Part shown: positions 1 through 64,000 of the stretch, in pieces | Layout: the number at the start of each line of letters is the position of its first letter | How positions within the stretch are numbered: the stretch's first letter is position 1 | Assembly: GCA_017508305.1 (NCBI GenBank) | Contig: JAFVZF010000119.1 | Span: forward strand, 34-64,033 | Direction of reading: 5' to 3' | DNA length: 64,000 bases | Origin: Paludibacteraceae bacterium | GTDB lineage: Bacteria > Bacteroidota > Bacteroidia > Bacteroidales > Paludibacteraceae | Notes under the pieces: generated by a model | Database searches by the model: none | The model's input: only the letters and a program-made list of their open reading frames with translations | What the model was told of the DNA's origin: nothing | Made by a program: the position numbers and the translations under genes

Positions 1-1238
1 TGGTCGGTTGCCAATACAATGCAAACGTCGTTTTCCGATAGTATTCTAAAGAAATCGGCAATGGACGAGTGTTTAAACCAAGATAGTACCAACGAACGAT
101 AGGCAGCCTCGTCCGGCGCCAACTCTCTAAACAACTTTACCTCGGTGCGAGCGTGCGAAAGCATGTCTACAAAATTAAATACCACCACGTTGAGTGGGTT
201 GTTTAACAGTTGTTTTAAGTTGTCGTTGAGCTTTTCGCCGGCTTGGTTGGTGTTAATCTTATGATAGGAAAAGGCGTAAGGCTTTCTGTATCGCTCCAAT
301 TGAGTTTTAATCAGTGCTTCTTCGTTGAGGTTTTTACCTTCGTCTTCCTCTTCGTCTACCCATAGTTGAGGGTACATTTTTCTAATTTGAGAGGGCATTA
401 GCCCCGAAAATATGGCATTGCGCGAGTATTGGGTTGCCGTGGGCAATATGCTGTAAAAGGTATCGTTTGTATCAAACTGAAAGAGAGTTGCCAATTCTTG
501 TTGCATTACCTTCCAATGATCCAGTCGAAGGTTGTCGATAAGCACAAAAAATACCTTTTTGCCATTGTCCAATAGTGGGAATACCTTGTTCTTGAACAAA
601 TCGGGGCTCATCAAGGGGCGTTTACTCTCGTCTTTCCACCAACTTTCGTAGTGCTTTTTAATAAAGCGGGTAAAGAGGTTGTTGGCTTCTGTTTTCTGCA
701 TTTGCAGCATGTCGTTCATGGTATTGCCTGTTTGCTGCAATTCCATTTCCCAATAAATGAGGTGATTGTATACATCTTTCCAACTTTCAGCATCCATCGA
801 GTCGTTTATTTGCGAACTAATGCGCATAAACTCCATTTGATAGTTGCTGGTGGTTTTTTGCGATATAATCTCGTTCGACTTAAGCACCTTCTTAATGCTC
901 ATGATGATTTGATTGGGATTTACCGGCTTGATAAGGTAGTCCGCGATTTTTTGTCCGATAGCCTGTTCCATGATGTCCTCTTCTTCGCTTTTGGTAATCA
1001 TGATAACAGGCAAAGATGGATGCGCCTTTTTAATTTCCAAGAGAGCCTCCAATCCGCTGATACCAGGCATGTTTTCGTCCAAAAAAACCAAATCATACTT
1101 GCTTTGTTGGCAATTTTTGATAGCTTCGTTGCCATTGTTAACGGCCGTAACCTCATAGCCTTTCCCTTCTAAGAAAAGGATATGCGGACGAAGTAGGTCT
1201 ATTTCGTCGTCAGCCCATAGTATTTTTACACTGTTCAT
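1..1238 (-). CDS. porX: PorX-like response regulator (receiver domain + PglZ/alkaline-phosphatase-like domain); 3' end cut by the window edge
   Basis: Absent from the ORF track because no stop codon lies inside the window. My minus-strand translation from ATG (1236-1238) reads MNSVKILWADDEIDLLRPHILFLEGKGYEVTAV...DLVFLDENMPGISGLE (receiver). It continues with FFVLIDNLRLDHW, LPTATQYSRNAIFSG and NFVDMLSHART (PglZ-like) and stays open to position 1. Confidence 0.8.
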   Translation of the reverse strand, partial: MNSVKILWADDEIDLLRPHILFLEGKGYEVTAVNNGNEAIKNCQQSKYDLVFLDENMPGISGLEALLEIKKAHPSLPVIMITKSEEEDIMEQAIGQKIADYLIKPVNPNQIIMSIKKVLKSNEIISQKTTSNYQMEFMRISSQINDSMDAESWKDVYNHLIYWEMELQQTGNTMNDMLQMQKTEANNLFTRFIKKHYESWWKDESKRPLMSPDLFKNKVFPLLDNGKKVFFVLIDNLRLDHWKVMQQELATLFQFDTNDTFYSILPTATQYSRNAIFSGLMPSQIRKMYPQLWVDEEEDEGKNLNEEALIKTQLERYRKPYAFSYHKINTNQAGEKLNDNLKQLLNNPLNVVVFNFVDMLSHARTEVKLFRELAPDEAAYRSLVLSWFKHSSIADFFRILSENDVCIVLATD

Positions 1239-1285
1239 ACTACAAAAATACGATATTAAGTAGCAAGTTGTTTATCGTTTAACGT

Positions 1286-2338
1286 TTATTGTTTTTTTGT
1301 GTATAACAATAACACAGACCCGGTTAGCATGGGGCATACGTAGTTGATAAACCAAACGCCTATGGCAGCCAAGGCTGCACCAATGGTATTTTGAGTAAAG
1401 GCACCTATAATCAATATGGCGTACGAGCCCCTTATGCCCATTTCCGAAAAAGATATAGAGGGAGTTACTGATACGACCAAATAGTTAAGGGGGATAATCA
1501 TGAGAGCTGTAAGGGTGTCTATTTGCACATCAAAGAATCGAAGCATAAAATAGTATTGAAGGCAATACACTCCATACCGAAGCAGGCTGTATAGGGTTAC
1601 TTTTAGCAGGGTTGGATACGATACGCTCAATGCTGCACGTAGGTAGGGTTTTAGACCATTTATTATTGCTCTTATCCCATTTGCCACAGCATCTATGCGG
1701 AGTAGCCCCATTCTGATTTCCCACATAAATCGGATAAAAGCAGGATAAGAACCTGTCAGTATCCATTTGCCCCAGCAAGGCAGCAAAAAATAAACAAGGC
1801 TGATGGTTACTACAACGAAAATACCAAAACCAAACCACATTCCCATTGGCACAAAAGAGACATGAGGGTGCAAATTAAGAAATCCCATGCTGGCTACTAT
1901 GCCATACGCTAACGAGGCAAAGGTTTGTCCCATTACACCCACCAACATAAGGGCAATTCCTTGGCTACGTTTGCCCTCGGGAAGCAGCATAGACCTCCCC
2001 GCAGGTTCGCCAATGCGGTTGGGGGTAAAAAATCCGGCAGTAATGCCGATTAAAATAGATTTAATGCTCCACCATAGACTGGTAGGATGTAAGTGCTGCA
2101 ATAAACTCTGCCATTTTAACCCTTCTAATCCCCAATTCAAAACAATAAACAAAATAGCAAGGACTAAATACCCCAAGCGGGTAGGGCTGATGTGCTGAAA
2201 ACTTAGGGCAAATTCGTTGTAATATTCAAAGCGAGCCAATGTATACGCCAAATAGCCGTATGCGCACAGCATAATGCCTATTTTTAGGAGGCTAAAGTAG
2301 CGGTCAATCCAATTCGGTCTATTCGTTGACTCTTTCAT
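1286..2338 (-). CDS. Polytopic membrane protein, lysylphosphatidylglycerol-synthase-TM-region / flippase-like (UPF0104-type)
   Basis: ORF 1286..2371. Many predicted TM helices with an RIGEPAGR-type loop. I prefer the internal ATG at 2336-2338 (MKESTNRPNW). It overlaps the 3' end of the upstream GtrA-like gene. Confidence 0.55.
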   Translation of the reverse strand: MKESTNRPNWIDRYFSLLKIGIMLCAYGYLAYTLARFEYYNEFALSFQHISPTRLGYLVLAILFIVLNWGLEGLKWQSLLQHLHPTSLWWSIKSILIGITAGFFTPNRIGEPAGRSMLLPEGKRSQGIALMLVGVMGQTFASLAYGIVASMGFLNLHPHVSFVPMGMWFGFGIFVVVTISLVYFLLPCWGKWILTGSYPAFIRFMWEIRMGLLRIDAVANGIRAIINGLKPYLRAALSVSYPTLLKVTLYSLLRYGVYCLQYYFMLRFFDVQIDTLTALMIIPLNYLVVSVTPSISFSEMGIRGSYAILIIGAFTQNTIGAALAAIGVWFINYVCPMLTGSVLLLYTKKQ

Positions 2339-2804
2339 GGCGTTTAAACGAATAGTATTTTTGAAGTACAAATCCCAATAGGGTGGTAATCAGCGTGGTA
2401 ATCATTTTAGAGGGAGTAGGATAGATGCCTGCTATCTCTACAAAAACTTTTAGGCAGCAATAAGTGATTAACCAGTTGCAAAGTAAAATAGAGGCGTAGC
2501 GAAGCACCTGTTGCTTGGTTTTTAACGTAGAGTGTTTAAAAGTAATGTATTTGGAAAAGCAAAATCCCACCATAAAAGTAATAGGCGTAACAATAATAAG
2601 GCTGGATATGTGTGGCGAAATAACAACCCACCCCAAATCGATAAATTGCTTTTGGATGATAAAATTGTAGATAAAGAAGTACATTACCCAATCGCTGCAG
2701 GTATTGATGGTGCCACACGCCAAAAAGTAGTATACCTCTTTACTCATCCATCGCCCAAACAATGGATAAAAAAAATCGAGTATTTGGATTAAAATGCGGA
2801 GCAT
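2319..2804 (-). CDS. GtrA family membrane protein
   Basis: 161 aa with four TM segments. The size and N-terminus (YFLACGTINTCSDWVMYF) are typical of GtrA-like proteins. Confidence 0.6.
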   Translation of the reverse strand: MLRILIQILDFFYPLFGRWMSKEVYYFLACGTINTCSDWVMYFFIYNFIIQKQFIDLGWVVISPHISSLIIVTPITFMVGFCFSKYITFKHSTLKTKQQVLRYASILLCNWLITYCCLKVFVEIAGIYPTPSKMITTLITTLLGFVLQKYYSFKRHERVNE

Positions 2805-2809
2805 TTTGT

Positions 2810-2817
2810 TAATTTTG
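2810..2817 (+). promoter_or_regulatory. Candidate Bacteroidetes -7 promoter box (TAnnTTTG) upstream of rsmA
   Basis: TAATTTTG lies 29 nt upstream of the ATG at 2846, with TTTG at 2783-2786 as a possible -33 element. Motif match only. Confidence 0.3.
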
Positions 2818-2845
2818 CGCTAATATACAACAAAAAATCAAGACG

Positions 2846-3631
2846 ATGTACGTAAAACCCAAAAAACAGTTAGGACAGCATTTTTTGACAGACATGGGCA
2901 TAGCTCGGCGCATTGCAGAAACATTGCCCTTGCAGGGACCCTATCATGTTTTGGAAATTGGCCCGGGAACAGGCGTATTAACCCAGTTTTTGTTGCAAAA
3001 TAAGCAGCTCGATTTGAAGGTGATCGAAATAGACCAAGAATCGGTGGCGTACCTGAATCAAAACTTTGCTGCATTGGCAGGAAGAATTATAGCCGATGAT
3101 TTTTTACGCTACGACATAGAAGGTATTTTTGGGGGCGAACCCTTTGCACTTATTGGCAATTATCCTTACAATATTTCCAGCCAAATATTTTTTAAGGCAT
3201 TGGAACACAAGGACCAAATTCCCTTTATCAGCGGTATGCTCCAAAAAGAGGTGGCAGAAAGGTTGGCTTCCAAGCCCGGCAAAAAAGCGTATGGTATTTT
3301 AAGTGTACTTTTGCAAGCTTACTACGATATTGAGTATTTGTTTACCGTGCCTCCTTCGGTTTTTAACCCACCTCCCAAAGTACAATCGGCTGTAATAAAA
3401 ATGACGCGTAACAACACAGAGCATTTGCCATGCAACGAGGTGTTGTTTAAAAATGTAGTTAAAACCACTTTCAATCAGCGTCGCAAAACCATTCGAAATT
3501 CCATTAGACCCCTATTGGGAGCCGATTTCGATAAAGCAGGGAATCCTTTATTGGATAAACGTCCCGAACAACTCAGCGTGGCGCAGTTTGTAGAGCTAAC
3601 CCGGTGGGTAGAAACACAACAGAAAGTATAA
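2846..3631 (+). CDS. rsmA: 16S rRNA (adenine1518/1519-N6)-dimethyltransferase RsmA/KsgA
   Basis: 261 aa. KKQLGQHFLTD is followed by the SAM motif VLEIGPGTGVLT and by GNYPYNISS. Confidence 0.93.
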   Translation: MYVKPKKQLGQHFLTDMGIARRIAETLPLQGPYHVLEIGPGTGVLTQFLLQNKQLDLKVIEIDQESVAYLNQNFAALAGRIIADDFLRYDIEGIFGGEPFALIGNYPYNISSQIFFKALEHKDQIPFISGMLQKEVAERLASKPGKKAYGILSVLLQAYYDIEYLFTVPPSVFNPPPKVQSAVIKMTRNNTEHLPCNEVLFKNVVKTTFNQRRKTIRNSIRPLLGADFDKAGNPLLDKRPEQLSVAQFVELTRWVETQQKV

Positions 3632-3653
3632 AGAAAAAGCCGTAGATGCAGAC

Positions 3654-3692
3654 AAAAAGCGGTGACTGAGTGTATGGAAGTCACCGCTTTTT
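3654..3692. terminator. Bidirectional rho-independent terminator between convergent rsmA and recQ
   Basis: AAAAAGCGGTGACT-loop-AGTCACCGCTTTTT: a perfect 9-bp GC-containing stem flanked by A and T runs. Confidence 0.7.
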
Positions 3693-3713
3693 GTGTATAC
3701 AAGTATGGTTGGT

Positions 3714-5894
3714 TTAATTTCCTTTTTCAGAAATAAACTTGATGCGAATAAGTCTTACCTCTTCTTCGGTAAAATCGCCTCCTAATTCGGTAAGAGCCGC
3801 TTCGATATCGTCTGTTGTCGATTCGGCAAAGTACTCCATTATCTCATCCACTTTATCCGGATCCATTACCTCGTCAATAAAGTAATCGATGTTGATCTTG
3901 GTGCCCGAGTAGATAATGGCTTCTATCTCTTCGATCAGCTCGACAAAATCCAATCCCTTAGAAATTGCCAAGTCGTCCAAACTTATCTTTCGGTCAATGG
4001 CCTGAATGATAAATACTTTGAGTTTGGATTTGTTAGCAACCGTACGTACGCGCATGTCTTCGGGACGTTCAATTTCATTTTCCTGAACGTGTTTTTTTAT
4101 CAATGCGATAAATTCTTCGCCATAGCGTTTGGCTTTGCCGGCTCCTACTCCCGGAATGTTTTGCAATTCCTCAATCGTAATGGGGTAGGTGGTTGCCATC
4201 GACTCCAACGAGGGGTCTTGGAAAATAACGTAAGGGGGTAGTCCTACTTGTTTGGCAATTTTTTTGCGCAAGTCTTTTAGCATGACAAACAAGGCCTCAT
4301 CGGCTGCACACGAGCCCGCTTTACGGATGGGGGTCTCTTCGTCTTCCTCCTCAAAATCATTGTCCTTTGTGATTTTGAACGATGTGGGCTTTTTAAAGAA
4401 AGCTTTGCCCGATTTGGTTACCTTTAGTACACCGTAGTTCTCTATTTCTTTATCGATATAGCCGGCTATCATCGCCTGACGAATTACAGTGTGCCATACA
4501 GAAGCATCCTCGTTCGTTCCTGTGGCAAAAACTTCTAAATCTTCGTGTTTGTAGGCCAAAACTTCGGAAGTTTCTTTCCCTACAATAATATCAACAATGT
4601 GTTCTGCTTTGAATTTTTCTTTTACCGCCAATATGGTTTCAATGACGGTACACAACATGTCTTGTGCTTCCATCTGTTTTTTAGGATGCAGGCAGTTGTC
4701 ACAATTGCCGCAGTTTTCGGGGGCATACTCTTCGCCAAAATAGTGAAGTAGTAGCTTGCGTCTGCATACCGACGATTCGGCGTATGCAGCAGTTTCGTTT
4801 AATAGTTGTTTCCCTATTTCCTGCTCGGCAATGGGCTTGCCTTGCATAAATTTCTCTAGTTTCTGAATGTCTTTATACGAGTAAAAGGCAATGCACTGAC
4901 CTTCTCCTCCATCTCTACCGGCTCTTCCTGTTTCTTGGTAGTAGCCTTCCAAACTCTTAGGAATATCGTAGTGAATTACATAACGAACATCCGGTTTGTC
5001 GATACCCATACCAAATGCAATCGTGGCTACAATTACTTCTACTTTTCCCATCAAGAAATTATCCTGATTTTCCGACCGTGCGCTCGAATCCATACCGGCA
5101 TGGTAGGCAAGGGCATTGATACCATTTACACGCAAGGTTTCTGCCAAATCTTCTACTTTCTTGCGGCTTAGGCAATAGATAATGCCCGATTTTCCTTCTT
5201 GCGATTTGATAAACTTGATAATTTCTTTGTCGATACTTTGGTTCTTTTTACGAACTTCGTAGTATAGGTTAGAACGGTTAAACGACGATTTAAAGACTTT
5301 GGCATCAGTCATGCCCAAATTCTTTTGAATATCGTGTTGTACCTTTGGAGTAGCTGTAGCTGTTAATGCAATAACAGGTGCATTGCCAATTTGGCTGATA
5401 ATGGGGCGAATTTTTCGGTATTCAGGACGGAAATCGTGTCCCCATTCCGATATACAATGCGCCTCATCGACAGCATAAAATGATATTTTTACACCTTGCA
5501 GAAATTGAATATTCTCTTCTTTGGTAAGCGATTCGGGGGCGACATAGAGCAATTTGGTTTTGCCACTAAGGACATCTGCTTTCACCTCCTCGATAGCAGA
5601 ACGAGAAAGTGAAGAGTTGATAAAGTGGGCAATTCCGTCTTCCTCGCTAAACGAACGCATGGCGTCTACCTGATTTTTCATCAGGGCGATAAGTGGAGAG
5701 ATCACAATGGCGACCCCCTCCATTAACAACGAAGGAAGTTGGTAGCAAAGCGATTTTCCGCCTCCTGTGGGCATCAACACAAACGTATCACTTCCAGAAA
5801 GCAAATTTTCGATGATTGCTTCCTGGTTTCCTTTAAAAGAATCAAATCCAAAATATTCTTTAAGGGCGTTGGTAAGTTGTGTGTTATCTGCCAT
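3714..5894 (-). CDS. recQ: ATP-dependent DNA helicase RecQ
   Basis: 726 aa. Motifs FGFDSFKGNQ, MPTGGGKSLCYQ, DEAHCISEWGHDFRPEY, a Zn-binding Cys cluster and a C-terminal HRDC-like region. Confidence 0.95.
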   Translation of the reverse strand: MADNTQLTNALKEYFGFDSFKGNQEAIIENLLSGSDTFVLMPTGGGKSLCYQLPSLLMEGVAIVISPLIALMKNQVDAMRSFSEEDGIAHFINSSLSRSAIEEVKADVLSGKTKLLYVAPESLTKEENIQFLQGVKISFYAVDEAHCISEWGHDFRPEYRKIRPIISQIGNAPVIALTATATPKVQHDIQKNLGMTDAKVFKSSFNRSNLYYEVRKKNQSIDKEIIKFIKSQEGKSGIIYCLSRKKVEDLAETLRVNGINALAYHAGMDSSARSENQDNFLMGKVEVIVATIAFGMGIDKPDVRYVIHYDIPKSLEGYYQETGRAGRDGGEGQCIAFYSYKDIQKLEKFMQGKPIAEQEIGKQLLNETAAYAESSVCRRKLLLHYFGEEYAPENCGNCDNCLHPKKQMEAQDMLCTVIETILAVKEKFKAEHIVDIIVGKETSEVLAYKHEDLEVFATGTNEDASVWHTVIRQAMIAGYIDKEIENYGVLKVTKSGKAFFKKPTSFKITKDNDFEEEDEETPIRKAGSCAADEALFVMLKDLRKKIAKQVGLPPYVIFQDPSLESMATTYPITIEELQNIPGVGAGKAKRYGEEFIALIKKHVQENEIERPEDMRVRTVANKSKLKVFIIQAIDRKISLDDLAISKGLDFVELIEEIEAIIYSGTKINIDYFIDEVMDPDKVDEIMEYFAESTTDDIEAALTELGGDFTEEEVRLIRIKFISEKGN

Positions 5895-5951
5895 CGTTTA
5901 GCAAATATAGCATTTCAAATTTATAAAGAGAATATTTTTGCAAAAAAAATG

Positions 5952-7172
5952 CTACACATTTAGTTTTTTCGTTAATCTTTCTGCAACAATATCACGGGTA
6001 ATTTCCAATTTCTCTATTTTTTCAGAGGGTATGGAGTACATGTAATCCATCACCACCGACTCGGTAAGCGAACGCAAACCACGTGCCCCCAGTTTGTATT
6101 CAATGGCTTTGTCGACGATATAATCCAATGCTTCGTTTGTAAACGATAAATCAACTCCATCCATGGCAAATAATTTTACGTATTGTTTGATGATAGAGTT
6201 TTTGGGTTCTACTAAAATGCGTCGCAAGGCCTCCCTATTAAGGGGATCCAAATAGGTTAAAATAGGAAGTCGACCGATAATTTCCGGAATCAAACCAAAC
6301 GATTTTAAATCTTGTGGGGCAATGTATTGCAACAAATTATCGCGGTCTATTTTATGCACTTCTTTGGCAGCCGAATAGCCTACAGTCTTGGTGTTTAGTC
6401 GGTTGGCAATTCTTTTTTCGATGCCATCAAATGCGCCTCCACAGATAAACAGAATATTTTGCGTATTGATCGGAATGAGTTTTTGCTCCGGATGCTTGCG
6501 TCCCCCTTGTGGAGGTACGTTTACAATAGAGCCTTCCAATAGTTTAAGCAATCCTTGTTGTACTCCTTCGCCACTCACATCACATGTAATGGAAGGATTA
6601 TCGCTTTTACGGGCTATTTTGTCAATTTCGTCGATAAATACAATGCCCCTTTCGGCGGCTTCCACATTATAATCTGCCACCTGCAATAGGCGCGTTAGGA
6701 TGCTTTCGATGTCTTCGCCAACATAGCCGGCCTCGGTCAAAACGGTTGCATCGACAATGGTAAAAGGAACGTGCAATTTTTTGGCAATGGTTCTTGCTAA
6801 CAGTGTCTTTCCGGTACCGGTAGAACCTACCATGATGACATTGGATTTTTCAATCTCAACCTCGTCGCCCATGTCCTTTTGCAACAAGCGTTTGTAATGG
6901 TTATACACCACCACACTCAGGCTCTTTTTGGCGTTGTCTTGACCAATTACATATTGGTCTAAAAATGCCTTTATTTCTTTGGGCTTAGGCAACTCGTCCA
7001 TGCTGAGCGAGAAGCTGTTTTTACCACGCTGTTTGAGCGTCTCACGCACCATTTCGTGGGCACTTTCGGCGCATTCGTTGCAAATATTGCCGTTTAACCC
7101 TGTCATGAGCATCGCTACTTCGCGTTCGCTACGCCCGCAAAAGCTGCACCTTTGTTCGCTATTTTTGCTCAT
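5952..7172 (-). CDS. clpX: ATP-dependent Clp protease ATP-binding subunit ClpX
   Basis: 406 aa. N-terminal zinc finger CSFCGR...CNEC and Walker A GSTGTGKT. Its start overlaps the clpP stop by 1 nt. Confidence 0.96.
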
Positions 7173-7843
7173 TATTTGTTTGCTTTAATCAACACCTCGT
7201 CTATCATGCCGTATTCTTTGGCCTCTTGGGCAGTCATCCAATAGTCGCGGTCGGAATCTTTTTCGATGCGTTCAAATGGATTGCCAGAGTGGTCGGCAAT
7301 GATGGTGTACAATTCTTTCTTTAGTTTCTGAATTTCGCGGGCAGTAATTTCGATATCCGAAGCTTGTCCCTGCGCTCCGCCCATGGGTTGATGAATCATG
7401 ATGCGCGAGTGCTTTAGTGCCGAACGTTTGCCTTTTGCCCCGGCAGTTAGCAACACGGCACCCATAGAAGCTGCCATGCCGGTGCAAATGGTGGCAACAT
7501 CGCTGCTAATAAATTGCATGGTGTCGTAGATACCCAATCCGGCATATACCGAACCACCCGGGGTGTTGAGGTAGATGGAAATATCCTTGCCGGGATCGGC
7601 AGAATCCAAATACAATAGCTGTGCCTGAATCACATTGGCGGTGTAATCATCTACTTGTGTTCCCAAAAAGATGATACGGTCCATCATTAGGCGTGAAAAA
7701 ACGTCCATTTGTGCTACATTGAGTTGGCGCTCCTCGATAATGGTGGGCGAAATGTAGCTGCTGGTAATGTCCATGTATTGGTCCAAAGCCAATCCATTCA
7801 TGCCCAGATGTTTGGTCGCGTACTTTCTAAATTCGTTGTTCAT
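7172..7843 (-). CDS. clpP: ATP-dependent Clp protease proteolytic subunit ClpP
   Basis: 223 aa. Motifs [21 protein letters not shown] (active-site Ser context) and IMIHQP. Confidence 0.96.
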
Positions 7844-7849
7844 ATGTTG

Positions 7850-7912
7850 TTGGTTATTTGGTTATTTGGTTATTTGGTTATTCGATTCACCGATTCACCG
7901 TCGCGTAGCGAC
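7850..7912. repeat. 8-bp-periodic word array (GGTTATTT x3, then GATTCACC x2) plus a small GTCGC-GTA-GCGAC hairpin, directly upstream of clpP
   Basis: Read directly: ttggttatttggttatttggttatttggttattcgattcaccgattcaccgtcgcgtagcgac. Confidence 0.85.
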
Positions 7913-7914
7913 TT

Positions 7915-8508
7915 TTAGAATTCTTTCTGCATAAATAGTCGGGGAAGGTTACAGCCAATAAAGTTGCCTATTATCGCCCAAAACCATGCACCCAACAAAG
8001 GCAAGGTAAATTTGCCGTGAAATAGGGCGGCTGCATAATAAAATGCGTCGGCTACGCAGTGAGGAAGCCCGCATAAAATAAAAACAGGCACTCCAAAAAG
8101 CAAGGGCCAATAATGTTTTTGGCGTGCTCCATACACGGCTAAGGTCATAATCATGCCTGTTCCAACCGAGGTCATAATCAAACCATGCCACGAAGCGTTT
8201 AATCGAGCATCCAAGATGGCTTGTAGGTTGGTAAGAACGGTGTCGTTGCTCACGTAATAAGCAATCCAGGCAGCAAAGGCGCATCCCACGGCGTTAAGCA
8301 AAATCATGGGTACAAGTTTCCACATTTCTTTTAGTGGTAAAAAACCAGATTTTCCGGTATACAGTTGTGCTCCGCACATGACCACGCAAAGTAGTCCAAA
8401 AGCAAATAGTACAGCTCCGGCTATACCTCCAACGCGCAAATATACCAATCCGCCGGTTCCTATGAGTAGTCCGGCAAAAATAGACATAGAAATAAATTGT
8501 TTTGTCAT
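7915..8508 (-). CDS. Formate/nitrite transporter (FNT) family-like membrane protein, short form
   Basis: 197 aa and polytopic. LLCVVMCGAQLYTGK and LPHCVADAFY resemble the two FNT signature regions. Confidence 0.55.
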   Translation of the reverse strand: MTKQFISMSIFAGLLIGTGGLVYLRVGGIAGAVLFAFGLLCVVMCGAQLYTGKSGFLPLKEMWKLVPMILLNAVGCAFAAWIAYYVSNDTVLTNLQAILDARLNASWHGLIMTSVGTGMIMTLAVYGARQKHYWPLLFGVPVFILCGLPHCVADAFYYAAALFHGKFTLPLLGAWFWAIIGNFIGCNLPRLFMQKEF

Positions 8509-8564
8509 GTACTCAAATTTTAGGCGAAAGTAGTGTAAAAATATGGAATAACAAATTTTTTTTA

Positions 8565-8588
8565 CCGACTAATCGGTCAATCGACGAG
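8565..8588. repeat. Short word array (CGACTAAT-type)
   Basis: ccgactaatcggtcaatcgacgag. It belongs to the same word family as 37229-37260 and 38160-38193. Confidence 0.6.
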
Positions 8589-8706
8589 CTGTTGATGACA
8601 ATGGGAATAATTGATGCTTTATAGGGCGATTAGAAGATTCGTCGAGTTGAGTATTAAAAGAAGTTAAAAAGCAATCTGCTCTCTTGTAACATTCTGACAA
8701 TTGTCT

Positions 8707-8714
8707 TTACCTTT
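8707..8714 (+). promoter_or_regulatory. Candidate -7 box (TACCTTTG) upstream of the tra operon
   Basis: Matches TAnnTTTG, with a TTG about 22 nt upstream (8683-8685). It is the only such motif I saw between the FNT-like gene and traE. Confidence 0.3.
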
Positions 8715-8856
8715 GTAGCACCGATTTGTCGCATCTTATCGAAGCTCACGCAGTGAGCGACTTTATAAACATCTTAATTTTTAATGGTATGAAATCAATG
8801 TATTTTTTTAGCAGCCTTGGGCAGCATTGTGTAGGTAACCCTTTAAGGAGAAACGT

Positions 8857-9027
8857 ATGTTTGGGTTATCTCAAGTAAGTTGGAGCAGTTTTTTGCTATC
8901 AACGTTTGCTTTGTTAGTTGCATTTAATGGATTGGTATGGGGGTATTATCGTTGGATAGCATCTTCTAAGCACGACCGTTCGGAACAGCAACGGCAAGAC
9001 AAATTTCATCACAGTTTACCTTTTTAA
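8857..9027 (+). CDS. Small hypothetical membrane protein (56 aa) preceding traE
   Basis: Below the ORF-track size cutoff. I read ATG...TAA giving MFGLSQVSWSSFLLSTFALLVAFNGLVWGYYRWIASSKHDRSEQQRQDKFHHSLPF. It has one TM helix and an AAGGAG 7 nt upstream of the ATG. Confidence 0.35.
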   Translation: MFGLSQVSWSSFLLSTFALLVAFNGLVWGYYRWIASSKHDRSEQQRQDKFHHSLPF

Positions 9028-9053
9028 AAGCTTAATTTCTTAATCTTATTTTT

Positions 9054-9365
9054 ATGAAAAAAAATCTGCAAAAATCAGGCCTGTTATTGTTGGCCATGTG
9101 TGCCTCTATTACTTCGTTGTCGGCACAAGGTAATGGCGTTTCTGCCATCGAAAAAGCAAATGCCGAAATTCAGTCGTACGTCGAACCCATGACGCAGCTC
9201 TTTTATGTGGTTTGTGCTGTTATTGGGCTCATTGGTGCAATCAAAGTGTACGGAAAGTGGTCGGCAGGTAGTTCGGATACTACTCGCACCGCTGCTTCGT
9301 GGTTTGGTGCTTGTGTGTTTGCGGTGGTGGCAGTTACCGCCATTAGGGCTTTTTTTATCGGATAA
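9054..9365 (+). CDS. traE: Conjugative transposon protein TraE-like (DUF4134; VirB2/pilin-position protein)
   Basis: 103 aa. Signal peptide followed by two TM helices (FYVVCAVIGLIGAIKVY...FGACVFAVVAVTAI). It occupies the first position of a traE-F-G operon. Confidence 0.8.
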   Translation: MKKNLQKSGLLLLAMCASITSLSAQGNGVSAIEKANAEIQSYVEPMTQLFYVVCAVIGLIGAIKVYGKWSAGSSDTTRTAASWFGACVFAVVAVTAIRAFFIG

Positions 9366-9366
9366 A

Positions 9367-9699
9367 ATGGCATCCTATCCCATTAACAAGGGGGTGGGAA
9401 AAGCTGTAGAGGTAAAGGGCTTGGTGGCCCCTTACCTTCTATGGCTTGTGATAGGCATTGTATTGTCTTTATTGGTGCTGTTTTTACTGTCGATTATATC
9501 GGTAGTGTGGGGGATAGTAGTGGGTACAACTTTACTAATAGGGGTTGTACGGTATTGCTTTTATGCCAATAAAAAATACGGTCCGTATGGATGGATGCAA
9601 CGCCGAGCCGTACAAAAAATTCCACCTCGAATAGCCTTTTCGTTTCCTATTTATCAATTAGTTAGAATAGATGAAAAAAACATTAGGAACTTGCATTGA
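9367..9699 (+). CDS. traF: Conjugative transposon protein TraF-like (DUF4133)
   Basis: The ATG at 9367 lies 1 nt after the traE stop. 110 aa: MASYPINKGVGKAVEVKGL followed by two TM helices. The ORF-track start at 9205 is an in-frame extension that overlaps traE. Confidence 0.75.
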   Translation: MASYPINKGVGKAVEVKGLVAPYLLWLVIGIVLSLLVLFLLSIISVVWGIVVGTTLLIGVVRYCFYANKKYGPYGWMQRRAVQKIPPRIAFSFPIYQLVRIDEKNIRNLH

Positions 9700-12178
9700 T
9701 CGATGTTTCCCGCTATTGGCATGGGAAAATGACTGTCTTGTTAGCAAAAATGCAGATGTAACGGTACTTTTTCGCCTTACGTTGCCTGCTGTTTTTCAAC
9801 GTAATGAGGCACAATACGAGCAAGAGCATGCTGTGTGGGTACGTGCCATGCGTTTATTGCCCGATTATACCATCGTCCATAAGCAGGATATTTACCAACA
9901 AACCGTTTACCAAGCAGCGCATCTGTTACCAATCGAGGGTGATGTTTCATTTTTACAAGCTGCTTCGCATAAGCATTTTGCAGGTAGAAACTACTTGCAA
10001 CATAGCTGCTATTTATACTTTACCTTATCTTGCAAGGATTCGCTTCAGACCACAAGTGTCGCTTCTATGATTTGCCAAAACAGGCTTGTCCCTTCTCAAA
10101 TGTTGGATAAAAAGCGGCTGTCCGATTTTTTGGACAAAGTGGAGCAAGCCAAGACCTTGCTTGGCGAATGGGGTTACCGATTGGTTCGCTTGGGGCAAAA
10201 AGACGTGTTGGGTGCACCGCATTGTGATGGATTATTAACCCGTTACCTCAACTTGCATTTTGATACGACAACAACGGCTTGTATGGCAGATATTCATCTC
10301 TCGGACGGTGATTTGATGGTGGGCAGTAACTATGTGAGTTGCTTTTCGTTGCATCAGTTGGAGCAGCTACCGGGTGCTGTGCATACACATAAGTTGCACG
10401 CGGGCTATACAAATGCTCCTTTGCCCATTTCGTATGTTTCGGGGTTGGGTAGCGAGTTGCCATTCTCGCATATTTACAATCAGTATTTCTTTTTGGATAA
10501 TCACCAAGAAACCATTCGATACATCGAAAAAAGAGGGCGCGAACAGCAATCGCTGTCGGGCGTATCCCGGCAGAATGCCATAAACAAAGCCTGTAATGAT
10601 GCCTATATCGACGCTTCCATTGCCAATGGCAAACGTTCGGTGCGTTGTGCTTTCAATTTGATGCTTTGGGATACCGATTACTACCAATTGTTGCAAAAAA
10701 ATGCGGTAGTGGCGGCGCAGTTTTGCGAGATGGATGCCTTTGCTGCCAAAACAGAAGGCATTGTACCCTTGCTTTTTTGGGCAGCCATACCGGGAGCTGC
10801 CTCACAGTATCCGTCGGAGATGACCTTTTACACCTTTTTAGAGCAGGGAGCGTGTTTTTTAAATTACGATGGCTATTTGCCGCCATCCGATAGGTCAGGG
10901 GTAACGCTTTGCGATCGCACTACCGGTATTCCCATGCAGATTGATTTGTCGGATGCTCCCCTTAAGAAAGGGTGGATTAACAATCGCAATAAATTTATTT
11001 TGGGACCATCCGGTTCGGGAAAATCATTTTTTACCAACCATTTAATAAGAAGCTATTATGATCAGGGCAGCCATATCGTATTGGTCGATGTGGGCGACAG
11101 CTACAAAGGGCTATGCGAGTTAATTGCCGAACAGACCAATGGTGAAGACGGCATATACTATACTTACACCGAGGAACATCCTATAGCTTTTAATCCTTTT
11201 TATGTGGCAGATGCGTGCTATACCATCGAAAAACGAGAACAGCTTTCTGCGCTCATCTTTTGTTTATGGAAAAACGAAAGTGAGCACATTACCAAGGCAG
11301 AAGAAACGCACATTGCAGAGGCATTAAATGCTTATTTGGCATTGGTGACTGATGGGATAGCGGAGGCTTCGTTCAATGCCTTTTACGACTACTTGTCTAC
11401 CTCTTTCAAAAAGCAATTAAAACAACAAGCAGTAAAGTCCGTTCATTTTGATATTGACAATTTATTGCAGGTATTAAAACCCTACTATCGGGGTGGCATG
11501 TACGATTATTTGCTCAATGCAGAGCAACCTATCAACCTCATTGAAAAACGATTCATTGTTTTTGAAATTGACACTATCAAAGACCATAAAACCCTGTTTC
11601 CCGTGGTTACGTTAATACTGATGGACACGTTTATTTCCAAAATGCGTCATCCTTCTGTGGCATCTCATCGCAAAATGATCTTAATAGAAGAAGCTTGGAA
11701 AGCCATCTCAAAAAGCGGGACGGCAGCATTTATTAAGTACCTGTTTAAAACGGTGCGCAAGCACTTTGGTGAGGCTATTGTAGTGACGCAAGAGGTGGAC
11801 GATATTGTGGGCAATGAGATTATTAAAAATACCATTTTGGCAAATGCCGATTGTAAAATATTGCTCGATCAACGTAAATATGCCAACAAATTTGAAGACA
11901 TTAAAAATACCTTGTCTTTTACCGCTCACGAAGCAGCATTGGCCCTTTCTATCAATCAAGATTTGCAGACCAAAGACAGAAATCCTTACAAAGAGGTCTT
12001 TATTACCTTTAATGGAAATGCCCCTGCAGTGTATGGCTTGGAAGTGTCGCGTAGTGAGTATTTGGTGTATACCACAGAGAAATCAGAAAGACTTGCCCTA
12101 CAAACCTTACAAAATCGGCTGGGCTCTTTACAAGCAGCCATTTGCCATTCCGTTACACAAAAAAATCAACAAGTATGA
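9671..12178 (+). CDS. traG: Conjugation system ATPase TraG (VirB4-like)
   Basis: 835 aa. Walker A GPSGSGKSFFTNH, Walker B-like KMILIEEAWKA and IVVTQEVDDI. The N-terminus (FPLLAWENDCLVSKNADVTVLFRLTLP) is typical of Bacteroides TraG. Confidence 0.92.
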   Translation: MKKTLGTCIDRCFPLLAWENDCLVSKNADVTVLFRLTLPAVFQRNEAQYEQEHAVWVRAMRLLPDYTIVHKQDIYQQTVYQAAHLLPIEGDVSFLQAASHKHFAGRNYLQHSCYLYFTLSCKDSLQTTSVASMICQNRLVPSQMLDKKRLSDFLDKVEQAKTLLGEWGYRLVRLGQKDVLGAPHCDGLLTRYLNLHFDTTTTACMADIHLSDGDLMVGSNYVSCFSLHQLEQLPGAVHTHKLHAGYTNAPLPISYVSGLGSELPFSHIYNQYFFLDNHQETIRYIEKRGREQQSLSGVSRQNAINKACNDAYIDASIANGKRSVRCAFNLMLWDTDYYQLLQKNAVVAAQFCEMDAFAAKTEGIVPLLFWAAIPGAASQYPSEMTFYTFLEQGACFLNYDGYLPPSDRSGVTLCDRTTGIPMQIDLSDAPLKKGWINNRNKFILGPSGSGKSFFTNHLIRSYYDQGSHIVLVDVGDSYKGLCELIAEQTNGEDGIYYTYTEEHPIAFNPFYVADACYTIEKREQLSALIFCLWKNESEHITKAEETHIAEALNAYLALVTDGIAEASFNAFYDYLSTSFKKQLKQQAVKSVHFDIDNLLQVLKPYYRGGMYDYLLNAEQPINLIEKRFIVFEIDTIKDHKTLFPVVTLILMDTFISKMRHPSVASHRKMILIEEAWKAISKSGTAAFIKYLFKTVRKHFGEAIVVTQEVDDIVGNEIIKNTILANADCKILLDQRKYANKFEDIKNTLSFTAHEAALALSINQDLQTKDRNPYKEVFITFNGNAPAVYGLEVSRSEYLVYTTEKSERLALQTLQNRLGSLQAAICHSVTQKNQQV

Positions 12179-12891
12179 AAAAATTTTACCTTATACTACT
12201 ACTAATGGCATTGAGCGGTAAACTCTTTGCTCAATTTGTGGTGAGCGATCCCACTGCCATAACCCAGCGCATTACTTTGTTCTTAAACGAAATGAACGAG
12301 AAACTATTAGATCGCAACGAGATGGTTACACAAACCTTTAATACAACGCAGATGCTAAAGCAGGCGCAAGAAGGCATACAAAAGCTGCAAAAGGTAAGTG
12401 CCTATGTGCAAGGAGCCAAAATATCGTACGAGATCATAGACGAGGGGGTAAAATTAGCCAAACAAGTGCAGGATATTCAGCAAAATGTCAGCCGACTTAC
12501 TCACCTTACAGACGAAGAAATTAGCAATGCCATTTGCTTTTCTGCCGAGTTGGGAGATTACATTGCCGACAAAGTAGAAGAAGCAAACGAAATGCTCAGC
12601 AGTAAGAAAGATTTAGGCGAGATGTCCGACTATGAGCGTATCCAACTCCTAAAATCCATTAAAAGCGAATTGGTAAAGCTTCGTGGTATACTAACTGACG
12701 TGCAAAAGCGCTTTAAAAATAAGAATGCGTATGCACTTTGTGAGGATTACCTGCGCTCACTTACCTGCGAAATGATCTTTTTTGCATACGACCAAAAATA
12801 CGGTTTACACACCTCGCAAGTAGGTTCTGTGGTAAAAGAGGTGCAAAAGGCCCAAAAGAAACAAACTAAAAGTAAAAAATCAGACAAATAG
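12175..12891 (+). CDS. traI: TraI-like (DUF4141-type) secreted coiled-coil protein; VirB5/TrbJ-position analogue
   Basis: The ATG at 12175 overlaps the traG stop (ATGA). Signal peptide MKKFYLILLLMALSGKLFAQ is followed by FVVSDPTAITQ, as in Bacteroides TraI and TrbJ N-termini. The rest is predicted coiled coil. Confidence 0.6.
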   Translation: MKKFYLILLLMALSGKLFAQFVVSDPTAITQRITLFLNEMNEKLLDRNEMVTQTFNTTQMLKQAQEGIQKLQKVSAYVQGAKISYEIIDEGVKLAKQVQDIQQNVSRLTHLTDEEISNAICFSAELGDYIADKVEEANEMLSSKKDLGEMSDYERIQLLKSIKSELVKLRGILTDVQKRFKNKNAYALCEDYLRSLTCEMIFFAYDQKYGLHTSQVGSVVKEVQKAQKKQTKSKKSDK

Positions 12892-12898
12892 TACAACC

Positions 12899-13843
12899 AT
12901 GTCAGAAACAATGTCCTTGATGCAGTCCCTTGCATCCCAATTGGCAGTTGCATTACAACAGGTGCAAACAACTGCCCAAGAGTATGCCGATGCACTTGTT
13001 ATACCTGCCCAACTTTTGTGTGGATTATTTGCTCTGATTTATATAGGAGTAAAATTAGGCGCAAGTTGGGGAAGAGGCGAGAAGATAGATTTCTATGCAC
13101 TATTGCGGCCCTTTTCGGTCGGATTGATTATTGTCTTTTTTTCTGCTTTTGTATCCCTTTTGCAGTTGGTGGTAACTCCCATTGAGATGGCAGCAACTGC
13201 ACTCAATGAGTCGGTATACGAGCCATACGTACAATCACAGAACAACTACTTGCAGGCGGTGCAAAACGTTAAAAACAGCATGGCTGTATACGAGCGCAAG
13301 GCGGTACAAAATGAGACCCAAATCGTAGAGGAGGTAATGGACGCATCTATGTCAAAAGAACAGCCCCTTTTTAGGCAAAGCATAGCATACTTGGCGCAAT
13401 TGACGCAGGTTGGGGTATCTGGTATGGTCTATTTTATGCAAGTGTATGTGGTGTTGGCACAGCTTGTCTTGCTCTTGGTGGGTCCATTTGCTTTTGCACT
13501 GTCTTTGCTACCGGGTTTTTCGGCAAACATCACTCATTGGATGTTGCATTTTGTGCGCCTATCCATGTACAGGCCTCTTTGCCATGTGGTTGGTTTTATG
13601 GTGGCAGTATTGTTTGCTACTTGTGTATTTCCTGTTTTCGAACAGCAGCTCAACCTATTACCGGCGAGCGAGTATACTTTTTCGGATCATGAGTTGGCGC
13701 AACACATTCAATTTTCCATACAACTCATCTTTGTATTGTTTAACAGTATAGCCATAGCCCTGTATGCCTGTATTCCTACTTTTTCTAAATGGATAGTGGG
13801 CCGCAGTGGAATTTCTACTTGGTTAGTGTCATCAAAAAAATAG
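12899..13843 (+). CDS. traJ: Conjugative transposon protein TraJ (VirB6-like polytopic membrane protein)
   Basis: 314 aa with multiple TM helices. It occupies the position between traI and traK. Confidence 0.8.
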   Translation: MSETMSLMQSLASQLAVALQQVQTTAQEYADALVIPAQLLCGLFALIYIGVKLGASWGRGEKIDFYALLRPFSVGLIIVFFSAFVSLLQLVVTPIEMAATALNESVYEPYVQSQNNYLQAVQNVKNSMAVYERKAVQNETQIVEEVMDASMSKEQPLFRQSIAYLAQLTQVGVSGMVYFMQVYVVLAQLVLLLVGPFAFALSLLPGFSANITHWMLHFVRLSMYRPLCHVVGFMVAVLFATCVFPVFEQQLNLLPASEYTFSDHELAQHIQFSIQLIFVLFNSIAIALYACIPTFSKWIVGRSGISTWLVSSKK

Positions 13844-13844
13844 T

Positions 13845-14465
13845 ATGTTTCAATCGTTAAGAAATTTACAGAGTGCATTTGCTCTGACCCGAATCTATTT
13901 GATTCTACTTACCGTGGTATGCCTTACCGTAAGTCTGTATGCCTTGTATTCGGCGTATGTTTTTGCCGAAAAGCAACGCGAAAAGATTTATGTATTGGAC
14001 AGTGGACAGTCCTTGCTTCTTGCACTTTCGCACGATGTAACCGAAAACAGGGTTGCCGAGGCAAAATCGCATGTAAAGCGATTTCATGAGTACTTTTTTA
14101 CCTTATCGCCCGAAAAATCGGCCATCGAAGAGAATGTGCAACAGGCGCTGTTTTTGGCAGATAACTCTGCTACCGAGGTGTATTTGCGCATGAAAGAGCA
14201 AGGATTCTACGAGCAGCTAATAGCCTCGGGTATCATGTGTGAGGTAAAAATAGACAGTATCGTTATCAACGATGCCGTATACCCCTATCAGGTCAAGACC
14301 TATGCTGTGACGTCTGTTGTGCGTCGTTCTACTATAACCTATCGTCGGTTGGAAACTACTTGTGCATTGTTGCATTGTACGCGCACCGACAATAATCCGC
14401 ATGGTTTTTTGATGGAGAATTGGCAAATTACCGATAACAGCGATTTATACGTAGTACAACGATAA
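13845..14465 (+). CDS. traK: Conjugative transposon protein TraK (VirB8/VirB9-region analogue)
   Basis: 206 aa with an N-terminal TM anchor (IYLILLTVVCLTVSLYALY). Size and order are as in CTn tra operons. Confidence 0.8.
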   Translation: MFQSLRNLQSAFALTRIYLILLTVVCLTVSLYALYSAYVFAEKQREKIYVLDSGQSLLLALSHDVTENRVAEAKSHVKRFHEYFFTLSPEKSAIEENVQQALFLADNSATEVYLRMKEQGFYEQLIASGIMCEVKIDSIVINDAVYPYQVKTYAVTSVVRRSTITYRRLETTCALLHCTRTDNNPHGFLMENWQITDNSDLYVVQR

Positions 14466-14476
14466 TCTATTATAGT

Positions 14477-15517
14477 ATGTGTCATCAACAAAAATTAATA
14501 CATGCCGTATCGTGCTTGGTATGGGGCTTTGCCTTGCTTTGTTTTTATATTTTAGGGGGAGGAACAGCCGTCGATGCTGCCTCTGATACAGATGCGATGT
14601 CGGCTGGAATCAATCTATCCCTTCCAATGGCAGATACCCAAGAGTTGTCTGCCTCCCGATTAGAAGCCTTCAAAAAGGAAGCCGAACGACAACAACAAGT
14701 TTTTGCAAGCGAAAAACGACAAAACTCTTCCTCTTTTCAGTGGTATAATTCATCGCTAACCCAATCGGACACAACACTTGTTGCTGTGCGTGAGCAGCCG
14801 TCGGTGGTAGCTAAAGTTGCACAATCGGCAGCTGTGACCTCTTCGGTATCGAGCAAAAGCACACGTGCCAAAACGATGGATGAGAAAGAAAGGCACCGGT
14901 TGCTTACTGAAAAAAAACGTCAGTTGGAGAAACTATTGGGAGTGGCATCCGAAGAAGTGGCCGATACATTGCCATCTGCTCCTGTCAGTGTTAACGTAGC
15001 GCAATGCGAAGAAGTTCCCGATGGATTTTACGGTCTTCCAACCAACAAAATGGCCACTACTGCCATTCGTGCTGTGGTGCACGGCGAACTTGTGGGGTTA
15101 CAGCGAGGAGCCATTGTCAAATTGCGCTTATTGGACGATATTGTTGTGCAGTCCACCCACATCCCTGCCAATACGTTTTTATACGGTCAGCTATCTTTTA
15201 GCTCGTGTAGAGCCATGATTCACATAGAAAACATTCCATACAAGAATGCCATTTATCCCTTTAAAGCAACCATTTACGACAAGGACGGTTTTGAAGGCTT
15301 GTATGTGCCTGATAATAGGGTAGAGGAGGCCGCTCGAAAAGCCGGTTCGCAAGCCATAGGCAGTATGAATTTGCGCCTACCTGCCGCCTCTTTGGTCTCA
15401 AATGCCGCCAATGCTGCCATTGGAGCGGTGCAGTCTGTCGCACAATCGAGCGTCAATGAACCTAAAATATCCATTTCGTCCAACTATTCTGTAACCATTA
15501 AATTACAACTCCAATGA
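14477..15517 (+). CDS. traM: Conjugative transposon protein TraM (VirB10-like)
   Basis: 346 aa. TM anchor, then a low-complexity, charged linker and a C-terminal beta-rich domain. No separate traL ORF precedes it. Confidence 0.75.
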   Translation: MCHQQKLIHAVSCLVWGFALLCFYILGGGTAVDAASDTDAMSAGINLSLPMADTQELSASRLEAFKKEAERQQQVFASEKRQNSSSFQWYNSSLTQSDTTLVAVREQPSVVAKVAQSAAVTSSVSSKSTRAKTMDEKERHRLLTEKKRQLEKLLGVASEEVADTLPSAPVSVNVAQCEEVPDGFYGLPTNKMATTAIRAVVHGELVGLQRGAIVKLRLLDDIVVQSTHIPANTFLYGQLSFSSCRAMIHIENIPYKNAIYPFKATIYDKDGFEGLYVPDNRVEEAARKAGSQAIGSMNLRLPAASLVSNAANAAIGAVQSVAQSSVNEPKISISSNYSVTIKLQLQ

Positions 15518-16584
15518 AACGATTTTTACAGCTGGGGATTATCTTGTCAGTGTGCATACCCCTTTGTGCCAATTCTATTTTTTATGTCAATCACACTCAG
15601 CAACTCACCTTGCAATTTCCATCGTCTATCAAATACGTGGATGTTGGTAGCAAAGAAATACAACTTACCCAAATGTCCGATAATTGCAGTCTATCCATAC
15701 GTGCCAAGCAACAAGGAGTGTCGCCTACTACGCTCTCGGTGGTAACAGCAGATGGAAGCTACTATCTGTACCAATTGCAGGGGGCAGACATTTTGCCTTA
15801 TTTGTCCTATCGTATTAACAAAGGGGCGCTTGATGCACCCATTATGCGCATAGCCCAACAGCAAACCACTCATTTTATAGCTCCCTTTGCGCTGAGCGAT
15901 TGGGCAGTGGGAAACGATTCGGTTATTGCTGCCTACGCCGATGGCATACGCAATATGGTTCGGGTAAAAGCCTTGCATCGTTTTACTTCGCAGTCGTCTT
16001 TTACTTTGTTGGGAAGCCATGGAGAGCTATTTTCCTATCGATTGGTCTATTCGGACAGTGTGCCTCAACTATCGGTACAACTAACCGATTCGTTGTCGCA
16101 AGAAGCTATCTTTTGGGATAACCCGATGGATGCACATCTGCTAAAAAAATTAGCAGAAAAAGCCTTGCAGCAAAATTATACCAACAATCACTTAGGGGTA
16201 GTAGAGCATCGTATGCAGTTTTCGGCAGCCGGTATCTTTAGCTATAAAGGTTGGTTGATGCTTCGGTTGCAGTGCCAAAACCGCAACAATATCGATTACG
16301 AAATCGATTTTATTAAGGTGTACATCGCCGACAAAAAAGGGAGCAAACATACGGCCCTACAAGAAACCGAGATTACTCCCTTTTATACCTATTGCAGTGA
16401 TAGTATTGTTCAATTATTGCCTGCCCAATCCCAACAAGAGCAGGTCTTGTTTTTTAACCGTTTTACCCTACCCAAACATCGCATGCTCTACATAGAGTTG
16501 TTTGAAAAGAACGGGGGTCGGCATTTGCAGTTTTCTATTTCGCACAAGGAATTATTGCGCGCCAAGGCACTTACTTTGCCTTAG
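15514..16584 (+). CDS. traN: Conjugative transposon protein TraN (DUF4138; VirB9-like)
   Basis: 356 aa with a signal peptide. Its start overlaps the traM stop (ATGA). It is the last gene of the operon. Confidence 0.8.
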   Translation: MKRFLQLGIILSVCIPLCANSIFYVNHTQQLTLQFPSSIKYVDVGSKEIQLTQMSDNCSLSIRAKQQGVSPTTLSVVTADGSYYLYQLQGADILPYLSYRINKGALDAPIMRIAQQQTTHFIAPFALSDWAVGNDSVIAAYADGIRNMVRVKALHRFTSQSSFTLLGSHGELFSYRLVYSDSVPQLSVQLTDSLSQEAIFWDNPMDAHLLKKLAEKALQQNYTNNHLGVVEHRMQFSAAGIFSYKGWLMLRLQCQNRNNIDYEIDFIKVYIADKKGSKHTALQETEITPFYTYCSDSIVQLLPAQSQQEQVLFFNRFTLPKHRMLYIELFEKNGGRHLQFSISHKELLRAKALTLP

Positions 16585-17774
16585 TGTGCCAACCATAATT
16601 CCGGATTTTGCAACAATTTGTCCTTCCATACCTGAAAATACAACTCGGTTTTATTGCCATCTTCGGGATCTGAATAAATAGAACCAATTTGCTGTTTGGC
16701 TTTTACTTTATCGCCTGCTTTTACGTTTACTTTAGTTAGGTTGGCATATACGGTTCGGTACATACCATGTTTAATGATTACGGCATTGTTGCTGCCCGGA
16801 ATGGAAAACACCTGTGTCACCTCGCCATCGTAAACGGCGCGTGCCTTGGTTCCTTTGGGGCATTGGATGTAAATGCCTTTGTTGTCGGTGGTAACGTATT
16901 TAAGAACGGGGTGTGGTTGTACGCCAAAACTGCCCACTACCACGCCTTTTTCTACCGGCCATGGCAAGCGACCTTTGTTCTTCTCAAAGTTGCCCGATAC
17001 CAATTTTTCTTCTTTGGTTAGGGCGTAGGTTTTGCCGCTTCCGGATTGTGATTTCTTGGCTTCGGCAGCAATTTTTGCCTCAATCTGTTTGTTTAGTTTA
17101 TTGGCAGTTTGTTGTTGTTTTTTTAGCTCGGCGCGCAAGCTTTTTTCTTTTTTACGTAGCTGTGAAACCATGTTGGCTTGCTTCTTTTTTTGTTGTTTGA
17201 GTTTGTCGTTTTCTGCCTGACGAGATTTTAGTACTTGCAAGCGTTCTAAACGCACTTTTTCCACCTCTTTGAGTTTTTCGTCCAATTGCGTTTTGGTTTC
17301 TTTTATTTCAACTACCTTTTTTTCGCAATATTCGCCGTATTGTTTCATGTATCGCCAGCGTCTGTATGATTGCGAAAAATCATCGGCGGACAAAATGAAC
17401 AATAGGTTCTCATATTTGTTTTTCTTGAAATACGAGTGATACATAAGTTGGGCGTATTCTGCTTTTAGGTCGTCCAACTGTTTTTGCAATTTGCCAGCCT
17501 CGCTTCTTAGCTTACTCATTTGGCGGTTCATGCCGCTAATTTCTGAGTTAATGGAGTTGATAAGCCGTTGCTGTTGCTTTATTTCGGCATTGATAACATT
17601 AAGTTGGGTAATGTTTTTGGCCTTGTTTTTGCTATTCTCGTTAATGAGGTTATTGGTTATTTCCAATTGCTTGAGTGCATTTGCTTTGCGTTTTTGCAAT
17701 TCGGAAACCGACTGGGCTTGTGCCACACACAATCCCAATACCAAAACCATGGCGTATACAAATAGTCGCTTCAT
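16581..17774 (-). CDS. Murein hydrolase activator EnvC-like / peptidase M23 family protein
   Basis: 397 aa. Signal peptide, a long coiled coil (LKQQKKKQANMVSQLRKKEK...) and a C-terminal LytM/M23 domain (GIYIQCPKGTKARAVYDGEV...VIIKHGMYRTVYANL). Confidence 0.88.
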   Translation of the reverse strand: MKRLFVYAMVLVLGLCVAQAQSVSELQKRKANALKQLEITNNLINENSKNKAKNITQLNVINAEIKQQQRLINSINSEISGMNRQMSKLRSEAGKLQKQLDDLKAEYAQLMYHSYFKKNKYENLLFILSADDFSQSYRRWRYMKQYGEYCEKKVVEIKETKTQLDEKLKEVEKVRLERLQVLKSRQAENDKLKQQKKKQANMVSQLRKKEKSLRAELKKQQQTANKLNKQIEAKIAAEAKKSQSGSGKTYALTKEEKLVSGNFEKNKGRLPWPVEKGVVVGSFGVQPHPVLKYVTTDNKGIYIQCPKGTKARAVYDGEVTQVFSIPGSNNAVIIKHGMYRTVYANLTKVNVKAGDKVKAKQQIGSIYSDPEDGNKTELYFQVWKDKLLQNPELWLAH

Positions 17775-17779
17775 ATCGA

Positions 17780-18574
17780 TTACAGGGTCAATAGTTGTTT
17801 TTGCAACTCTTGAACAGTTACAGTTTTATATCCGGTAGGCATCTGCCAATTTAGCTGATTGTTTTTATTAAAGCTGATGGATTGAAAAGTAACATCAACG
17901 CTGTTGCTTCGTTCTTTTGAGGCATATACAAATTGCATTTGCATGGGAAACTCAATGCCTTCTGTTGCTTGTAGGTTGCTGTAAGTAGCCATCAGGTAGT
18001 CTCCCTTGCTAAACGAACGAATGATGCTGCGTTGCAAGAATCGTCCATCTTGCAATAAAAATTCGGTTTGGTACTTGCCGTTGTGTGTCAAAATCCAATC
18101 GGTACCAACTACATCAAGGGTAAAATTGGCGTATTGGTTGCCATCAGGATCAAATAGTCGGTTGGTAAGCAATCCTTGCAAGCCATAAAAATCGGTACCC
18201 AATTCGGGTGCTAATTCACTGAAAGGCATGCTGCAAACGCGTTTTCCTATTCTGTCTATCAATACCGCCTGTTCGCTGGTACAGTAGATACGTATCACTT
18301 CGATGCCAAAAAGTGCTTTTACCGATACCATGAGTTCCTTGTCTGTAACAGATTCGATGGTACCACTTAGCGAAAATAGCTTGTTGCCAAGCAACTGCAT
18401 CTTAAATTGAGCCGTCAAGCTTTTAATGTGCTGATGGTATTGTCCGGCAGAGGATATACTATCGATGGTGCTTGGCGTGTAGGCTGTGGTTGCTGTCTTT
18501 TGGGTTGATTTACAAGCAGTAAGTAAACAAAGGCTAATGCCTACTATCCAGCATATTGTTTTGAGTGTTTTCAT
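17780..18574 (-). CDS. DUF4292-type (LolB-like) lipoprotein
   Basis: The ATG at 18572-18574 gives [21 protein letters not shown] (lipobox). The longer ORF-track start runs into the upstream TPR gene. It lies in a dut-TPR-lipoprotein-M23 arrangement that I recall as conserved in Bacteroidetes. Confidence 0.6.
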   Translation of the reverse strand: MKTLKTICWIVGISLCLLTACKSTQKTATTAYTPSTIDSISSAGQYHQHIKSLTAQFKMQLLGNKLFSLSGTIESVTDKELMVSVKALFGIEVIRIYCTSEQAVLIDRIGKRVCSMPFSELAPELGTDFYGLQGLLTNRLFDPDGNQYANFTLDVVGTDWILTHNGKYQTEFLLQDGRFLQRSIIRSFSKGDYLMATYSNLQATEGIEFPMQMQFVYASKERSNSVDVTFQSISFNKNNQLNWQMPTGYKTVTVQELQKQLLTL

Positions 18575-20252
18575 GTTGTGCGTTATTTTGTATGGTTTCT
18601 GCAATATGTAGCATTTCTTTGGCTTTTTCGGTATCGCCCAATTGTTGGAGCAACATGCCATAGTCGTAGTACAATTCGTAATGCTGTTGCTCCTTATCGT
18701 ACTCGATGGCTTGTTGTAGGTAAAATTTTGCATGACTCCATTTTCCTTGTAGCATCAGAATGTATCCGTAAGTATGCAAATAAGAACTGTTGAGTGGTTC
18801 TGCTTTGATGGTTTTGGCGCTGATGGCCTCGGCTTTGTCCAAGTCTTTTTTTAGCAAGGCAAGGTAAAAGGCATAGTTGTTATGAATCAGCGCATCGTCC
18901 GGAAAATCGTTTAATATCATTTCCAATAAGGCGGCACTCTTTTCGTAATCTTCTTGGTAACCATAAAGCCCACTAAGGGTAGTACAGACGGTATAGATGG
19001 TATGTTTGTCCTCGACCATACCAAGCGAAGCTTCTGCCGCTTTGGCCTCTGTGATCCAATCTTTGCCTAAATCGTAATAAACGGCGGCTTTGGCACACAA
19101 AAAGTAGGCGTCATCGGGCAATCCTTTTAGTGCCTCATCTGCCACGCGTAAAACCTCCTCTTTGTCATTCTTTGCAAATGCCAAATCGAGTAGAAATTTA
19201 TGGCAAGCAGCGCACGATGGCAGTAAATTGGTACAAGTGGTTAGCGCCGCCTTGGCATCTTCGGGGCGTTCTTGTTGTATTAAAAAATCGCTGTATAGCA
19301 ACCACACCTGCTCATTGCTGTTGTCTGCCAAAATCATTTTTTGGTAGATGGTTTCAATAATCTGTTGAAAATTGGGACGAGGTTGGTACAACTTGTAGCA
19401 AGCCTGCAATAGGGCAGTCTTTTCCTCCCAACTTACCTCTTTCGATGCAAAAAGCAGCAAAATACATTCGTCCAATTTTGCAAAATTGCCCGATCGGTCG
19501 TATGCGTCCGATAGGTAGCGTAGGGCGTTGATATTTTCGGGATTCAGCTCAAGCGCCTTTTCGTAGCAGTCGATAGCATACTGAAGGGTGTCCGGCATAA
19601 AGGTTTGCCACATTACCCCCTCTCTAAAATACAGATCGTCGTTAAGCGGAAACTTTTGGTGCAGTAGTTCAAACTGTTGTCTCATTTCCTCAAATTGCCC
19701 TTGTAGCGCCATTACGTATATCTTCTCCAACGACATTTCGGCAGTTATCCCAATGCGTTGCTCCAGCAGCTGGTAGGTTTTGATGCTTTTGGGATAGTCG
19801 CCTAATTGCAAGTAGCACCTGCTAAGCATGTAAATGGGATATTCCTTATCGGGAAACTTTTTACAAATAGTTTGGTATACCTTGGTGGCTTCTTTGTATT
19901 GCGATCGGGCGGTGTACCATTCTGCCAACGTCGAGTGGTAAAAATAGTTGCTGCTATTGTAGCGAATGGCCTTTTTAAGTTGCTTAATGGCGGCAGTAGT
20001 GTCCCCTTGTAGTGCATAGATTCCTGCCAGTTGATAGGCAACCACTGCACTTTTGGGCTGTAGTTTTTGGCATTTTTTAAAGCACTCTCCTGAGGGACGC
20101 AAACTGTCTGATTGCAAGTAACAAAGCCCCTCCATAAATAGGCTGTCAAACTCGGTGGTATAAAACAAGCGTTCTGCTATTTGTTTTTTTGCCATAGTAG
20201 GCGACAACAAACAACAGAACAATAAAAGCGTTAATATCGTATGCTTGTTCAC
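18534..20252 (-). CDS. Tetratricopeptide-repeat (TPR) protein
   Basis: Repeated TPR-like A/Y/L patterns run throughout. I prefer the GTG at 20250-20252, which overlaps the dut stop (GTGA) and gives the signal-like [21 protein letters not shown]. An alternative ATG lies at 20193-20195. Confidence 0.7.
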
Positions 20253-20686
20253 TTTTTCCCGGTATGACCAAACCCGCCTTCGCCCCTTTCGGTTTGCGAT
20301 AGTTGTTCGGCAACTGTCCACGAAGCGGTGGCATGTTCGGCAATGACCATTTGACAAATGCGCTCACCGTTTTCGATGACAAAAGGTTCGTTTGATAAGT
20401 TAATTAGAATGACACCGATTTCGCCTCGATAGTCGGCATCGATGGTGCCCGGCGTATTGAGTACGGTAATGCCTTTTTTTAGAGCCAATCCACTGCGTGG
20501 ACGTATTTGGGCTTCGTAGCCAGCAGGAAGCTCGATGTACAAACCGGTGGGAATCAATTTGCGCTCCATAGGTTTTAACTCTACAGGCTCGCTTAAAAAT
20601 GCGCGTAAATCCATACCTGCCGAAAGTTCGGTTGCATAGGCAGGTAGTGGATTATTACTTTTATTGATAATAGGAATTTGCACCAT
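20249..20686 (-). CDS. dut: dUTP diphosphatase
   Basis: 145 aa. Motifs [30 protein letters not shown] and the C-terminal [11 protein letters not shown]. Confidence 0.96.
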
Positions 20687-20694
20687 AAGCTGTC

Positions 20695-21216
20695 TTATTC
20701 TTTGTTAGCAAGTGGAGCGGGAGTAGCGTATGTGCGCGCCGCCAACTCCTTGTCAAACATATACAAGCCATAACCATGATCGCCATTTTTTTTAAGGTCG
20801 TCGATGTAGTTACGGGCAGTTTCTTCTTCTTCTACTTGTTCGTCGATAAACCACTTAAGCATGCTTTGCGAAGCGTAATCATTTTCTTGCACTGCCAAGG
20901 TGTACAAATCGTTAATCATGGCAGTAACTTTCTTTTCGTGCTCCAATGTATGTTTAAAGGCATCGATAATCGAATCCCATTCGGTGGGAACTTCGGCAAT
21001 AGGCATTAAGGTTACCTTACCATCGTGCGCATTTACATAATTCATCAAAATGGTAGCATGGTCTTGCTCCTCTTTGAATTGAACTGCAAACCAATTGGCA
21101 GTGCCATTGTAACTTGCATTTTCAAAATGCATAGACATGGACAAATATAGGTAAGCCGACCATAGTTCGGCGTTGATTTGGGCATTTAATGCCGCTTCCA
21201 TCTTTTTAGTTAACAT
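20695..21216 (-). CDS. ftnA: Ferritin (non-heme, bacterial)
   Basis: 173 aa. [19 protein letters not shown]...FKEEQDHA matches ferritin di-iron ligand spacing. A strong AAGGAGG lies 5 nt upstream of the ATG. Confidence 0.9.
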
Positions 21217-21339
21217 AGTAACCTCCTTTTGTTAAATTACATCTACAAAAGTAGCTTATTTCCATCAAAAAACCTAACAGGTAGCCTGCTCTAATCTATA
21301 AAAAATCATAACAAGGTTTTAATAACGTTCCGATATTTG

Positions 21340-21347
21340 TATCTTTG
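21340..21347 (+). promoter_or_regulatory. Candidate -7 box (TATCTTTG) upstream of the antiporter gene
   Basis: Matches TAnnTTTG. Motif match only. Confidence 0.3.
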
Positions 21348-21377
21348 CCCCATTAAATTGTAGAATCAGTTAAGCAA

Positions 21378-21478
21378 TCACCTCATCACCAAATAACCAA
21401 AAGTTGCGATTAGGCGATTAAACGATTAGGCGTGAGCGAAGCGAGCAAATAAACGACTAAACGACTAAACGACTAAAC
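21378..21478. repeat. Word arrays (CACC/AAATAACC, CGATTAGG/CGATTAAA, AAACGACT x3) flanking a degenerate core fragment (gcgtgagcgaagcgagc)
   Basis: Read directly. It ends 8 nt before the ATG at 21486. Confidence 0.8.
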
Positions 21479-21485
21479 AAATAAT

Positions 21486-22966
21486 ATGACTTTTCTAACC
21501 TCTGGAAACATCCTTCTTATAGGATCGATTCTCATTTTTAGCAGCATTCTCATTACCAAGGCAGGAGGCCGATTTGGTATGCCCGCATTGCTATTGTTCT
21601 TGTTGGCAGGTATGCTGTTTGGAGTGGATGGTGTTGGCATAGTGTTTAACAATGTAAGGCAGGCTCAGTTTGTGGGTATGATAGCCCTTTGCGTTATCTT
21701 GTTTGCAGGGGGGATGGAAACTCGTTTTAGTGATATTAAGCCGGTGTTATCCTCGGGATTGGCACTTTCTACCGTTGGGGTAATGCTTACCACTGCGCTA
21801 ACCGGTGGCTTTATTTACCTGCTATCCGAATGGCATACTTTTCCGTTGGCACTGCCTTTGGTTAGCTGTTTTTTGTTAGCCGCCACCATGTCTTCTACCG
21901 ATTCGGCATCGGTCTTTAATATCTTGCGCTCCAAAAATATTCGCCTCAAAAATAATATACAGCCCCTTTTAGAGTTAGAGAGTGGTAGCAATGACCCTAT
22001 GGCGTATATATTGACTATTGTATTGATACAAGTGGCGCACTCCATTTTTGGAGAAGCCAACACCGACATGGGAGCTACAGCTATGGTCATCAATGCGATG
22101 GTTGTATTGCTGCAACAATTTACAGTAGGTATTTTGGTAGGAGCCGTTATGGGGTATGCCGGTGTGTGGATCCTTAATCGCATAGAGCTGAAAAATATAC
22201 CGCTTAATTCTATTATGTTATTGAGCATTGTATTTTTTACTTTCTCATTTACCGATATGTTGGGTGGTAATGGCTATTTATCCGTTTATATAACGGGCAT
22301 TTTAATAGGCAACAATAAGGTCCCACACCGCAAACAAGTACTTTCCTTTTTTGATAGTTTAACGTGGATTGTGCAAATAGGCATGTTCCTTGTGTTGGGC
22401 CTACTCATCGATCCAAGTGAGATGATCAAATCGGCTCTCCCTGCCATTGCTATTGGCTTGTTTATGATGTTTGTAGCTCGTCCAATAAGTGTTTTTGCCA
22501 CGTTGCTTCCATTTAGAAGGATATCGAAAACCTCTAAACTTTTTGTATCGTGGGTGGGCTTGAGGGGAGCTGTCCCCATTATTTTGCCATGTATCCTGTG
22601 GTAGAAAAAGTGCCCGGATCCGAGCAAATTTTTGACATCGTTTTCTTTATTACCTTGCTATCATTGATTTTCCAAGGCAGTTCCATTGGCTATGTCGCAA
22701 AAAAATTAAACTTAACGCTTCCACCGATAGAAGAGAAACAGTTTGATTTAGATTTGCCCGACGAAGTAGGCGAATTGAGCGAAATGACCATTACGGCAGA
22801 GGTCTTGGCGGACAAAGGATCTACTTTAAAAGATTTTAAAATGCCCAAGGGTCTGTTGGTGTTGTTTATTAAACGCAACGACCGATTCATTGTGCCCAAC
22901 GGAAGTTTTGAGTTGCGCGAAGGCGATCACATGCTTATCGTAGCAGGCTCAGATTACGAAGGATAG
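21486..22966 (+). pseudogene. K+/H+ (cation:proton) antiporter NhaP2/CvrA-type with a C-terminal TrkA-C domain, split by a 1-nt frameshift
   Basis: ORF 21486..22604 ends ...WVGLRGAVPIILPCILW*. ORF 22550..22966 continues in another frame with ...YFAMYPVVEKVPGSEQIFDIVFFITLLSLIFQGSS and a TrkA-C-like tail. Adding one T to the T4 run at 22582-22585 restores a continuous ...GAVPIIFAMYPVV... reading. Confidence 0.65.
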
Positions 22967-23008
22967 CAAAATATCCCCTCAAAATATGCTATTGTGACGA
23001 TAATTTTA

Positions 23009-23016
23009 TAAATTTG
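23009..23016 (+). promoter_or_regulatory. Candidate -7 box (TAAATTTG) upstream of nadB
   Basis: Matches TAnnTTTG, 21 nt upstream of the ATG at 23037. Confidence 0.3.
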
Positions 23017-23036
23017 TGTGCTAAAAACTCAATGTC

Positions 23037-24611
23037 ATGGTACGCAAGTTTGATTTTATCGTAATAGGTAGCGGTATTGCAGGCATGAGTTTTGCCCTAA
23101 AAGTGGCAGACCATGGGAAAGTGGCAATTTTGTGCAAAACAAAATTAACAGAAGCCAATACCAATTTGGCACAAGGCGGTATTGCCTCTGTTACCAATGC
23201 AGCTACCGACAATTTTGACAAGCACGTAGCCGATACCCTTATTGCAGGCGATGGCATTTGCAACGAGGCAGTGGTGCGCAAAGTAGTAGAAGATGCTCCC
23301 CGCGAAATAGGCGAATTGGTAAAGTGGGGCGTAGACTTTGACAAAGACGAACAAGGAAACTTTGACCTACACAAGGAGGGAGGTCACTCCGAGTTTCGTA
23401 TCTTGCACCACAAGGACAGCACAGGAGCAGAAATCCAACGTTCTTTGGTAAAGCGCATCCAACAACACCCCAATATCGATGTTTTTGAAAACTACTTTGC
23501 CATCGAAATCATTACCCAACACCATTTAGGAAAATTAGTAAAGCATACCACGCCCGATATCGAATGTTATGGCGTGTACGTGCTCAATCCTCGTACCCGA
23601 AAGGTACATACCTTCTTATCCAAGGTAACCATGATGGCAACAGGTGGTATCGGGCAAATTTATCAAACCACTACCAATCCTCCCATTGCCACAGGCGATG
23701 GCATTGCTATGGTATACCGTGCCAAGGGCAGGGTAAACGATATGGAGTTTGTACAGTTTCATCCCACCTCTTTATACAACCCCGGCGAACATCCTTCTTT
23801 TTTAATTACCGAGGCGATGAGGGGCTATGGGGCTATTTTACGTACGCAAAAGGGAGTAGAATTTATGCACAAGTACGATGTGCGTGGTTCGCTTGCACCT
23901 CGCGATATAGTGGCACGAAGCATCGATACCGAAATGAAGTTGGCAGGCAACGATTATGTATACTTGGACGTAACACACAAAGATGCCGATCAGACCAAGG
24001 AGCATTTTCCTATGATTTACGAAAAATGCTTGAGTTTGGGCATTGATATTACCAAACAATACATTCCGGTAGTGCCAGCAGCGCACTATCTGTGTGGTGG
24101 TATAGCAGTGGATATGGATGCGCGCACCTCTATCAACCATTTGTACGCCGCAGGCGAATGTTCATGTACCGGTTTACACGGAGCCAACAGGTTGGCGTCC
24201 AATTCGCTCATCGAGGCAGTTGTTTATGCCGATGCGGCAGCACGTCATGCTCTTGGTGTGGTGGGCAGCATATCGCTTAACGAAAAGGTGCCACTTTGGA
24301 ACGACGAAGGTACATCGCTCAACGAAGAGTTGGTATTGATTACCCAAAGTAAAAAAGAGGTGGGACAAATTATGAGTAACTATGTAGGTATAGTGCGTTC
24401 TAATTTGCGCCTAAAAAGGGCATTTGACAGGCTCGAAATTTTGTACAAGGAAACAGAAGATTTGTTTGACCGATCGGTAGTTACCAAGGATATTTGTGAG
24501 CTTAGAAATATAATTACTACCGCCTACTTAGTGATTAAGATGGCAATGGAACGCAAAGAAAGTCGTGGATTGCACTACACCATCGACTATCCCGATAAGA
24601 TAGACCTTTAA
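23037..24611 (+). CDS. nadB: L-aspartate oxidase
   Basis: 524 aa. FAD motif FDFIVIGSGIAGMS, then AQGGIA, HPT..., RSID and GECSCTGLHGANRLASNSL. Confidence 0.94.
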   Translation: MVRKFDFIVIGSGIAGMSFALKVADHGKVAILCKTKLTEANTNLAQGGIASVTNAATDNFDKHVADTLIAGDGICNEAVVRKVVEDAPREIGELVKWGVDFDKDEQGNFDLHKEGGHSEFRILHHKDSTGAEIQRSLVKRIQQHPNIDVFENYFAIEIITQHHLGKLVKHTTPDIECYGVYVLNPRTRKVHTFLSKVTMMATGGIGQIYQTTTNPPIATGDGIAMVYRAKGRVNDMEFVQFHPTSLYNPGEHPSFLITEAMRGYGAILRTQKGVEFMHKYDVRGSLAPRDIVARSIDTEMKLAGNDYVYLDVTHKDADQTKEHFPMIYEKCLSLGIDITKQYIPVVPAAHYLCGGIAVDMDARTSINHLYAAGECSCTGLHGANRLASNSLIEAVVYADAAARHALGVVGSISLNEKVPLWNDEGTSLNEELVLITQSKKEVGQIMSNYVGIVRSNLRLKRAFDRLEILYKETEDLFDRSVVTKDICELRNIITTAYLVIKMAMERKESRGLHYTIDYPDKIDL

Positions 24612-24624
24612 ACTATAGATCCTG

Positions 24625-24666
24625 ACAACTAAAAGCCCCGCAGAAAACTGCGGGGCTTTTAGTTGT
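24625..24666. terminator. Bidirectional rho-independent terminator between nadB and the PorP/SprF gene
   Basis: Extended palindrome acaactAAAAGCCCCGCAG-aaaa-CTGCGGGGCTTTTagttgt. Confidence 0.8.
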
Positions 24667-24670
24667 CGTA

Positions 24671-25636
24671 TTATCTACAGAAGTGTTTTTGGTAGCAGAA
24701 GGTGTATCCCAACATAATTTCGTGGGTACCATAGTTCTGTGTTACCAAATTGTTCAAGTCGAGGCTAAATGCGTAGCCCAATTGGAACTGCCCAATTCTA
24801 AAACCGCACATGGGCATCAATACCATGGCCTGAATATTATTGGGATTCCAACAATGTCTGTACGATGCCTGCACCCAATAGCCCCAATCTTTGTCTACGT
24901 CATGACCAAATTTAAGGTTTAAGTCCATGTTTACCTCAAGGTATTGGTTCATTTTAAGCATCGCCATTGGTTCTATGTACTTGTCTTTACGTGCACCTAA
25001 ATCGAAGGTGTAGCCCCCAAACAAGAAGCCTGTAAAAGGAGCCGGAAGTTCCTTATCACCATAAATATCGGCAGCAAGCGGAATCAAGTTAGTAAGCGAT
25101 AGTCCTACAAAACCACCGTACGACTTATAGTATACGCCAAAATTAGCATTGGGCAAGAAACCATCGCGGTTGTTAAAGGCAATGTCTTGCATGGCATCGG
25201 GGTCGTCGATAAACAGTTGATCGTTTATGTAAAAGTAGCTAAACTTAAACGAAACACCAAACGAAAATTGTCTGTCGTATGATACCTTTTTGGAGTATCT
25301 TCTACCTTTGGATAACGGAATGTGATAGGCCAACGACACCTGACCACCTGCCTTGCTGGTGTAACCGTTACGGTCGTGAAATAGGTAAGCACCGATACCT
25401 ACGTTTTTCCAAACACGGGTCTTAAACGAGAGCAATTGTGTCATGGGAAAATCGTTCATACCTGCCCATTGCATTTTATTGCTTACCATTAAGTGAGAAC
25501 AAGGTTCTGCGCCTGCCAATGCGGGGTTAACAAGGTAGTAGTTAAAATGATACTGATTGTAAATTAACTCTTCTTGTGCAGATAGCTTGCCTGCCGCAAG
25601 TAAAGCTAATAATAGTATGCATACGTACTTTTTCAT
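24671..25636 (-). CDS. PorP/SprF family type IX secretion system membrane protein
   Basis: 321 aa. Signal peptide followed by QEELIYNQYHFNYYLVNPALAG, typical of the family. Beta-barrel-like sequence. It lies immediately downstream of a type-B-CTD cargo gene. Confidence 0.85.
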   Translation of the reverse strand: MKKYVCILLLALLAAGKLSAQEELIYNQYHFNYYLVNPALAGAEPCSHLMVSNKMQWAGMNDFPMTQLLSFKTRVWKNVGIGAYLFHDRNGYTSKAGGQVSLAYHIPLSKGRRYSKKVSYDRQFSFGVSFKFSYFYINDQLFIDDPDAMQDIAFNNRDGFLPNANFGVYYKSYGGFVGLSLTNLIPLAADIYGDKELPAPFTGFLFGGYTFDLGARKDKYIEPMAMLKMNQYLEVNMDLNLKFGHDVDKDWGYWVQASYRHCWNPNNIQAMVLMPMCGFRIGQFQLGYAFSLDLNNLVTQNYGTHEIMLGYTFCYQKHFCR

Positions 25637-25707
25637 AGTGTAAAGATAGTATTTATTTTATATGGTTTACAAACTTGAGTTATCTTCTTTATAAGTCGAC
25701 CACTTTC

Positions 25708-28700
25708 TTAACGTTTAAGAGTAAAGTGTCCGGTGTATTGTTTTCTTATTTCTTCGACCGTAATTAAGTACCAATAGTCGTCGCTGGGCATTTGGTGTCC
25801 ATTGTAGGTGCCATCCCAACCAAAAGGTTCACTGCCACTGATGCTTTCTGCACTAAACGATCCGGTGCGGTATTCGTATAGTCTACGACCATATCTGTCA
25901 TAAATTTCTACAATATACGATGTGTATTGATCCAAATTTTCTACTGTCCACAATTCAGATTTAGCATCACCTTCGCCATTGGGTGTAAAGTACTTTTTGG
26001 GTAGTACCGGAATAGGACTTATTTCAAAGAGTGAATCTACTTCGCATCCTACGGCATCCACTACGTACATACGGTGATAGCCAATAGGAACTTCGCCTAT
26101 AACTCGGTACGAGTAGGGAACTTCCTTGCTGTCAATGTAGAAGGTGTATTCGGGTGTTCCGCCGGTGGCATCCACGGTAACTTCTCTAATGTCTGTCTCT
26201 TCCAGTTGTGTAATAGTAGGACGTGGATTTACTTTTACGTAAATAGAGTCGCTGGTAGAACATACATCCGAGAAAATAGCTACGTAATACCATGTATCTA
26301 CATTGGGGGATGCTTTGGTTTGTTGTTTTTCGGGAGTAGCAAGATCCTTGGCAGGCGCCCATTTGTAATTGTAGTTGCCCGATGTGTGTACCTCTAAGGT
26401 AGCTTCGTCGCCATCACAAATGGTGGTGCTGTCGGCAAGTTGAGCAACAATACCCGGTTCTACTTCTACTTCTACTTCTTTTGTTGCTTGGCAAATGTCA
26501 ACTACCTTGGCGGTGTAGATTACCTTGCCTGTTTGTACGGGTTGTACTTCGTAGCTTGTGTCTGCCGATAGAGAGTCGGTGCCTAACCACCAGCTAAACG
26601 ATGCGCTTGGGTATTTTTGTAACGCATTGGTGGTAAGGGTGGTAGAATTGCCGGCGCATATCTTAGCAGGGTCGGCAGTAGCTGTAAATTCTATAGCCGC
26701 ATGTACGTTGGCAGTAGCAGTAGCACTGTTGTTACAAGTTCCGTTTGTTACCTCCACTGTGTAGGTTTTGGTTCCTTGCTCTTGCGGTTTGTATTGTTTT
26801 AGGTTTTTGCCCGATTCGCCTGTAATGGCTACGCCGTCTTCTAACCATTTATAGGTAGGATTGCTGCCCAATACGGTGGCGTCGCTGTTGATTACAGAAA
26901 GCGTATCGCCCAAACAAATATCCGATTTAGTTACGCTTAATACGGGTTGAGGTTTTTTGTCAACATTGATGGTAATGGTATTTTCGCCATCGCAAGGACC
27001 ATTTTTCAAAACAGCCTTATAGGTAGTGTTAGCGGTAAGTGCATCGGTGTCGTTTAGTGTATTGCCCGATACGCCACTTACCAGCACATCGTTTTTGTAC
27101 CATTCAAACGACTCGCCGGTAAGTAATTCGCGCTCTGCTTTGATGGTAACGTTGGTGCCTTCGCATACAGTAGTACCTTGTTGGCAAGACATTTCAAATT
27201 TAATCTTGTCGCCTACGGCTACTTCGATAGTTTGAGAGCTACCACAAGCGGTTACATCGCCAATGGTTAGTTTGTAGGTAACCGTGCCTTCTGTAGTACC
27301 TACCGAACTATCCTTATAAATTAGTTCGGTAGTGCCGGCTGTAAGTGTACCGGTTTTTACTTCGGTGCCGTTCTTTTCCCACTTGTAGTTGCCGCTGCCG
27401 CTGGTAATGGTTGCTTTGATGTCTGCTTGGGGCGCAGTGGTACATACCATGGCGGGTGCGCTTAGGGTAAATTGGGTGTTTTCGCTCAATGCGTACGTAG
27501 CGTCTACGCTATTTTCGCATGCGGAGGCTGACGATGCTTTGACACGAATTTTACCCGATACAGCTGCAGTTTGCTTGGCAATGGTGTATGTTTTGCTATT
27601 GTCGTTATTAAGGTCGGTTTCGGTACCACTGGCATCCACGCTGTACCATTTGATGGTAGCACCATTTGGAACAGTTACGGTAAAGGTGCGCGAAGCATCG
27701 CTTTCAAAGTTAGCCCAACAACCACTAATAGAAGATTTGTCAATAGTTAGTGTAATCTTGTCTTTTACAGTAACGGTTAGTTCGGTTTTTTCGCTTTCGC
27801 AATATTCGTCACCGGTGGTTATGTCTTTGTCTTTTTGGTAAGTTACATAGTAGTGATAGGTGCCGGCAGTACTAACATCCACGGCTGTTGCCTCGGCAGC
27901 AGTCATGGGAGTAGTAGCAGTTTCGCTACTGTACCAGCGAATGGTACCTCCTGTTGTGGTGCTGGTAATTTGCTTGTGTAGATCCAATTTAGTGGTACTT
28001 GCACATTCGGTGTAGGGTTTTACTGTGGGAGCAGTAGAGGCTTCGCACAAGCATTTGTATGTAATCTTAATCGGATCAGATACGGCAGTTAATGCACCGC
28101 AACCTGTGTTTTGTGTGCCTGTTGTTGCAGATTCTTCTACAGCAGCTTTGGTAGCACCTACCCACACGCGGTAATATAATCCGTTTCTGTATCCAGTGGG
28201 ATCGACCGTAATAGTAATGGATTCTTGGGTAGTAGCTTCTGTGCCTACATTGCTCCAAGGTCCTGTCGCATTGTCTGAGGTTTGGAACAAATAGTGGGGT
28301 GTGTTAAAGAATTCTTTTAAATCATAATCGGCAAGTGCATCCAATGTTAAATCTTGGTTGGCGCCTGCGTTACATACCACTACTTGGGGTTCGTGCTTGT
28401 GTTGGCTGTCGTTGTTCGAATAAATTTGAATCTCAGGACTACACGCACTAAACAGAATATCGTCGATACCAATATCATTACCAACAACGGTGGTTTCTGT
28501 TCCTTGGTAGTTGTTTTCGATGGTCAGCACAAACCGGGTGTTGGTGCCCGAGTTAAACGAACCGCCTTTGGGGGTCCAGTCGGTACCTACACCAAGGTTG
28601 CCCGTAGATGTTTTTACCAATTCCTTGCCACTGGGGTATCCCACTACCTTAAACGTAGCATTTACCGGCGCGTGCCCATCGGTGTTGTCCACGTTGGTAA

Positions 28701-29865
28701 TCCATGCCGAAAAGTCGTAGTAAGAGTTTTGGCAAAGGGCGGTGGTAACTTCGTATTGGAAAAATACGCCCGGATCTTTTTTTGCATTGACCAATAAGAA
28801 ACCATCTTGACCGCCATCTTTGGTATGACCTGTGCGCACAGGGGTAGATTGCCAGTGTCCACCCTCACTGGCTTTCTTGACAACGGCATAATAGCCATCA
28901 TCAATATCGCCACTACTCTTGTAGGTGTATGTTGTGCTTGCATTTGAATTTATATCGCTTAACTTTTTGCGTCCGCCAGAGTAGCTAAAACTTTCTTTTA
29001 GCACTTCTGCAACCAATGCATCTGCCGCACAACATACCACAGGACGTATGCTAGTGGTTGTATATATTACATCAGAACCTGCAGAAGCACGGTAGTGCGC
29101 TTCTTGTGATACATTGATTTGGAGAGTAGGATCGGTGGCACCCGCTATTACTTCCCAAGTTGCCTTGTTGTTGATAGATTTTTCCCATTTAATGGTTCCC
29201 GATAGCCCTACGGCAGTAAGGGTGGTAGGCTCGCCCGCACATACTTTTTCGCCGGCAGAACTGGTAACCATTTTTTTGCACTTGCCACTGATGGAAATGT
29301 TGGTAATGGCAAAGTAATTTAGGTTTTTGTTGTTCCAACTGGGGTTGTATGAAAAAACCACGCTGCCTTCAGTTTGTGTGGCTTTTAAAGTCCAGGTAAT
29401 TGTAGTGCTACTGGTACCAATTGTTGGCCATTGTGGTTGTACAGTGCTACTCCCGCTAGCATCTTTCATGCCTGCCCAACTGTTTTTTACTTCCATGGCA
29501 TCGCCATTACCTTTGGCAGTTAGTTTTACGGTATAGGTTTCGCCTACAATTAAGTTACTAAACTGCACGTTGATTAGGGTATATCCTTCGGTATCATCGT
29601 CGTATCCAAATTCTGCAGTGTTGTTGTTAATGCGGTATTTTTTCTTTTTTCCGCTTACACTACTGCTTTGGTAGTCATAGCCGGTACTGATTTCGGTAAT
29701 AAAAGGAGCAGCAGGTTGTACATCCTCCATTCGGTAGGTTGTGCCCGAAACGCCCGATTTTTTTTGAAAGTTGAGCGAAGCTGTCATGCTAACAACATTT
29801 TGTCCCCAAGTGGTTGCAGCAAACAAGAATAATGTAAAGAGTAAAGAAAAAGCTCTTTTTGTCAT
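25708..29865 (-). CDS. Large T9SS cargo/adhesin with repeated Ig-like domains and a type B C-terminal sorting domain (gliding-motility-associated CTD)
   Basis: 1385 aa with a signal peptide. Many repeats of ~80-90 aa carry paired Cys. The C-terminus reads YFTPNGEGDAKSELWTVENLDQYTSYIVEIYDRYGRRLYEY...WDGTYNGHQMPSDDYWYLITV...GHFTLKR. Confidence 0.85.
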   Translation of the reverse strand: MTKRAFSLLFTLFLFAATTWGQNVVSMTASLNFQKKSGVSGTTYRMEDVQPAAPFITEISTGYDYQSSSVSGKKKKYRINNNTAEFGYDDDTEGYTLINVQFSNLIVGETYTVKLTAKGNGDAMEVKNSWAGMKDASGSSTVQPQWPTIGTSSTTITWTLKATQTEGSVVFSYNPSWNNKNLNYFAITNISISGKCKKMVTSSAGEKVCAGEPTTLTAVGLSGTIKWEKSINNKATWEVIAGATDPTLQINVSQEAHYRASAGSDVIYTTTSIRPVVCCAADALVAEVLKESFSYSGGRKKLSDINSNASTTYTYKSSGDIDDGYYAVVKKASEGGHWQSTPVRTGHTKDGGQDGFLLVNAKKDPGVFFQYEVTTALCQNSYYDFSAWITNVDNTDGHAPVNATFKVVGYPSGKELVKTSTGNLGVGTDWTPKGGSFNSGTNTRFVLTIENNYQGTETTVVGNDIGIDDILFSACSPEIQIYSNNDSQHKHEPQVVVCNAGANQDLTLDALADYDLKEFFNTPHYLFQTSDNATGPWSNVGTEATTQESITITVDPTGYRNGLYYRVWVGATKAAVEESATTGTQNTGCGALTAVSDPIKITYKCLCEASTAPTVKPYTECASTTKLDLHKQITSTTTGGTIRWYSSETATTPMTAAEATAVDVSTAGTYHYYVTYQKDKDITTGDEYCESEKTELTVTVKDKITLTIDKSSISGCWANFESDASRTFTVTVPNGATIKWYSVDASGTETDLNNDNSKTYTIAKQTAAVSGKIRVKASSASACENSVDATYALSENTQFTLSAPAMVCTTAPQADIKATITSGSGNYKWEKNGTEVKTGTLTAGTTELIYKDSSVGTTEGTVTYKLTIGDVTACGSSQTIEVAVGDKIKFEMSCQQGTTVCEGTNVTIKAERELLTGESFEWYKNDVLVSGVSGNTLNDTDALTANTTYKAVLKNGPCDGENTITINVDKKPQPVLSVTKSDICLGDTLSVINSDATVLGSNPTYKWLEDGVAITGESGKNLKQYKPQEQGTKTYTVEVTNGTCNNSATATANVHAAIEFTATADPAKICAGNSTTLTTNALQKYPSASFSWWLGTDSLSADTSYEVQPVQTGKVIYTAKVVDICQATKEVEVEVEPGIVAQLADSTTICDGDEATLEVHTSGNYNYKWAPAKDLATPEKQQTKASPNVDTWYYVAIFSDVCSTSDSIYVKVNPRPTITQLEETDIREVTVDATGGTPEYTFYIDSKEVPYSYRVIGEVPIGYHRMYVVDAVGCEVDSLFEISPIPVLPKKYFTPNGEGDAKSELWTVENLDQYTSYIVEIYDRYGRRLYEYRTGSFSAESISGSEPFGWDGTYNGHQMPSDDYWYLITVEEIRKQYTGHFTLKR

Positions 29866-30098
29866 AGTATATGATTATTTAGGTTTATACGTTTGTAAAT
29901 AGGCGTTGTTTAAGCCGATAAATCGGACAAAATTACTATTTTTTTTGCAAATAATAACAATAATCCTATCTAATTAACAGAAAAACAGCACAAATATTGT
30001 ATAATCACCCTAAAAATGGTACATTTGTTCTTTGTATTTTTTTATTGAGTCGGGAGAATAATTTCTCCTCTCTCCTTTATCAATTCTCCTCTAATTCA

Positions 30099-32714
30099 AT
30101 GGCAAAGCAGGCAGAAACGCCCATGATGGCGCATTTTTACGAGATGAAAAAACAGCACCCCGATGCGGTGTTGCTGTATCGATGTGGCGACTTTTACGAA
30201 ACGTACGGAGACGATGCGGTGTTGGCTTCTCAACTATTGGGCATTTCGCTTACCTATCGTAGCAAAAGCTCGCCCAACCCTATCAGTATGGCAGGTTTTC
30301 CTTTTCATGCGCTCGATAATTACTTGCCAAAGTTAGTGCGTGCCGGTCATAGAGTGGCCATTTGCGATCAATTAGAAGACCCTAAACTTTCCAAAACCAA
30401 GTTGGTAAAGCGTGGCATTACCGAGTTGGTAACCCCCGGTATTTCGTACAACGATCAGCTGTTGGACGGAAAATCCAACAACTTTTTGTGTGCCATTCAT
30501 GCGCACAAATCGTCTGTAGGCGTATCATTCTTAGATGTGTCTACCGGTGAGTTTTTAGTGGCGCAAGGCACTATATCGTATATAGCCAAACTAATGGGCA
30601 GTTTTGCTCCTAAAGAAATATTATACGCTCCGGGCAAAGAAACCATTGTAGAACAGTTGGCAGAACCCGCTATCAGCAGGTTTAAGATGGACGATTGGGT
30701 GTTTACTCTCGATGCGGCGCAAGGAAGGCTTTACAAACAGTTTGAGGTAAAGAGCCTAAAAGGTTTTGGCATAGAGGCAATGAACGAGGCGATTGTTGCT
30801 GCGGGGGCAGTATTGTTCTACTTGGACCAAACCCAGCACTTACAAACTTCGCACATTAACCGCATCAGTCGGGTGGCAGAAAACAACTTTGTGTGGTTGG
30901 ATAAATTTACCATTCGCAATTTGGAACTTTTTGGTAGCAACTACGGCGATGGCAAATCGTTTGTCGATGTGCTGGATAGTACGAAAACCCCCATGGGTGC
31001 TCGCTTGTTGCGTCGATGGGTCGCTTTCCCACTCAAAAATGTGTCTGCCATTGTTGGCAGACAAGACATTGTAGAAACATTTTTTAGAGAGCCCGAATTA
31101 AAGTCGTTGCTTTTAGCCCAGTTGCCTTTAATAGGCGATATGGAACGTTTGGTATCCAAACTTTCGGCGGGACGCATCAATCCACGCGAGGTGGTACTTA
31201 TCAAAACGGCATTGTTTGCCATTGAAATCATTCAGAAACAGTGTGCGTTGTCCCAATGTGAGGTATTGCAGCAGATGGGTCAAAAATTGCAACTTTGCAC
31301 GCAAGTGCGCGACCAAATAGATAGTTGGGTGGAGATAGACCCTCCTATGGCGGTAAATAAAGGGGGTGTTATTAAAGCAGGAGTCGATGCCGAACTGGAC
31401 GAATACCGTCGGTTGGCATACTCGGGCAAGGATTATTTGCTACAAATGCAGCAACGTGAGGCAGAAGCTACCGGCATTAGCAGCCTTAAAATAAGCTATA
31501 ACAATGTATTTGGCTACTATATTGAGGTGCGCAACACGCACAAGGATGCTGTGCCCGACACGTGGATACGCAAGCAAACCTTGGTCAATGCCGAACGTTA
31601 CATTACCCCCGAACTCAAAGAATACGAAGAAAAAATATTAGGAGCCGAAGAACACATTCTCTCCATAGAAAGCAGGCTATTTGCGCAACTTTTGCAGGCA
31701 TTGTTGCAGCATACGCAAGCATTGCAGACCGATGCAGAAATAGTGGCACAATTGGACGTATTGAGCAATTTTGCCGTCATTGCACAAGCCAATAACTACC
31801 ATCGTCCCATTATCTCCGATAGCGATGTGTTGGATATAAAAGAAGGTAGACATCCGGTTATCGAAAAACAAATGCCTGTTGGCGAGGCATACATCCCCAA
31901 CGATGTGTATTTAGATACATCGTCGCAACAAATCATTATCATTACTGGTCCGAACATGGCAGGTAAGTCGGCTCTATTAAGGCAAACAGCACTGATTACA
32001 TTGATGGCGCAAATGGGCAGTTTTGTGCCGGCAAGCAGTGCGCACATCGGCGTGGTGGATAAGATTTTTACCCGTGTAGGGGCAGGCGATAATATATCGA
32101 TGGGAGAGAGTACATTTATGGTCGAGATGAACGAGGCTTCCAGCATTCTTAATAACCTGTCGGAGCGTAGTTTGGTGTTATTTGACGAGTTGGGCAGGGG
32201 TACTTCTACCTACGATGGCATATCGTTGGCATGGGCGATAGTCGAATACATACACGAACATACCTCGCACAAGGCACGTACGCTGTTTGCTACCCACTAC
32301 CACGAGCTCAACGAGATGGAAAAGAGTTTTGCCCGCATTAAAAACTTTCACATTGCGGTAAAAGAGGTGGATGGAAAGGTAATATTTTTGCGTAAACTAT
32401 GGCAGGGAGGTAGCGAACACAGTTTTGGTATTCATGTGGCAAAATTGGCGGGCATGCCCAAAAGTGTGCTGCAACGTGCCAATCAGGTACTATCTCAACT
32501 CGAAGCTCAAAATCAACGCGATGCCATTAGCAAACCCTTACAAGGATTGGCGCAGAGCCGAGAGGGGTATCAACTTAGCCTATTTCAATTGGACGATCCT
32601 GTATTGGCATCCATTCGCGACGAGATTAAAAACGTAGATATTAACAACTTAACGCCCATCGAGGCACTAAATAAGTTAAACGAAATAAAGAAAATCATCA
32701 CCGGAAAATCGTAA
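30099..32714 (+). CDS. mutS: DNA mismatch repair protein MutS
   Basis: ATG at 30099 gives [40 protein letters not shown]. Walker A GPNMAGKS, then [12 protein letters not shown]. The ORF-track TTG start at 29997 adds a repeat-derived leader. Confidence 0.95.
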
Positions 32715-32755
32715 CAATCGACGAACCGACTAATCGATTAATCGACGAATCGATG
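32715..32755. repeat. Word array (CGACGAAC/CGACTAAT/CGATTAAT/CGACGAAT)
   Basis: caatcgacgaaccgactaatcgattaatcgacgaatcgatg, starting right after the mutS stop. Confidence 0.85.
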
Positions 32756-32773
32756 CCAAAGATATGAAAGAGC

Positions 32774-32893
32774 GTACCAAATAGCAAAGCATCCCATACG
32801 GTCCCTGAGCCTGTCAAAGGGCCCTACCAAATAGCAAAGCATCCCATACGGTCCCTGAGCTTGTCGAAGGGCCCGTACAAATTACAAACCATC
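32774..32893. repeat. Tandem 50-bp direct repeat (2.4 copies); each full unit ends in an S-type stem-loop (GGTCCC-TGAGCYTGTCRAA-GGGCC)
   Basis: Unit 32774-32823 and unit 32824-32873 differ at 4 of 50 positions (92% identity). A decayed third partial unit follows. Confidence 0.9.
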
Positions 32894-32907
32894 TTAATTA
32901 TTTTCTT

Positions 32908-33165
32908 ATGGAAACAAAAGCTTACATGTACATTTTATTGTGCGCAGACGGAAGTTACTATACTGGTAGTACCACCAATTTAGATATAAGAATAGCGCAA
33001 CACTTATCAGGTGAAGGCTCTAATTATACCAGAAAACATAAACCAATAAAATTACTCTACACAGAAGAATACGATAGTATTGAGGATGCATTTTTTAGAG
33101 AGAAACAAGTACAAGGTTGGAGTAGAAGAAAAAAAGAGGCGTTAATCTGTGGAGAGTGGAAGTAG
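32908..33165 (+). CDS. GIY-YIG nuclease family protein (stand-alone URI domain, COG2827-like)
   Basis: 85 aa: YMYILLCADGSYYTGSTTNLDIRIAQH...EEYDSIEDAFFREKQVQGWSRRKK. The GIY, YIG, R and E/N positions are recognisable. Confidence 0.88.
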   Translation: METKAYMYILLCADGSYYTGSTTNLDIRIAQHLSGEGSNYTRKHKPIKLLYTEEYDSIEDAFFREKQVQGWSRRKKEALICGEWK

Positions 33166-33185
33166 AGTTTCCTTTGAATATGATT

Positions 33186-33390
33186 GGCATAATCAATGCT
33201 GGCATTTCGACAAGCTCAATGACCGCATTGCTTTGCAATCATATTGCATAATTTTTCGGTCCCTGAGCCTGTCGAATTTTGCGAGTAAGTGAGAGCAATG
33301 ATAAGCTTGCTTAATCATTGCCGAACGAGAGCAACTTATTACATGATTTTAGGCATCGGCTCAGCATAATCCATGTAAACATGGTTTCTG
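33186..33390. repeat. Repeat nest: an inverted S stem-loop, a truncated S unit, an inverted H-core copy and a further hairpin fragment
   Basis: 33201-33226 is the reverse complement of an S unit. 33258-33276 is cggtccctgagcctgtcgaa. The reverse complement of 33281-33335 matches 47057-47110 closely (gcaatgat...atcattgc hairpin). Confidence 0.85.
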
Positions 33391-33467
33391 CATTCACCTC
33401 GCACTAAAATTCATGAGCATAGCGAATAAAGGGCCCGAAACAATGATAAACCAAATATACATTATAC

Positions 33468-34958
33468 ATGAGCAAAAAAACCGTATTTTTAACTGGAGCC
33501 ACTGGCAATATGGGTGGCGCAGGTTTGGCAGAATTGCTAAAAAGAACAGACTTGTACAACATTCGTTTGTTGGTGCGTCCCAGCAAAGTAAACAAGAAAA
33601 AATTAGCGTACCTACAAGGTAATCCCAATGTAACCATTATTTGGGGTGATTTAACCAATTACGACCACATGCTCGAAGGCATAACTGGATCTGATATTGT
33701 GTTGCACGTGGGCGGTATGGTATCTCCTTCTGCCGACTACTATCCCAAGCGCACCTTGCATACTAATATCACTGCTGCTAAAAACTTGGTAAAAGCTGTG
33801 TTGGCACAACCCAATGCCGATGTTATTAAGGTGGTTTACATTGGTACGGTAGCACAAACATCCGACCGCAACGAACCCATCCATTGGGGACGTACGGGCG
33901 ACCCTATTTGCATCAGCGTGTACGACCACTATGCCATGAGTAAAACAGAGGCAGAAAAGATAATTGTAGAATCGGGCATTAAAAACTGGGTTAGCTTGCG
34001 CCAAACCGGTATTTTGTATGCCGGTATCTTAAAAAACTTTGACCCCATTATGTTTCATGTGCCCTTGCGTGGTGTGTTAGAATGGGCTACAGTAGAGGAC
34101 AGTGGCCGTATTTTGGCAAATGTATGTAGCGACGATGTGCCTGCCGAGTTTTGGAACAACTTTTACAACATCGGTAGTGGCAAAGAGTATCGCCTATCCA
34201 ACTACGAATTTGAATGCTATCTATTAGATACGATTTCGTGTCCGCGTCCCGAAAAAATATTCAATACCAATTGGTTTGTGTTGCGTAACTTTCATGGACA
34301 GTGGTATTTAGACTCGGATAAATTAGAAGAATACTTGCATTTTCGTGCCAACATACCGGTGGCAGACTATTTCAAAAAGCATTTAGGCAAGCAAGTGCCA
34401 TGGTTCTACCATTTGGCTGCCATTTGCCCGCCTATCTTTATCAAGTGGGCAATGTACTTTATGGCAAACAAAAAGAAGTGGGGTACACAATGGTGGATTA
34501 AAAACAACGTAAAAGAGCGCATAGCGGCTTATTATGGCTCGTTGGAAGCCTGGAAGAATATTCCATCGTGGAAAGAATTTGACCTATCGCATCCATCCGA
34601 AACCGATATTGTGCACATCAATCATGGGTACGACGAAAGCAAACCTCGTGCTGAGTGGACCATTGAGGATATGCAGCAGGCAGCCGCTTTCCGTGGTGGT
34701 AAATGCTTGTCTAAAACCATGGTAAAAGGCGACTTTTCTACTCCATTGGAGTGGGAGTGTGCCGAAGGGCATCGTTTTACCATGTCGCCTGTGTTAGCAT
34801 TGCAAGGCGGTCACTGGTGTCCCGAATGCCAACCCATGCCTTGGCGTTACAACCAAATTGCCGCTAAGAATCCTTTCTTTGCGCAAATTTGGCATCCGCT
34901 ACATGGCAAGGATGAGACCGACGAATATACAGAAGAGATCTTTGCAGGTTGGGACTAG
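33468..34958 (+). CDS. NAD(P)-dependent epimerase/dehydratase / 3beta-hydroxysteroid-dehydrogenase-family oxidoreductase with a Cys-rich C-terminal extension
   Basis: 496 aa. Rossmann motif VFLTGATGNMGGAG and a YxxxK-type site (YAMSKTEAEK). The C-terminal region has CAEGH...HWCPEC zinc-ribbon-like spacing. Confidence 0.7.
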   Translation: MSKKTVFLTGATGNMGGAGLAELLKRTDLYNIRLLVRPSKVNKKKLAYLQGNPNVTIIWGDLTNYDHMLEGITGSDIVLHVGGMVSPSADYYPKRTLHTNITAAKNLVKAVLAQPNADVIKVVYIGTVAQTSDRNEPIHWGRTGDPICISVYDHYAMSKTEAEKIIVESGIKNWVSLRQTGILYAGILKNFDPIMFHVPLRGVLEWATVEDSGRILANVCSDDVPAEFWNNFYNIGSGKEYRLSNYEFECYLLDTISCPRPEKIFNTNWFVLRNFHGQWYLDSDKLEEYLHFRANIPVADYFKKHLGKQVPWFYHLAAICPPIFIKWAMYFMANKKKWGTQWWIKNNVKERIAAYYGSLEAWKNIPSWKEFDLSHPSETDIVHINHGYDESKPRAEWTIEDMQQAAAFRGGKCLSKTMVKGDFSTPLEWECAEGHRFTMSPVLALQGGHWCPECQPMPWRYNQIAAKNPFFAQIWHPLHGKDETDEYTEEIFAGWD

Positions 34959-34997
34959 TGACCTACGACTTCTGACTTTTAACTTTTGACATTCGAC
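34959..34997. repeat. Word array of the GACTTTTG/CGACTTCT type
   Basis: gtgacctacgacttctgacttttaacttttgacattcgac. Same word type as 39267-39329. Confidence 0.7.
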
Positions 34998-35000
34998 AAA

Positions 35001-35040
35001 AATAATTAAAGGCTCCCTTGCAAGGGAGCCTTTAATTATT
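35001..35040. terminator. Bidirectional terminator palindrome between two convergent oxidoreductase genes
   Basis: aataattaaaGGCTCCCttgcaaGGGAGCCtttaattatt is a perfect 40-bp palindrome. It overlaps the stop codon of the SDR gene. Confidence 0.7.
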
Positions 35041-35815
35041 TCTTAAAACAGTCAATGCGTTTCATTACTGTAAATACCACCCAATCGGGCAAGTGTTTGA
35101 TAAGGGGCACAAATAGGTGGTTTAAAAAGCCCGGCATTACCTGTTTTTTGCGTTTAAACATCTTTTTAAGGGCTATTTTTACCAATCGTTCGGGGGGCAT
35201 AGACACTCGTAGTGCCACCGCCAGTTTGCGCAAGTTGCTTGCCAATCCATACAAGCCTGTATCGATAGCACCCGGACAGATGGCAGTAACACTTACACCA
35301 TAGGGTTTCATTTCGTACCACATCGAACGGCTAAAGTTTAAGATATAGGCCTTGGTGGCGTTGTAGCACTGAATACCCGGCATCGCCATCCATGCACTCA
35401 TCGAACTCATGTTTAAAATATAGCCTTTGCCACGCTCACGCATATCCGCTCCAAACAAACGGCAAAGTTGGGTAACGGTTCTTACGTGTAAATGAAGCAT
35501 TAGATTTACCCTGTTTTCGGCAGTTTTTACCAAATCGTTAAAGTAAAATACTCCGGCATTGTTAATCAACACTTCAATTTCGTAGCCCCCGTCTTTGCAA
35601 AATTGGTGCAATTCGGTAGCTGCGTTTTCGGTCGATAAATCTTGGTACACCGCTACGGTTTTTACACCGTACTCAGCTTGTAGTTTTTCGGCTACTTCGT
35701 GTATTTCTTTTTCTTGATTACTTACCAATACCAAATCGTAGTGGTAGTAGGAAGCCAATCGAGTGGCGTATTGTAGACCAATTCCTTGGCTCGCTCCTGT
35801 TACTAATGCGTACAT
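35036..35815 (-). CDS. Short-chain dehydrogenase/reductase (SDR) family oxidoreductase
   Basis: 259 aa. Motifs TGASQGIG, NNAG and the YNATKAY catalytic motif. Confidence 0.88.
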   Translation of the reverse strand: MYALVTGASQGIGLQYATRLASYYHYDLVLVSNQEKEIHEVAEKLQAEYGVKTVAVYQDLSTENAATELHQFCKDGGYEIEVLINNAGVFYFNDLVKTAENRVNLMLHLHVRTVTQLCRLFGADMRERGKGYILNMSSMSAWMAMPGIQCYNATKAYILNFSRSMWYEMKPYGVSVTAICPGAIDTGLYGLASNLRKLAVALRVSMPPERLVKIALKKMFKRKKQVMPGFLNHLFVPLIKHLPDWVVFTVMKRIDCFKK

Positions 35816-35828
35816 AATTTATATCTTG

Positions 35829-35992
35829 TTACTCAAAGCTTCGCTTTTCGTGAAGTTGCTTTCGTTAGCTTCGCTCAAGTTGCTCACGCTCGGCATAATC
35901 AATGCAAACATTGCTTCTGCTCTCGCTTAATCGCAACAGTCGGCATAATCAATGTAAACATTGCTTCTGCTCTCACTTAATCGCAACTTTTG
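35829..35992. repeat. H-core repeat element whose hairpin-containing half is tandemly duplicated (35891-35940 and 35941-35987)
   Basis: ...gttgctcacgct followed by two copies of cggcataatcaatg(c/t)aaacattgcttctgctct(c/t)(g/a)cttaatcgcaac. Confidence 0.9.
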
Positions 35993-35993
35993 A

Positions 35994-37220
35994 CTACTCC
36001 TTCTCTGCTTTGGCAATTTCCTTTTGAATCTTTTTAGGTAGGTTGTCTACGCAGTGGTGGCATTTCATTTCTTTGGTATACATACGACCAATGCAATAGT
36101 TGCTATGTTTGCATCCACAGCGATACGAGCTGTCTGCCTCTTTCATTTTGTTGACAAAAGCAGGATCGTGCACCAATGCACGTGCCATTTGTACCAATTC
36201 AAAACCACTGTCCAAAACTTCGTCTATTTTTTCACGACTCACCAAACCACCCACATAGATGATGGGCATTTTTAGCTCGGCACGGAATTTCTTGGCATCT
36301 TCTAAGAAGTAGGCCTCTTTAAAGGGTACAGTAGGAATCATCCATCTGCCCACCAATGCCAAAGCCGCTTTTAACCACCAGAATTTGCACATATCCATAT
36401 AGTGTGCCAATGTTTTTAGGGGCATTGCTCCACGCATTACAGCCATGGGTGCTTTGCTTACAAAGCCGGCACTCAACACAACGGCATGCACACCAAATTT
36501 TTCAATTTCTTTGGCTACGGTGATGCAATCGGGCAACTGCAATCCGCTCTTAAATCCGTCGTACATATTGGTTTTTACCACTACAGCCATGTCGTTTTTG
36601 GCAGCCACCATTACTTCGGTAAGCACCTCGCGCATAAAACGCATGCGGTTGTCAAGCGAACCTCCGTATTCGTCGCGGCGTTTGTTGGTATAGGGCGACA
36701 AAAATTGCGATATCAAGTACCCATGTCCGGCATGTATTTCTACGCAATCAAAGCCTGCCTCGCGGCACATGTTTACAGCTCTGCCAAAATCTTTTACCAA
36801 CTCTTTTATTTCGCTTACTTTTAGTCCGCGTACCAAGGTGGGCGAGTAGAGGTTAAAACCGCTCGATGCTCCCACAGGCATGCAACCACAAGTGTAAAAG
36901 TGGGTCATGTTGCCACAGTGACCCAACTGAATGCTGGCTTTGGCACCCTTGGCATGGATGGCATCGGTTAGCTTCTTTAATTCGGGAATGATTTCCTGAC
37001 GCATCCAAAGCTGACCATCAAACGAAACACCGCTTTTGTTTACGGCACAGTAGGCAATGGTAGTCATACCAATGCCACCTTTGGCAACGCTGGTGTGGTA
37101 GTCAAACAAATCTTGCGATGGTTTATTGCCATAGCACATGTTTTCGAAAGCCGCCGAACGAATGGTGCGGTTTCTTAATGTAATGGGTCCTAATTGATAG
37201 GGTGTGAATAGTTTGCTCAT
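35994..37220 (-). CDS. NADH:flavin oxidoreductase, Old Yellow Enzyme family
   Basis: 408 aa. The OYE hallmark is HAGHGYLISQFLSPYTNKRRDEYGGSLDNRMRF. The C-terminal tail is Cys-rich (CGCKHSNYCIGR...CHHC). Confidence 0.88.
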   Translation of the reverse strand: MSKLFTPYQLGPITLRNRTIRSAAFENMCYGNKPSQDLFDYHTSVAKGGIGMTTIAYCAVNKSGVSFDGQLWMRQEIIPELKKLTDAIHAKGAKASIQLGHCGNMTHFYTCGCMPVGASSGFNLYSPTLVRGLKVSEIKELVKDFGRAVNMCREAGFDCVEIHAGHGYLISQFLSPYTNKRRDEYGGSLDNRMRFMREVLTEVMVAAKNDMAVVVKTNMYDGFKSGLQLPDCITVAKEIEKFGVHAVVLSAGFVSKAPMAVMRGAMPLKTLAHYMDMCKFWWLKAALALVGRWMIPTVPFKEAYFLEDAKKFRAELKMPIIYVGGLVSREKIDEVLDSGFELVQMARALVHDPAFVNKMKEADSSYRCGCKHSNYCIGRMYTKEMKCHHCVDNLPKKIQKEIAKAEKE

Positions 37221-37228
37221 ATTTTATT

Positions 37229-37384
37229 GATGAATCGACTAATCGACTAACCGACTAATCGAAGGTTGTTATTAAAAGGGTGAAAATAGCTTGCTCACAT
37301 ATAAGTGGTGATTCGGTGATACGGTGATTCGGTGATTCGGAAGTTATCAACTCACCGCCTCACCAAATAACCAACTCACCGATT
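37229..37384. repeat. Two word arrays (CGACTAAT-type at 37233-37262; GGTGATTC- and CACC-type at 37307-37384) filling the OYE / 5alpha-reductase spacer
   Basis: gaatcgactaatcgactaaccgactaatcga ... ggtgattcggtgatacggtgattcggtgattcgg ... ctcaccgcctcaccaaataaccaactcaccgatt. Confidence 0.9.
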
Positions 37385-38150
37385 AGTAAATAAATGGTAT
37401 TACTCTTTTTAAGCGTTTCTTGTCAAATTCGTCAGCAAATTCAATGCTGTATTTTTTGTAAATGGCATGGGCACGAGGCACTAAATTGGCGCAGGTCCAC
37501 CACAAGAAAATAGCGCCTGCATACGACCATGTTAGTACGGCAAAACCAGTCCATTCCAAGATTTCGCCAAAATAGTTGGCAGAGGTAACGTATTTGTACA
37601 TGCCCTTTTTAGGTAAATAGTGCTTGGTATCGCCGGGCTTGCGCAAGTGTCTGATTACATAATCAGAATGCAAGTTGATAATAAAACCTATTATAAAAAT
37701 GCACGTACCTATGATAAATTGTGGAGTGGTAAGCCAGGCTGGGGTGTACATATCGGCAGGCGATAGGTAAAAAATCCAATATCCTTGAATGATGCCGTTT
37801 ATTAAGTTAAATACAAATCCCATCATCATAATGGTAATGGGCATTTTGCTTTTGCCTTTTAGTAAGAAAGGGAAAATAAACGAACGTTGAAAATAGTGTG
37901 CCTGAAAGATGCAGAAAATAGCCAAAGGGGCCACTTCAAAAGTTCTGCTGCTCATGCCCCATAGGTAAAGCATGACAAAGAAAACGGGGCATTCCATAAT
38001 CACCCAAGCCACTTTGTTGTTGATGGCAGGTCCCCATTTGTCGCTAATCATTTTTCCGTAGCCTGCTTCTACAAAGTAAAGTGCTACAAATACCACAAGG
38101 CCTGTTATAGCCATGATTAGTAGTAGAAAGTTGAATTGTTCTAAGCTCAT
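37383..38150 (-). CDS. 3-oxo-5-alpha-steroid 4-dehydrogenase (steroid 5alpha-reductase) family membrane protein
   Basis: 255 aa and polytopic. The C-terminal signature HSDYVIRHLRKPGDTKHYLPKKGMYKYVTSANYFGEILEWTGFAV is typical of SRD5A-type enzymes. Confidence 0.85.
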   Translation of the reverse strand: MSLEQFNFLLLIMAITGLVVFVALYFVEAGYGKMISDKWGPAINNKVAWVIMECPVFFVMLYLWGMSSRTFEVAPLAIFCIFQAHYFQRSFIFPFLLKGKSKMPITIMMMGFVFNLINGIIQGYWIFYLSPADMYTPAWLTTPQFIIGTCIFIIGFIINLHSDYVIRHLRKPGDTKHYLPKKGMYKYVTSANYFGEILEWTGFAVLTWSYAGAIFLWWTCANLVPRAHAIYKKYSIEFADEFDKKRLKRVIPFIY

Positions 38151-38159
38151 ATTATTTTG

Positions 38160-38266
38160 ACTAATCGACTAATCGACTAACCGACCAATCGAGAATTATG
38201 TTATGAATAAAATTATTCGCATTCGCTCATGCCTTTTATTATTAAAATTATTCGCATTCGCTCATG
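38160..38266. repeat. Word array (CGACTAAT-type, 38160-38193) followed by a 22-bp unit, aaattattcgcattcgctcatg, repeated twice
   Basis: Read directly. The units lie at 38210-38231 and 38245-38266. Confidence 0.8.
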
Positions 38267-38283
38267 ATTTTAGGCGGTGCCGC

Positions 38284-39228
38284 CTAAAACTCCCAACCTA
38301 CATTATCCACCCAAAGGGTGTTACCTACGGTGCCAATAAATGCTCCTTGGTTGCCGGCAGTTATCATCATGATAGCGTGAGTGGGTGTGTCGTCGGCATC
38401 TGCCCAACCCTCTTCTATAATAGGAACAATTTTTCCCTTGCTATTCATGGCACGGTAGGGACCGTTTAGGTGCATAAAGTCTTGGTAATAGTCGGTTTTG
38501 GTAATGTCCCCGTAGTGAATCTCTACTCGATGAGCATTGATCCATTCGGGTTCGTCGTGGTCTAACTGTTCGCGTGCAGTACCCACACGCAAGGCATGGA
38601 TTTTGCCCTCTTCGTCTTCCCAGCGTTTTTGCAGGTATACAAAAAATTCGGCTTTATCTTGCACTCCGTCGATGCGTTTTGAGCCCACACCCGGAAACTT
38701 CATTACGTAGTTATTTTTAGAAATAAGGCATTTGTAGTCCAAAACCAACGCTTTGGGTTTGCGTGTAAAAGGCAGGCCAAAATTGAGGTTTTTGTAAGGA
38801 TCGCCGGTACCGGTAATGGGTTCGAGGGTTTGTCCCAAAAACATGCTACCCGACACCAATACCGAAATATCAATAAAGCCCAAAACAGTTACATCTTCCA
38901 TTTTGGTATCCATGCGGGCGCATCTGCCTTCGCCTCTCTTTTCGGGTTGTACCGTATTGCTCCCTTTATGAATGCCAGCCACTTTTGCATAGGCATTCGA
39001 CATGGTCCATGGGGTATGAAGTGCGTAGTTGTAGGGTTTGTTTCCCTTTATGTAAGCTTCCGGACCTACTACATATAGAAATTTGGTTTTGCCGCCAATG
39101 ATGCCCGATTCTTTTATTTCGCGTGTTGTCCAACTTTCAAAGTCGCCAAATGGAATGGGCTCAAAGGTCTGTGCATTGGCAAAAATCGCTGATACACAAA
39201 GCGTTAGGATAATTACAAGTCTCTTCAT
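38284..39228 (-). CDS. Secreted PCMD-like (putative carbohydrate metabolism domain) protein
   Basis: The ATG at 39226-39228 gives MKRLVIILTLCVSAIFANAQ (signal peptide). The GDFESW...start resembles Bacteroides PCMD-domain proteins. The ORF-track start is a TTG 4 codons upstream. Confidence 0.45.
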   Translation of the reverse strand: MKRLVIILTLCVSAIFANAQTFEPIPFGDFESWTTREIKESGIIGGKTKFLYVVGPEAYIKGNKPYNYALHTPWTMSNAYAKVAGIHKGSNTVQPEKRGEGRCARMDTKMEDVTVLGFIDISVLVSGSMFLGQTLEPITGTGDPYKNLNFGLPFTRKPKALVLDYKCLISKNNYVMKFPGVGSKRIDGVQDKAEFFVYLQKRWEDEEGKIHALRVGTAREQLDHDEPEWINAHRVEIHYGDITKTDYYQDFMHLNGPYRAMNSKGKIVPIIEEGWADADDTPTHAIMMITAGNQGAFIGTVGNTLWVDNVGWEF

Positions 39229-39266
39229 TTCTTTGAACAAAAATCAGTGCAAAGGTAATAAAAAAT

Positions 39267-39329
39267 GTCGAAAGTCAAAAGTTAAAAGTAAAACGACCTT
39301 CGACCTTTGACTTTCGACTTTTGACCTTT
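39267..39329 (-). terminator. Long imperfect hairpin built from inverted TCGAAAGTCAAAAG-type words, followed by a T-run on the minus strand; likely polA terminator
   Basis: The minus strand reads aaaggtcaaaaGTCGAAAGTCAAAGG...ACTTTTGACTTTCGACatttttt immediately after the polA stop. Confidence 0.55.
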
Positions 39330-42241
39330 CAATGTGCTTCCAACCAATTTGTGCCAATTCCGCAGTCTGCAATAAGTGGAACGTTCAGTTTTATCGCTTG
39401 TTGCATTTCGTGGCAAACAATCTGTTTTACTTGTTCCAATTCGTCGGGATAAACATTAAAATTAAGTTCGTCGTGCACCTGTAAAATCATTTGCGATTTA
39501 AGATTTGACTTTTTAAATGCTTGGTCGATAGCAATCATCGCTACCTTGATAATATCGGCTGCACTGCCCTGAATGGGGGCATTGATGGCGTTTCTTTCGG
39601 CAAAACCACGCACAAAACTATTGCCCGAGTTAATGTCGGGCAGGTAGCGTTTTCTGCCCCATAGTGTTTGTACATATCCTACTTGTCGTGCCTGCTCAAT
39701 GCAATTGTCCATGTAGGTTTTTATTTGTGGATAGGTCTCAAAATAGCCGTCGATAAGCTGTTTGGCTTCGCTGCGCTGTATTTGTAAGCGCTCGCTAAGT
39801 CCAAATACCGAAATGCCGTAAATAATGCCAAAATTGGCGGTCTTGGCTTTTCGACGCATATCGGCAGTAACTTGGTCGATGGGTACTTTGTATATTTTGG
39901 CAGCAGTGGCAGCATGAATATCGCCATCCATGTTAAAGGCCTCAATCATGGCACTATCGCCACTAAGGTGCGCCATGATGCGCAATTCTATTTGCGAATA
40001 GTCGGCAGAGAAGAACAGGCAACCCTCGTCGGCAATAAAACATTTTCTTATTTCTTTGCCCATATCGTCGCGCACCGGAATGTTTTGCAAGTTGGGATTG
40101 CTCGAACTGAGTCGCCCTGTAGCCGTTACCGCTTGGTTGTACGAGGTATGAATTTTGCCGGTCGTAGGGTTTACCAACAGTGGCAGTGCCTCAATGTAGG
40201 TGCTCAACAATTTTTTGATACCCCGATAATCCAATATTTTTCCCACAACGGGGTGCTTGTGGCGTAACCCCTCCAACACCTCTTCGGAGGTAATGTATTG
40301 TCCGGTTTTGGTTTTTTTGGCTTTGTCTACAATCTTAAGCCTGTCAAAAAGCACTTCGCCCACTTGTTTGGCAGAGCTTATATTAAATGTACAGCCCGAT
40401 AGGGCATATACCTCTTGTTCGATGGCAGAGAGTTGCTCATGCAAATGTTGCGACGAGGCTTTCAACGCATTGGAATCGATTCTAACCCCTGCCATTTCCA
40501 TGTTTACCAAGGTACGCAATAGGGGCATCTCTAACTCGTAAAAGAGTTTTTCCATGCCCGCCTGCTGTAGCTCCTTGGCTAATATCTCTTTGAGTTGTAA
40601 GGTAATGTCGGCATCCTCGGCGGCATATTCTGCTACCTGTTCAATGGGTATTTGGTCGATGCTTTTTTTGTTTTTGCCTTTTCCACCTACCAAATCGTCG
40701 TAGGCGATGGTTTGGTAGTGCAAGTAAATCTCTGCCAAGTAATCCATGCCGTGTCGCAATTCCGGTTGCAACAAGTAGTGTGCCAGCATGGTGTCAAAAA
40801 GCGGCCCGTTTACCTCTATGCCGTAGCGTTTAAGCAGCAGTAAATCGAACTTACAATTTTGTCCTATCTTGAGGGTGTTTTCATTTTCAAAAGCAGGACG
40901 CAAGTAGGAAAGTATGTTTTTGCTATTTTGTTCATTAACAGGTATATAATACGCCTCGTGGGCTTTCCATGCAAACGACAGTCCCACCAACTTATCGCTC
41001 ATCACCTGCAAACCGGTGGTTTCGGTATCAAAGCAAAAAGCCGATTGCGCCTTTAAAACTTCTGCCCATTGGGGCAATTGCTCCTCTGTAATAAGCTGGT
41101 AGTTATGCGCTGTGGTATGGATATTGCTGTGCTCTGACGATGCTGTAACTTGGTGTTTAGTCGTTGATTCGTTTAGTTGTTTAGACGATTCTGGACATTC
41201 CGATTCGTCATTATCCAATCCTGCAAACAAGTCCATCATGCCGTCATCTTTGGTAATTCGGTGATTTGTTTGTTTAGTCGTTGAGTCGTTTAGTCGTTTA
41301 GTCGATTCATCAATCCCGCTATTCATCGATTCACCGATTAGTCGATTCCCCGATATTTCTCCTTTCTCCTTTATCAACTCTCCTTTCTGATTGCGAAGCA
41401 GGCTCCTAAATTCCAACTCGCTAAAAATGGTACGCAATGCTTCGGTGTCAGGTTGCTGCCTTAACATTGCATTTTCGTCGAAAACAAGGGGTACATCCGT
41501 TTTAATGGTCGCCAAAAATTGCGAAAACTTAATTTGGTCGATGTTGTTTTCTATCTTAGTTTTAAGCGCTCCTTTTAGTAAATGCGTGTTGCCGAGCAGG
41601 TAGTCGATGCTACCAAATTCTTGCAACAATTTGACCGCTGTTTTTTCGCCTACGCCGGGACAACCGGGAATGTTATCGCTACTGTCGCCCATAAGTCCTA
41701 GCAAATCAATTACTTGCAGTTGGTCTTTGAGTCCGTATTTTGCCGTTACTTCTGCAACACCCATTACCTCGTACCCGCCGTTGTGTCGAGGACGGTACAT
41801 AAAAATATGTTCGTCTACCAGTTGGCCGTAATCTTTATCGGGTGTCAGCATAAATACCTCAAATCCTTTGGTGGCGGCCTGTTTTGCCATGGTTCCAATC
41901 ACATCGTCCGCCTCAAACCCTTTTACCTCAAAAATAGGAATGCGATACGCATTCAGTACCTCTTTGATAATGGGCACCGAAAGCCGAATATCTTCTGGCG
42001 TTTGCTCTCGTCCTGCCTTGTAGGCATCGTATGCTTCGTGTCTGAAAGTAGGTCCCGAAGGGTCGAAAGCAACCCCGATATGGGTGGGTTGTTCGCGCTT
42101 TAGTACATCTTCGAGCGTATTGACAAAGCCCAAAATAGCCGAAGTGTTTAGCCCCTTGGAGTTAATACGTGGGGCTTTTATAAAGGCAAAATACGCTCTA
42201 TATATTAGGGCGTAGGCATCCAAAAGAAATAATTTTTTCAT
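39329..42241 (-). CDS. polA: DNA polymerase I, with a repeat-derived, low-complexity linker between the 5'-nuclease and 3'-5' exonuclease domains
   Basis: 970 aa. 5'-3' exonuclease N-terminus (LLDAYALIYRAYFA...), FDTETTGL (exo I), and the polymerase motifs DYSQIELR and QVHDEL. Confidence 0.95.
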   Translation of the reverse strand: MKKLFLLDAYALIYRAYFAFIKAPRINSKGLNTSAILGFVNTLEDVLKREQPTHIGVAFDPSGPTFRHEAYDAYKAGREQTPEDIRLSVPIIKEVLNAYRIPIFEVKGFEADDVIGTMAKQAATKGFEVFMLTPDKDYGQLVDEHIFMYRPRHNGGYEVMGVAEVTAKYGLKDQLQVIDLLGLMGDSSDNIPGCPGVGEKTAVKLLQEFGSIDYLLGNTHLLKGALKTKIENNIDQIKFSQFLATIKTDVPLVFDENAMLRQQPDTEALRTIFSELEFRSLLRNQKGELIKEKGEISGNRLIGESMNSGIDESTKRLNDSTTKQTNHRITKDDGMMDLFAGLDNDESECPESSKQLNESTTKHQVTASSEHSNIHTTAHNYQLITEEQLPQWAEVLKAQSAFCFDTETTGLQVMSDKLVGLSFAWKAHEAYYIPVNEQNSKNILSYLRPAFENENTLKIGQNCKFDLLLLKRYGIEVNGPLFDTMLAHYLLQPELRHGMDYLAEIYLHYQTIAYDDLVGGKGKNKKSIDQIPIEQVAEYAAEDADITLQLKEILAKELQQAGMEKLFYELEMPLLRTLVNMEMAGVRIDSNALKASSQHLHEQLSAIEQEVYALSGCTFNISSAKQVGEVLFDRLKIVDKAKKTKTGQYITSEEVLEGLRHKHPVVGKILDYRGIKKLLSTYIEALPLLVNPTTGKIHTSYNQAVTATGRLSSSNPNLQNIPVRDDMGKEIRKCFIADEGCLFFSADYSQIELRIMAHLSGDSAMIEAFNMDGDIHAATAAKIYKVPIDQVTADMRRKAKTANFGIIYGISVFGLSERLQIQRSEAKQLIDGYFETYPQIKTYMDNCIEQARQVGYVQTLWGRKRYLPDINSGNSFVRGFAERNAINAPIQGSAADIIKVAMIAIDQAFKKSNLKSQMILQVHDELNFNVYPDELEQVKQIVCHEMQQAIKLNVPLIADCGIGTNWLEAH
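41150..41390. repeat. Word arrays (GTCGTTTA, GATTCACC and TCTCCT types) lying inside the polA reading frame
   Basis: ggtgtttagtcgttgattcgtttagttgtttagacgattc ... gtttagtcgttgagtcgtttagtcgtttagtcgattcatc ... cgattcaccgattagtcgattcc ... tttctcctttctcctttatcaactctcctttc. Confidence 0.85.
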
Positions 42242-42296
42242 GTGGGTAAAGGTACGATTTTTTCGCTTTGCTTGTGTTACATTTGTCAGATTTTTC

Positions 42297-42304
42297 TAAC
42301 TTTG
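42297..42304 (+). promoter_or_regulatory. Candidate -7 box (TAACTTTG) upstream of the LytTR gene
   Basis: Matches TAnnTTTG, 58 nt upstream of the ATG at 42362. Confidence 0.3.
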
Positions 42305-42307
42305 TAG

Positions 42308-42350
42308 AATCGTCGATTTGTTTATTCGCCTAAACGCCTAAACGACTCAA
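42308..42350. repeat. Word array (CGCCTAAA/CGACTCAA type)
   Basis: aatcgtcgatttgtttattcgcctaaacgcctaaacgactcaa. Confidence 0.75.
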
Positions 42351-42361
42351 CACCATAAAAC

Positions 42362-43288
42362 ATGTCCACAGAAAAAAATAAACGTTCTCAAAAAGGGAAA
42401 GTAGCAGGTTACTTAATCGAAAAATCAAACTTGGTAAAATTGGTTATTTTTACCGGCCTATTTTCGTTGGTTTTTGTCAATTTATACAAACCGTTTTCGT
42501 CCGATAGGTGGATAGATATTTCTTCTACGCAATATTTTCTATACTCTTGTGTCATTGTTTTTATTGGTATCGCCGTTATTGCAGTGAGTCGATATTTGAT
42601 GAACCTGTTTGTGAGACGCTACTCGCTCAACAACATCGAATACGCTATTTGGGTAGTGTTAGAGTTGGTTATTTTGTCGGGATTTTATACCCTGTATGTG
42701 CTTTGGATTCGGTCCGATTTGGAGTTTTGGTCGATAGAAGATGCCGTTATCGCTTTTAGAGATATCAATATCAACACCTTTTTGGTGGTGTTTTTTCCGT
42801 ATCTTATTTCGTGGCTCTACTTTGCCTACGACGATAAAAATAAGAAAATCAGAGAATTAGAAAAACGTGGTTTGGTGCGCAATGGTCCTTCGGTGTTGCA
42901 TTTTAACGACGAAAAAGGAGGACAGCGTCTTTCGGTGGCATTTGAGTCGGTTATTTACCTCGAATCGGCAGATAACTACATCGAAATCAATTACCTGTTG
43001 CAAGGCAAAATGGAAAAGTTTATGTTGCGCAACTCGATGAAACGTATCGAGTTAGAGCTGACAGATACGGCTATTAAGCGATGCCATCGTTCTTATATGG
43101 TTAATTTTGAGCATGTTACCTCTTTGCATAAGGACGGCGACGATTTCTTCTTAGAGTTGGATGTACCTCAAACCAAACGCATAACCGTTTCCAAAACCTA
43201 CGTACAAAAAGCGACCGAAGCATTTACACACTTCGGCCGCCGTAAAGCTATTTCGTTACACGAGGTTACTTATAGAGATAACGCTTGA
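42362..43288 (+). CDS. Membrane-anchored LytTR-family DNA-binding protein
   Basis: 308 aa with about four N-terminal TM helices. The C-terminal LytTR domain reads VIYLESADNYIEINYLL...LRNSMKRIELEL...CHRSYMVNFEHV. Confidence 0.85.
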   Translation: MSTEKNKRSQKGKVAGYLIEKSNLVKLVIFTGLFSLVFVNLYKPFSSDRWIDISSTQYFLYSCVIVFIGIAVIAVSRYLMNLFVRRYSLNNIEYAIWVVLELVILSGFYTLYVLWIRSDLEFWSIEDAVIAFRDININTFLVVFFPYLISWLYFAYDDKNKKIRELEKRGLVRNGPSVLHFNDEKGGQRLSVAFESVIYLESADNYIEINYLLQGKMEKFMLRNSMKRIELELTDTAIKRCHRSYMVNFEHVTSLHKDGDDFFLELDVPQTKRITVSKTYVQKATEAFTHFGRRKAISLHEVTYRDNA

Positions 43289-44906
43289 TACTGCGTTTAG
43301 GTGTTTTCTCAAATTCTTCTGCCACTACTTCTACTGCCGATATTTGGCAGAATTTAGGCAACAATCTGTTTACGTGAATACGCATTAGTTCCATTTCGTC
43401 GGCTACGGTTTTACCGGCTTGCTCTATGGCTTTAGTGTCGGCATATACCAATGCTACCAATTTATCGTTACGGCTTACCAATACGCTTTCGACAACGTAA
43501 TCCATGTTGTTTACCTTGTCCTCAATTTCTTCGGGATAGATATTTTGTCCCGAAGGGCCCAAAATCATGCTCTTGTTACGACCACGGATAAATACGTTGC
43601 CCTCTTTGTCCAAGATGCCTAAGTCGCCGGTGCGCATCCAACCGTCCGAAGTAAAGATGGCGGTTGTTGCTTCGGGATTTTTGTAGTAGCCCAACATCAT
43701 GTTGTCGCCTTTTACCAAGATTTCGCCCACTTGCTTGGTGGGGTCTAACGAGTCGATGGTTAGTTGCATACGGTCTACTACACGACCGCACGAACGTTGT
43801 ACAAATTTGGTCCAAACCGAGTAAGCCAACAAAGGAGCACATTCGGTCATGCCGTATCCTACGCAGTAGGGAAATTTAATTTGTTTCAAGCATTTTTCTA
43901 CCTCGCGGTTAAGGGCAGCACCACCAATAATAAGGTATCTAAGCTCACCACCAAAGGCAGAAAGCAGCTGTTGGTGTACTTTTTTGCGAATAATGCTGCT
44001 AATGCCCGGTACGTACCACAAAACGCGCATCAATGGTTTTTTGATAACCGGGAAGATTTTTCCTTTAAAGATTTTTTCGACCACCAAAGGTACCGTTAAA
44101 ATCATGTAAGGATGTACTTCAGAGAAAGCTTTCATCAACACTTGAGGCGAGGGGGTTTTGCCAAGGAAGTAAACGTGACAACCACCTGCCAACTGGTACA
44201 AGAACTCGAAAGTAAGACCAAACATGTGTGCCAAAGGAAGCATCGAAACCATGCTCCAACCGGCTTTGTTAGGAATATTGTCTTGTCCAAATTCTACGTT
44301 AGAGCTGATGTTTCTAAAGCTAAGTACCACCCCTTTTGGATCGCCGGTACTACCCGATGTGTAGTTGATGATGGCGGGTTTTTCCATGTTGTCAGTGGGG
44401 TAGTTTACATCGTTGGCGCTAAATCCGTTGGGGTAAGTTTCGGCAAATAATTGATCCCAATTTTTAAATGCTTTTGCTCCTTTTTCGGTTTTGCTAAAGT
44501 ATAGTTCTTGTCCGTTTTGGCAAACGATAGCCTCCAATTGCGACATGGCATTGTTGTCCAGACCGCTGTATACTTGGTCGCCTACTAAAAATAGTTTGGC
44601 ATCCGAGTGCTTCACAAGATAGTGAATGCTATCCGCGTGAAAGGCGTCCAAGATAGATACTGCCACTGCCTCATAGCTGATGGTAGCCAAAAAACAGGTA
44701 GCCCAATAGGTACTGTTTCTGCCGCACAAAGCAATTTTATCGCCTTTGTTAATGCCTAACTCTTTAAACAGCACGTGCCAACGGGCAATTTGGGTAGCCA
44801 TATCGCCGTAACTGTCTGTTTTTTTCTCCACATAATCGGAGATGGCAGGTTGGTCCCAATCGCGTTTGATGGTAGCCTGCAAGTAGTCAAATAGATGTTT
44901 TGCCAT
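43266..44906 (-). CDS. AMP-dependent synthetase/ligase (long-chain fatty acid--CoA ligase-like)
   Basis: 546 aa. AMP-binding motifs YTSGSTGDPKGVVLS, GYGMTE and TGDLG. Its 3' end overlaps the LytTR gene by 23 nt (convergent). Confidence 0.88.
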   Translation of the reverse strand: MAKHLFDYLQATIKRDWDQPAISDYVEKKTDSYGDMATQIARWHVLFKELGINKGDKIALCGRNSTYWATCFLATISYEAVAVSILDAFHADSIHYLVKHSDAKLFLVGDQVYSGLDNNAMSQLEAIVCQNGQELYFSKTEKGAKAFKNWDQLFAETYPNGFSANDVNYPTDNMEKPAIINYTSGSTGDPKGVVLSFRNISSNVEFGQDNIPNKAGWSMVSMLPLAHMFGLTFEFLYQLAGGCHVYFLGKTPSPQVLMKAFSEVHPYMILTVPLVVEKIFKGKIFPVIKKPLMRVLWYVPGISSIIRKKVHQQLLSAFGGELRYLIIGGAALNREVEKCLKQIKFPYCVGYGMTECAPLLAYSVWTKFVQRSCGRVVDRMQLTIDSLDPTKQVGEILVKGDNMMLGYYKNPEATTAIFTSDGWMRTGDLGILDKEGNVFIRGRNKSMILGPSGQNIYPEEIEDKVNNMDYVVESVLVSRNDKLVALVYADTKAIEQAGKTVADEMELMRIHVNRLLPKFCQISAVEVVAEEFEKTPKRSIKRYLYK

Positions 44907-44909
44907 AAA

Positions 44910-45055
44910 TGTTTATGTGTTTATGCGTTTAGTCGTTTAGTCGTTTAGTCGTTTATGTATTCAAAGCTTCGCTTTTCATGATTTCAGGCTGCGCCTTGGC
45001 ATAACCAAACAAGTTTGCTTCTGCGCTCGGCTTGCACTGAAATTCGATTCGGTTT
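44910..45055. repeat. Word array (GTCGTTTA x3) plus a degenerate H-core-like element
   Basis: gcgtttagtcgtttagtcgtttagtcgtttatg, then ttcaaagcttcgcttttcatgatttcaggctgcgccttggcataaccaaacaagtttgcttctgcgctcggc. Compare 35829-35900. Confidence 0.7.
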
Positions 45056-45136
45056 CAAGGACAAAGGTACAACTAACTATGCAGAGGTACGCTGTTTTAA
45101 TTATATATGGTATAAACCCTCAAAATTTTCTTTTTT

Positions 45137-45193
45137 GAGGGGTAAAAATGGATATTTAGGGGTAAAAAATGGATTTTTAGGGGCGAAAAAAGC
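45137..45193. repeat. 21-bp-period direct repeat (AGGGGTAAAAATGGATATTT, about 2.6 copies) in the divergent fadD-like / fumarate hydratase spacer
   Basis: gaggggtaaaaatggatattt / aggggtaaaaaatggattttt / aggggcgaaaaaagcc. It is preceded by the hairpin CCCTCAAAA-ttttctt-TTTTGAGGG (45117-45141). Confidence 0.8.
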
Positions 45194-45280
45194 CGTTGCG
45201 CCATGTAAAATAACAACAAATCCCAAAAAATAATGTTATCTTTACCCATTCATTAGCATTCATTTAAACACAATAATAGT

Positions 45281-46894
45281 ATGGCAACAACATTTAAGTA
45301 CGAACCCATGTTTCAAGTGGGCGAAGACAACACCGAGTACTACTTGCTTACCAAAGATTATGTATCCGTAAGTGAGTTTGAGGGAAAACCTATCCTAAAG
45401 ATTGCGCCCGAAGGTTTAACCGCCATGGCCAATGCTGCCTTTCGCGATGTATCTTTCTTGCTTCGTCGTTCGCACAACGAGCAAGTGGCAAAAATCTTGT
45501 CCGATCCCGAAGCATCCGAAAATGACAAATACGTAGCACTTACCTTTTTGCGTAATGCCGAGGTAGCTGCTAAAGGAAAATTGCCCCTTTGCCAAGATAC
45601 CGGTACTGCCATTATCCACGGCGAAAAAGGACAGCAAGTATTTACCGAAGGCGAAGACGAAGAAGCCCTTTCGTTGGGTGTATACAAGACCTATACCGAA
45701 GAAAACCTGCGCTACTCGCAAAATGCGCCTCTTGACATGTACAACGAGGTAAATACCAAATGCAATTTGCCTGCGCAAATAGATTTACACGCTACCACCG
45801 GTATGGAATACCACTTTTTATGTGTAACCAAAGGGGGTGGTTCTGCCAATAAAACCTACCTTTATCAAGAAACAAAGGCCCTGCTTAATCCTGCGACATT
45901 GGTTCCTTTTTTGGTAGAAAAAATGAAAACCTTAGGTACTGCAGCTTGTCCTCCTTATCACATTGCTTTTGTCATTGGTGGTACATCGGCAGAAAAGAAT
46001 CTTTTGACCGTAAAATTGGCATCTACTCACTATTACGACAACCTGCCTACCACCGGTAGCGAGGGCGGTAGAGCTTTTCGCGATGTAGAACTCGAAAAAC
46101 AAGTGCTTCAAGAAGCCTATAAAGTGGGCTTAGGCGCTCAATTTGGCGGTAAGTACTTGGCACACGACATTCGCATTGTACGTTTGCCACGCCACGGTGC
46201 ATCCTGCCCCGTAGGTATGGGTGTTTCTTGCTCTGCCGACCGAAACATTAAATGTAAAATAAACAAAGACGGTATCTGGATTGAAAAATTAGACGATAAA
46301 CCCTACGAACTAATCCCGGAAGAGCTACGCAATGCAGGCGAAGGTGATGTGGTGCGTATCGATTTAAATCAACCCATAGAAAAGGTATTGGCAGAGTTGG
46401 ATAAATACCCCGTTGCCACTCGTTTGTCGCTTAACGGCACCATTATTGTGGGTCGTGATATTGCGCATGCGAAGCTAAAAGAACGCCTTGACAATGGCGA
46501 AGATTTGCCTCAATACATCAAAGATCACCCCATTTACTATGCCGGACCTGCCAAAACACCTGCCGGTATGGCATGTGGTTCGATGGGACCCACCACTGCC
46601 GGACGTATGGACTCTTATGTAGGTTTGTTCCAATCCAAAGGTGGTAGCAAAATTATGTTGGCAAAAGGCAACCGTAGCCAACAAGTAACTGATGCTTGTA
46701 AACAATATGGAGGCTTTTATTTGGGCTCTATTGGAGGTCCTGCAGCTATCTTGGCACAGAACAACATTAAGAGCATCGAATGCGTAGAATACCCCGAATT
46801 GGGCATGGAAGCCATCTGGAAAATTGAAGTAGAAGATTTCCCTGCGTTTATTTTGGTGGATAATAAAGGGAATGACTTCTTCAAAACCCTTTAA
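45281..46894 (+). CDS. Class I (Fe-S) fumarate hydratase
   Basis: 537 aa. [16 protein letters not shown] and the C-terminal beta-subunit-like domain ([14 protein letters not shown]...). Confidence 0.92.
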
Positions 46895-47030
46895 GAATTA
46901 GTTTATAGGGTGCTTTTTGCGTTGTGCTTGTGCTCAAAATCCTCATTTACGTTTAGTAAACTCCGGTTTTTCGCACTGCGCACGCCTTAAAATCCCACCT
47001 CTAAACATAATTCTTATTAAAATAATCGCA

Positions 47031-47146
47031 TTACTCGGGCTTCGCCCTCGTGATTTTGCTCACGCTCGGCAATGATTAAGCAAGCTTATCATTGCTCTCG
47101 CTTACTCGCAAAATTCACCGCATCACCGAATAACCGCATCACCAAC
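47031..47146. repeat. Complete H-core element (47031-47111) followed by a word array (47112-47146)
   Basis: ttactcgggcttcgccctcgtgattttgctcacgctcggCAATGATTAAGCaaGCTTATCATTGctctcgcttactcgcaa, then aattcaccgcatcaccgaataaccgcatcaccaac. Confidence 0.9.
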
Positions 47147-47180
47147 AAAAAAGGGAGAACCAATTGGTTCTCCCTTTTTT
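47147..47180. terminator. Rho-independent terminator downstream of tsf (bidirectional palindrome)
   Basis: AAAAAAGGGAGAACC-aatt-GGTTCTCCCTTTTTT. Confidence 0.85.
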
Positions 47181-47199
47181 GTTGTATATAGACTACTAA

Positions 47200-48021
47200 T
47201 TAGTCAACGTTCAAAGTTACGCGTTTGAAATCAACTGCTACAAGGTTAGCCGATTGTGCTTTCAAGTAATCTTTTACGCTTACCTTAGCGTCTTTGATAA
47301 ACTCTTGTTCCAACAAAGTAGATTCTTTGTAGAATTTATTCAAGCGACCTTGTGCAATTTTATCCAACATAGCTTCGGGTTTGCCTTCTTGACGAGCTTT
47401 TTCGCGACCAATTTCCAACTCTTGTTCGATGATGTTGGCAGGTACGCTTTCGCGGTTTACAGCGATAGGATTCATTGCAGCTACTTGCATGGCAATTTCG
47501 CGTGCAACTTGGTTGTCAAGGGCTTCGTTGAAGGTTACGATGGTAGCCAATTTGTTGCCCGGGTGGATGTAAGCTACAGTAGCAACACCTTTTACAAACT
47601 CATAGTAGCCCAACTCCATTTTTTCGCCGGTAATACCACTGCGGTCGGTAATCAAGTCGGCAATGCTGCGTCCGTCCAATTGAGCAGCCAAAAGAGCTTC
47701 TTTGCTTTCAATTTGGTTGGCCATAGCAAAGTCCAAAATGCTTTGGGTAAGCGCAATAAAGTCTGCATTTTGAGCCACAAAGTCAGTTTCGCATTGTAGT
47801 GCAACGATAGCGGCAAAGCCGTCTTTTTGTGCTGCCAATACGCAACCTTCTGCAGCTTGGCGATCGCTACGTTTTGCTGCGATAGCTTGACCTTTTTTAC
47901 GAATAATTTCAATTGCTTTGTCAAAATTGCCTTCGGCTTCGGTCAAAGCGTTTTTGCAATCCATCATTCCAGCTCCGGTCATCGAGCGAAGCTTGGAAAT
48001 ATCTGCCATAGTTACTGCCAT
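47200..48021 (-). CDS. tsf: Translation elongation factor Ts
   Basis: 273 aa, starting MAVTMADISKLRSMTGAGMMDCKNALTEAEGNFDKAIEIIRKKG. Confidence 0.96.
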   Translation of the reverse strand: MAVTMADISKLRSMTGAGMMDCKNALTEAEGNFDKAIEIIRKKGQAIAAKRSDRQAAEGCVLAAQKDGFAAIVALQCETDFVAQNADFIALTQSILDFAMANQIESKEALLAAQLDGRSIADLITDRSGITGEKMELGYYEFVKGVATVAYIHPGNKLATIVTFNEALDNQVAREIAMQVAAMNPIAVNRESVPANIIEQELEIGREKARQEGKPEAMLDKIAQGRLNKFYKESTLLEQEFIKDAKVSVKDYLKAQSANLVAVDFKRVTLNVD

Positions 48022-48025
48022 AGTC

Positions 48026-48871
48026 TTATGCTTCTTCTTTTTCTGCTTCCGATAAATATTTTTCTGCTACGTTAGCGTTGATAGCTGCAGCGTCTGCACG
48101 TTTGATGCGAGCGCGACCACCTTTAGCGGTGTTGGTTTTTTTGTCGGCAGCTTCTTTGTTTTCGCTTTCGTTTTCTTTTTCCAACTTGCGTTGATTCAAT
48201 CCTTCTTGGATAGCACCGCAAACGGTGTTAAGAATGATTTCGATCGATTTAGAAGCGTCGTCGTTACCGGGGATAACGAAGTCGATGTTTTTAGGATTCG
48301 AGTTGGTATCAACGATAGCAAATACAGGAATACCCAAACGGTTAGCTTCTTTTACTGCAATGTGCTCTTTCATTACGTCAACTACAAACAAAGCAGCGGG
48401 CAAACGAGTCAAATCGGCAATGCTGCCCAAGTTTTTTTGCAATTTTTCGCGTTGACGAGAGATTTGCAATTTTTCGCGTTTCGACAAGTTTTCGAAAGTA
48501 CCATCGTTAGCCATTTTGTCGATGCTCGACATTTTTTTAACGGCTTTGCGGATGGTGGGGAAGTTGGTTAACATACCACCTGCCCAACGTTCGGTTACGT
48601 AAGGCATGCCCACAGCAGATGCTTTTTCGGCAATGATTTCTTTTGCTTGTTTTTTGGTAGCAACAAACAAGATTTTTTTGCCTTGTTTAGCCAATGCGCC
48701 AAGAGCGTCGGCAGCTTCGTCCAACTTAATTACAGTTTTGTTAAGGTCAATGATGTGGATACCATTGTGCTCCATAAAGATGTAAGGAGCCATAGCAGGG
48801 TTCCATTTGCGGGTCATGTGTCCAAAGTGAACACCTGCGTCTAATAATTCTTGAAAATTAGTTCTAGCCAT
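48026..48871 (-). CDS. rpsB: 30S ribosomal protein S2
   Basis: 281 aa. LLDAGVHFGHMTRKWNPAMAPYIF, with a Lys/Glu-rich C-terminal tail. Confidence 0.96.
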   Translation of the reverse strand: MARTNFQELLDAGVHFGHMTRKWNPAMAPYIFMEHNGIHIIDLNKTVIKLDEAADALGALAKQGKKILFVATKKQAKEIIAEKASAVGMPYVTERWAGGMLTNFPTIRKAVKKMSSIDKMANDGTFENLSKREKLQISRQREKLQKNLGSIADLTRLPAALFVVDVMKEHIAVKEANRLGIPVFAIVDTNSNPKNIDFVIPGNDDASKSIEIILNTVCGAIQEGLNQRKLEKENESENKEAADKKTNTAKGGRARIKRADAAAINANVAEKYLSEAEKEEA

Positions 48872-48920
48872 AATAATAAATTGTTTACATTCTTTTTAAT
48901 CAACCTGTCGGTAGTTTATT

Positions 48921-48960
48921 GTCGCTTCGCTCCGGTGAATCGGTGAATCGGTGATTCGAA
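48921..48960. repeat. Word array (GGTGAATC x2, GGTGATTC) upstream of rpsB
   Basis: gtcgcttcgctccggtgaatcggtgaatcggtgattcgaa. Confidence 0.8.
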
Positions 48961-49047
48961 TTTCCAAATAGCTATACCGAGCAAAAGTCTATAAAATCCG
49001 ATAGGTTTAGATACTAAACAGCTTCCAATAAGGGTAGCAAAAGTGTA

Positions 49048-49434
49048 TTAACGTTTGCTGAATTGGAATCTTTTGCGTGCTTTTGGACGACCTGGTTTTT
49101 TGCGTTCCACTTCGCGTGGGTCGCGGGTCATAAAGCCTTCTGCTTTTAGAGCAGGCTTGTCTTCGGGGTTGATTTTAACCAAGGCACGAGCAATAGCCAA
49201 ACGCAATGCTTCGGCTTGGCCTTTGTAACCACCGCCACACAAGTTTACTTTGATGTCGTATTTTTCTTCAACGCCCAATTTTGCTAAAGGTTGTTTAACA
49301 ATGAATTGAAGAATTCCGGTAGGGAAATAAACCGACAAATCTCTTTTATTGATGGTAATAGTACCCTTTCCTGGGGTTACATAAACGCGAGCAATAGCTG
49401 CTTTTCTTCTACCAATTGCATTTATTACTTCCAT
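49048..49434 (-). CDS. rpsI: 30S ribosomal protein S9
   Basis: 128 aa. GRRKAAIARV...GGGYKGQAEALRLAIARAL...C-terminal KARKRFQFSKR. Confidence 0.96.
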   Translation of the reverse strand: MEVINAIGRRKAAIARVYVTPGKGTITINKRDLSVYFPTGILQFIVKQPLAKLGVEEKYDIKVNLCGGGYKGQAEALRLAIARALVKINPEDKPALKAEGFMTRDPREVERKKPGRPKARKRFQFSKR

Positions 49435-49439
49435 ATCCG

Positions 49440-49895
49440 TTATTTAAGAGCGTTGATATCAATGGTTTTAGGATTTTGAGCGGCTTTGTTGTGTTCTGCA
49501 CCGTCAAATACATATACGTTGTCCAAGATTTTTGCACCAAGACGGTTTTTAGGCAACATGCCTTTCAAAACTTTCTTAAACAAACGTTCTGAGCTTTTTG
49601 CTTGCAAACGAGCAGGGGTCATAACACGTTGACCACCGGGATAGCCGGTATAGCTCAAGTACTCGCGATCGGTCCATTTGTTGCCGGTCAATTTAATTTT
49701 GTCTGCGTTGATAATGATTACATTGTCGCCACAGTCTACGTGAGGAGTAAAGTTAGGTTTGTACTTTCCTCTCGCCAATTTTGCTACTTTCGAGCAAAAA
49801 CGACCCAAGATTTGGTCTGTTGCATCAACAACAACCCACTCTTTGGTAACGGTTGCCTTGTTGGCAGAAACGGTTTTAAAACTTAAAGTATCCAC
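49440..49895 (-). CDS. rplM: 50S ribosomal protein L13 (GTG start)
   Basis: 151 aa. WVVVDATDQILGRFCSKVAKLARGKYKP. The start codon at 49893-49895 is GTG. Confidence 0.95.
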   Translation of the reverse strand: MDTLSFKTVSANKATVTKEWVVVDATDQILGRFCSKVAKLARGKYKPNFTPHVDCGDNVIIINADKIKLTGNKWTDREYLSYTGYPGGQRVMTPARLQAKSSERLFKKVLKGMLPKNRLGAKILDNVYVFDGAEHNKAAQNPKTIDINALK

Positions 49896-50028
49896 AATAA
49901 TTTTTTTTATTCGTTTTACTTGGTGCAGATAATTCCCATCGTCTAAAGGCTAAAAAAGACGTTTTTCGGTCATTATCAGACACTTACACTAAATAGAATA
50001 ATGATCGGACTGCAAAGATACAATAAAT

Positions 50029-50147
50029 AAATGAGAAATGAGAAAGGAGAAAGGAGATTTTTTTATTTTTTTTGTTGAAAGGCAGAAAGTTGCACTCGCT
50101 ACGCAGGTATCGACTCACCGACTCACCGCATCACCGAATCACCAATT
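50029..50147. repeat. Word arrays (GAGAAATG/GAGAAAGG type at 50029-50058; CGACTCAC/CGCATCAC type at 50110-50147)
   Basis: aaatgagaaatgagaaaggagaaaggagatt ... cgactcaccgactcaccgcatcaccgaatcaccaatt. The second array abuts the ispG stop. Confidence 0.85.
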
Positions 50148-51675
50148 ATTTTGCTTCAAACCAATCCCCATTGGCCTTGATAAGTTCGATAAGGCGGTCT
50201 ACGGCTTCTTCTTCGGGAATGTTTTTTTCGATGCAGTTTTGACCCTTGTAGAGGCTTATTTTGCCACGACCGGCACCTACATAGCCATAGTCGGCATCTG
50301 CCATTTCGCCCGGACCGTTTACGATGCATCCCATAATGCCTATTTTTAAGGTAGTAAGGTGCGAGGTTTTGGCTTTGATGCGGGCAATGGCGGTTTGGAT
50401 ATCAAAAAGTGTTCTGCCACAGCTGGGGCAAGAGATGTATTCGGTTTTGCTCATGCGGGCACGTGCAGCCTGCAAAATGCTGTAACCTAATGCTTCTGTG
50501 TCTGCTGCCGAGATGCCCTCTGCCTCGATGCAAATGCCGTCTGCCAACCCATCGATAAAGAAACTGCCCAACTGAGCAGCAGCTGTTAGCTGTAGTTCTT
50601 TGAGCGATAAATCAGTATATTTTCGATAAACGATAACCGGTTGTTTGTTGCCCTCTTGTTGCATCTTGCCAAATAGGTAGCGACCTTGCTCCAATGGATT
50701 GTCGTGGTCTAACACCATTAGCATAACGCCTTGTGGAACCTCTGTGCCCGCATTCCATACCACAGGCAGTGCGCCTCCGCCAATTTCGCCCACGGCAATA
50801 CTGTCGCGGCGGCTGTATTTTTCGCCATTGTACCAATCCATGTTACAGGCAGGCATGGCAGGGGCTTGCATGGCCTTTTCTGCCAAACTAACCAAAGCAC
50901 GAGCCACCGGAATTTCGTTGGCGGGGTCTTCGCTAAGCGACACGCGAATGGTATCGCCTATACCTTCTAATAATAAGGTGCCAATGCCCACTGCCGATTT
51001 GATACGACCGTCTTCGCCCTCGCCGGCTTCGGTAACGCCCAAGTGGATAGGAAAGTTTAGCCCCTCGGCATCCATGCGGCGTACCATTTGGCGTACCGTA
51101 TGTATCATAACACGCGTGTTTGATGCTTTTACCGAAATCACCACGTTATTAAAGTCTTGTTCTTTGCAGATGCGCAGAAACTCCAAGCAGCTTTCGGTCA
51201 TGCCTTCGGGCGTATCGCCGTACTTATCGAGCATCCGAGCACCTAACGAACCATGATTTACGCCAATGCGAATGGCAGTGCCGTGTTCTTTGCAAAGTGT
51301 CAAGAACGGAATAAATTTGGCACGAATCTCCTCGTAGGTTGATGCGTAGTTGCCCGGATTGATGCGTACTTTTTCGATGTGCAAGGCAGCTTCGCTGGCA
51401 GCATTGGGATTAAAATGCACGTCTGCTACCAAAGGAGTATCGTAGCCCTTGGCGCGTAGTGCTGCTTTGATGTTTGCCATGTTGGCAGCTTCTTTTACGC
51501 CTTGTGTGGTAAGGCGAACCAATTCGCCGCCAGCCTCAATTACCTCAATAGCTTGTGCCACGCAGGCATCGGTATCGGTGGTAAAAGTATTTAGCATCGA
51601 TTGTACACGAACGGGGTTGTTGCCACCCATTTGTAGGTTGCCTATTTGTACGGTTTTGGTAAGTCTTCTGTTCAT
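50146..51675 (-). CDS. ispG: 4-hydroxy-3-methylbut-2-en-1-yl diphosphate synthase (flavodoxin), long form with insert domain
   Basis: 509 aa. VQIGNLQMGGNNPVRVQSM, RINPGN, and the C-terminal Fe-S Cys motif CPSCGR...GCIVNGPGE. Confidence 0.95.
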   Translation of the reverse strand: MNRRLTKTVQIGNLQMGGNNPVRVQSMLNTFTTDTDACVAQAIEVIEAGGELVRLTTQGVKEAANMANIKAALRAKGYDTPLVADVHFNPNAASEAALHIEKVRINPGNYASTYEEIRAKFIPFLTLCKEHGTAIRIGVNHGSLGARMLDKYGDTPEGMTESCLEFLRICKEQDFNNVVISVKASNTRVMIHTVRQMVRRMDAEGLNFPIHLGVTEAGEGEDGRIKSAVGIGTLLLEGIGDTIRVSLSEDPANEIPVARALVSLAEKAMQAPAMPACNMDWYNGEKYSRRDSIAVGEIGGGALPVVWNAGTEVPQGVMLMVLDHDNPLEQGRYLFGKMQQEGNKQPVIVYRKYTDLSLKELQLTAAAQLGSFFIDGLADGICIEAEGISAADTEALGYSILQAARARMSKTEYISCPSCGRTLFDIQTAIARIKAKTSHLTTLKIGIMGCIVNGPGEMADADYGYVGAGRGKISLYKGQNCIEKNIPEEEAVDRLIELIKANGDWFEAK

Positions 51676-51860
51676 ATTGTTTAGTTGTTTATTCGGGCTT
51701 TGCCCTCATGAAGTTGCTCACGCTCGGCATAACAAATAAATTTGTTCTGCTCTCGCTTAATCGCAACTTTAGTCGTTTAGTCGTTTGGCGATGAGCTATG
51801 ATTGATATGTTGCACTGCGCAATTGCATCATCGCATCACCGCATCACCGCATAGCCAATT
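51676..51860. repeat. Word array + H-core (51688-51767) + word arrays, filling the spacer and entering the 3' end of the next gene
   Basis: attgtttagttgtttattcgggctttgccctcatgaagttgctcacgctcggcatAACAAAtaaaTTTGTTctgctctcgcttaatcgcaactttagtcgtttagtcgtttgg ... catcgcatcaccgcatcaccgcatagcc. Confidence 0.9.
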
Positions 51861-52751
51861 ATTTAATTTGGTCGATAATTTGGCAGCGCCTTGCCGGTTT
51901 AAGTGGTCGGCATCGTAAAAATCATCGTCGGTAAAGGTACTATCTTTTAAGTAATTTAAATAGGTTACGTGTTCATATTTTTTATCCAACTGCTCGCAAA
52001 TGCGTTGCGTCTTGCCCCACATGGTCGAATCCAATAAGGTGTAGTAGCTTGGATGGGTAGGAGTTGTGAGCAAAATGACGTTGATGCCCTTTTGTTGGCA
52101 GGTTTCGATAATCTGAGTAAGTCGTTGTTGGTTAGGCAGGGTGCTTTGCAGGCTGTTACGGCTGTGGTGAGCAACCGTGTGCATGGCCTCTTGCTTAAAG
52201 TTGGGTTTTTGGTCGCCCCATTGGCGTTTGTAGCCCCAGCCCAACGAGTCGGCAACGGCAAAATTAAGCGGCTTGCCCATTTGTTTGGCAATGCCCAAGT
52301 ATTTTTCTTTGTTGATAAGCTCTAAATGGTAAATGGGGTTAATGGGGTGGTAGGTACAGCCCATATAGATGTGGTATCCCTTTACATGTGCCCAAGCGCC
52401 GCCATCTTCCATCTCGCTAAAAAGCGAAAAGTAAGAAACAGGCAAAATAATGGTTTGCAGGCTGCTGCATTTGTTTATGTATCGATGTAGCAGGTACTGG
52501 TCGTATTGGATGCTTTGCGAGGGAAAACCAAGATTGTAGGTCTTTTTATCAAAACAATCGGGACGAATGCCGTAAAAACCATGCGAAGAACCAAAGGTAA
52601 GCACTTGTACCGAAGGGGCATTTGCCTGCATCCAAGCCTCTTTGTTTCGATAATCGTTGTCGATACTGCGCAAAACCACCTCGATGCCGGTAAGCAACAG
52701 CAACATCGGCAGTATATAGGTAAGCATCGTTTTCAGTAAAAATCGTTTCAT
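51828..52751 (-). CDS. Hypothetical membrane-anchored protein, SGNH/DltD-like; probable partner of the upstream MBOAT acyltransferase
   Basis: 307 aa with an N-terminal TM helix. It has a GSSHGFYG (GDS-like) block and a late DADHLNRQGA (DxxH-like) block. Its start lies 7 nt after the MBOAT stop. Confidence 0.45.
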   Translation of the reverse strand: MKRFLLKTMLTYILPMLLLLTGIEVVLRSIDNDYRNKEAWMQANAPSVQVLTFGSSHGFYGIRPDCFDKKTYNLGFPSQSIQYDQYLLHRYINKCSSLQTIILPVSYFSLFSEMEDGGAWAHVKGYHIYMGCTYHPINPIYHLELINKEKYLGIAKQMGKPLNFAVADSLGWGYKRQWGDQKPNFKQEAMHTVAHHSRNSLQSTLPNQQRLTQIIETCQQKGINVILLTTPTHPSYYTLLDSTMWGKTQRICEQLDKKYEHVTYLNYLKDSTFTDDDFYDADHLNRQGAAKLSTKLNNWLCGDAVMR

Positions 52752-52757
52752 GGCTTT

Positions 52758-54278
52758 TTAGAACTGAAAATAAATAAAGTTTTGCTGTGGTCCCATGTTG
52801 ATGATAATCAAAAGCGATAGGATAAAATAAATGCAGTATCGTACTGCATTGTTATGTATGCCCCTAACGGCAAGTCCGTGGTTTTCTGTGCGGTTAAACC
52901 ATTCCATGCCAATCATTATCAGCAACGGCAAAAAGATAAATACCTTGTTGGTAAGGTAGGGCATGTCCCATAGCTGGGGAGTACACAAACGTTCAAAATA
53001 CAGCAAGGTCATGTCCATGTTGTCCGATCGAAAGATAACCCATCCCACTACAGCCAATAAAAAAGTAATAGTCATCTTTGCTACTTCCGATAGGGAGGGC
53101 CAACATTTTACTGCCTTCAAATCGGTGGCATCCTTTGCCATAGAGCAAGTTGCCACCACATTGGTATATTTTCTGTTTTTCTCCAATAATATAAGCGGTA
53201 AGAATAGCAGGGCATGATAGGTTCCCCACACCAAAAAAGTCCAGTTGGCACCGTGCCAAAAGCCCGACAGTAAAAAGATAGTAAAGGTGTTGCGTACAAT
53301 TATTGCCTTTTTATACAAGGTAGGGTGTGCAGTGCCTTGTGGCAAGTTAGGACGCGAGCCTCCCAAGGGGATGTACACATAGTCCCTAAACCAAGTGGTG
53401 AGTGATATGTGCCATCGGCGCCAAAACTCGGCTATGTCGCGCGAAAAATAGGGCACGTTAAAGTTGCGCATCAGCTTGATGCCAAACAGTTTGCCCAAGC
53501 CGATGGCAATGTCGGAGTAGCCCGAAAAATCGCCATAAATCTGAAACGTAAACAGCACGGCAGCCACTGCCAAGGTGGCGGCATTGTGGCTTTCTATATC
53601 GGCAAAAATAATATCCACGTAATAGGCGCAGTTGTCGGCTACCACCACTTTTTTAAACATGCCCCACAGTATTTGGCGCAAACCATCTACGCCATCGGCA
53701 TAATTAAAACTGCGTTTTTGTAGAAATTGGGGCAGTAGGTTGGTGGCACGTTCAATGGGTCCTGCCACCAATTGTGGGAAAAAACTAAGAAACGCCGTAA
53801 AGGCAAGCAGGTTGGTGGTGGGTGGCAGCTTGCCTTTGTACACGTCTATGCTGTACGACAGTGCCTGAAAGGTGTAAAAACTAATGCCCACGGGCAAGAT
53901 AAGGTGCAACAGGTGTTTTTGGGCATCTATTTGTAGTAGGCTCGCCAATGAACTAACAAAAAAATCGTAGTATTTGTACATGCCCAAAATAAACAAGTTT
54001 ACCAGCACGTTACCCAGCATCCAAGCCTTTTTGTGCCATCTAACTTGGCTACGACCTATGGCAATGCCACTGACATACGAGCAAAGCGTGGTAAAGGCAA
54101 TGAGCAGCAAAAAGCGGGCGTCCCACCACCCATAAAACAGGTAGCTGGCACCTACTACCAACGCATTTTGGCAGACAAGTTGATACTTGCTGCCCCGCAT
54201 GGCATGGCCAAATACCCACCAATACAACGCAAAAACGATGGGCAAGAAAACCAAAAACTCGAACGAATTAAAGAGCAT
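52758..54278 (-). CDS. MBOAT family O-acyltransferase (AlgI/DltB-like)
   Basis: 506 aa and polytopic. NFNVPYFSRDIAEFWRRWHISLTTWFRDYVYIPLGG contains the conserved MBOAT His region. Confidence 0.9.
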   Translation of the reverse strand: MLFNSFEFLVFLPIVFALYWWVFGHAMRGSKYQLVCQNALVVGASYLFYGWWDARFLLLIAFTTLCSYVSGIAIGRSQVRWHKKAWMLGNVLVNLFILGMYKYYDFFVSSLASLLQIDAQKHLLHLILPVGISFYTFQALSYSIDVYKGKLPPTTNLLAFTAFLSFFPQLVAGPIERATNLLPQFLQKRSFNYADGVDGLRQILWGMFKKVVVADNCAYYVDIIFADIESHNAATLAVAAVLFTFQIYGDFSGYSDIAIGLGKLFGIKLMRNFNVPYFSRDIAEFWRRWHISLTTWFRDYVYIPLGGSRPNLPQGTAHPTLYKKAIIVRNTFTIFLLSGFWHGANWTFLVWGTYHALLFLPLILLEKNRKYTNVVATCSMAKDATDLKAVKCWPSLSEVAKMTITFLLAVVGWVIFRSDNMDMTLLYFERLCTPQLWDMPYLTNKVFIFLPLLIMIGMEWFNRTENHGLAVRGIHNNAVRYCIYFILSLLIIINMGPQQNFIYFQF

Positions 54279-55764
54279 CTATCAGTGTGGTTAGTTTCAT
54301 AGAGTTAGAACCTTTGATGAGCAATGTTTTGCCCGATAGAGGATGCGCTTGCAACCATTCTTTAAACAGAGAGGTCGATGCAAAGCGTGTGCCGATACCT
54401 GTTGTGGTTTCAAAATTTTTGCCCAATAAGTATGCCTCGCCAATGCCCAGCTGCTCCAATAATGACACTACTTTTTGGTGTTCGGTAGCGCTGTCGTCGC
54501 CCAATTCAAACATATCGCCCAAAATAACGGCTTTGCTATCGGTTTGAATCAAAGCAAAGTTGCGCAGTGCCGCTTCCATGCTGGTTGGATTGGCGTTGTA
54601 GGCATCTACAATTAGGGTGTTGCGCTCGGTTTTGGTTAGTTGCGAGCGGTTGTTTTGAGGGGTATAATCGCTCAATGCTTTGACAATTTGCGCAGCAGGT
54701 ACGCCAAAGTAGTGTCCCACGCAGGCTGCCGATAGCATGTTGCTCACGTTGTAGCTACCAATTAATTGGCTATTAACGTGGTAATTGTTGCCGTCGATGT
54801 TTAGGTCGATGTTTACAAAAGGAGTGCAGCTTACCACTTTGCCGTTAACGGGCAGGGCAGGGTTGGTGCCGTATAATTCGGTCACTGAGCTTGTCGAAGT
54901 GCCCGAATTATACGATTCATCGTTTTCTATGTTAGCAAGCATTTCTTTTAGGTGTGCATTATCGGCATCGACAAACACCGTTTTGCCACGGCTTAGCAGG
55001 TTGTGGTAAAGTTCTGCCTTGGTGTTTTTAACGCCCTCAAAACTACCAAAACCTGCCAAATGCGCCTTGCCCACGTTGGTAATAAGCCCTGCATCGGGCA
55101 TTACGATGTTGGCTAAAAACGCAATTTCGCCAGGATGGTTGGCACCTATTTCTATCACTGCCATGTTGTGCTCTTTGGTAAGGCGCAGTAGGGTTAAAGG
55201 CACGCCAATGTGGTTGTTAAAGTTGCCAAGGGTATAGAGTACGTTGTATTTTTTTGCCAATACAGCAGCCACCAACTCTTTGGTGGTGGTTTTGCCGTTG
55301 GTGCCCGTTATGCCTACGATGGGCGTGCCCAATACTTTGCGGTGGTGTGCTGCCAATTGTTGCAGTGCCACAAGGGTGTCTTCTACGTAGATATAGGGTG
55401 ATTCGGTGATTTGGTGATTTGGTGAGTCGATGTTCTGTCCCTGAGCTTGTCGAAGGGTCGATTCACCGATTACTCGGGCTTCGCCCTCATGAAGTTGCTC
55501 ACGCTCGGCATAATCAATGTAAACATTGCTTCTGCTCTCGCTTAATCGCAACTTTAGTCGATTAGTCGATTCATCGGAAGTTAACAACTCTTTGCGCGAG
55601 GTAAGCACGTACTTGCACCCCATCTCTACGGCTTTTTCGGCAAATTCGTTGCCATCAAAGTTTTCGCCCTTAAGGCACACAAACAAATTGCCCGCTTGGC
55701 AGGCACGACTATCGGTGCACACCCCGTTGCATGCCAAATAAGCTTGGTATATAGTTTCGATCAT
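54268..55764 (-). CDS. murF: UDP-N-acetylmuramoyl-tripeptide--D-alanyl-D-alanine ligase carrying in-frame repeat-element insertions
   Basis: 498 aa. CTDSRACQAGNLFVCLKGENFDGNEF, P-loop GITGTNGKTTTKE, IEIGANHPGEI and DAYNANPTSM. Residues about 62-123 are encoded by a composite repeat. Confidence 0.9.
   Translation of the reverse strand: MIETIYQAYLACNGVCTDSRACQAGNLFVCLKGENFDGNEFAEKAVEMGCKYVLTSRKELLTSDESTNRLKLRLSESRSNVYIDYAEREQLHEGEARVIGESTLRQAQGQNIDSPNHQITESPYIYVEDTLVALQQLAAHHRKVLGTPIVGITGTNGKTTTKELVAAVLAKKYNVLYTLGNFNNHIGVPLTLLRLTKEHNMAVIEIGANHPGEIAFLANIVMPDAGLITNVGKAHLAGFGSFEGVKNTKAELYHNLLSRGKTVFVDADNAHLKEMLANIENDESYNSGTSTSSVTELYGTNPALPVNGKVVSCTPFVNIDLNIDGNNYHVNSQLIGSYNVSNMLSAACVGHYFGVPAAQIVKALSDYTPQNNRSQLTKTERNTLIVDAYNANPTSMEAALRNFALIQTDSKAVILGDMFELGDDSATEHQKVVSLLEQLGIGEAYLLGKNFETTTGIGTRFASTSLFKEWLQAHPLSGKTLLIKGSNSMKLTTLIDAL
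54872..54912. repeat. S-type stem-loop inside murF: a perfect 10-bp outer stem (TATAATTCGG/CCGAATTATA) enclosing TCAC-TGAGCTTGTCGAA-GTGC
   Basis: Read directly. Same loop as the copies at 32800-32823, 32850-32873, 33201-33226 (inverted), 55437-55457 and 59802-59840. Confidence 0.85.
55397..55576. repeat. Composite element inside murF: word array (55397-55432), S unit (55437-55457), words, H-core (55470-55552), word array (55553-55576)
   Basis: The H-core differs only slightly from the intergenic copies at 35881-35940 and 51688-51767. The segment that looks inserted spans 186 bp (62 codons), so the murF frame is preserved. Confidence 0.9.
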
Positions 55765-55852
55765 GATTGATGATATTATCGTATAAAACAGCGAATATAC
55801 ACTTTTCCGCTAAAAATTGCGCCATAAAAAAGCGTATTTCTGATAAAACGTA

Positions 55853-55939
55853 GCAAAAGTGTGAAAAACATAGTGATTTCGCCTACTTTTTCACAGGTTT
55901 GCTGTGATTTTTGATAGGAAAGGTGTGAAAAAGTGGTAT
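55853..55939. repeat. Left copy of an 87-bp direct repeat bracketing the ATPase gene
   Basis: gcaaaagtgtgaaaaacatagtgatttcgcctactttttcacaggtttgctgtgatttttgataggaaaggtgtgaaaaagtggtat. It ends 1 nt before the ATPase stop codon and contains GTGTGAAAAA twice plus its inverted copy TTTTTCACAG. Confidence 0.9.
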
Positions 55940-57361
55940 TTATTTAAATAAATCCTCCAGTTTTACCTCCGACTGAATGGAATTCCAATAGGTATTCCGT
56001 TTTAAACCAAATGAGGTAACCATGGTGAGGTGAATGGATTTTGTGGTTTTTGAATATTTTCTAAATATCTCCTTTCTTTCTATCATCCAGTTGTTATAAT
56101 CCTGCGTAATGGCATATTCATGGTTGCTGTATTTCATTTCGCATAAATTGATAATGCCATCTTTGCGATCAATAATCAAATCAATTTGAATTCCTTTGTT
56201 AGAATTGTTTGTTTTTTGGTGCCATGCAGAACATTCTGCATATACTCCCGAGATGCCTAAAGCAGCTTTAATCTGTGGAATATGCCACAAACACAAACGT
56301 TCAAAGGCTAATCCCGCCCAATTGTAATAGATAGGGGAGTCTATGTTATAACTCCAAAAGTTAGCTTCGTGCGATTTGTTCTCTTGTATAAATTGCAGGT
56401 AAAATAATGTAAAATTGTCAATCAATTGATAAATGAGGTTGTTTTTAGGCTTCCCAAAACTATTATAAGAACGAATAAAACCACTTTGTTCCAATTCTAT
56501 CAAGGTGCGCTTAAAAACAGCGTTGTTAGAAAGTTTAGCGGTTTTCAATATTTCGTCCCTTTTCATGCCGTATCTTTTGCTTCCCAGGGCTTTTACTATG
56601 CTAATGTAATTTTCGGGACGCTTAAAGATAGAGGCATATAAGGCATTAAATTCATTTTTGAACGTGGCATTCTCGTAAAAGAATAGACGATCGACGTTTT
56701 GTGCCAAACTCTCTCCCTTACGCAAAAAACTCCAATAGTACGGAATACCTCCCATAATCATATACGCCTCTGCAATATCTTTTGCGGATAACTCGAGATT
56801 TGAAGCTTTAACGTATTCTTGGCAGGCACTGAGTGAGAAAGGTTGAAGGTTGATTTGTTCTGTTACTCTATTATATAGCCCGCCCGTGTTGTTAATGATA
56901 TTGTTTATAATCCACGTAGTAGAGCTACAGCATGTTATAAGTACGACATCTTCGCGTGCACTAAGGTATCCATTCCAGAAGTGCTCCAATGCGCTTACAA
57001 AGCCACTTTGTTTTGCGTCTAACCAAGATAGTTCGTCCAAAAAGATAACTTTCTTTTCGTTTGTTGGCGTTTGTTCTATCAACGAAAGCAAACTCATAAA
57101 GGCTTCGCTCCAATCGCTTGGTCTGCTGTGTTGCTTAGGTAGCCCATAACGTAAAAGCGATAGGTAAAACTCTTTTAATTGTGTACTTTTATTTCCATTA
57201 GCAACTCCTGTGTGCGAGAACAGGAAATTATTTTGGAAGGTTTGTCTAATTAGATATGTTTTTCCAACACGTCTTCTGCCGTAAATGACGCAAAACTGAC
57301 TTTCTTGCTTGTTTAGCAAATTAAGTAAAATGGACTGTTCTTTATCTCTTCCTATTAGCAT
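55940..57361 (-). CDS. AAA-type ATP-binding protein (archaeal-ATPase-like N-terminal domain + DUF234-type C-terminal domain)
   Basis: ATG at 57359-57361 gives MLIGRDKEQSILLNLLNKQESQFCVIYGRRRVGKTYLIRQ (Walker A), then VIFLDELSWL (Walker B). The ORF-track N-terminal extension reads through the flanking repeat. Confidence 0.8.
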   Translation of the reverse strand: MLIGRDKEQSILLNLLNKQESQFCVIYGRRRVGKTYLIRQTFQNNFLFSHTGVANGNKSTQLKEFYLSLLRYGLPKQHSRPSDWSEAFMSLLSLIEQTPTNEKKVIFLDELSWLDAKQSGFVSALEHFWNGYLSAREDVVLITCCSSTTWIINNIINNTGGLYNRVTEQINLQPFSLSACQEYVKASNLELSAKDIAEAYMIMGGIPYYWSFLRKGESLAQNVDRLFFYENATFKNEFNALYASIFKRPENYISIVKALGSKRYGMKRDEILKTAKLSNNAVFKRTLIELEQSGFIRSYNSFGKPKNNLIYQLIDNFTLFYLQFIQENKSHEANFWSYNIDSPIYYNWAGLAFERLCLWHIPQIKAALGISGVYAECSAWHQKTNNSNKGIQIDLIIDRKDGIINLCEMKYSNHEYAITQDYNNWMIERKEIFRKYSKTTKSIHLTMVTSFGLKRNTYWNSIQSEVKLEDLFK

Positions 57362-57420
57362 AGCTGAAGTTTCTTTTAGGCAAATATAAACAAAAATATA
57401 AGAAAGTGAACAAATTTGCG

Positions 57421-57507
57421 GCAAAAGTGTGAAAAACCATGTGATTTTTCCTACTTTTTCACAGGTTTGCTGTGGTTTTTGATAGGAAAGGTGTGAAAAA
57501 GTGGTAT
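57421..57507. repeat. Right copy of the 87-bp direct repeat (upstream of the ATPase gene)
   Basis: gcaaaagtgtgaaaaaccatgtgatttttcctactttttcacaggtttgctgtggtttttgataggaaaggtgtgaaaaagtggtat. Only a handful of mismatches to 55853-55939. Confidence 0.9.
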
Positions 57508-57630
57508 AAACAGGCAATAAAAGATCAACGGCTGTAACTTATCTAAGCTTACATAAATGTTAAACATATATTGAAATTTGTGAATGAAGGCTATTTTAAA
57601 TATTTTTGTACTATAAAATACTGTAATAAT

Positions 57631-58089
57631 ATGAGCACTACGAGTTATAGCAATGGATATAGTGGATTGGCTATCGCGGATTACTTTGTAAAAAAAGCTT
57701 TATCTCAAAATGAATCCATAACTAATATGCAAGTACTTAATATGATGTACTTTGCACAAACATTTGGATTTACAGAATTAAACAGGCGGTTAATTAAAGA
57801 TGAATTTTACGCTTGGCAATGGGGACCTGTTGAGCCTAAAACATACGCGGAATTTCGGAAATATGGAGGTCAAAGTATAAAAGAAATTTCCCATAAAACT
57901 AATAAGGAACTTGACGATATAGAGAGTCAAAAAGATATAAAAGAATTTCTTGATAAAATATATATACTGCGAACAGCAGATCCTTTTGTTCTTAACAAAA
58001 AAACTAACGGTCTTGGTAGCCCATGGGCTGAAACAAACCCTTATGGTGCAATTGACATAAGTCTAATTCGTAATGATTTTATAAAATAA
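57631..58089 (+). CDS. Panacea (DUF4065) domain protein, SocA/GepA-like putative antitoxin
   Basis: ATG at 57631. 152 aa: LAIADYFVKKALSQNESITNMQVLNMMYFAQTFGFTELNRRLIKDEFYAWQWGPVEPKTYAEFRKYG fits the DUF4065 pattern (KLQKLLYFAQ...AWxxGPVxxxVY). AT-rich. Confidence 0.75.
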   Translation: MSTTSYSNGYSGLAIADYFVKKALSQNESITNMQVLNMMYFAQTFGFTELNRRLIKDEFYAWQWGPVEPKTYAEFRKYGGQSIKEISHKTNKELDDIESQKDIKEFLDKIYILRTADPFVLNKKTNGLGSPWAETNPYGAIDISLIRNDFIK

Positions 58090-58460
58090 TGAGCCAGCTA
58101 GATAATTTTATTTCAGAATATGCTAATACGGACCCTAATGTTTCAGTTAGTCCAAGCAAGGTGCAAGAAAGTTTCCAGTTGCTAGATAAAGATTATGAGA
58201 TTTCTCAAAAAATAATAGAATTAGTACAAATTAAAGATAAACTTGCTGATATTGATTTAAAGAAGATTTACGGAATCTGCCTACTTGTAATTTTAGCTTT
58301 ATGGATTATTATGGTGGCATTTATTTGTATTACTTATATCTTTCAGGACTCTCCTCACGTTTCTGATACTGTTCTAATTACATTATTTACGACCACAACA
58401 GCTAATATAGTGGCTCTTCCAACCTTAGTATTAAAGTATTTGTTTCCTATAAAAGACTGA
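58089..58460 (+). CDS. Small two-TM membrane protein, translationally coupled to the Panacea gene (candidate toxin partner)
   Basis: 123 aa. Its ATG overlaps the upstream TAA (TAATG). A soluble ~68-aa N-terminus is followed by IYGICLLVILALWIIMVAFICITYIF and VLITLFTTTTANIVALPTLVL. Confidence 0.6.
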   Translation: MSQLDNFISEYANTDPNVSVSPSKVQESFQLLDKDYEISQKIIELVQIKDKLADIDLKKIYGICLLVILALWIIMVAFICITYIFQDSPHVSDTVLITLFTTTTANIVALPTLVLKYLFPIKD

Positions 58461-58494
58461 AATAAAAAAATCAATCCGGTCAAATAGGTAAAAT

Positions 58495-58525
58495 AAAGGT
58501 TCAGAAGAAATGCTTCTGAACCTTT
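58495..58525. terminator. Bidirectional rho-independent terminator between the convergent TM-protein and LRR genes
   Basis: AAAGGTTCAGAAG-aaatg-CTTCTGAACCTTT. Confidence 0.8.
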
Positions 58526-58560
58526 ATTACATAACTTATTAAGGAAACTTTTACGTAAAC

Positions 58561-59247
58561 TTATGGCTTGGGCAAAAGTTTAATGCAGATATTCTTATAA
58601 ATATTGTGAAATGCGCTAGTCGTAATACCACATGGCAGCTGTCCTACAAAATATACAGTTCTCAAATTTTCGCATGATGCAAACGCCATTGGTTCAATGT
58701 ATTCTACACCATATGGAATGGTAATTTCTGTCCCTTTATAATGGCACAAAGCATATTCGCCAATAATTTTAACTCCTCGCCAGTCTTCTGCAGTAATAGG
58801 GATATTTGTAGAAGCATATATCAATCTTTCGCCAGAATAATCCGTAACGATAATATTTTTTGTTTCTTTGAAGAATCTATTCGGTTCATCTGTTTCTGGG
58901 TTGTCTATGATAATGCTACCTACGGTACAATTGCAAAAGGAGAATCCACTAAAAACTCTTAAGGTAGGAGGCAAATGTAACTCTGTAATATCTCCACCTA
59001 TTGCTGCACCACATATACCTATAACTTGGTACACCTCATTATGATGTTTAACAGCTTCTGGAATACATAACACCGTTCTGCCTTTCTCCTTCTTAACAGC
59101 AGAACTTGTTACCATTGAAACCATAACGCTACCTGCCTTATTATTCTCAGGTTCTTTATCAATAGCATAATGAATCCCGTTCTCATCAAAGGAGCCACCT
59201 CCGCCAAAGGGTACATCTGGTGATAAATTTTTAATCTCGTGTTTCAT
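58561..59247 (-). CDS. BspA-type leucine-rich-repeat (LRR_5) domain protein, no signal peptide seen
   Basis: ATG at 59245-59247 (MKHEIKNLSP). Segments such as IGEYALCHYKGTEITIPYGVEYIEPMAFASCENLRTVYF match the BspA-like LRR pattern. The ORF-track start is a TTG 18 codons upstream. Confidence 0.6.
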   Translation of the reverse strand: MKHEIKNLSPDVPFGGGGSFDENGIHYAIDKEPENNKAGSVMVSMVTSSAVKKEKGRTVLCIPEAVKHHNEVYQVIGICGAAIGGDITELHLPPTLRVFSGFSFCNCTVGSIIIDNPETDEPNRFFKETKNIIVTDYSGERLIYASTNIPITAEDWRGVKIIGEYALCHYKGTEITIPYGVEYIEPMAFASCENLRTVYFVGQLPCGITTSAFHNIYKNICIKLLPKP

Positions 59248-59305
59248 AATGATATATTTTAAGGTTAAACATAAAACCCTACCGTTTCCGGTAGGGTTCA
59301 AGCAA

Positions 59306-59761
59306 TCACATTGTTTTTGTCACTTTGGTTCGATACACCGCTACGGCACCGTATGCCGCTACAAGGGCAAGTAGAAAGGCGGTGGGGGCGTCGAGGGGAA
59401 GAGAGGTACCGTTAGTACATGATTTAATACATGTGGTATTCAATGTACCACATTCTAAAATTTTATCAAAATCATCTCCAGCGGCTTCTTCACATGGACC
59501 TAATACGATTTCCTCGCAACACGTTTGACAATCAGTGGGGTCGCCTTGTACTCCTTCTGTGGTACAATGATAAAGATCGTACTCGCCACTGCCTACAACG
59601 CTATAGCCCTCTATAGAAATACCTGTTCCCATTTGAAAGCTATGGTTTTCGGCAGGACCAGCGTAACCTCTAGAATATGGCGAAGTGGGTAACTTAACAG
59701 CAAAACAAGCAGAGGCAATAGCCCAAACTAACACGCTTATAACTAATCTTATGTTTTTCAT
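59306..59761 (-). CDS. Small Cys-rich secreted/anchored protein with a C-terminal hydrophobic helix plus basic tail
   Basis: 151 aa. Signal peptide MKNIRLVISVLVWAIASAC, nine further Cys (CQTCCEE, PCEE, ECGT, TCIKSC) and the C-terminus SLPLDAPTAFLLALVAAYGAVAVYRTKVTKTM. Confidence 0.6.
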   Translation of the reverse strand: MKNIRLVISVLVWAIASACFAVKLPTSPYSRGYAGPAENHSFQMGTGISIEGYSVVGSGEYDLYHCTTEGVQGDPTDCQTCCEEIVLGPCEEAAGDDFDKILECGTLNTTCIKSCTNGTSLPLDAPTAFLLALVAAYGAVAVYRTKVTKTM

Positions 59762-59801
59762 TTCTTTATAAATTACTTCGAAATTTGACTAATCGGCTAA
59801 T

Positions 59802-59840
59802 CTATTCCGGTCACTGAGTTTGTTGATGTGCCCGGAATAG
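59802..59840. repeat. S-type stem-loop (9-bp perfect outer stem CTATTCCGG/CCGGAATAG) between the giant T9SS gene and the Cys-rich gene
   Basis: ctattccgg-tcactgagtttgttgatgtgc-ccggaatag, preceded by the word fragment gactaatcggctaatc. Confidence 0.8.
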
Positions 59841-59855
59841 ACACCGTATCATCTT

Positions 59856-62800
59856 TTATTTTAAAATTACTTTACCTGTTTTGGTTGCATTATCGCCAAT
59901 TACCTTAACGGTATATACTCCTTGAGTTACAGGAAGATTTAGTTCTACATACTGTCCAGACACGTTATATACAGAGCTTCTACCACTCATGTCGTTTACA
60001 ATAATGGTTTGTAGTTCTACTTCATTATTGCAACTAACTATAATGCGCTGTCCTTTGCTCAATATGTTGATGTTTTTGTCAGATATGCTATCTTCGATGT
60101 CAGTAACCACCTCATCTTCTACTTGTTCTTTTGCGCCAACATTTAAGAAGAAGCGTCCTTCGCAATCGCCTACTTTAAGACCAGTTACCGTGCAAGTTTC
60201 GCCTGCCAATAGGTTATAGGTTTTACCCTCTAGGCGGTCTTCTAACATAACCGTAGCCATATCTGCTTCACTATCCAAAGAGAATACAAAGGTTTGATCT
60301 GCTTCCGATACTCTAATACCCAATGGGATAGGTTCGTCGTAGGTAGGCACTCTTACACCTGCCCATTTTTTGTTGTAACGCATAATGTACAAGTCGGGTA
60401 GTTTTGTTTCTTGTGCGTTAAATACTTTAGGAGCATCGGTATCGTAGTTAATTACGTCGTCTTTTAACCAGTCGATGCTTAGATTTACTGTACTGCTTGC
60501 TTCTGCAGCCTGATTGCTTACAGTAATGCTTACTTCTGGCATGTATTCTGCTATGCTACGATGCTCAGTATTGCTTACCTCAAATGCTTCGGCAGGGATA
60601 GTAAGATCTCCATCCTTACCTGGTGTATATACAAAACCATGTTGGGCAATGATTAGTTCAGTAGCTTCTGCAAGTCTAAATGATTTATCATCATAATCAT
60701 AGATTTGAACTGTACCTCCTGTTTTGCTCTTCATAACATCAATGTTAATATTAGCAGGATAACTGTTGTTTAATAGTACAGGTTGACCTGCAGTTAAGTC
60801 AGTATAGGTAGGCAATGCTCCTTCGTTGGTAAAACGACCATTAAAGGTGTAGGCAATAGGTTGAGTTGCATCGTAAGACGTACTAAAGTATTTGTTGTAC
60901 AACTCTGCCGGGAACATTAAGTTGGTGCCGTACATATCTGGAATTTGAATAGCAAATACCTTGTTAGCAGGAACCTCTATGTTCAAATCTGGGAACGGAT
61001 TTTCCCAAGATACGTTGTTACCGCTCATTTTTGCCTCGTGCATCCAAACATGTGGCAATTGTTTTTCAATAAAGTAGTGACCCGAGAGCATATCGCCAGC
61101 CTTGCCACTTCCATCAAATGGTCTAATAATAGGACCTACTAATATCCATTTGCTGCGTGGAACGATTAATTCGGTACTTGCTTGGGTATAACGTTCGGTT
61201 TTACCTTCTGCTGCCAATTCTTCTACACCAATAAGTGCTGCACCGTATTCCATGGTAATGCCATTTGCCACCTTGGTAGGAGTACTTATTTTACCTTTAC
61301 CTGCCGATACCTCTTCGCCATACCAATCAGCAGTACGTTGGGTAGAGAAGTCATCTTCGTCTGCTATGGCAGGAAGCTTAGGATATTCTGCCACACCACC
61401 TTCTGGTACAGGATATTTGGTAGTATTAGGAGCAGGTATAATTACTTCTAAGTCTTCTGTTAGCACGTCCACACAAGTTACCAACTGACCATTGGGTTTG
61501 TACCAGTTGTTACGGTTGTCCCATTCGGTAGAGGTAGAACCGTGCCAAATAATTCGTGACACTTCTGTACCTTCTCCTTGTTGGTAAGCACCAATGGTGT
61601 ATTCTCCAACGCCCTCCGTGGTGTTAGGATCGTATGGACGAGGATTGCCCAAACGGTCTATCTTTTGCATTTCGGTGGTTAATAATTCTGATGCATCTGT
61701 CTTAATAAAGGCACCGGTATTTAGCGAGTTGCCTTTAATAACCAACGAACCAGGTTCTTCTGGCGATGTTCTACATACCAAGTTTTGAACATTGGTAAAG
61801 GTATTTTCTGTTCCACAACCTGTGCCTAATTCAAAGGCAGAACGGGTTGGTTTAGGATTTTGCGTTTCTTCGTATGCACTCCAGAAGTTGTTGTACTTAA
61901 ACGAACCACACCAATCTGATTCATCCATGGTTTGCAAATAGTGGGATGCTCCACTTGCAGTATTCTTACCATATACGTCTGTATCGTAAGAATAACAGTT
62001 GTTGTAGTCAAACTCTATAGTCTCTGGATCATAATTACCAGTATTACCTGTTTGTTGGCTACCACCTATACGGAAGAAGTCAAAATAGTTATAATAACCA
62101 GCACCTACTGAGTTGTCTTTTAAGAACATGGTATTGTAATAAATACCAATGTTTTGCAGTGGATTATTTGAGCCAAACGAACTTAAACGGATAATGGCAA
62201 CGGTGTTTACATTGGTTTGTACCGCATTTTCGTGCCAGAACACGTTGTTGTAAATAAGAACGCTTTGGGTGCCTTGCAACAGAATAGAGGTAGCGTGCTG
62301 ACCCGTAAAGTTATTGCGCACAAACTTGATGTTCTTACAGTTAATAAACTTAGCAGAAGCACCCCAGTTGGCAGTATTGTCTTTTTCAGTACTGTTTACA
62401 AAATCATACATCGCCTTAAATTCGTTGTTTTCAAAGGTGATGCCATCGTAAGCCGCTACGTGTAAACAGGTAAAGCCATACGACTCTACAAGACAGTTTT
62501 TAATGTTAATATTGGCATCCACTATACCGCCTAATGGAACCGAGTTCCAGTCAGTGCCTAAACCTTCTGTGTTGCCTGTACCTTCGCCGCTATCAATGTC
62601 CATCGCATTGTCTGCATCTGCCACATCTTTAGAAGAACCAGTAAGGTTCAAATAATCCAATGTGATGTTTTTAGAACGACGAATAACTACGTGTTGTAGG
62701 GTAGCACGGGTTGCACTCTTGTCGATAGAACGCACAATAAGCGGTTTGCCTCCGTTGTAGTTTATGTTGCGGAAGAAGATTGCTTTTACTTCTCTCATAT

Positions 62801-64000
62801 CACCACCCGACAAACCAACTTTTTCGTCTCCTACATAGTTGGTTCCTGTTGGTACCACTTGCATTACAATGGGTTTAACCAAGGTATATTGGGTTTGCGT
62901 GCCAGAACCTACGGTAATGCTTTGGGTAGTACAGATATTGCTGTAATTTTTTAGGGTTGCCCATGCATCTTCAAAGTTTTTGAAACGGAAGTCGCACTTG
63001 TCGTTTGCTTCTAAACTATTGTCTATGGTTACGTAAATGGTATCGCCAAATACCATGTTACATGGCGAGAAATAGCGGGTTTCTGAAGATACTTGTACTT
63101 TGCTGTCATTAATTATGTATGCACGATAGCCGTACCATTCGCTGGTAAGGTCGTTGTTATTTACCTCACCTGTAAAGTGTTGACCTTTTTCTAATGCGTC
63201 TTCTGTAGTAATTTTTATATCGTTATCGGCATAGGTAGGTGTACATCCGCCCTCTGTTTCGCTACCGCATAGAATAAAACCATACTCGGTAATCTCGGTA
63301 CAATTGGTTTTTTCGAGGTAACCGCTAAGGGTCCAGTTTTTATTGGCTTCTTGTTTAGCGTCTTCTGCTAACAGAACGTCACTTTCTTCTACCACTACCA
63401 CTGTAAAGGTTACAGAACCACTGCAATAAGGCGATTTTAGTGCTTGCTTAGCAGTAATTTCAGCTGTGCCGGCTACGCTTTTTGCCGTTAAAGTAGTACC
63501 ACTTATGCCCACAGAAGTAGTGCCCGACATGATAGAGTAGGTAAAATCTGCATCGGATGTAGAGGTACATACCTTGCTTAAATCAATGCTTTCGCCAAAA
63601 GCCAAGGTTATGGTACTTGGTACGCTATAAACAGGTTCTTCTGTACAATCTATTGGATCTGTCCAAATGTAACCTGTACATGGGTTGTATTTGATATAGA
63701 CATTGCCGATAGATAGATTGGCGTTACTTCCGTCACCACTGTAAGTAATTGTAGTACATTTATCAGATACCTGTACACTCTTCCAAAAGGTATCATCGTA
63801 ATTTTGCTGGTTACTCATTTTAAAATCACCAGCATTAGGAGCCAAGTAGTAATAAAAACCTTTACCATCTGATGTAGGTTCCATTTTGTGCCATGTACCC
63901 CAGTTACCAAAAGGTGCGCCGGTAATATAAAAGTCGCCAGTTTGGTCGCACTCAGAACCGCCTGGGGTTGGGTCGTCGCCACCGCCGCCTTTAGCAGTAG
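59856..64000 (-). CDS. Giant T9SS cargo protein with parallel beta-helix (pectate-lyase-fold-like) repeats and a type A C-terminal sorting domain; 5' end beyond the window
   Basis: The ORF-track Met at 63884 is internal. My translation upstream stays open to position 64000 (...TAKGGGGDDPTPGGSECDQTGDFYITGAPFGNWGTWHKMEPTSDG...). Beta-helix-like NIxF/NN repeats occur (NIKNCLVESYGF..., INCKNIKFVRNNFTG..., LIYNNVFWHEN). The C-terminus GVYTVKVIGDNATKTGKVILK is Por_Secre_tail-like. Confidence 0.8.
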   Translation of the reverse strand, partial: TAKGGGGDDPTPGGSECDQTGDFYITGAPFGNWGTWHKMEPTSDGKGFYYYLAPNAGDFKMSNQQNYDDTFWKSVQVSDKCTTITYSGDGSNANLSIGNVYIKYNPCTGYIWTDPIDCTEEPVYSVPSTITLAFGESIDLSKVCTSTSDADFTYSIMSGTTSVGISGTTLTAKSVAGTAEITAKQALKSPYCSGSVTFTVVVVEESDVLLAEDAKQEANKNWTLSGYLEKTNCTEITEYGFILCGSETEGGCTPTYADNDIKITTEDALEKGQHFTGEVNNNDLTSEWYGYRAYIINDSKVQVSSETRYFSPCNMVFGDTIYVTIDNSLEANDKCDFRFKNFEDAWATLKNYSNICTTQSITVGSGTQTQYTLVKPIVMQVVPTGTNYVGDEKVGLSGGDMREVKAIFFRNINYNGGKPLIVRSIDKSATRATLQHVVIRRSKNITLDYLNLTGSSKDVADADNAMDIDSGEGTGNTEGLGTDWNSVPLGGIVDANINIKNCLVESYGFTCLHVAAYDGITFENNEFKAMYDFVNSTEKDNTANWGASAKFINCKNIKFVRNNFTGQHATSILLQGTQSVLIYNNVFWHENAVQTNVNTVAIIRLSSFGSNNPLQNIGIYYNTMFLKDNSVGAGYYNYFDFFRIGGSQQTGNTGNYDPETIEFDYNNCYSYDTDVYGKNTASGASHYLQTMDESDWCGSFKYNNFWSAYEETQNPKPTRSAFELGTGCGTENTFTNVQNLVCRTSPEEPGSLVIKGNSLNTGAFIKTDASELLTTEMQKIDRLGNPRPYDPNTTEGVGEYTIGAYQQGEGTEVSRIIWHGSTSTEWDNRNNWYKPNGQLVTCVDVLTEDLEVIIPAPNTTKYPVPEGGVAEYPKLPAIADEDDFSTQRTADWYGEEVSAGKGKISTPTKVANGITMEYGAALIGVEELAAEGKTERYTQASTELIVPRSKWILVGPIIRPFDGSGKAGDMLSGHYFIEKQLPHVWMHEAKMSGNNVSWENPFPDLNIEVPANKVFAIQIPDMYGTNLMFPAELYNKYFSTSYDATQPIAYTFNGRFTNEGALPTYTDLTAGQPVLLNNSYPANINIDVMKSKTGGTVQIYDYDDKSFRLAEATELIIAQHGFVYTPGKDGDLTIPAEAFEVSNTEHRSIAEYMPEVSITVSNQAAEASSTVNLSIDWLKDDVINYDTDAPKVFNAQETKLPDLYIMRYNKKWAGVRVPTYDEPIPLGIRVSEADQTFVFSLDSEADMATVMLEDRLEGKTYNLLAGETCTVTGLKVGDCEGRFFLNVGAKEQVEDEVVTDIEDSISDKNINILSKGQRIIVSCNNEVELQTIIVNDMSGRSSVYNVSGQYVELNLPVTQGVYTVKVIGDNATKTGKVILK

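Follow-up and report, generated by a model that had tools for sequence, protein, structure and literature searches.

In the 64,000-nt stretch of DNA analyzed in this work (hereinafter the window), the murF gene of a gut or rumen Paludibacteraceae bacterium (Bacteroidales) harbors an in-frame segment of 177 nt related to repeats that also lie between genes. We consider it quite probable that this segment consists of selfish repeats that accumulated step by step in a surface loop where MurF tolerates insertions, and that it is translated as a disordered, hydrophilic passenger peptide. A preliminary description of this locus had interpreted the insert as one composite element; however, the comparison of orthologous genes reveals a nested mosaic of three repeat families, here referred to as words, S module, and H-unit, acquired one after the other. 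The features of the gene and of its insert are the following:

54268-55764, minus strand: murF coding sequence (UDP-MurNAc-tripeptide--D-Ala-D-Ala ligase), 498 aa, intact in the ORF listing.
55408-55584, minus strand: whole in-frame insert at MurF site 1, residues 61-119, 177 nt, 59 codons, LTSDESTNRLKLRLSESRSNVYIDYAEREQLHEGEARVIGESTLRQAQGQNIDSPNHQI; missing from the syntenic alleles L004 and L001.
55555-55584, minus strand: N-terminal-side array of words (TAGTCGAT-type 8-mers), encoding LTSDESTNRL; TRF period-8 array at 55554-55571.
55476-55554, minus strand: H-unit, encoding KLRLSESRSNVYIDYAEREQLHEGEA, delimited by covariance model and fold prediction.
55457-55465, no strand assigned: direct repeat GTCGATTCA, copy 1, bracketing the H block together with copy 2.
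55565-55573, no strand assigned: direct repeat GTCGATTCA, copy 2, bracketing the H block together with copy 1.
55437-55459, minus strand: S module, GTCCCTGAGCTTGTCGAAGGGTC, encoding TLRQAQGQ.
55396-55431, minus strand: C-terminal-side array of words (GGTGATTY 8-mers), encoding IDSPNHQI plus TESP; TRF period-8 array at 55397-55429.

The extent of the insert is given by the empty orthologous allele, which leads to 55408-55584 in place of the 186 bp at 55397-55581 proposed at first; indeed, the nucleotide alignment with orthologues revealed that the final 12 nt of the C-terminal-side array (the TESP codons, 55396-55407) are found in empty alleles too. The junction residues are L60/L61 and I119/T120. 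The earlier statements that the insert is a stop-free multiple of three and that the flanking MurF motifs are normal are in agreement with our data, since the 59 codons lie in frame, only one of the six reading frames is open, namely the one used by murF, and the P-loop GITGTNGKTT is found at residues 151-160. The insertion had also been placed between the N-terminal and the central domains, which is not strictly so: it falls in a short loop inside the N-terminal domain, ahead of its last strand and linker helix.

The similarity between the insert and the intergenic DNA is far above chance for 64 kb. The comparison of the region 55380-55600 with the window by BLASTN retrieved 35877-35937 (98% over 61 nt, E 9e-28), 35940-35990 (98% over 51 nt), 51693-51783 (88% over 95 nt, E 1e-23), and 47030-47071 (93% over 42 nt), which bears out the near-identity to intergenic elements (88-98%) initially noticed. 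The same modular order had been attributed to the intergenic copies starting at 35881, 47031, and 51676; this holds for the succession words/H-core/words, but the S module is absent there. The intergenic H-cores of the window are:

35873-35990, minus strand: H-core with a partial 50-nt tandem duplication, 73.6 bits.
47049-47119, minus strand: H-core with the compensated outer stem ATTTTGC..GCAAAAT, 81 bits; words adjoin it at 47115-47143.
51707-51774, minus strand: H-core with words on its flanks, 80.6 bits.
33271-33341, plus strand: H-core located 3' of the GIY-YIG gene, 67.9 bits.

The alignment of MurF with its orthologues, a check that the preliminary description had suggested, revealed syntenic orthologues with an empty site. 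At the same codon position, alleles that are empty, that carry words only, words and S, or words, S, and H are found, and their nucleotide alignment is nested; this indicates that three separate repeat families accumulated one after the other at a hot spot. Indeed, the N-terminal-side words occur alone in "words-only" alleles (e.g., L002), and the S module occurs at site 1 without the H-unit in allele L003, in comparison with which the window murF has 108 nt more, located between the two copies of GTCGATTCA; this 9-nt repeat is itself a word. The states of the orthologues indicate that the loop gained words first, then S, and then the H block. It is possible that words already in place draw further events to the site, by supplying either the short motif favored at H-unit junctions (A-W-T-Y) or microhomology through which sequences of other loci with flanking words could be copied. 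Since murF is an essential cell-wall gene, only tolerable in-frame insertions would be kept; in other words, selection might retain only those insertions that keep the frame, lack stop codons, and form a loop tolerated by the fold. Such a filter would explain why one frame alone is open, why the coding copies share one orientation, and why the insert lies at the surface.

At least nine distinct MurF sequences sharing 83-100% identity (P0001-P0008 and P0010) carry this insert; therefore, it is real and not an artefact of the assembly, a possibility that had been raised at the outset. More than 40 different insert alleles were found over two MurF sites, all of them keeping the frame and none containing stops. 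In the MurF tree, constructed without the variable regions, H is present at site 1 in at least six separate clades and at site 2 in at least five, and one words-only allele is nested within a clade carrying H and S; the turnover of repeats at these sites is, judging from this topology, recurrent. In the window, the second site and a further gene hosting words are represented by:

54874-54924, minus strand: MurF site 2 remnant, NDESYNSGTSTSSVTEL, small and in frame, combining a word with a degenerate S core that is read in another frame (TSTSS).
41230-41360, minus strand: in-frame word arrays in polA, encoding SGNRLIGESMNSGIDESTKRLNDSTTKQTNHRITK (CDS 39329-42241; TRF arrays at 41272-41304 and 41321-41354).

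The S-like core of site 2 lies at 54884-54899, and in other orthologues this site (residue ~281) harbors a full composite of words, H, and S (e.g., L004:10710-10781); as at site 1, all the intermediate states are represented among the orthologues. The words of polA fall, according to the Pfam boundaries, in the linker connecting the 5'-3' exonuclease to the 3'-5' exonuclease domain; this linker differs between genomes and carries a full H-unit in one of them (L047). In-frame H-units were also found in other Bacteroidales genomes, within CTP synthase, glycerate kinase, U32 peptidase, PolA, and two RHS-like ORFs. Hence, with a second MurF hot spot, the words of polA, and the H-units of other genes, the phenomenon is much wider than previously supposed.

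The H-unit is a multi-copy, non-autonomous repeat of about 75-85 nt, in which a long imperfect hairpin comes after a small GC-rich one. Its internal loops, GCTCACGCTCGGCA and TGCTCTCGCTTAATCGCA, are GA-rich on the sense strand and invariant, a property partly built in, since the copies were collected with a pattern fixing these loops, and its outer and apical stems covary. Among 110 copies, the outer-stem pairs occur in AU, UA, CG, and GC forms, with 97% of the cells paired vs. about 30% in a control with shifted partner columns; the 78 distinct apical segments mostly fold as hairpins (median 6 bp). The scan of genomes retrieved the H-core at no fewer than 113 loci, mostly intergenic, the matches listed belonging to Prevotella, Bacteroidaceae, Paludibacteraceae, Tannerella, Porphyromonas, Tidjanibacter, Fermentimonas, and others; the comparative data show the H-unit to be a structured element widespread across Bacteroidales. 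The copy embedded in murF consists of the small hairpin GGGCTTCGCCC (55476-55486) and of the long hairpin AAGTTGC...GCAACTT (55492-55554), and it obtained the best covariance-model score in the window (82.2 bits at 55488-55559). The 96-nt segment containing it is predicted to fold at about -26 kcal/mol (z = -2.6), and its apical "barcode" recurs in six copies elsewhere, polA of another MAG being one of the loci. This H-core is no less intact than the intergenic ones, which fits a recent insertion; it would also fit a continued selection on the hairpin, in which case the segment would not be a pure passenger. The searches with the H-peptide, neither of which is a measure of prevalence, gave 12 matches in a representative library at 50% identity, of which one is an unrelated repeat protein and most are small ORFs on intergenic copies, and only nine small ORFs in the word-indexed search.

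As regards the way the H-unit might enter new sites, direct repeats of at least 8 nt flank 38 of 121 H-units vs. 7 of 121 in the control, and their sequences are words. A target-site duplication produced by a transposase was considered; however, at the naive CTP synthase site, whose "ancestral" state is deduced from orthologues about 90% identical, a 75-nt H-unit is accompanied by a duplication of 2 nt at most. It is therefore more plausible to regard the flanking repeats as part of the word context. T predominates at the junctions, both at position -2 (87 of 97 copies) and at position +1 (81 of 97). No recurrent gene family was found beside the H-units at the 113 loci listed, where the all-against-all clustering of neighboring ORFs gave orthologous neighborhoods only, which led us to discard a linked transposase; the same loci encode no relative of the GIY-YIG gene of the window, which was accordingly dismissed as the autonomous parent of the whole composite. 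A phage or plasmid origin was also rejected, no matches being retrieved.

The H-cores inside long ORFs are all in the same orientation (8/8), and the intergenic ones lean the same way with respect to transcription (20 vs. 9), which is a modest bias. Stop codons alone do not account for the orientation of the coding copies, since the H-core by itself has open frames on both strands; hydropathy and the stop-rich complements of the words are needed too, the sense-strand frames of the insert being more hydrophilic than the commonest open antisense frame. Two further indications were set aside. The excess of G·U over C·A pairs (18 vs. 1), which might have revealed the functional strand, arises at one degenerate position of the search pattern, the apical stems giving 14 vs. 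12; the distribution of H-unit lengths modulo 3 (43:35:19) is suggestive, but it depends on rough boundaries and on non-independent copies.

The other two families have a different distribution. The words, 8 nt each and repeated in tandem, are frequent between the genes of this genome, where their arrays often lie directly 5' of start codons (e.g., 7849-7885 and 21448-21481) and differ between strains by whole units. The S module, in turn, clusters immediately around a GIY-YIG nuclease gene:

32804-33277, plus strand: GIY-YIG nuclease gene with S modules on its flanks (CDS 32908-33165, 85 aa; Pfam GIY-YIG, E 4.7e-18).

The S copies surrounding this gene are located at 32804-32819, 32854-32869, and 33262-33277, and the S core of murF (CTTCGACAAGCTCAGG, 55440-55455) is identical to the second of them. 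S-like cores number 141 in 195 kb of GIY-YIG loci vs. 14 in 828 kb of background, i.e., they are about 40-fold denser, and they are present in 32 of 80 metagenomic GIY-YIG loci. The GIY-YIG gene is thus likely the cognate of the S family; we maintain this association for the S module only, and the cleavage or mobilization of S by the nuclease is putative.

A more far-reaching reading, which we regard as possible and hold only tentatively, is that the H-unit is a structured element, previously unrecognized, which is mobile throughout the order Bacteroidales and is moved in trans by an enzyme not linked to it, perhaps via single-stranded hairpin DNA. Together with the words and the GIY-YIG-associated S hairpins, it would routinely write fast-evolving disordered loops into essential enzymes such as MurF, PolA, and CTP synthase in bacteria abundant in the gut and rumen. 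A stronger version of the same idea would make the hairpin also a functional RNA or DNA signal on which those genes came to depend.

A remaining question concerns the meaning of the insert for the host. The same S module gives LRQAQG, TSTSS, or FDKLSDR depending on the site, and the H-unit gives KLRLSESRS..YAERE, AIKREQ..AERE, or FASKREQ..MPSVS; on the basis of this change of frame, the encoded peptide looks like a tolerated passenger without function. Alternatively, the insert might be adaptive, which we consider rather unlikely: the hairpin might be a cis-acting RNA element (a binding or processing site) jointly controlling murF, polA, and pyrG, or the hypervariable loops might be selected for strain-level diversity. 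This idea would be in agreement with the GA-rich invariant loops and covarying stems maintained across the whole order, with the orientation shared by the coding copies and favored by the intergenic ones, with the fully intact, top-scoring H-unit of murF, and with the very fast turnover at the two MurF sites. On the other hand, close relatives have empty alleles, the peptide shifts frame from site to site, about 30% of the co-directional intergenic copies are oppositely oriented, and no functional theme links MurF, PolA, PyrG, glycerate kinase, U32 peptidase, and RHS-like ORFs. Neither does any Rfam family match: no hit above the gathering threshold was obtained in the window, and the insert, searched at E up to 10, gave only a chance-level GA-cis match over the words.

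The passenger reading implies that the segment is part of the mature protein. In the AlphaFold model, residues 64-118 have pLDDT <50 and are flanked by confident strands (52-55 and 124-126), and the insert site corresponds to a 5-residue loop of E. coli MurF (residues 70-74, structure 1gg4). The structure prediction, previously indicated as a way to recognize a surface loop, does depict the insert as a disordered excursion from such a loop, and we infer that translation probably turns it into a floppy loop at the MurF surface; the predicted tryptic peptides within residues 61-119 include SNVYIDYAER, EQLHEGEAR, and QAQGQNIDSPNHQITESPYIYVEDTLVALQQLAAHHR. Mobile inserts of the bypass type are known elsewhere, e.g., T4 gene 60 and the mitochondrial "byp" elements, and the segment is strongly structured as RNA; hence, one might think that it is removed before the mature protein is formed, as an intron, an intein, or through translational bypass, the open frame being incidental. 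We give very little credit to this possibility. Indeed, neither the window nor, at permissive thresholds, the insert yielded any intron or ribozyme family; no intein junction residues or domains are present, Pfam giving Mur-ligase domains only; moreover, preserving the frame and avoiding stops in more than 40 alleles, together with a single open frame out of six in the window insert, would be needless if the segment were removed.

That the host gene is functional is supported by several lines of evidence. The three Mur-ligase Pfam domains (N, M, and C) are all found, the protein is 100% identical to that of a Paludibacteraceae MAG in the protein collection, and its AlphaFold model matches MurF crystal structures with TM 0.74-0.77. 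The murF-MBOAT-...-gcpE-rplM neighborhood is conserved, also in insert-free relatives. Furthermore, dN/dS ranges from 0.10 to 0.24 across all ten pairwise comparisons, i.e., murF is under purifying selection. With this constraint, the empty syntenic alleles, and the predicted disordered loop, the central claim of the preliminary description, namely that a repeat of an intergenic family is inserted in frame in a functional essential gene, is upheld; within the 64 kb covered, most of the refuting conditions that it had listed also turned out in its favor. It is highly improbable that the window copy is dispensable or decaying and that another murF exists elsewhere in the genome, an idea to which the 64 kb of genome visible leave room, and against which stand the low dN/dS, the intact domains and P-loop, the neighborhood common to insert-free relatives, and the dozens of lineages that retain full-length proteins in spite of inserts at this locus. 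Lastly, an old lineage-specific MurF loop, from which the intergenic "copies" would derive or which would resemble them by coincidence, accounts for the bare similarity between insert and intergenic DNA and for nothing further, and it is already refuted by the comparison of orthologues, given the empty alleles, the 5-residue loop that solved MurF structures have as their only counterpart, the unrelated loci bearing the H-unit in many genera, the same module at the second MurF site and in other genes, and the patchy distribution on the MurF tree.

The in-frame colonization of essential genes by selfish palindromic repeats is a textbook oddity of Rickettsia, and Bacteroidales dominate the gut and rumen microbiomes. 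If the more far-reaching reading given above is correct, "selfish DNA in proteins" would still be generating protein differences between strains of free-living bacteria in general, rather than being a peculiarity of reduced intracellular genomes. If common in Bacteroidales, the phenomenon would provide a concrete origin for many unexplained length differences and low-complexity insertions of housekeeping proteins, and such repeats should be masked in annotation, structure prediction, and phylogenetics. The strain-specific disordered loops at the hot spots would reveal where insertions are tolerated, which might be useful for tagging or engineering MurF, PolA, and PyrG, and polymorphisms in the repeat state could act as sensitive strain markers in metagenomes. 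The junction preference, the word arrays, and the link between S and the GIY-YIG gene represent leads to the mechanism of an order-wide structured element.

These repeats share some traits with systems already known. Like the REP/REPIN sequences mobilized by RAYT transposases and the IS200/IS605-type elements with hairpin ends (PMC3733652, PMC8049555, PMC6006769), the H-unit is a non-autonomous, multi-copy, imperfect hairpin with conserved unpaired bases, a short conserved junction motif, tandem and clustered copies, and no long target duplication at the naive site. However, REPs are palindromes of 20-40 bp with a GTAG/CGTC tag, whereas the H-unit is bipartite and 75-85 nt long, and this tag is seen at the foot of neither hairpin in the copies listed; no RAYT, TnpA, or other recurrent gene lies beside the copies at the 113 loci listed; moreover, classical REPs are extragenic, whereas H-units enter coding sequences in frame. 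The bacterial MITEs with intragenic in-frame copies, such as ERIC/RU (PMC2759123; reviewed in PMC10969869 and PMC3184786), are likewise small, non-autonomous repeats with an open frame and occasional in-frame fusion to host ORFs. Unlike them, the H-unit does not combine terminal inverted repeats with a fixed-length target duplication (its long hairpin is an inverted repeat, yet the unit is asymmetric, and its two outer ends are not inversely repeated), and a parent insertion sequence was not found at the 113 loci listed; the occurrence in essential genes and the hot-spot behavior are also much more pronounced in the Bacteroidales repeats.

The words resemble the tandem heptamer direct repeats TAACTGA of Beggiatoaceae, Cyanobacteria, and some Bacteroidetes (PMC4679880) in being short (7-8 nt), tandem, direct, and mostly intergenic, in their frequent position next to start codons, and in the whole-unit differences between strains, but they differ in sequence, have an 8-nt period, and form arrays on the flanks of hairpin elements and, in frame, within genes. 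The mitochondrial genes of Nematomorpha (PMC6649704) offer another case of long hairpin-forming inverted repeats embedded in essential protein-coding genes and read as part of them; those, however, are perfect inverted repeats arising in place, whereas the H-unit is dispersed, multi-copy, and shared with intergenic DNA. The multicopy sRNAs FopS and GibS of Bacteroides were rejected as candidates, given their different architecture (PMC11697453) and the lack of an Rfam match.

The closest parallel is represented by the RPEs of Rickettsia, which Ogata et al. (2000), in the account given in PMC10969869, depicted as palindromic, non-autonomous repeats of about 100-150 bp, which lie between genes as well as in many unrelated housekeeping genes, are invariably in frame when intragenic, are translated where the protein fold can accommodate them, and are polymorphic between related genomes. 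With respect to that account, the Bacteroidales repeats also are dispersed palindromes with copies both between and inside genes, and the intragenic H-units are in frame and leave the host ORFs intact. Differently from the RPEs as portrayed there, which belong to obligate intracellular Alphaproteobacteria, they are hosted by free-living gut or rumen Bacteroidales; the MurF insert is a nested mosaic of three families and not one element; insertion takes place repeatedly at hot spots, where the modules turn over rapidly; one module is read in different frames depending on the site, so that no conserved peptide is encoded; and the H-unit has invariant internal loops conserved over an entire order. 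The host, a member of Paludibacteraceae, sets the insert apart from RPE-1 to RPE-10, to which it is likened by behavior and not by membership. Our literature search found no description of in-frame colonization of genes by repeats in Bacteroidota, as had been anticipated in the preliminary description. Apparently, then, the Bacteroidales repeats work like the RPEs of Rickettsia and form a different, undescribed family.

In the murF gene of the window, an in-frame segment resembling intergenic elements and devoid of stop codons had been recognized in the preliminary description, and both statements were borne out. Indeed, the BLASTN comparison of 55380-55600 with the window retrieved matches of 88-98% identity at 35877-35937 (98% over 61 nt, E 9e-28), 35940-35990 (98% over 51 nt), 51693-51783 (88% over 95 nt) and 47030-47071 (93% over 42 nt), besides many shorter ones to arrays of tandem 8-nt repeats (hereinafter, words), and the translation of the segment is in frame and stop-free. 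Of the six frames of the 177-nt insert, that of murF itself is the sole open one; the other five contain stops. The insertion previously placed at 55397-55581 stands with different boundaries, which are measured here against the empty allele. The features concerned are the following.

54268..55764, minus strand: murF, ORF of 498 aa with Mur-ligase N-terminal, middle and C-terminal domains (Pfam)
55408-55584, minus strand: site-1 insert, 177 nt, residues 61-119
54874-54924: site-2 remnant, with a degenerate core of the hairpin module S read as TSTSS, not LRQAQG
32908..33165: GIY-YIG nuclease gene, 85 aa, just downstream of mutS (Pfam E 4.7e-18)
32773-33420: repeats around the GIY-YIG gene, i.e., an S-bearing 50-nt tandem unit (32773-32893), additional copies of S and, downstream, two H-like hairpins
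39329..42241: polA, with in-frame words in the linker between the 5'-3' and 3'-5' exonuclease domains
7849-7900 (array 7849-7885), 21406-21481 (array 21448-21481), 37233-37262, 38157-38192, 44925-44957 and 48933-48959: word arrays upstream of start codons

The window MurF is identical to a protein from a Paludibacteraceae metagenome-assembled genome (MAG), and pairwise dN/dS values are 0.10-0.24 across five murF alleles, all comparisons with the window allele included. In the alignment with E. coli MurF (1gg4), site 1 falls between residues 69 and 75 of the latter, in a short loop within the N-terminal domain that precedes its final strand and the linker helix, and not strictly between the N-terminal and central domains as originally proposed. 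The structure prediction suggested in the preliminary description is in agreement with this location: AlphaFold2, run with 45 sequences, gives pLDDT < 50 for residues 64-118 and confident flanking strands (52-55 and 124-126), the remainder of the model matching MurF crystal structures with TM 0.74-0.77, normalised by target length. On these grounds, the window murF appears to be a live gene and its insert a predicted loop.

Among the 77 closest MurF homologues, with 67-100% identity, length varies between 432 and 560 aa, a variation confined almost wholly to site 1 and site 2 (residue ~281). The DNA of four syntenic orthologues from other genomes (L001-L004) was compared with the window in a codon-level alignment; all four keep the order murF-MBOAT-x-gcpE-rplM-rpsI-rpsB-tsf-fumarase (MBOAT and x being absent from L004), and the neighbourhood extends to an AMP-ligase gene in L003 and L004 and, in the latter, further via LytTR to polA. 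This alignment, also suggested beforehand, revealed that site 1 is empty in L001 and L004 (…SRKDL/TESPYIY…), holds words only in L002, words and S in L003, and words, S and the double-hairpin H-unit in the window; these alleles form a nested series. Compared with the L003 state, the window possesses an extra 108 nt, with the H-unit inside, bracketed by a 9-nt direct repeat (55457-55465 and 55565-55573), GTCGATTCA, itself a word. In the neighbour-joining MurF tree, from which the variable regions were removed, the H module occurs in at least six separate clades at site 1 and at least five at site 2, and the words-only allele of the homologue P0009 is nested within an H + S clade. At site 2 the full composite is found in other orthologues, among them P0032 (locus L004), and is read there in the frame that the window uses at site 1. 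Depending on the place, S is read as LRQAQG, TSTSS or FDKLSDR, and H as KLRLSESRS…YAERE, AIKREQ…AERE or FASKREQ…MPSVS; this reading in different frames argues that the encoded peptide itself is probably not what is conserved. Hence, of the single complete composite repeat initially proposed, the repeat insertion holds and the single element does not: judging by the nested alleles, the insert is better seen as a mosaic built up in steps at a hot spot.

In more distant Paludibacteraceae MurFs (P0042, P0071 and P0076, the last of 560 aa), site 1 and site 2 hold other inserted peptides, e.g., HFDKLSDR, RLSDRFGF and SLSKGPK, which are S-type modules in the third frame, sometimes several consecutively. 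A second variable spot of the neighbourhood is the gcpE-rplM interval, occupied by an Abi_2 gene in L002 and, in L003, by a 23S rRNA intervening-sequence protein gene (PF05635, L003:7537-7884) close to H-cores at L003:7359-7474.

As for the single modules, words (e.g., GGTGATTC, AGTCGATT, AGTCGTTT) account for some 18 arrays of period 8 detected by TRF in the window; a strict filter retains 10, of which two are within polA and murF and eight in the space not covered by long ORFs, 9% of the window. Arrays often lie directly upstream of start codons, in 5' leader position and in both orientations, and those at 7849-7885 and 21448-21481 abut the codon; they resemble the TAACTGA heptamer arrays reported at such positions from Beggiatoaceae, Cyanobacteria and some Bacteroidetes (PMC4679880). 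A 7-nt array (CGACCTT x5, 39294-39330) immediately follows the polA stop codon. The S module (core CTTCGACAAGCTCAGG) flanks the window GIY-YIG gene, and a metagenome scan with its protein yielded 80 loci, 32 of which contain S-like cores (141 copies in 195 kb, vs. 14 in 828 kb of background loci, an enrichment of about 40-fold), often in arrays on both sides of the gene.

The H-unit comprises a small GC-rich hairpin and, after it, a long one. A pattern derived from its two conserved blocks, which partly imposes the invariance of the internal loops, retrieved at least 113 loci; among the matches listed, the hosts are Prevotella, Bacteroidaceae, Paludibacteraceae, Tannerella forsythia, Porphyromonas, Tidjanibacter, Fermentimonas, Ca. 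Enterocola and others, and the architecture is constant while the flanking words vary by lineage. The outer-stem pairs covary: in 110 distinct copies, pair 7-71 is AU in 55, UA in 22, CG in 18 and GC in 3, pair 8-70 is GC in 46, UA in 41 and AU in 18, and 97% of cells are paired vs. about 30% with partners slid. Most of the 78 distinct apical segments fold as hairpins (median 6 bp). With a covariance model, eight copies (five strong, three weak) were detected in the window, that of murF scoring highest; its apical "barcode" is identical in six copies elsewhere, one inside polA of another MAG. In the intergenic H-core 35873-35990, the apical half of the hairpin is repeated through an internal tandem duplication of 50 nt, whose two copies are 95% identical, and at three loci (L025, L087 and L100) whole units follow one another head to tail at periods of 73-81 nt. 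Public gene calls of 46-81 aa (P0241, P0243-P0249 and P0252-P0257) are intergenic H-units translated in an open frame (…KLRVSESRSNVYIDYAEREQLHEGEARIIGES…), that is, spurious ORF predictions caused by the repeat.

The murF insert is one case of a much wider Bacteroidales pattern. Eight of the 121-128 H-cores examined lie inside long ORFs, all in one orientation; the hosts include, by Pfam, CTP synthase (L014), glycerate kinase (L053), U32 peptidase (L013) and PolA (L047), and two RHS-like ORFs had no Pfam match. Across four genomes, the polA linker has two variable spots, occupied by words, by a remnant of H or by a complete H-unit. In the window this linker (especially 41155-41388) contains word arrays and a 7-nt array (TTTCTCC x4.7, 41356-41388); in L047, from another Paludibacteraceae MAG, it contains an H remnant and a full H-unit. 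In nearby loops, CTP synthase orthologues carry further short inserts, unrelated and of low-complexity, repeat-like sequence, which look like translations of other repeat families; those of Bacteroidaceae and Prevotella (P0190-P0240) are lineage-specific, e.g., PLPEKEGSNHW, TQSELSTPLHNREGQ and EENSSTEEEGNGI. Concerning orientation, the H-core alone has open frames on both strands, hydrophilic in the sense strand (mean Kyte-Doolittle -0.15 to -0.88) and hydrophobic (+0.73) in the commonest open antisense frame; TGA is present in the complement of GAATCACC-type words, and three or more pure AATCGACT words would put TAA in every frame. Counterselection of truncation and of hydrophobic loops suffices to account for the single orientation seen in coding copies.

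A further question concerns how H-units may move. Since no recurrent gene family, GIY-YIG included, was found in the ORFs around the 113 loci among the matches listed, the H-unit is non-autonomous. Direct repeats of at least 8 nt, consisting of words, flank 38 of 121 H copies vs. 7 of 121 in the control. A naive site is represented by the CTP synthase of L014, whose orthologues L198 and L199 are empty: their comparison shows a 75-nt H-unit without words, inserted with a junction ambiguity of at most 2 nt. T occupies position -2 upstream of the small hairpin in 87 of 97 copies (A-W-T-Y context) and position +1 after the long hairpin in 81 of 97, and many flanking words end in …ATT or …ATC. Word arrays might thus offer repeated preferred junctions, or microhomology for copying between word-flanked loci, and sites acquiring words could for this reason become hot spots. 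In its reliance on hairpins without a long duplication, the H-unit resembles IS200/IS605- or REPIN-type single-strand systems, by analogy with which a similar mechanism may be envisaged; an enzyme of these types was not found among the genes neighbouring H-unit loci.

Regarding known repeats, the identity with FopS was rejected, no Rfam family matched the window or the insert, and the H-unit lacks REP tags and does not qualify as a MITE on the testable criteria. A full-text literature search, whose coverage is incomplete so that absence is not proof, retrieved neither the conserved H or S sequences in any paper nor a description in Bacteroidota. The original idea of an RPE-like, in-frame repeat colonisation of an essential gene fits the empty orthologues, the dN/dS values and the predicted loop; the insertion is real and that interpretation essentially right. 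Functionally, the murF insert is the phenomenon described for the Rickettsia palindromic elements (RPE; PMC10969869), from which the H-unit family differs by host, the likeness being one of behaviour.

Follow-up and report, generated by a model that had tools for sequence, protein, structure and literature searches.

A predicted T3-class PanA–PanT pair on a mobile cassette in gut Bacteroidales

Two overlapping genes in a 64,000-nucleotide stretch of DNA from a Paludibacteraceae bacterium (contig JAFVZF010000119.1; the window) encode a Panacea (DUF4065) protein and a small membrane protein, and probably constitute a type II PanA–PanT module of the T3 class that travels as a mobile cassette. By analogy with published relatives, from which the function is taken, PanA would restrain a membrane-depolarizing PanT. 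A preliminary description of the same DNA had proposed a toxin–antitoxin-type pair of the PanA/PanT kind, and this proposal is supported by the DUF4065 match, the strict co-conservation of the two genes, their antitoxin-then-toxin overlap, and their mobility. What would be called a hypothetical two-TM protein can now be annotated as a candidate PanT toxin of the T3 type; the T3 PanAT class gains a gut-Bacteroidales subfamily, while toxin–antitoxin biology is otherwise unchanged. To our knowledge, none of the Bacteroidales members of this class has been studied.

Results

A stand-alone Panacea gene is coupled to a gene for a two-helix membrane protein

The product of the upstream gene (ORF A, panA) matches the Pfam model PF13274 SocA_Panacea with E=2e-10 and 42 bits, above the gathering cutoff of 25.7, which agrees with the earlier call of a 152-residue DUF4065/Panacea protein. 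Its best NCBIfam match is SocA_antitoxin, which scores 62.7 bits over residues 13–133 and lies below the equivalog cutoff of 190. ORF A consists of the Panacea domain without extra N- or C-terminal domains, and no relatives of it were found by sequence among solved structures. The overlap of its TAA stop with the ATG of a 123-residue partner, whose N-terminal half is soluble and whose C-terminal half carries two TM segments, was found exactly where the preliminary description had placed it. Stop and start share a single base in the sequence TAATG (Table 1), an arrangement that implies translational coupling of panA and panT; either TAATG or TGATG is kept at the panA/panT junction in four related loci (L001, L002, L005, and L006).

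The consensus of Bacteroides sigma-AB promoters is well established. A TTTG-N20-TAttTTTG element that ends 22 nt 5′ of the panA ATG is predicted from its motif to be the pair's own promoter. The arrangement TTTG-N19-20-TAnnTTTG also occurs 5′ of panA in the divergent modules L001/L002, L005, and L007, where the surrounding sequence differs. A longer reading of panA from a TTG at 57571, which would give a 172-residue ORF, was rejected: the conserved promoter motif falls within the extension, and gene callers on other assemblies return the same 152-residue product. Because the motif lies inside the TTG-started ORF, we take the ATG at 57631 to be the true start of panA.

Downstream, a perfect inverted repeat separates the panT stop from a convergent leucine-rich repeat (LRR) gene. 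Both stems of this hairpin are kept in strain L094, where the loop is altered. A simple terminator scan left the hairpin unflagged because the plus strand has no T-run; it is likely a bidirectional terminator. Fragments of the locus were found in a single metatranscriptome, from bovine gut, whose contigs span 58323–58567 and are too thin to show transcription. One 151-nt metatranscriptome contig fuses position 57556 to 58323, which is too thin for a claim of a deletion variant.

Table 1 Features of the panAT locus and its surroundings, in window coordinates
Feature	Position	Strand	Details
ATPase_2-family gene	55940–57364	-	59 bits; divergent, immediately upstream of panAT
Segment missing from closest relative L014	57542–59330		1.8 kb; panAT and LRR gene; from synteny BLAST and sequence reading against L014/L015
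Predicted Bacteroidetes-type promoter	57577–57608	+	TTTG (57577–57580), 20 nt, TAttTTTG (57601–57608)
panA (ORF A)	57631–58089	+	ATG start; 152 aa; predicted antitoxin
TAATG stop/start overlap	58087–58091	+	TAA 58087–58089, ATG 58089–58091; one base in common
panT (ORF B)	58089–58460	+	ATG start; 123 aa; predicted T3-family membrane toxin
PanT residues 1–60, acidic helical N-terminal region	58089–58268	+	7 K/R, 11 D/E; variable part
PanT TM1, residues ~61–85	58269–58343	+	Kyte–Doolittle 19-residue means up to 3.0; pLDDT ~80
PanT TM2, residues ~94–116	58368–58436	+	Thr-rich, moderately hydrophobic; hydropathy means 1.2–1.6
TTTTAN within PanT TM2	58389–58406	+	Part of the SD-VLI-L-TTTTAN signature; followed by KYLFP
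Hairpin	58492–58528		Perfect 16-bp stem, 5-nt loop; inverted repeat between panT stop and convergent LRR gene
BspA-type LRR_5 gene	58561–59247		Convergent with panT

PanT combines a variable acidic N-terminus with a conserved membrane hairpin

ORF B (panT) has no match in Pfam, NCBIfam, or PADLOC. We read its architecture from Kyte–Doolittle hydropathy together with two AlphaFold models of moderate confidence (pLDDT 66 and 69), which contain helices at residues 3–12 and 22–85 and in which the hairpin reaches a pLDDT of about 80. The two predicted TM segments are joined by a short acidic loop, QDSPHVSD. Lysines are present on both the N- and C-terminal flanks of the hairpin and absent from the loop, from which, by the positive-inside rule, we infer an N-in/C-in topology. 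Across 109 relatives, residues T101–N106, Y117, L118, and F119 vary hardly or not at all. The near-invariance of the polar TTTTAN stretch suggests a specific channel or interaction and not generic membrane damage. A Foldseek search of the PanT model against the PDB and BFVD gave no significant match, as expected for a helical hairpin. By analogy with published pairs, residues 1–60 are presumed to form a cytosolic region for PanA binding and specificity.

ORF B falls within the described PanT cluster T3

In a collection of 5.8 billion proteins, ORF B has 12 close relatives that are 49–99% identical to it and are all metagenomic. The resulting subfamily comprises 13 clusters at 90% identity, with members 49–100% identical, comes from gut metagenomes only, and was not found among the GTDB species representatives. 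A profile of this close family retrieved 1,227 clusters (50% identity) at E<=1e-3 from 1.84 billion cluster representatives, nearly all of them 100–140 residues long. The family shares a signature made up of a juxtamembrane basic K/R-K-x-Y motif, TM1, a TM2 that carries (L)SD-VLI-L-TTTTAN, and a following KYLF.

Three members of the family are identical to proteins that Dataset S1 of Kurata et al. 2022 (PMC8832971) lists as T3 PanTs: P0185 to WP_133639783.1 (Sphingobacterium paludis), P0273 to WP_081164616.1 (Niastella populi), and P0283 to WP_081197679.1 (Niastella yeongjuensis). Antitoxin–toxin overlaps read in the DNA of three T3 members (-14, -4, and -1) equal the Dataset S1 values; at the S. 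paludis locus (L008), for example, the overlap with panA is 14 nt and the dataset gives '-14'. BLASTP of ORF B against T3-listed members returns E=3e-10 and 1e-10, and hhalign of the ORF B subfamily against a T3-type profile gives a probability of 99.3% with E=1.5e-20 over the C-terminal 76 columns. Identity between ORF B and the T3-listed members is 30–38% and pertains to the C-terminal 76 residues only. A search with the Commensalibacter T3 member found only three close relatives, and tblastn against plasmids gave no hit.

By sequence homology, then, ORF B belongs to PanT cluster T3 as a divergent member; its link to the validated E. coli PanT consists of the clustering by Kurata et al. plus its homology to three other T3 members. 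The family members that exactly match T3-listed proteins, together with the BLASTP and hhalign results, rule out a new PanT family. The suggestion in the preliminary description that the protein may represent one is not supported: ORF B belongs to T3 of the very paper cited there. T3 already lists Bacteroidales, namely Porphyromonas, Butyricimonas, and Prevotella (Dataset S1, PMC8832971); WP_042225980.1, WP_127075436.1, and WP_040554249.1 are among its Bacteroidales accessions.

The T3 signature is now sharp, and Pfam so far misses it for most members. ORF B has no match at E<=1 to Pfam DUF6442 (PF20040), whose cutoff of 25 bits is reached only by a distant proteobacterial family member (P0270, 26.1 bits). 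Nor does it match the SLATT or S_4TM models at E<=1. One relative, P0185, hits SLATT_5 with E=0.003 and 17.3 bits, under the cutoff of 29.5, and a single relative has a sub-threshold S_4TM match at E=0.015; Dataset S1 tags two T3 proteins with the CDD label 'S_4TM superfamily' (PMC8832971). The SLATT and S_4TM similarities of relatives may be only compositional.

The two genes are co-conserved and diverge in step

A first pattern scan yielded five GTDB loci with relatives of the pair, and a second yielded 33 that span Bacteroidota, Acidobacteriota, Proteobacteria, Armatimonadota, and Firmicutes; four further diverse metagenomic members were also examined. PanA-like ORFs at the 33 loci of the second scan were sought with an HMM built from PanA proteins. 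In L001–L013, in L094–L111, and at 32 of the 33 GTDB loci, the gene immediately upstream is a Panacea gene in the same orientation; at these 32 loci the PanA-like ORF ends at, or just ahead of, the toxin start, and at the 33rd, the contig ends 329 nt upstream. Neighborhood conservation, which had been proposed earlier as a check on the pair, hence speaks for it, with the one exception cut off by a contig end. All located close relatives of ORF B directly follow a 149-residue Panacea gene.

The surroundings of these pairs vary widely. A P22-type portal gene lies near the pair in L001, and one close relative has an IS1595 transposase beside a second Panacea pair. The T3 pair adjoins an amidase endolysin gene in a prophage of S. 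paludis (L008) and a Peptidase_M15_3 endolysin gene in another prophage context (L102–L104), and a SecB-like gene stands immediately 5′ of panA in L107–L109. Many family members, including the window copy, occupy ordinary chromosomal contexts without lysis genes.

Non-synonymous differences are well below synonymous ones in both panA and panT, which points to purifying selection; for panA against its homologs, pN is 0.11–0.30 and pS 0.56–0.85. Among close homologs, the TM half of PanT is the most constrained part (pN 0.09–0.21) and the N-terminal half the most relaxed (pN 0.31–0.44), with identities of 33–50% in the N-terminal region versus 69–84% in the C-terminal half. PanA and PanT diverge in step among homologs. 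A fast-evolving N-terminus set against a near-frozen TM hairpin offers a testable picture in which these toxins assign specificity to one part and toxicity to another. Chance adjacency of two ORFs is ruled out by the conservation, the selection, the coupling, and the recurrence of the coupled pair in many unrelated contexts.

The panAT pair is a mobile cassette in a variable chromosomal spot

In the window, panAT occupies a variable spot downstream of murF in a gut Bacteroidales genome resembling Candidatus Enterocola/Paludibacteraceae. MurF is 94% identical in the closest GTDB representative, and the next matches are MAGs of Candidatus Enterocola and Paludibacteraceae. The closest relative, L014, is collinear on both flanks and has neither the upstream ATPase gene nor the segment that carries panAT and the LRR gene (57542–59330). 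Strains of the same species from other gut metagenomes keep the order murF-ATPase-panA-panT, with the LRR gene present or missing. In yet another metagenome (run X20), a panAT unit of ~57526–58560 bears unrelated flanks, with loose ends at 57526 and 58560. The panAT pair is a mobile cassette of ~1 kb.

The preliminary description had noted a DUF234 ATPase next door. An ATPase does adjoin the pair and belongs to the ATPase_2 family, but its C-terminal match to DUF234 is sub-threshold (16.9 bits versus a cutoff of 22.5). Along its entire length, the protein matches PADLOC candidate PDC-S27 with E=1e-194; PADLOC has no model for the panAT pair. Copies of an 87-bp direct repeat flank the ATPase gene in the window, whereas L014 and L015 each have a single copy of this repeat. 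Because panAT homologs in other taxa lack this ATPase nearby, we regard its gene as having inserted into the hotspot independently of panAT. The location of panAT in a hotspot beside a PADLOC candidate, together with the prophage contexts of its relatives, is compatible with a role in phage defense.

Discussion

A model for PanAT action

If the pair works as its published relatives do, panA and panT would be transcribed from their own promoter and their translation coupled through TAATG. PanT would enter the inner membrane in an orientation that leaves both termini in the cytoplasm, presenting in order an acidic helical N-terminus, TM1, a short acidic outer loop, the Thr-rich TM2, and a KYLFP tail. 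Cytosolic PanA may then bind the variable N-terminal and juxtamembrane region of PanT, at about residues 1–60, and in doing so block insertion or oligomerization of the conserved hairpin; the variable N-terminus would act as the specificity determinant. Once PanA is lost, degraded, or displaced, free PanT would collapse the membrane potential and growth would stop. Possible triggers are cassette loss or a phage or stress signal that the Panacea domain detects. Free PanT could assemble into an oligomer that depolarizes or permeabilizes the membrane; its TTTTAN belt, halfway across the membrane, might plausibly line the pore or serve in packing. The biological role could be addiction to, or stabilization of, the cassette, or else abortive infection.

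Work on relatives gives this model its shape. The T3 PanT of E. coli STEC O31 is neutralized by its cognate PanA and causes depolarization along with SYTOX uptake, and T3, T12, and T4 PanTs collapse the membrane potential (PMC8832971). PanAT pairs tested by pull-down form direct complexes, which is characteristic of type II systems (PMC8832971). When a stand-alone Panacea protein meets a membrane PanT, neutralization proceeds via contact with the stretch of the toxin that lies N-terminal to its TM segment (PMC10440598); a model of the Bartonella choladocola PanT:PanA complex and the mutants Y56A and H120E back this N-terminal contact (PMC10440598). Several predicted membrane PanTs were non-toxic or un-neutralized in E. 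coli (Kurata et al. SI table, PMC8832971).

Alternative readings of the pair

PanT might instead be a regulated small channel or holin-like effector of phages and mobile elements, with PanA as an antiholin-like inhibitor or sensor and the window copy as a domesticated or orphaned phage moron. Its roles could then include, for example, lysis timing, superinfection exclusion, or an abortive-infection pore. We consider both this origin and these roles rather unlikely, although several observations lean their way: endolysin genes adjoin T3 pairs in two independent prophage contexts, the portal gene lies near the L001 pair, relatives of ORF B match three uncharacterized PHROG families, a near-invariant polar belt sits in the middle of TM2, and Ernits et al. 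favor a sensor role for Panacea (PMC10440598). The validated T3 member, however, acts as a classic neutralizable toxin (PMC8832971). The window copy, like many others, is chromosomal and free of lysis genes; ORF B has no endolysin gene in its window neighborhood and matches no holin family. In addition, tblastn found no relatives in 50,697 deposited phage genomes, and Foldseek returned no significant holin match. Adjacency to endolysin genes is itself weak evidence, because the regions beside phage lysis cassettes are common moron sites. A more specific version, in which T3 PanT is no generic membrane disruptor but an oligomeric channel whose pore is lined by the mid-membrane Thr/Asn (TTTTAN) belt and gated by PanA as a phage- or stress-sensing 'antiholin', strikes us as somewhat less probable still; prophages would then employ it next to their lysis genes for lysis timing or exclusion, and chromosomal copies like that in the window for abortive infection in gut Bacteroidales.

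The founding Panacea protein, SocA, raises the possibility of a type VI arrangement in which PanA is a proteolytic adaptor that hands PanT to ClpXP or to a membrane protease such as FtsH. That the SocA antitoxin model is the best NCBIfam match of ORF A is in keeping with this idea, yet the score falls far short of the equivalog cutoff, and PanT has no similarity to SocB. The direct complexes seen in PanAT pull-downs (PMC8832971) and the interface mutants of a stand-alone PanA that abolish neutralization of a membrane PanT (PMC10440598) also speak against it. Where a stand-alone Panacea protein is paired with a membrane toxin, the mechanism suggested by the SocA/ClpXP analogy is the less likely one, and for the window pair we hold it to be improbable.

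Least probable of all is that panAT and the adjacent PDC-S27-type ATPase form one three-gene defense system. The ATPase gene is immediately upstream and divergent, accompanies panAT in all same-species strains recovered, matches a phage-defense candidate in PADLOC, and is missing together with panAT from the sister genome L014. Its insertion nevertheless has its own direct repeat, apart from the panAT insertion; the panAT unit of run X20 has a different upstream flank starting at 57526; and no panAT homologs in other taxa have the ATPase nearby. We reject the three-gene reading on this lack of co-occurrence outside the window species, and regard a two-gene T3-class PanAT module as the best explanation of the locus.

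Comparison with known toxin–antitoxin systems

SocAB of Caulobacter, a type VI system, has an antitoxin of the same Panacea fold family as PanA. There, SocA serves as the adaptor between ClpXP and the toxin SocB, whose target is the DnaN sliding clamp. The window pair differs in that ORF A scores far under the SocA equivalog level and ORF B has two TM helices and is unrelated to SocB. The PanT of Helicobacter sp. resembles ORF B in its helical or coiled-coil soluble N-terminus and C-terminal TM helices, but belongs to another cluster, T4; it depolarizes the membrane without permeabilizing it (PMC8832971). In the PanT:PanA pair of Bartonella choladocola (apis), whose toxin is in T12 and has the NetFlax label D11, a stand-alone Panacea protein neutralizes a small membrane toxin through N-terminal contact (PMC10440598). 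T12 is a cluster separate from T3; according to Kurata et al., it is possibly homologous to T3 (PMC8832971).

Within T3 itself, the validated member of the cluster is the E. coli STEC O31 pair (PanA WP_000287252.1, PanT WP_000019185.1). Like it, the window pair places a stand-alone Panacea gene upstream of a gene for a small toxin with a charged N-terminus and C-terminal TM helices, and the antitoxin-then-toxin order with short overlaps agrees with the 'A|T' column of Dataset S1. Unlike the T3 members listed there, the ORF B subfamily is small and exclusively gut-metagenomic.

Repeats and probable gene gain around panAT

The genes flanking panAT, the predicted Panacea (DUF4065) antitoxin gene and its partner for a two-TM predicted toxin (ORF B) of PanT cluster T3, lie among repeats and variable genes. 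In L014 and L015, the closest relative's genome and another related genome, the 87-bp repeat is single-copy and the gene for the ATPase matching the PADLOC candidate PDC-S27 is absent. Because of this, the ATPase gene has the appearance of a separate insertion event in which the stretch upstream of murF was duplicated, which would have left one repeat copy upstream of murF and the other upstream of the ATPase gene itself.

Repeats and genes in the vicinity of panAT (window positions)
Feature	Position	Strand	Remarks
Repeat element, about 100 bp	51690-51790 and 55478-55575		Same orientation; about 88% identical; first copy intergenic
murF-like ORF	54268-55764	-	Contains the 55478-55575 repeat copy in frame
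Direct repeat, 87 bp	55853-55939 and 57421-57507		Copies 93% identical; internal inverted repeats
PDC-S27-type ATPase gene	55940-57364	-	Flanked on both sides by the 87-bp direct repeat
BspA-type LRR_5 gene	58561-59247	-	Downstream of panT

The murF-like ORF carries about 35-40 extra residues (…RLKLRLSESRSNVYIDYAEREQLHEGEARVIGES…) encoded by its internal copy of the repeat of about 100 bp. This stretch is missing from murF in the relatives L015-L018, one of which, L016, has copies at other places, and it may be a MITE-like intragenic insertion.

Strain variation at the locus

Same-species strains from gut metagenomes are polymorphic for the presence of the LRR_5 gene, which is found at five loci (L094, L096, L097, L098, and L099) and missing from two (L095 and L101). 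In a bovine-gut metatranscriptome, a single 151-nt contig fuses position 57556 to 58323, omitting the 766 nt between them, that is, the predicted promoter, all of panA, and panT codons 1-78. This junction, of which no instance was found in four DNA metagenomes, may represent either a deletion variant of another strain or an assembly chimera.

T3-type PanAT pairs in other surroundings

A Candidatus Enterocola sp. MAG related at the genus level (L137, 930-1794) encodes a different, more distant T3-type PanAT, indicating that the lineage acquired T3-type pairs on more than one occasion. A T3-type pair also lies beside a phage endolysin gene in two prophage or phage settings that are unrelated to each other; the endolysin gene encodes an N-acetylmuramoyl-L-alanine amidase in one (L008, 7445-10196) and a Peptidase_M15_3 protein in the other (L102-L104, 2316-4348); the former pair is the Sphingobacterium paludis PanAT listed by Kurata et al. 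(PMC8832971). At L002 and L003, a second, different Panacea pair (161-1101 in both), comprising a 128-aa PanA with a 4-nt overlap with its 185-aa partner, and an IS1595 transposase are both found less than 3 kb away from the ORF B-type pair. At three further loci (L107, 3040-4459; also L108 and L109), a pair of PanA and T3-type PanT is immediately preceded by a gene for a SecB-like chaperone. This layout recalls toxin-antitoxin-chaperone (TAC) systems, but differs from them in that the antitoxin is a Panacea protein.
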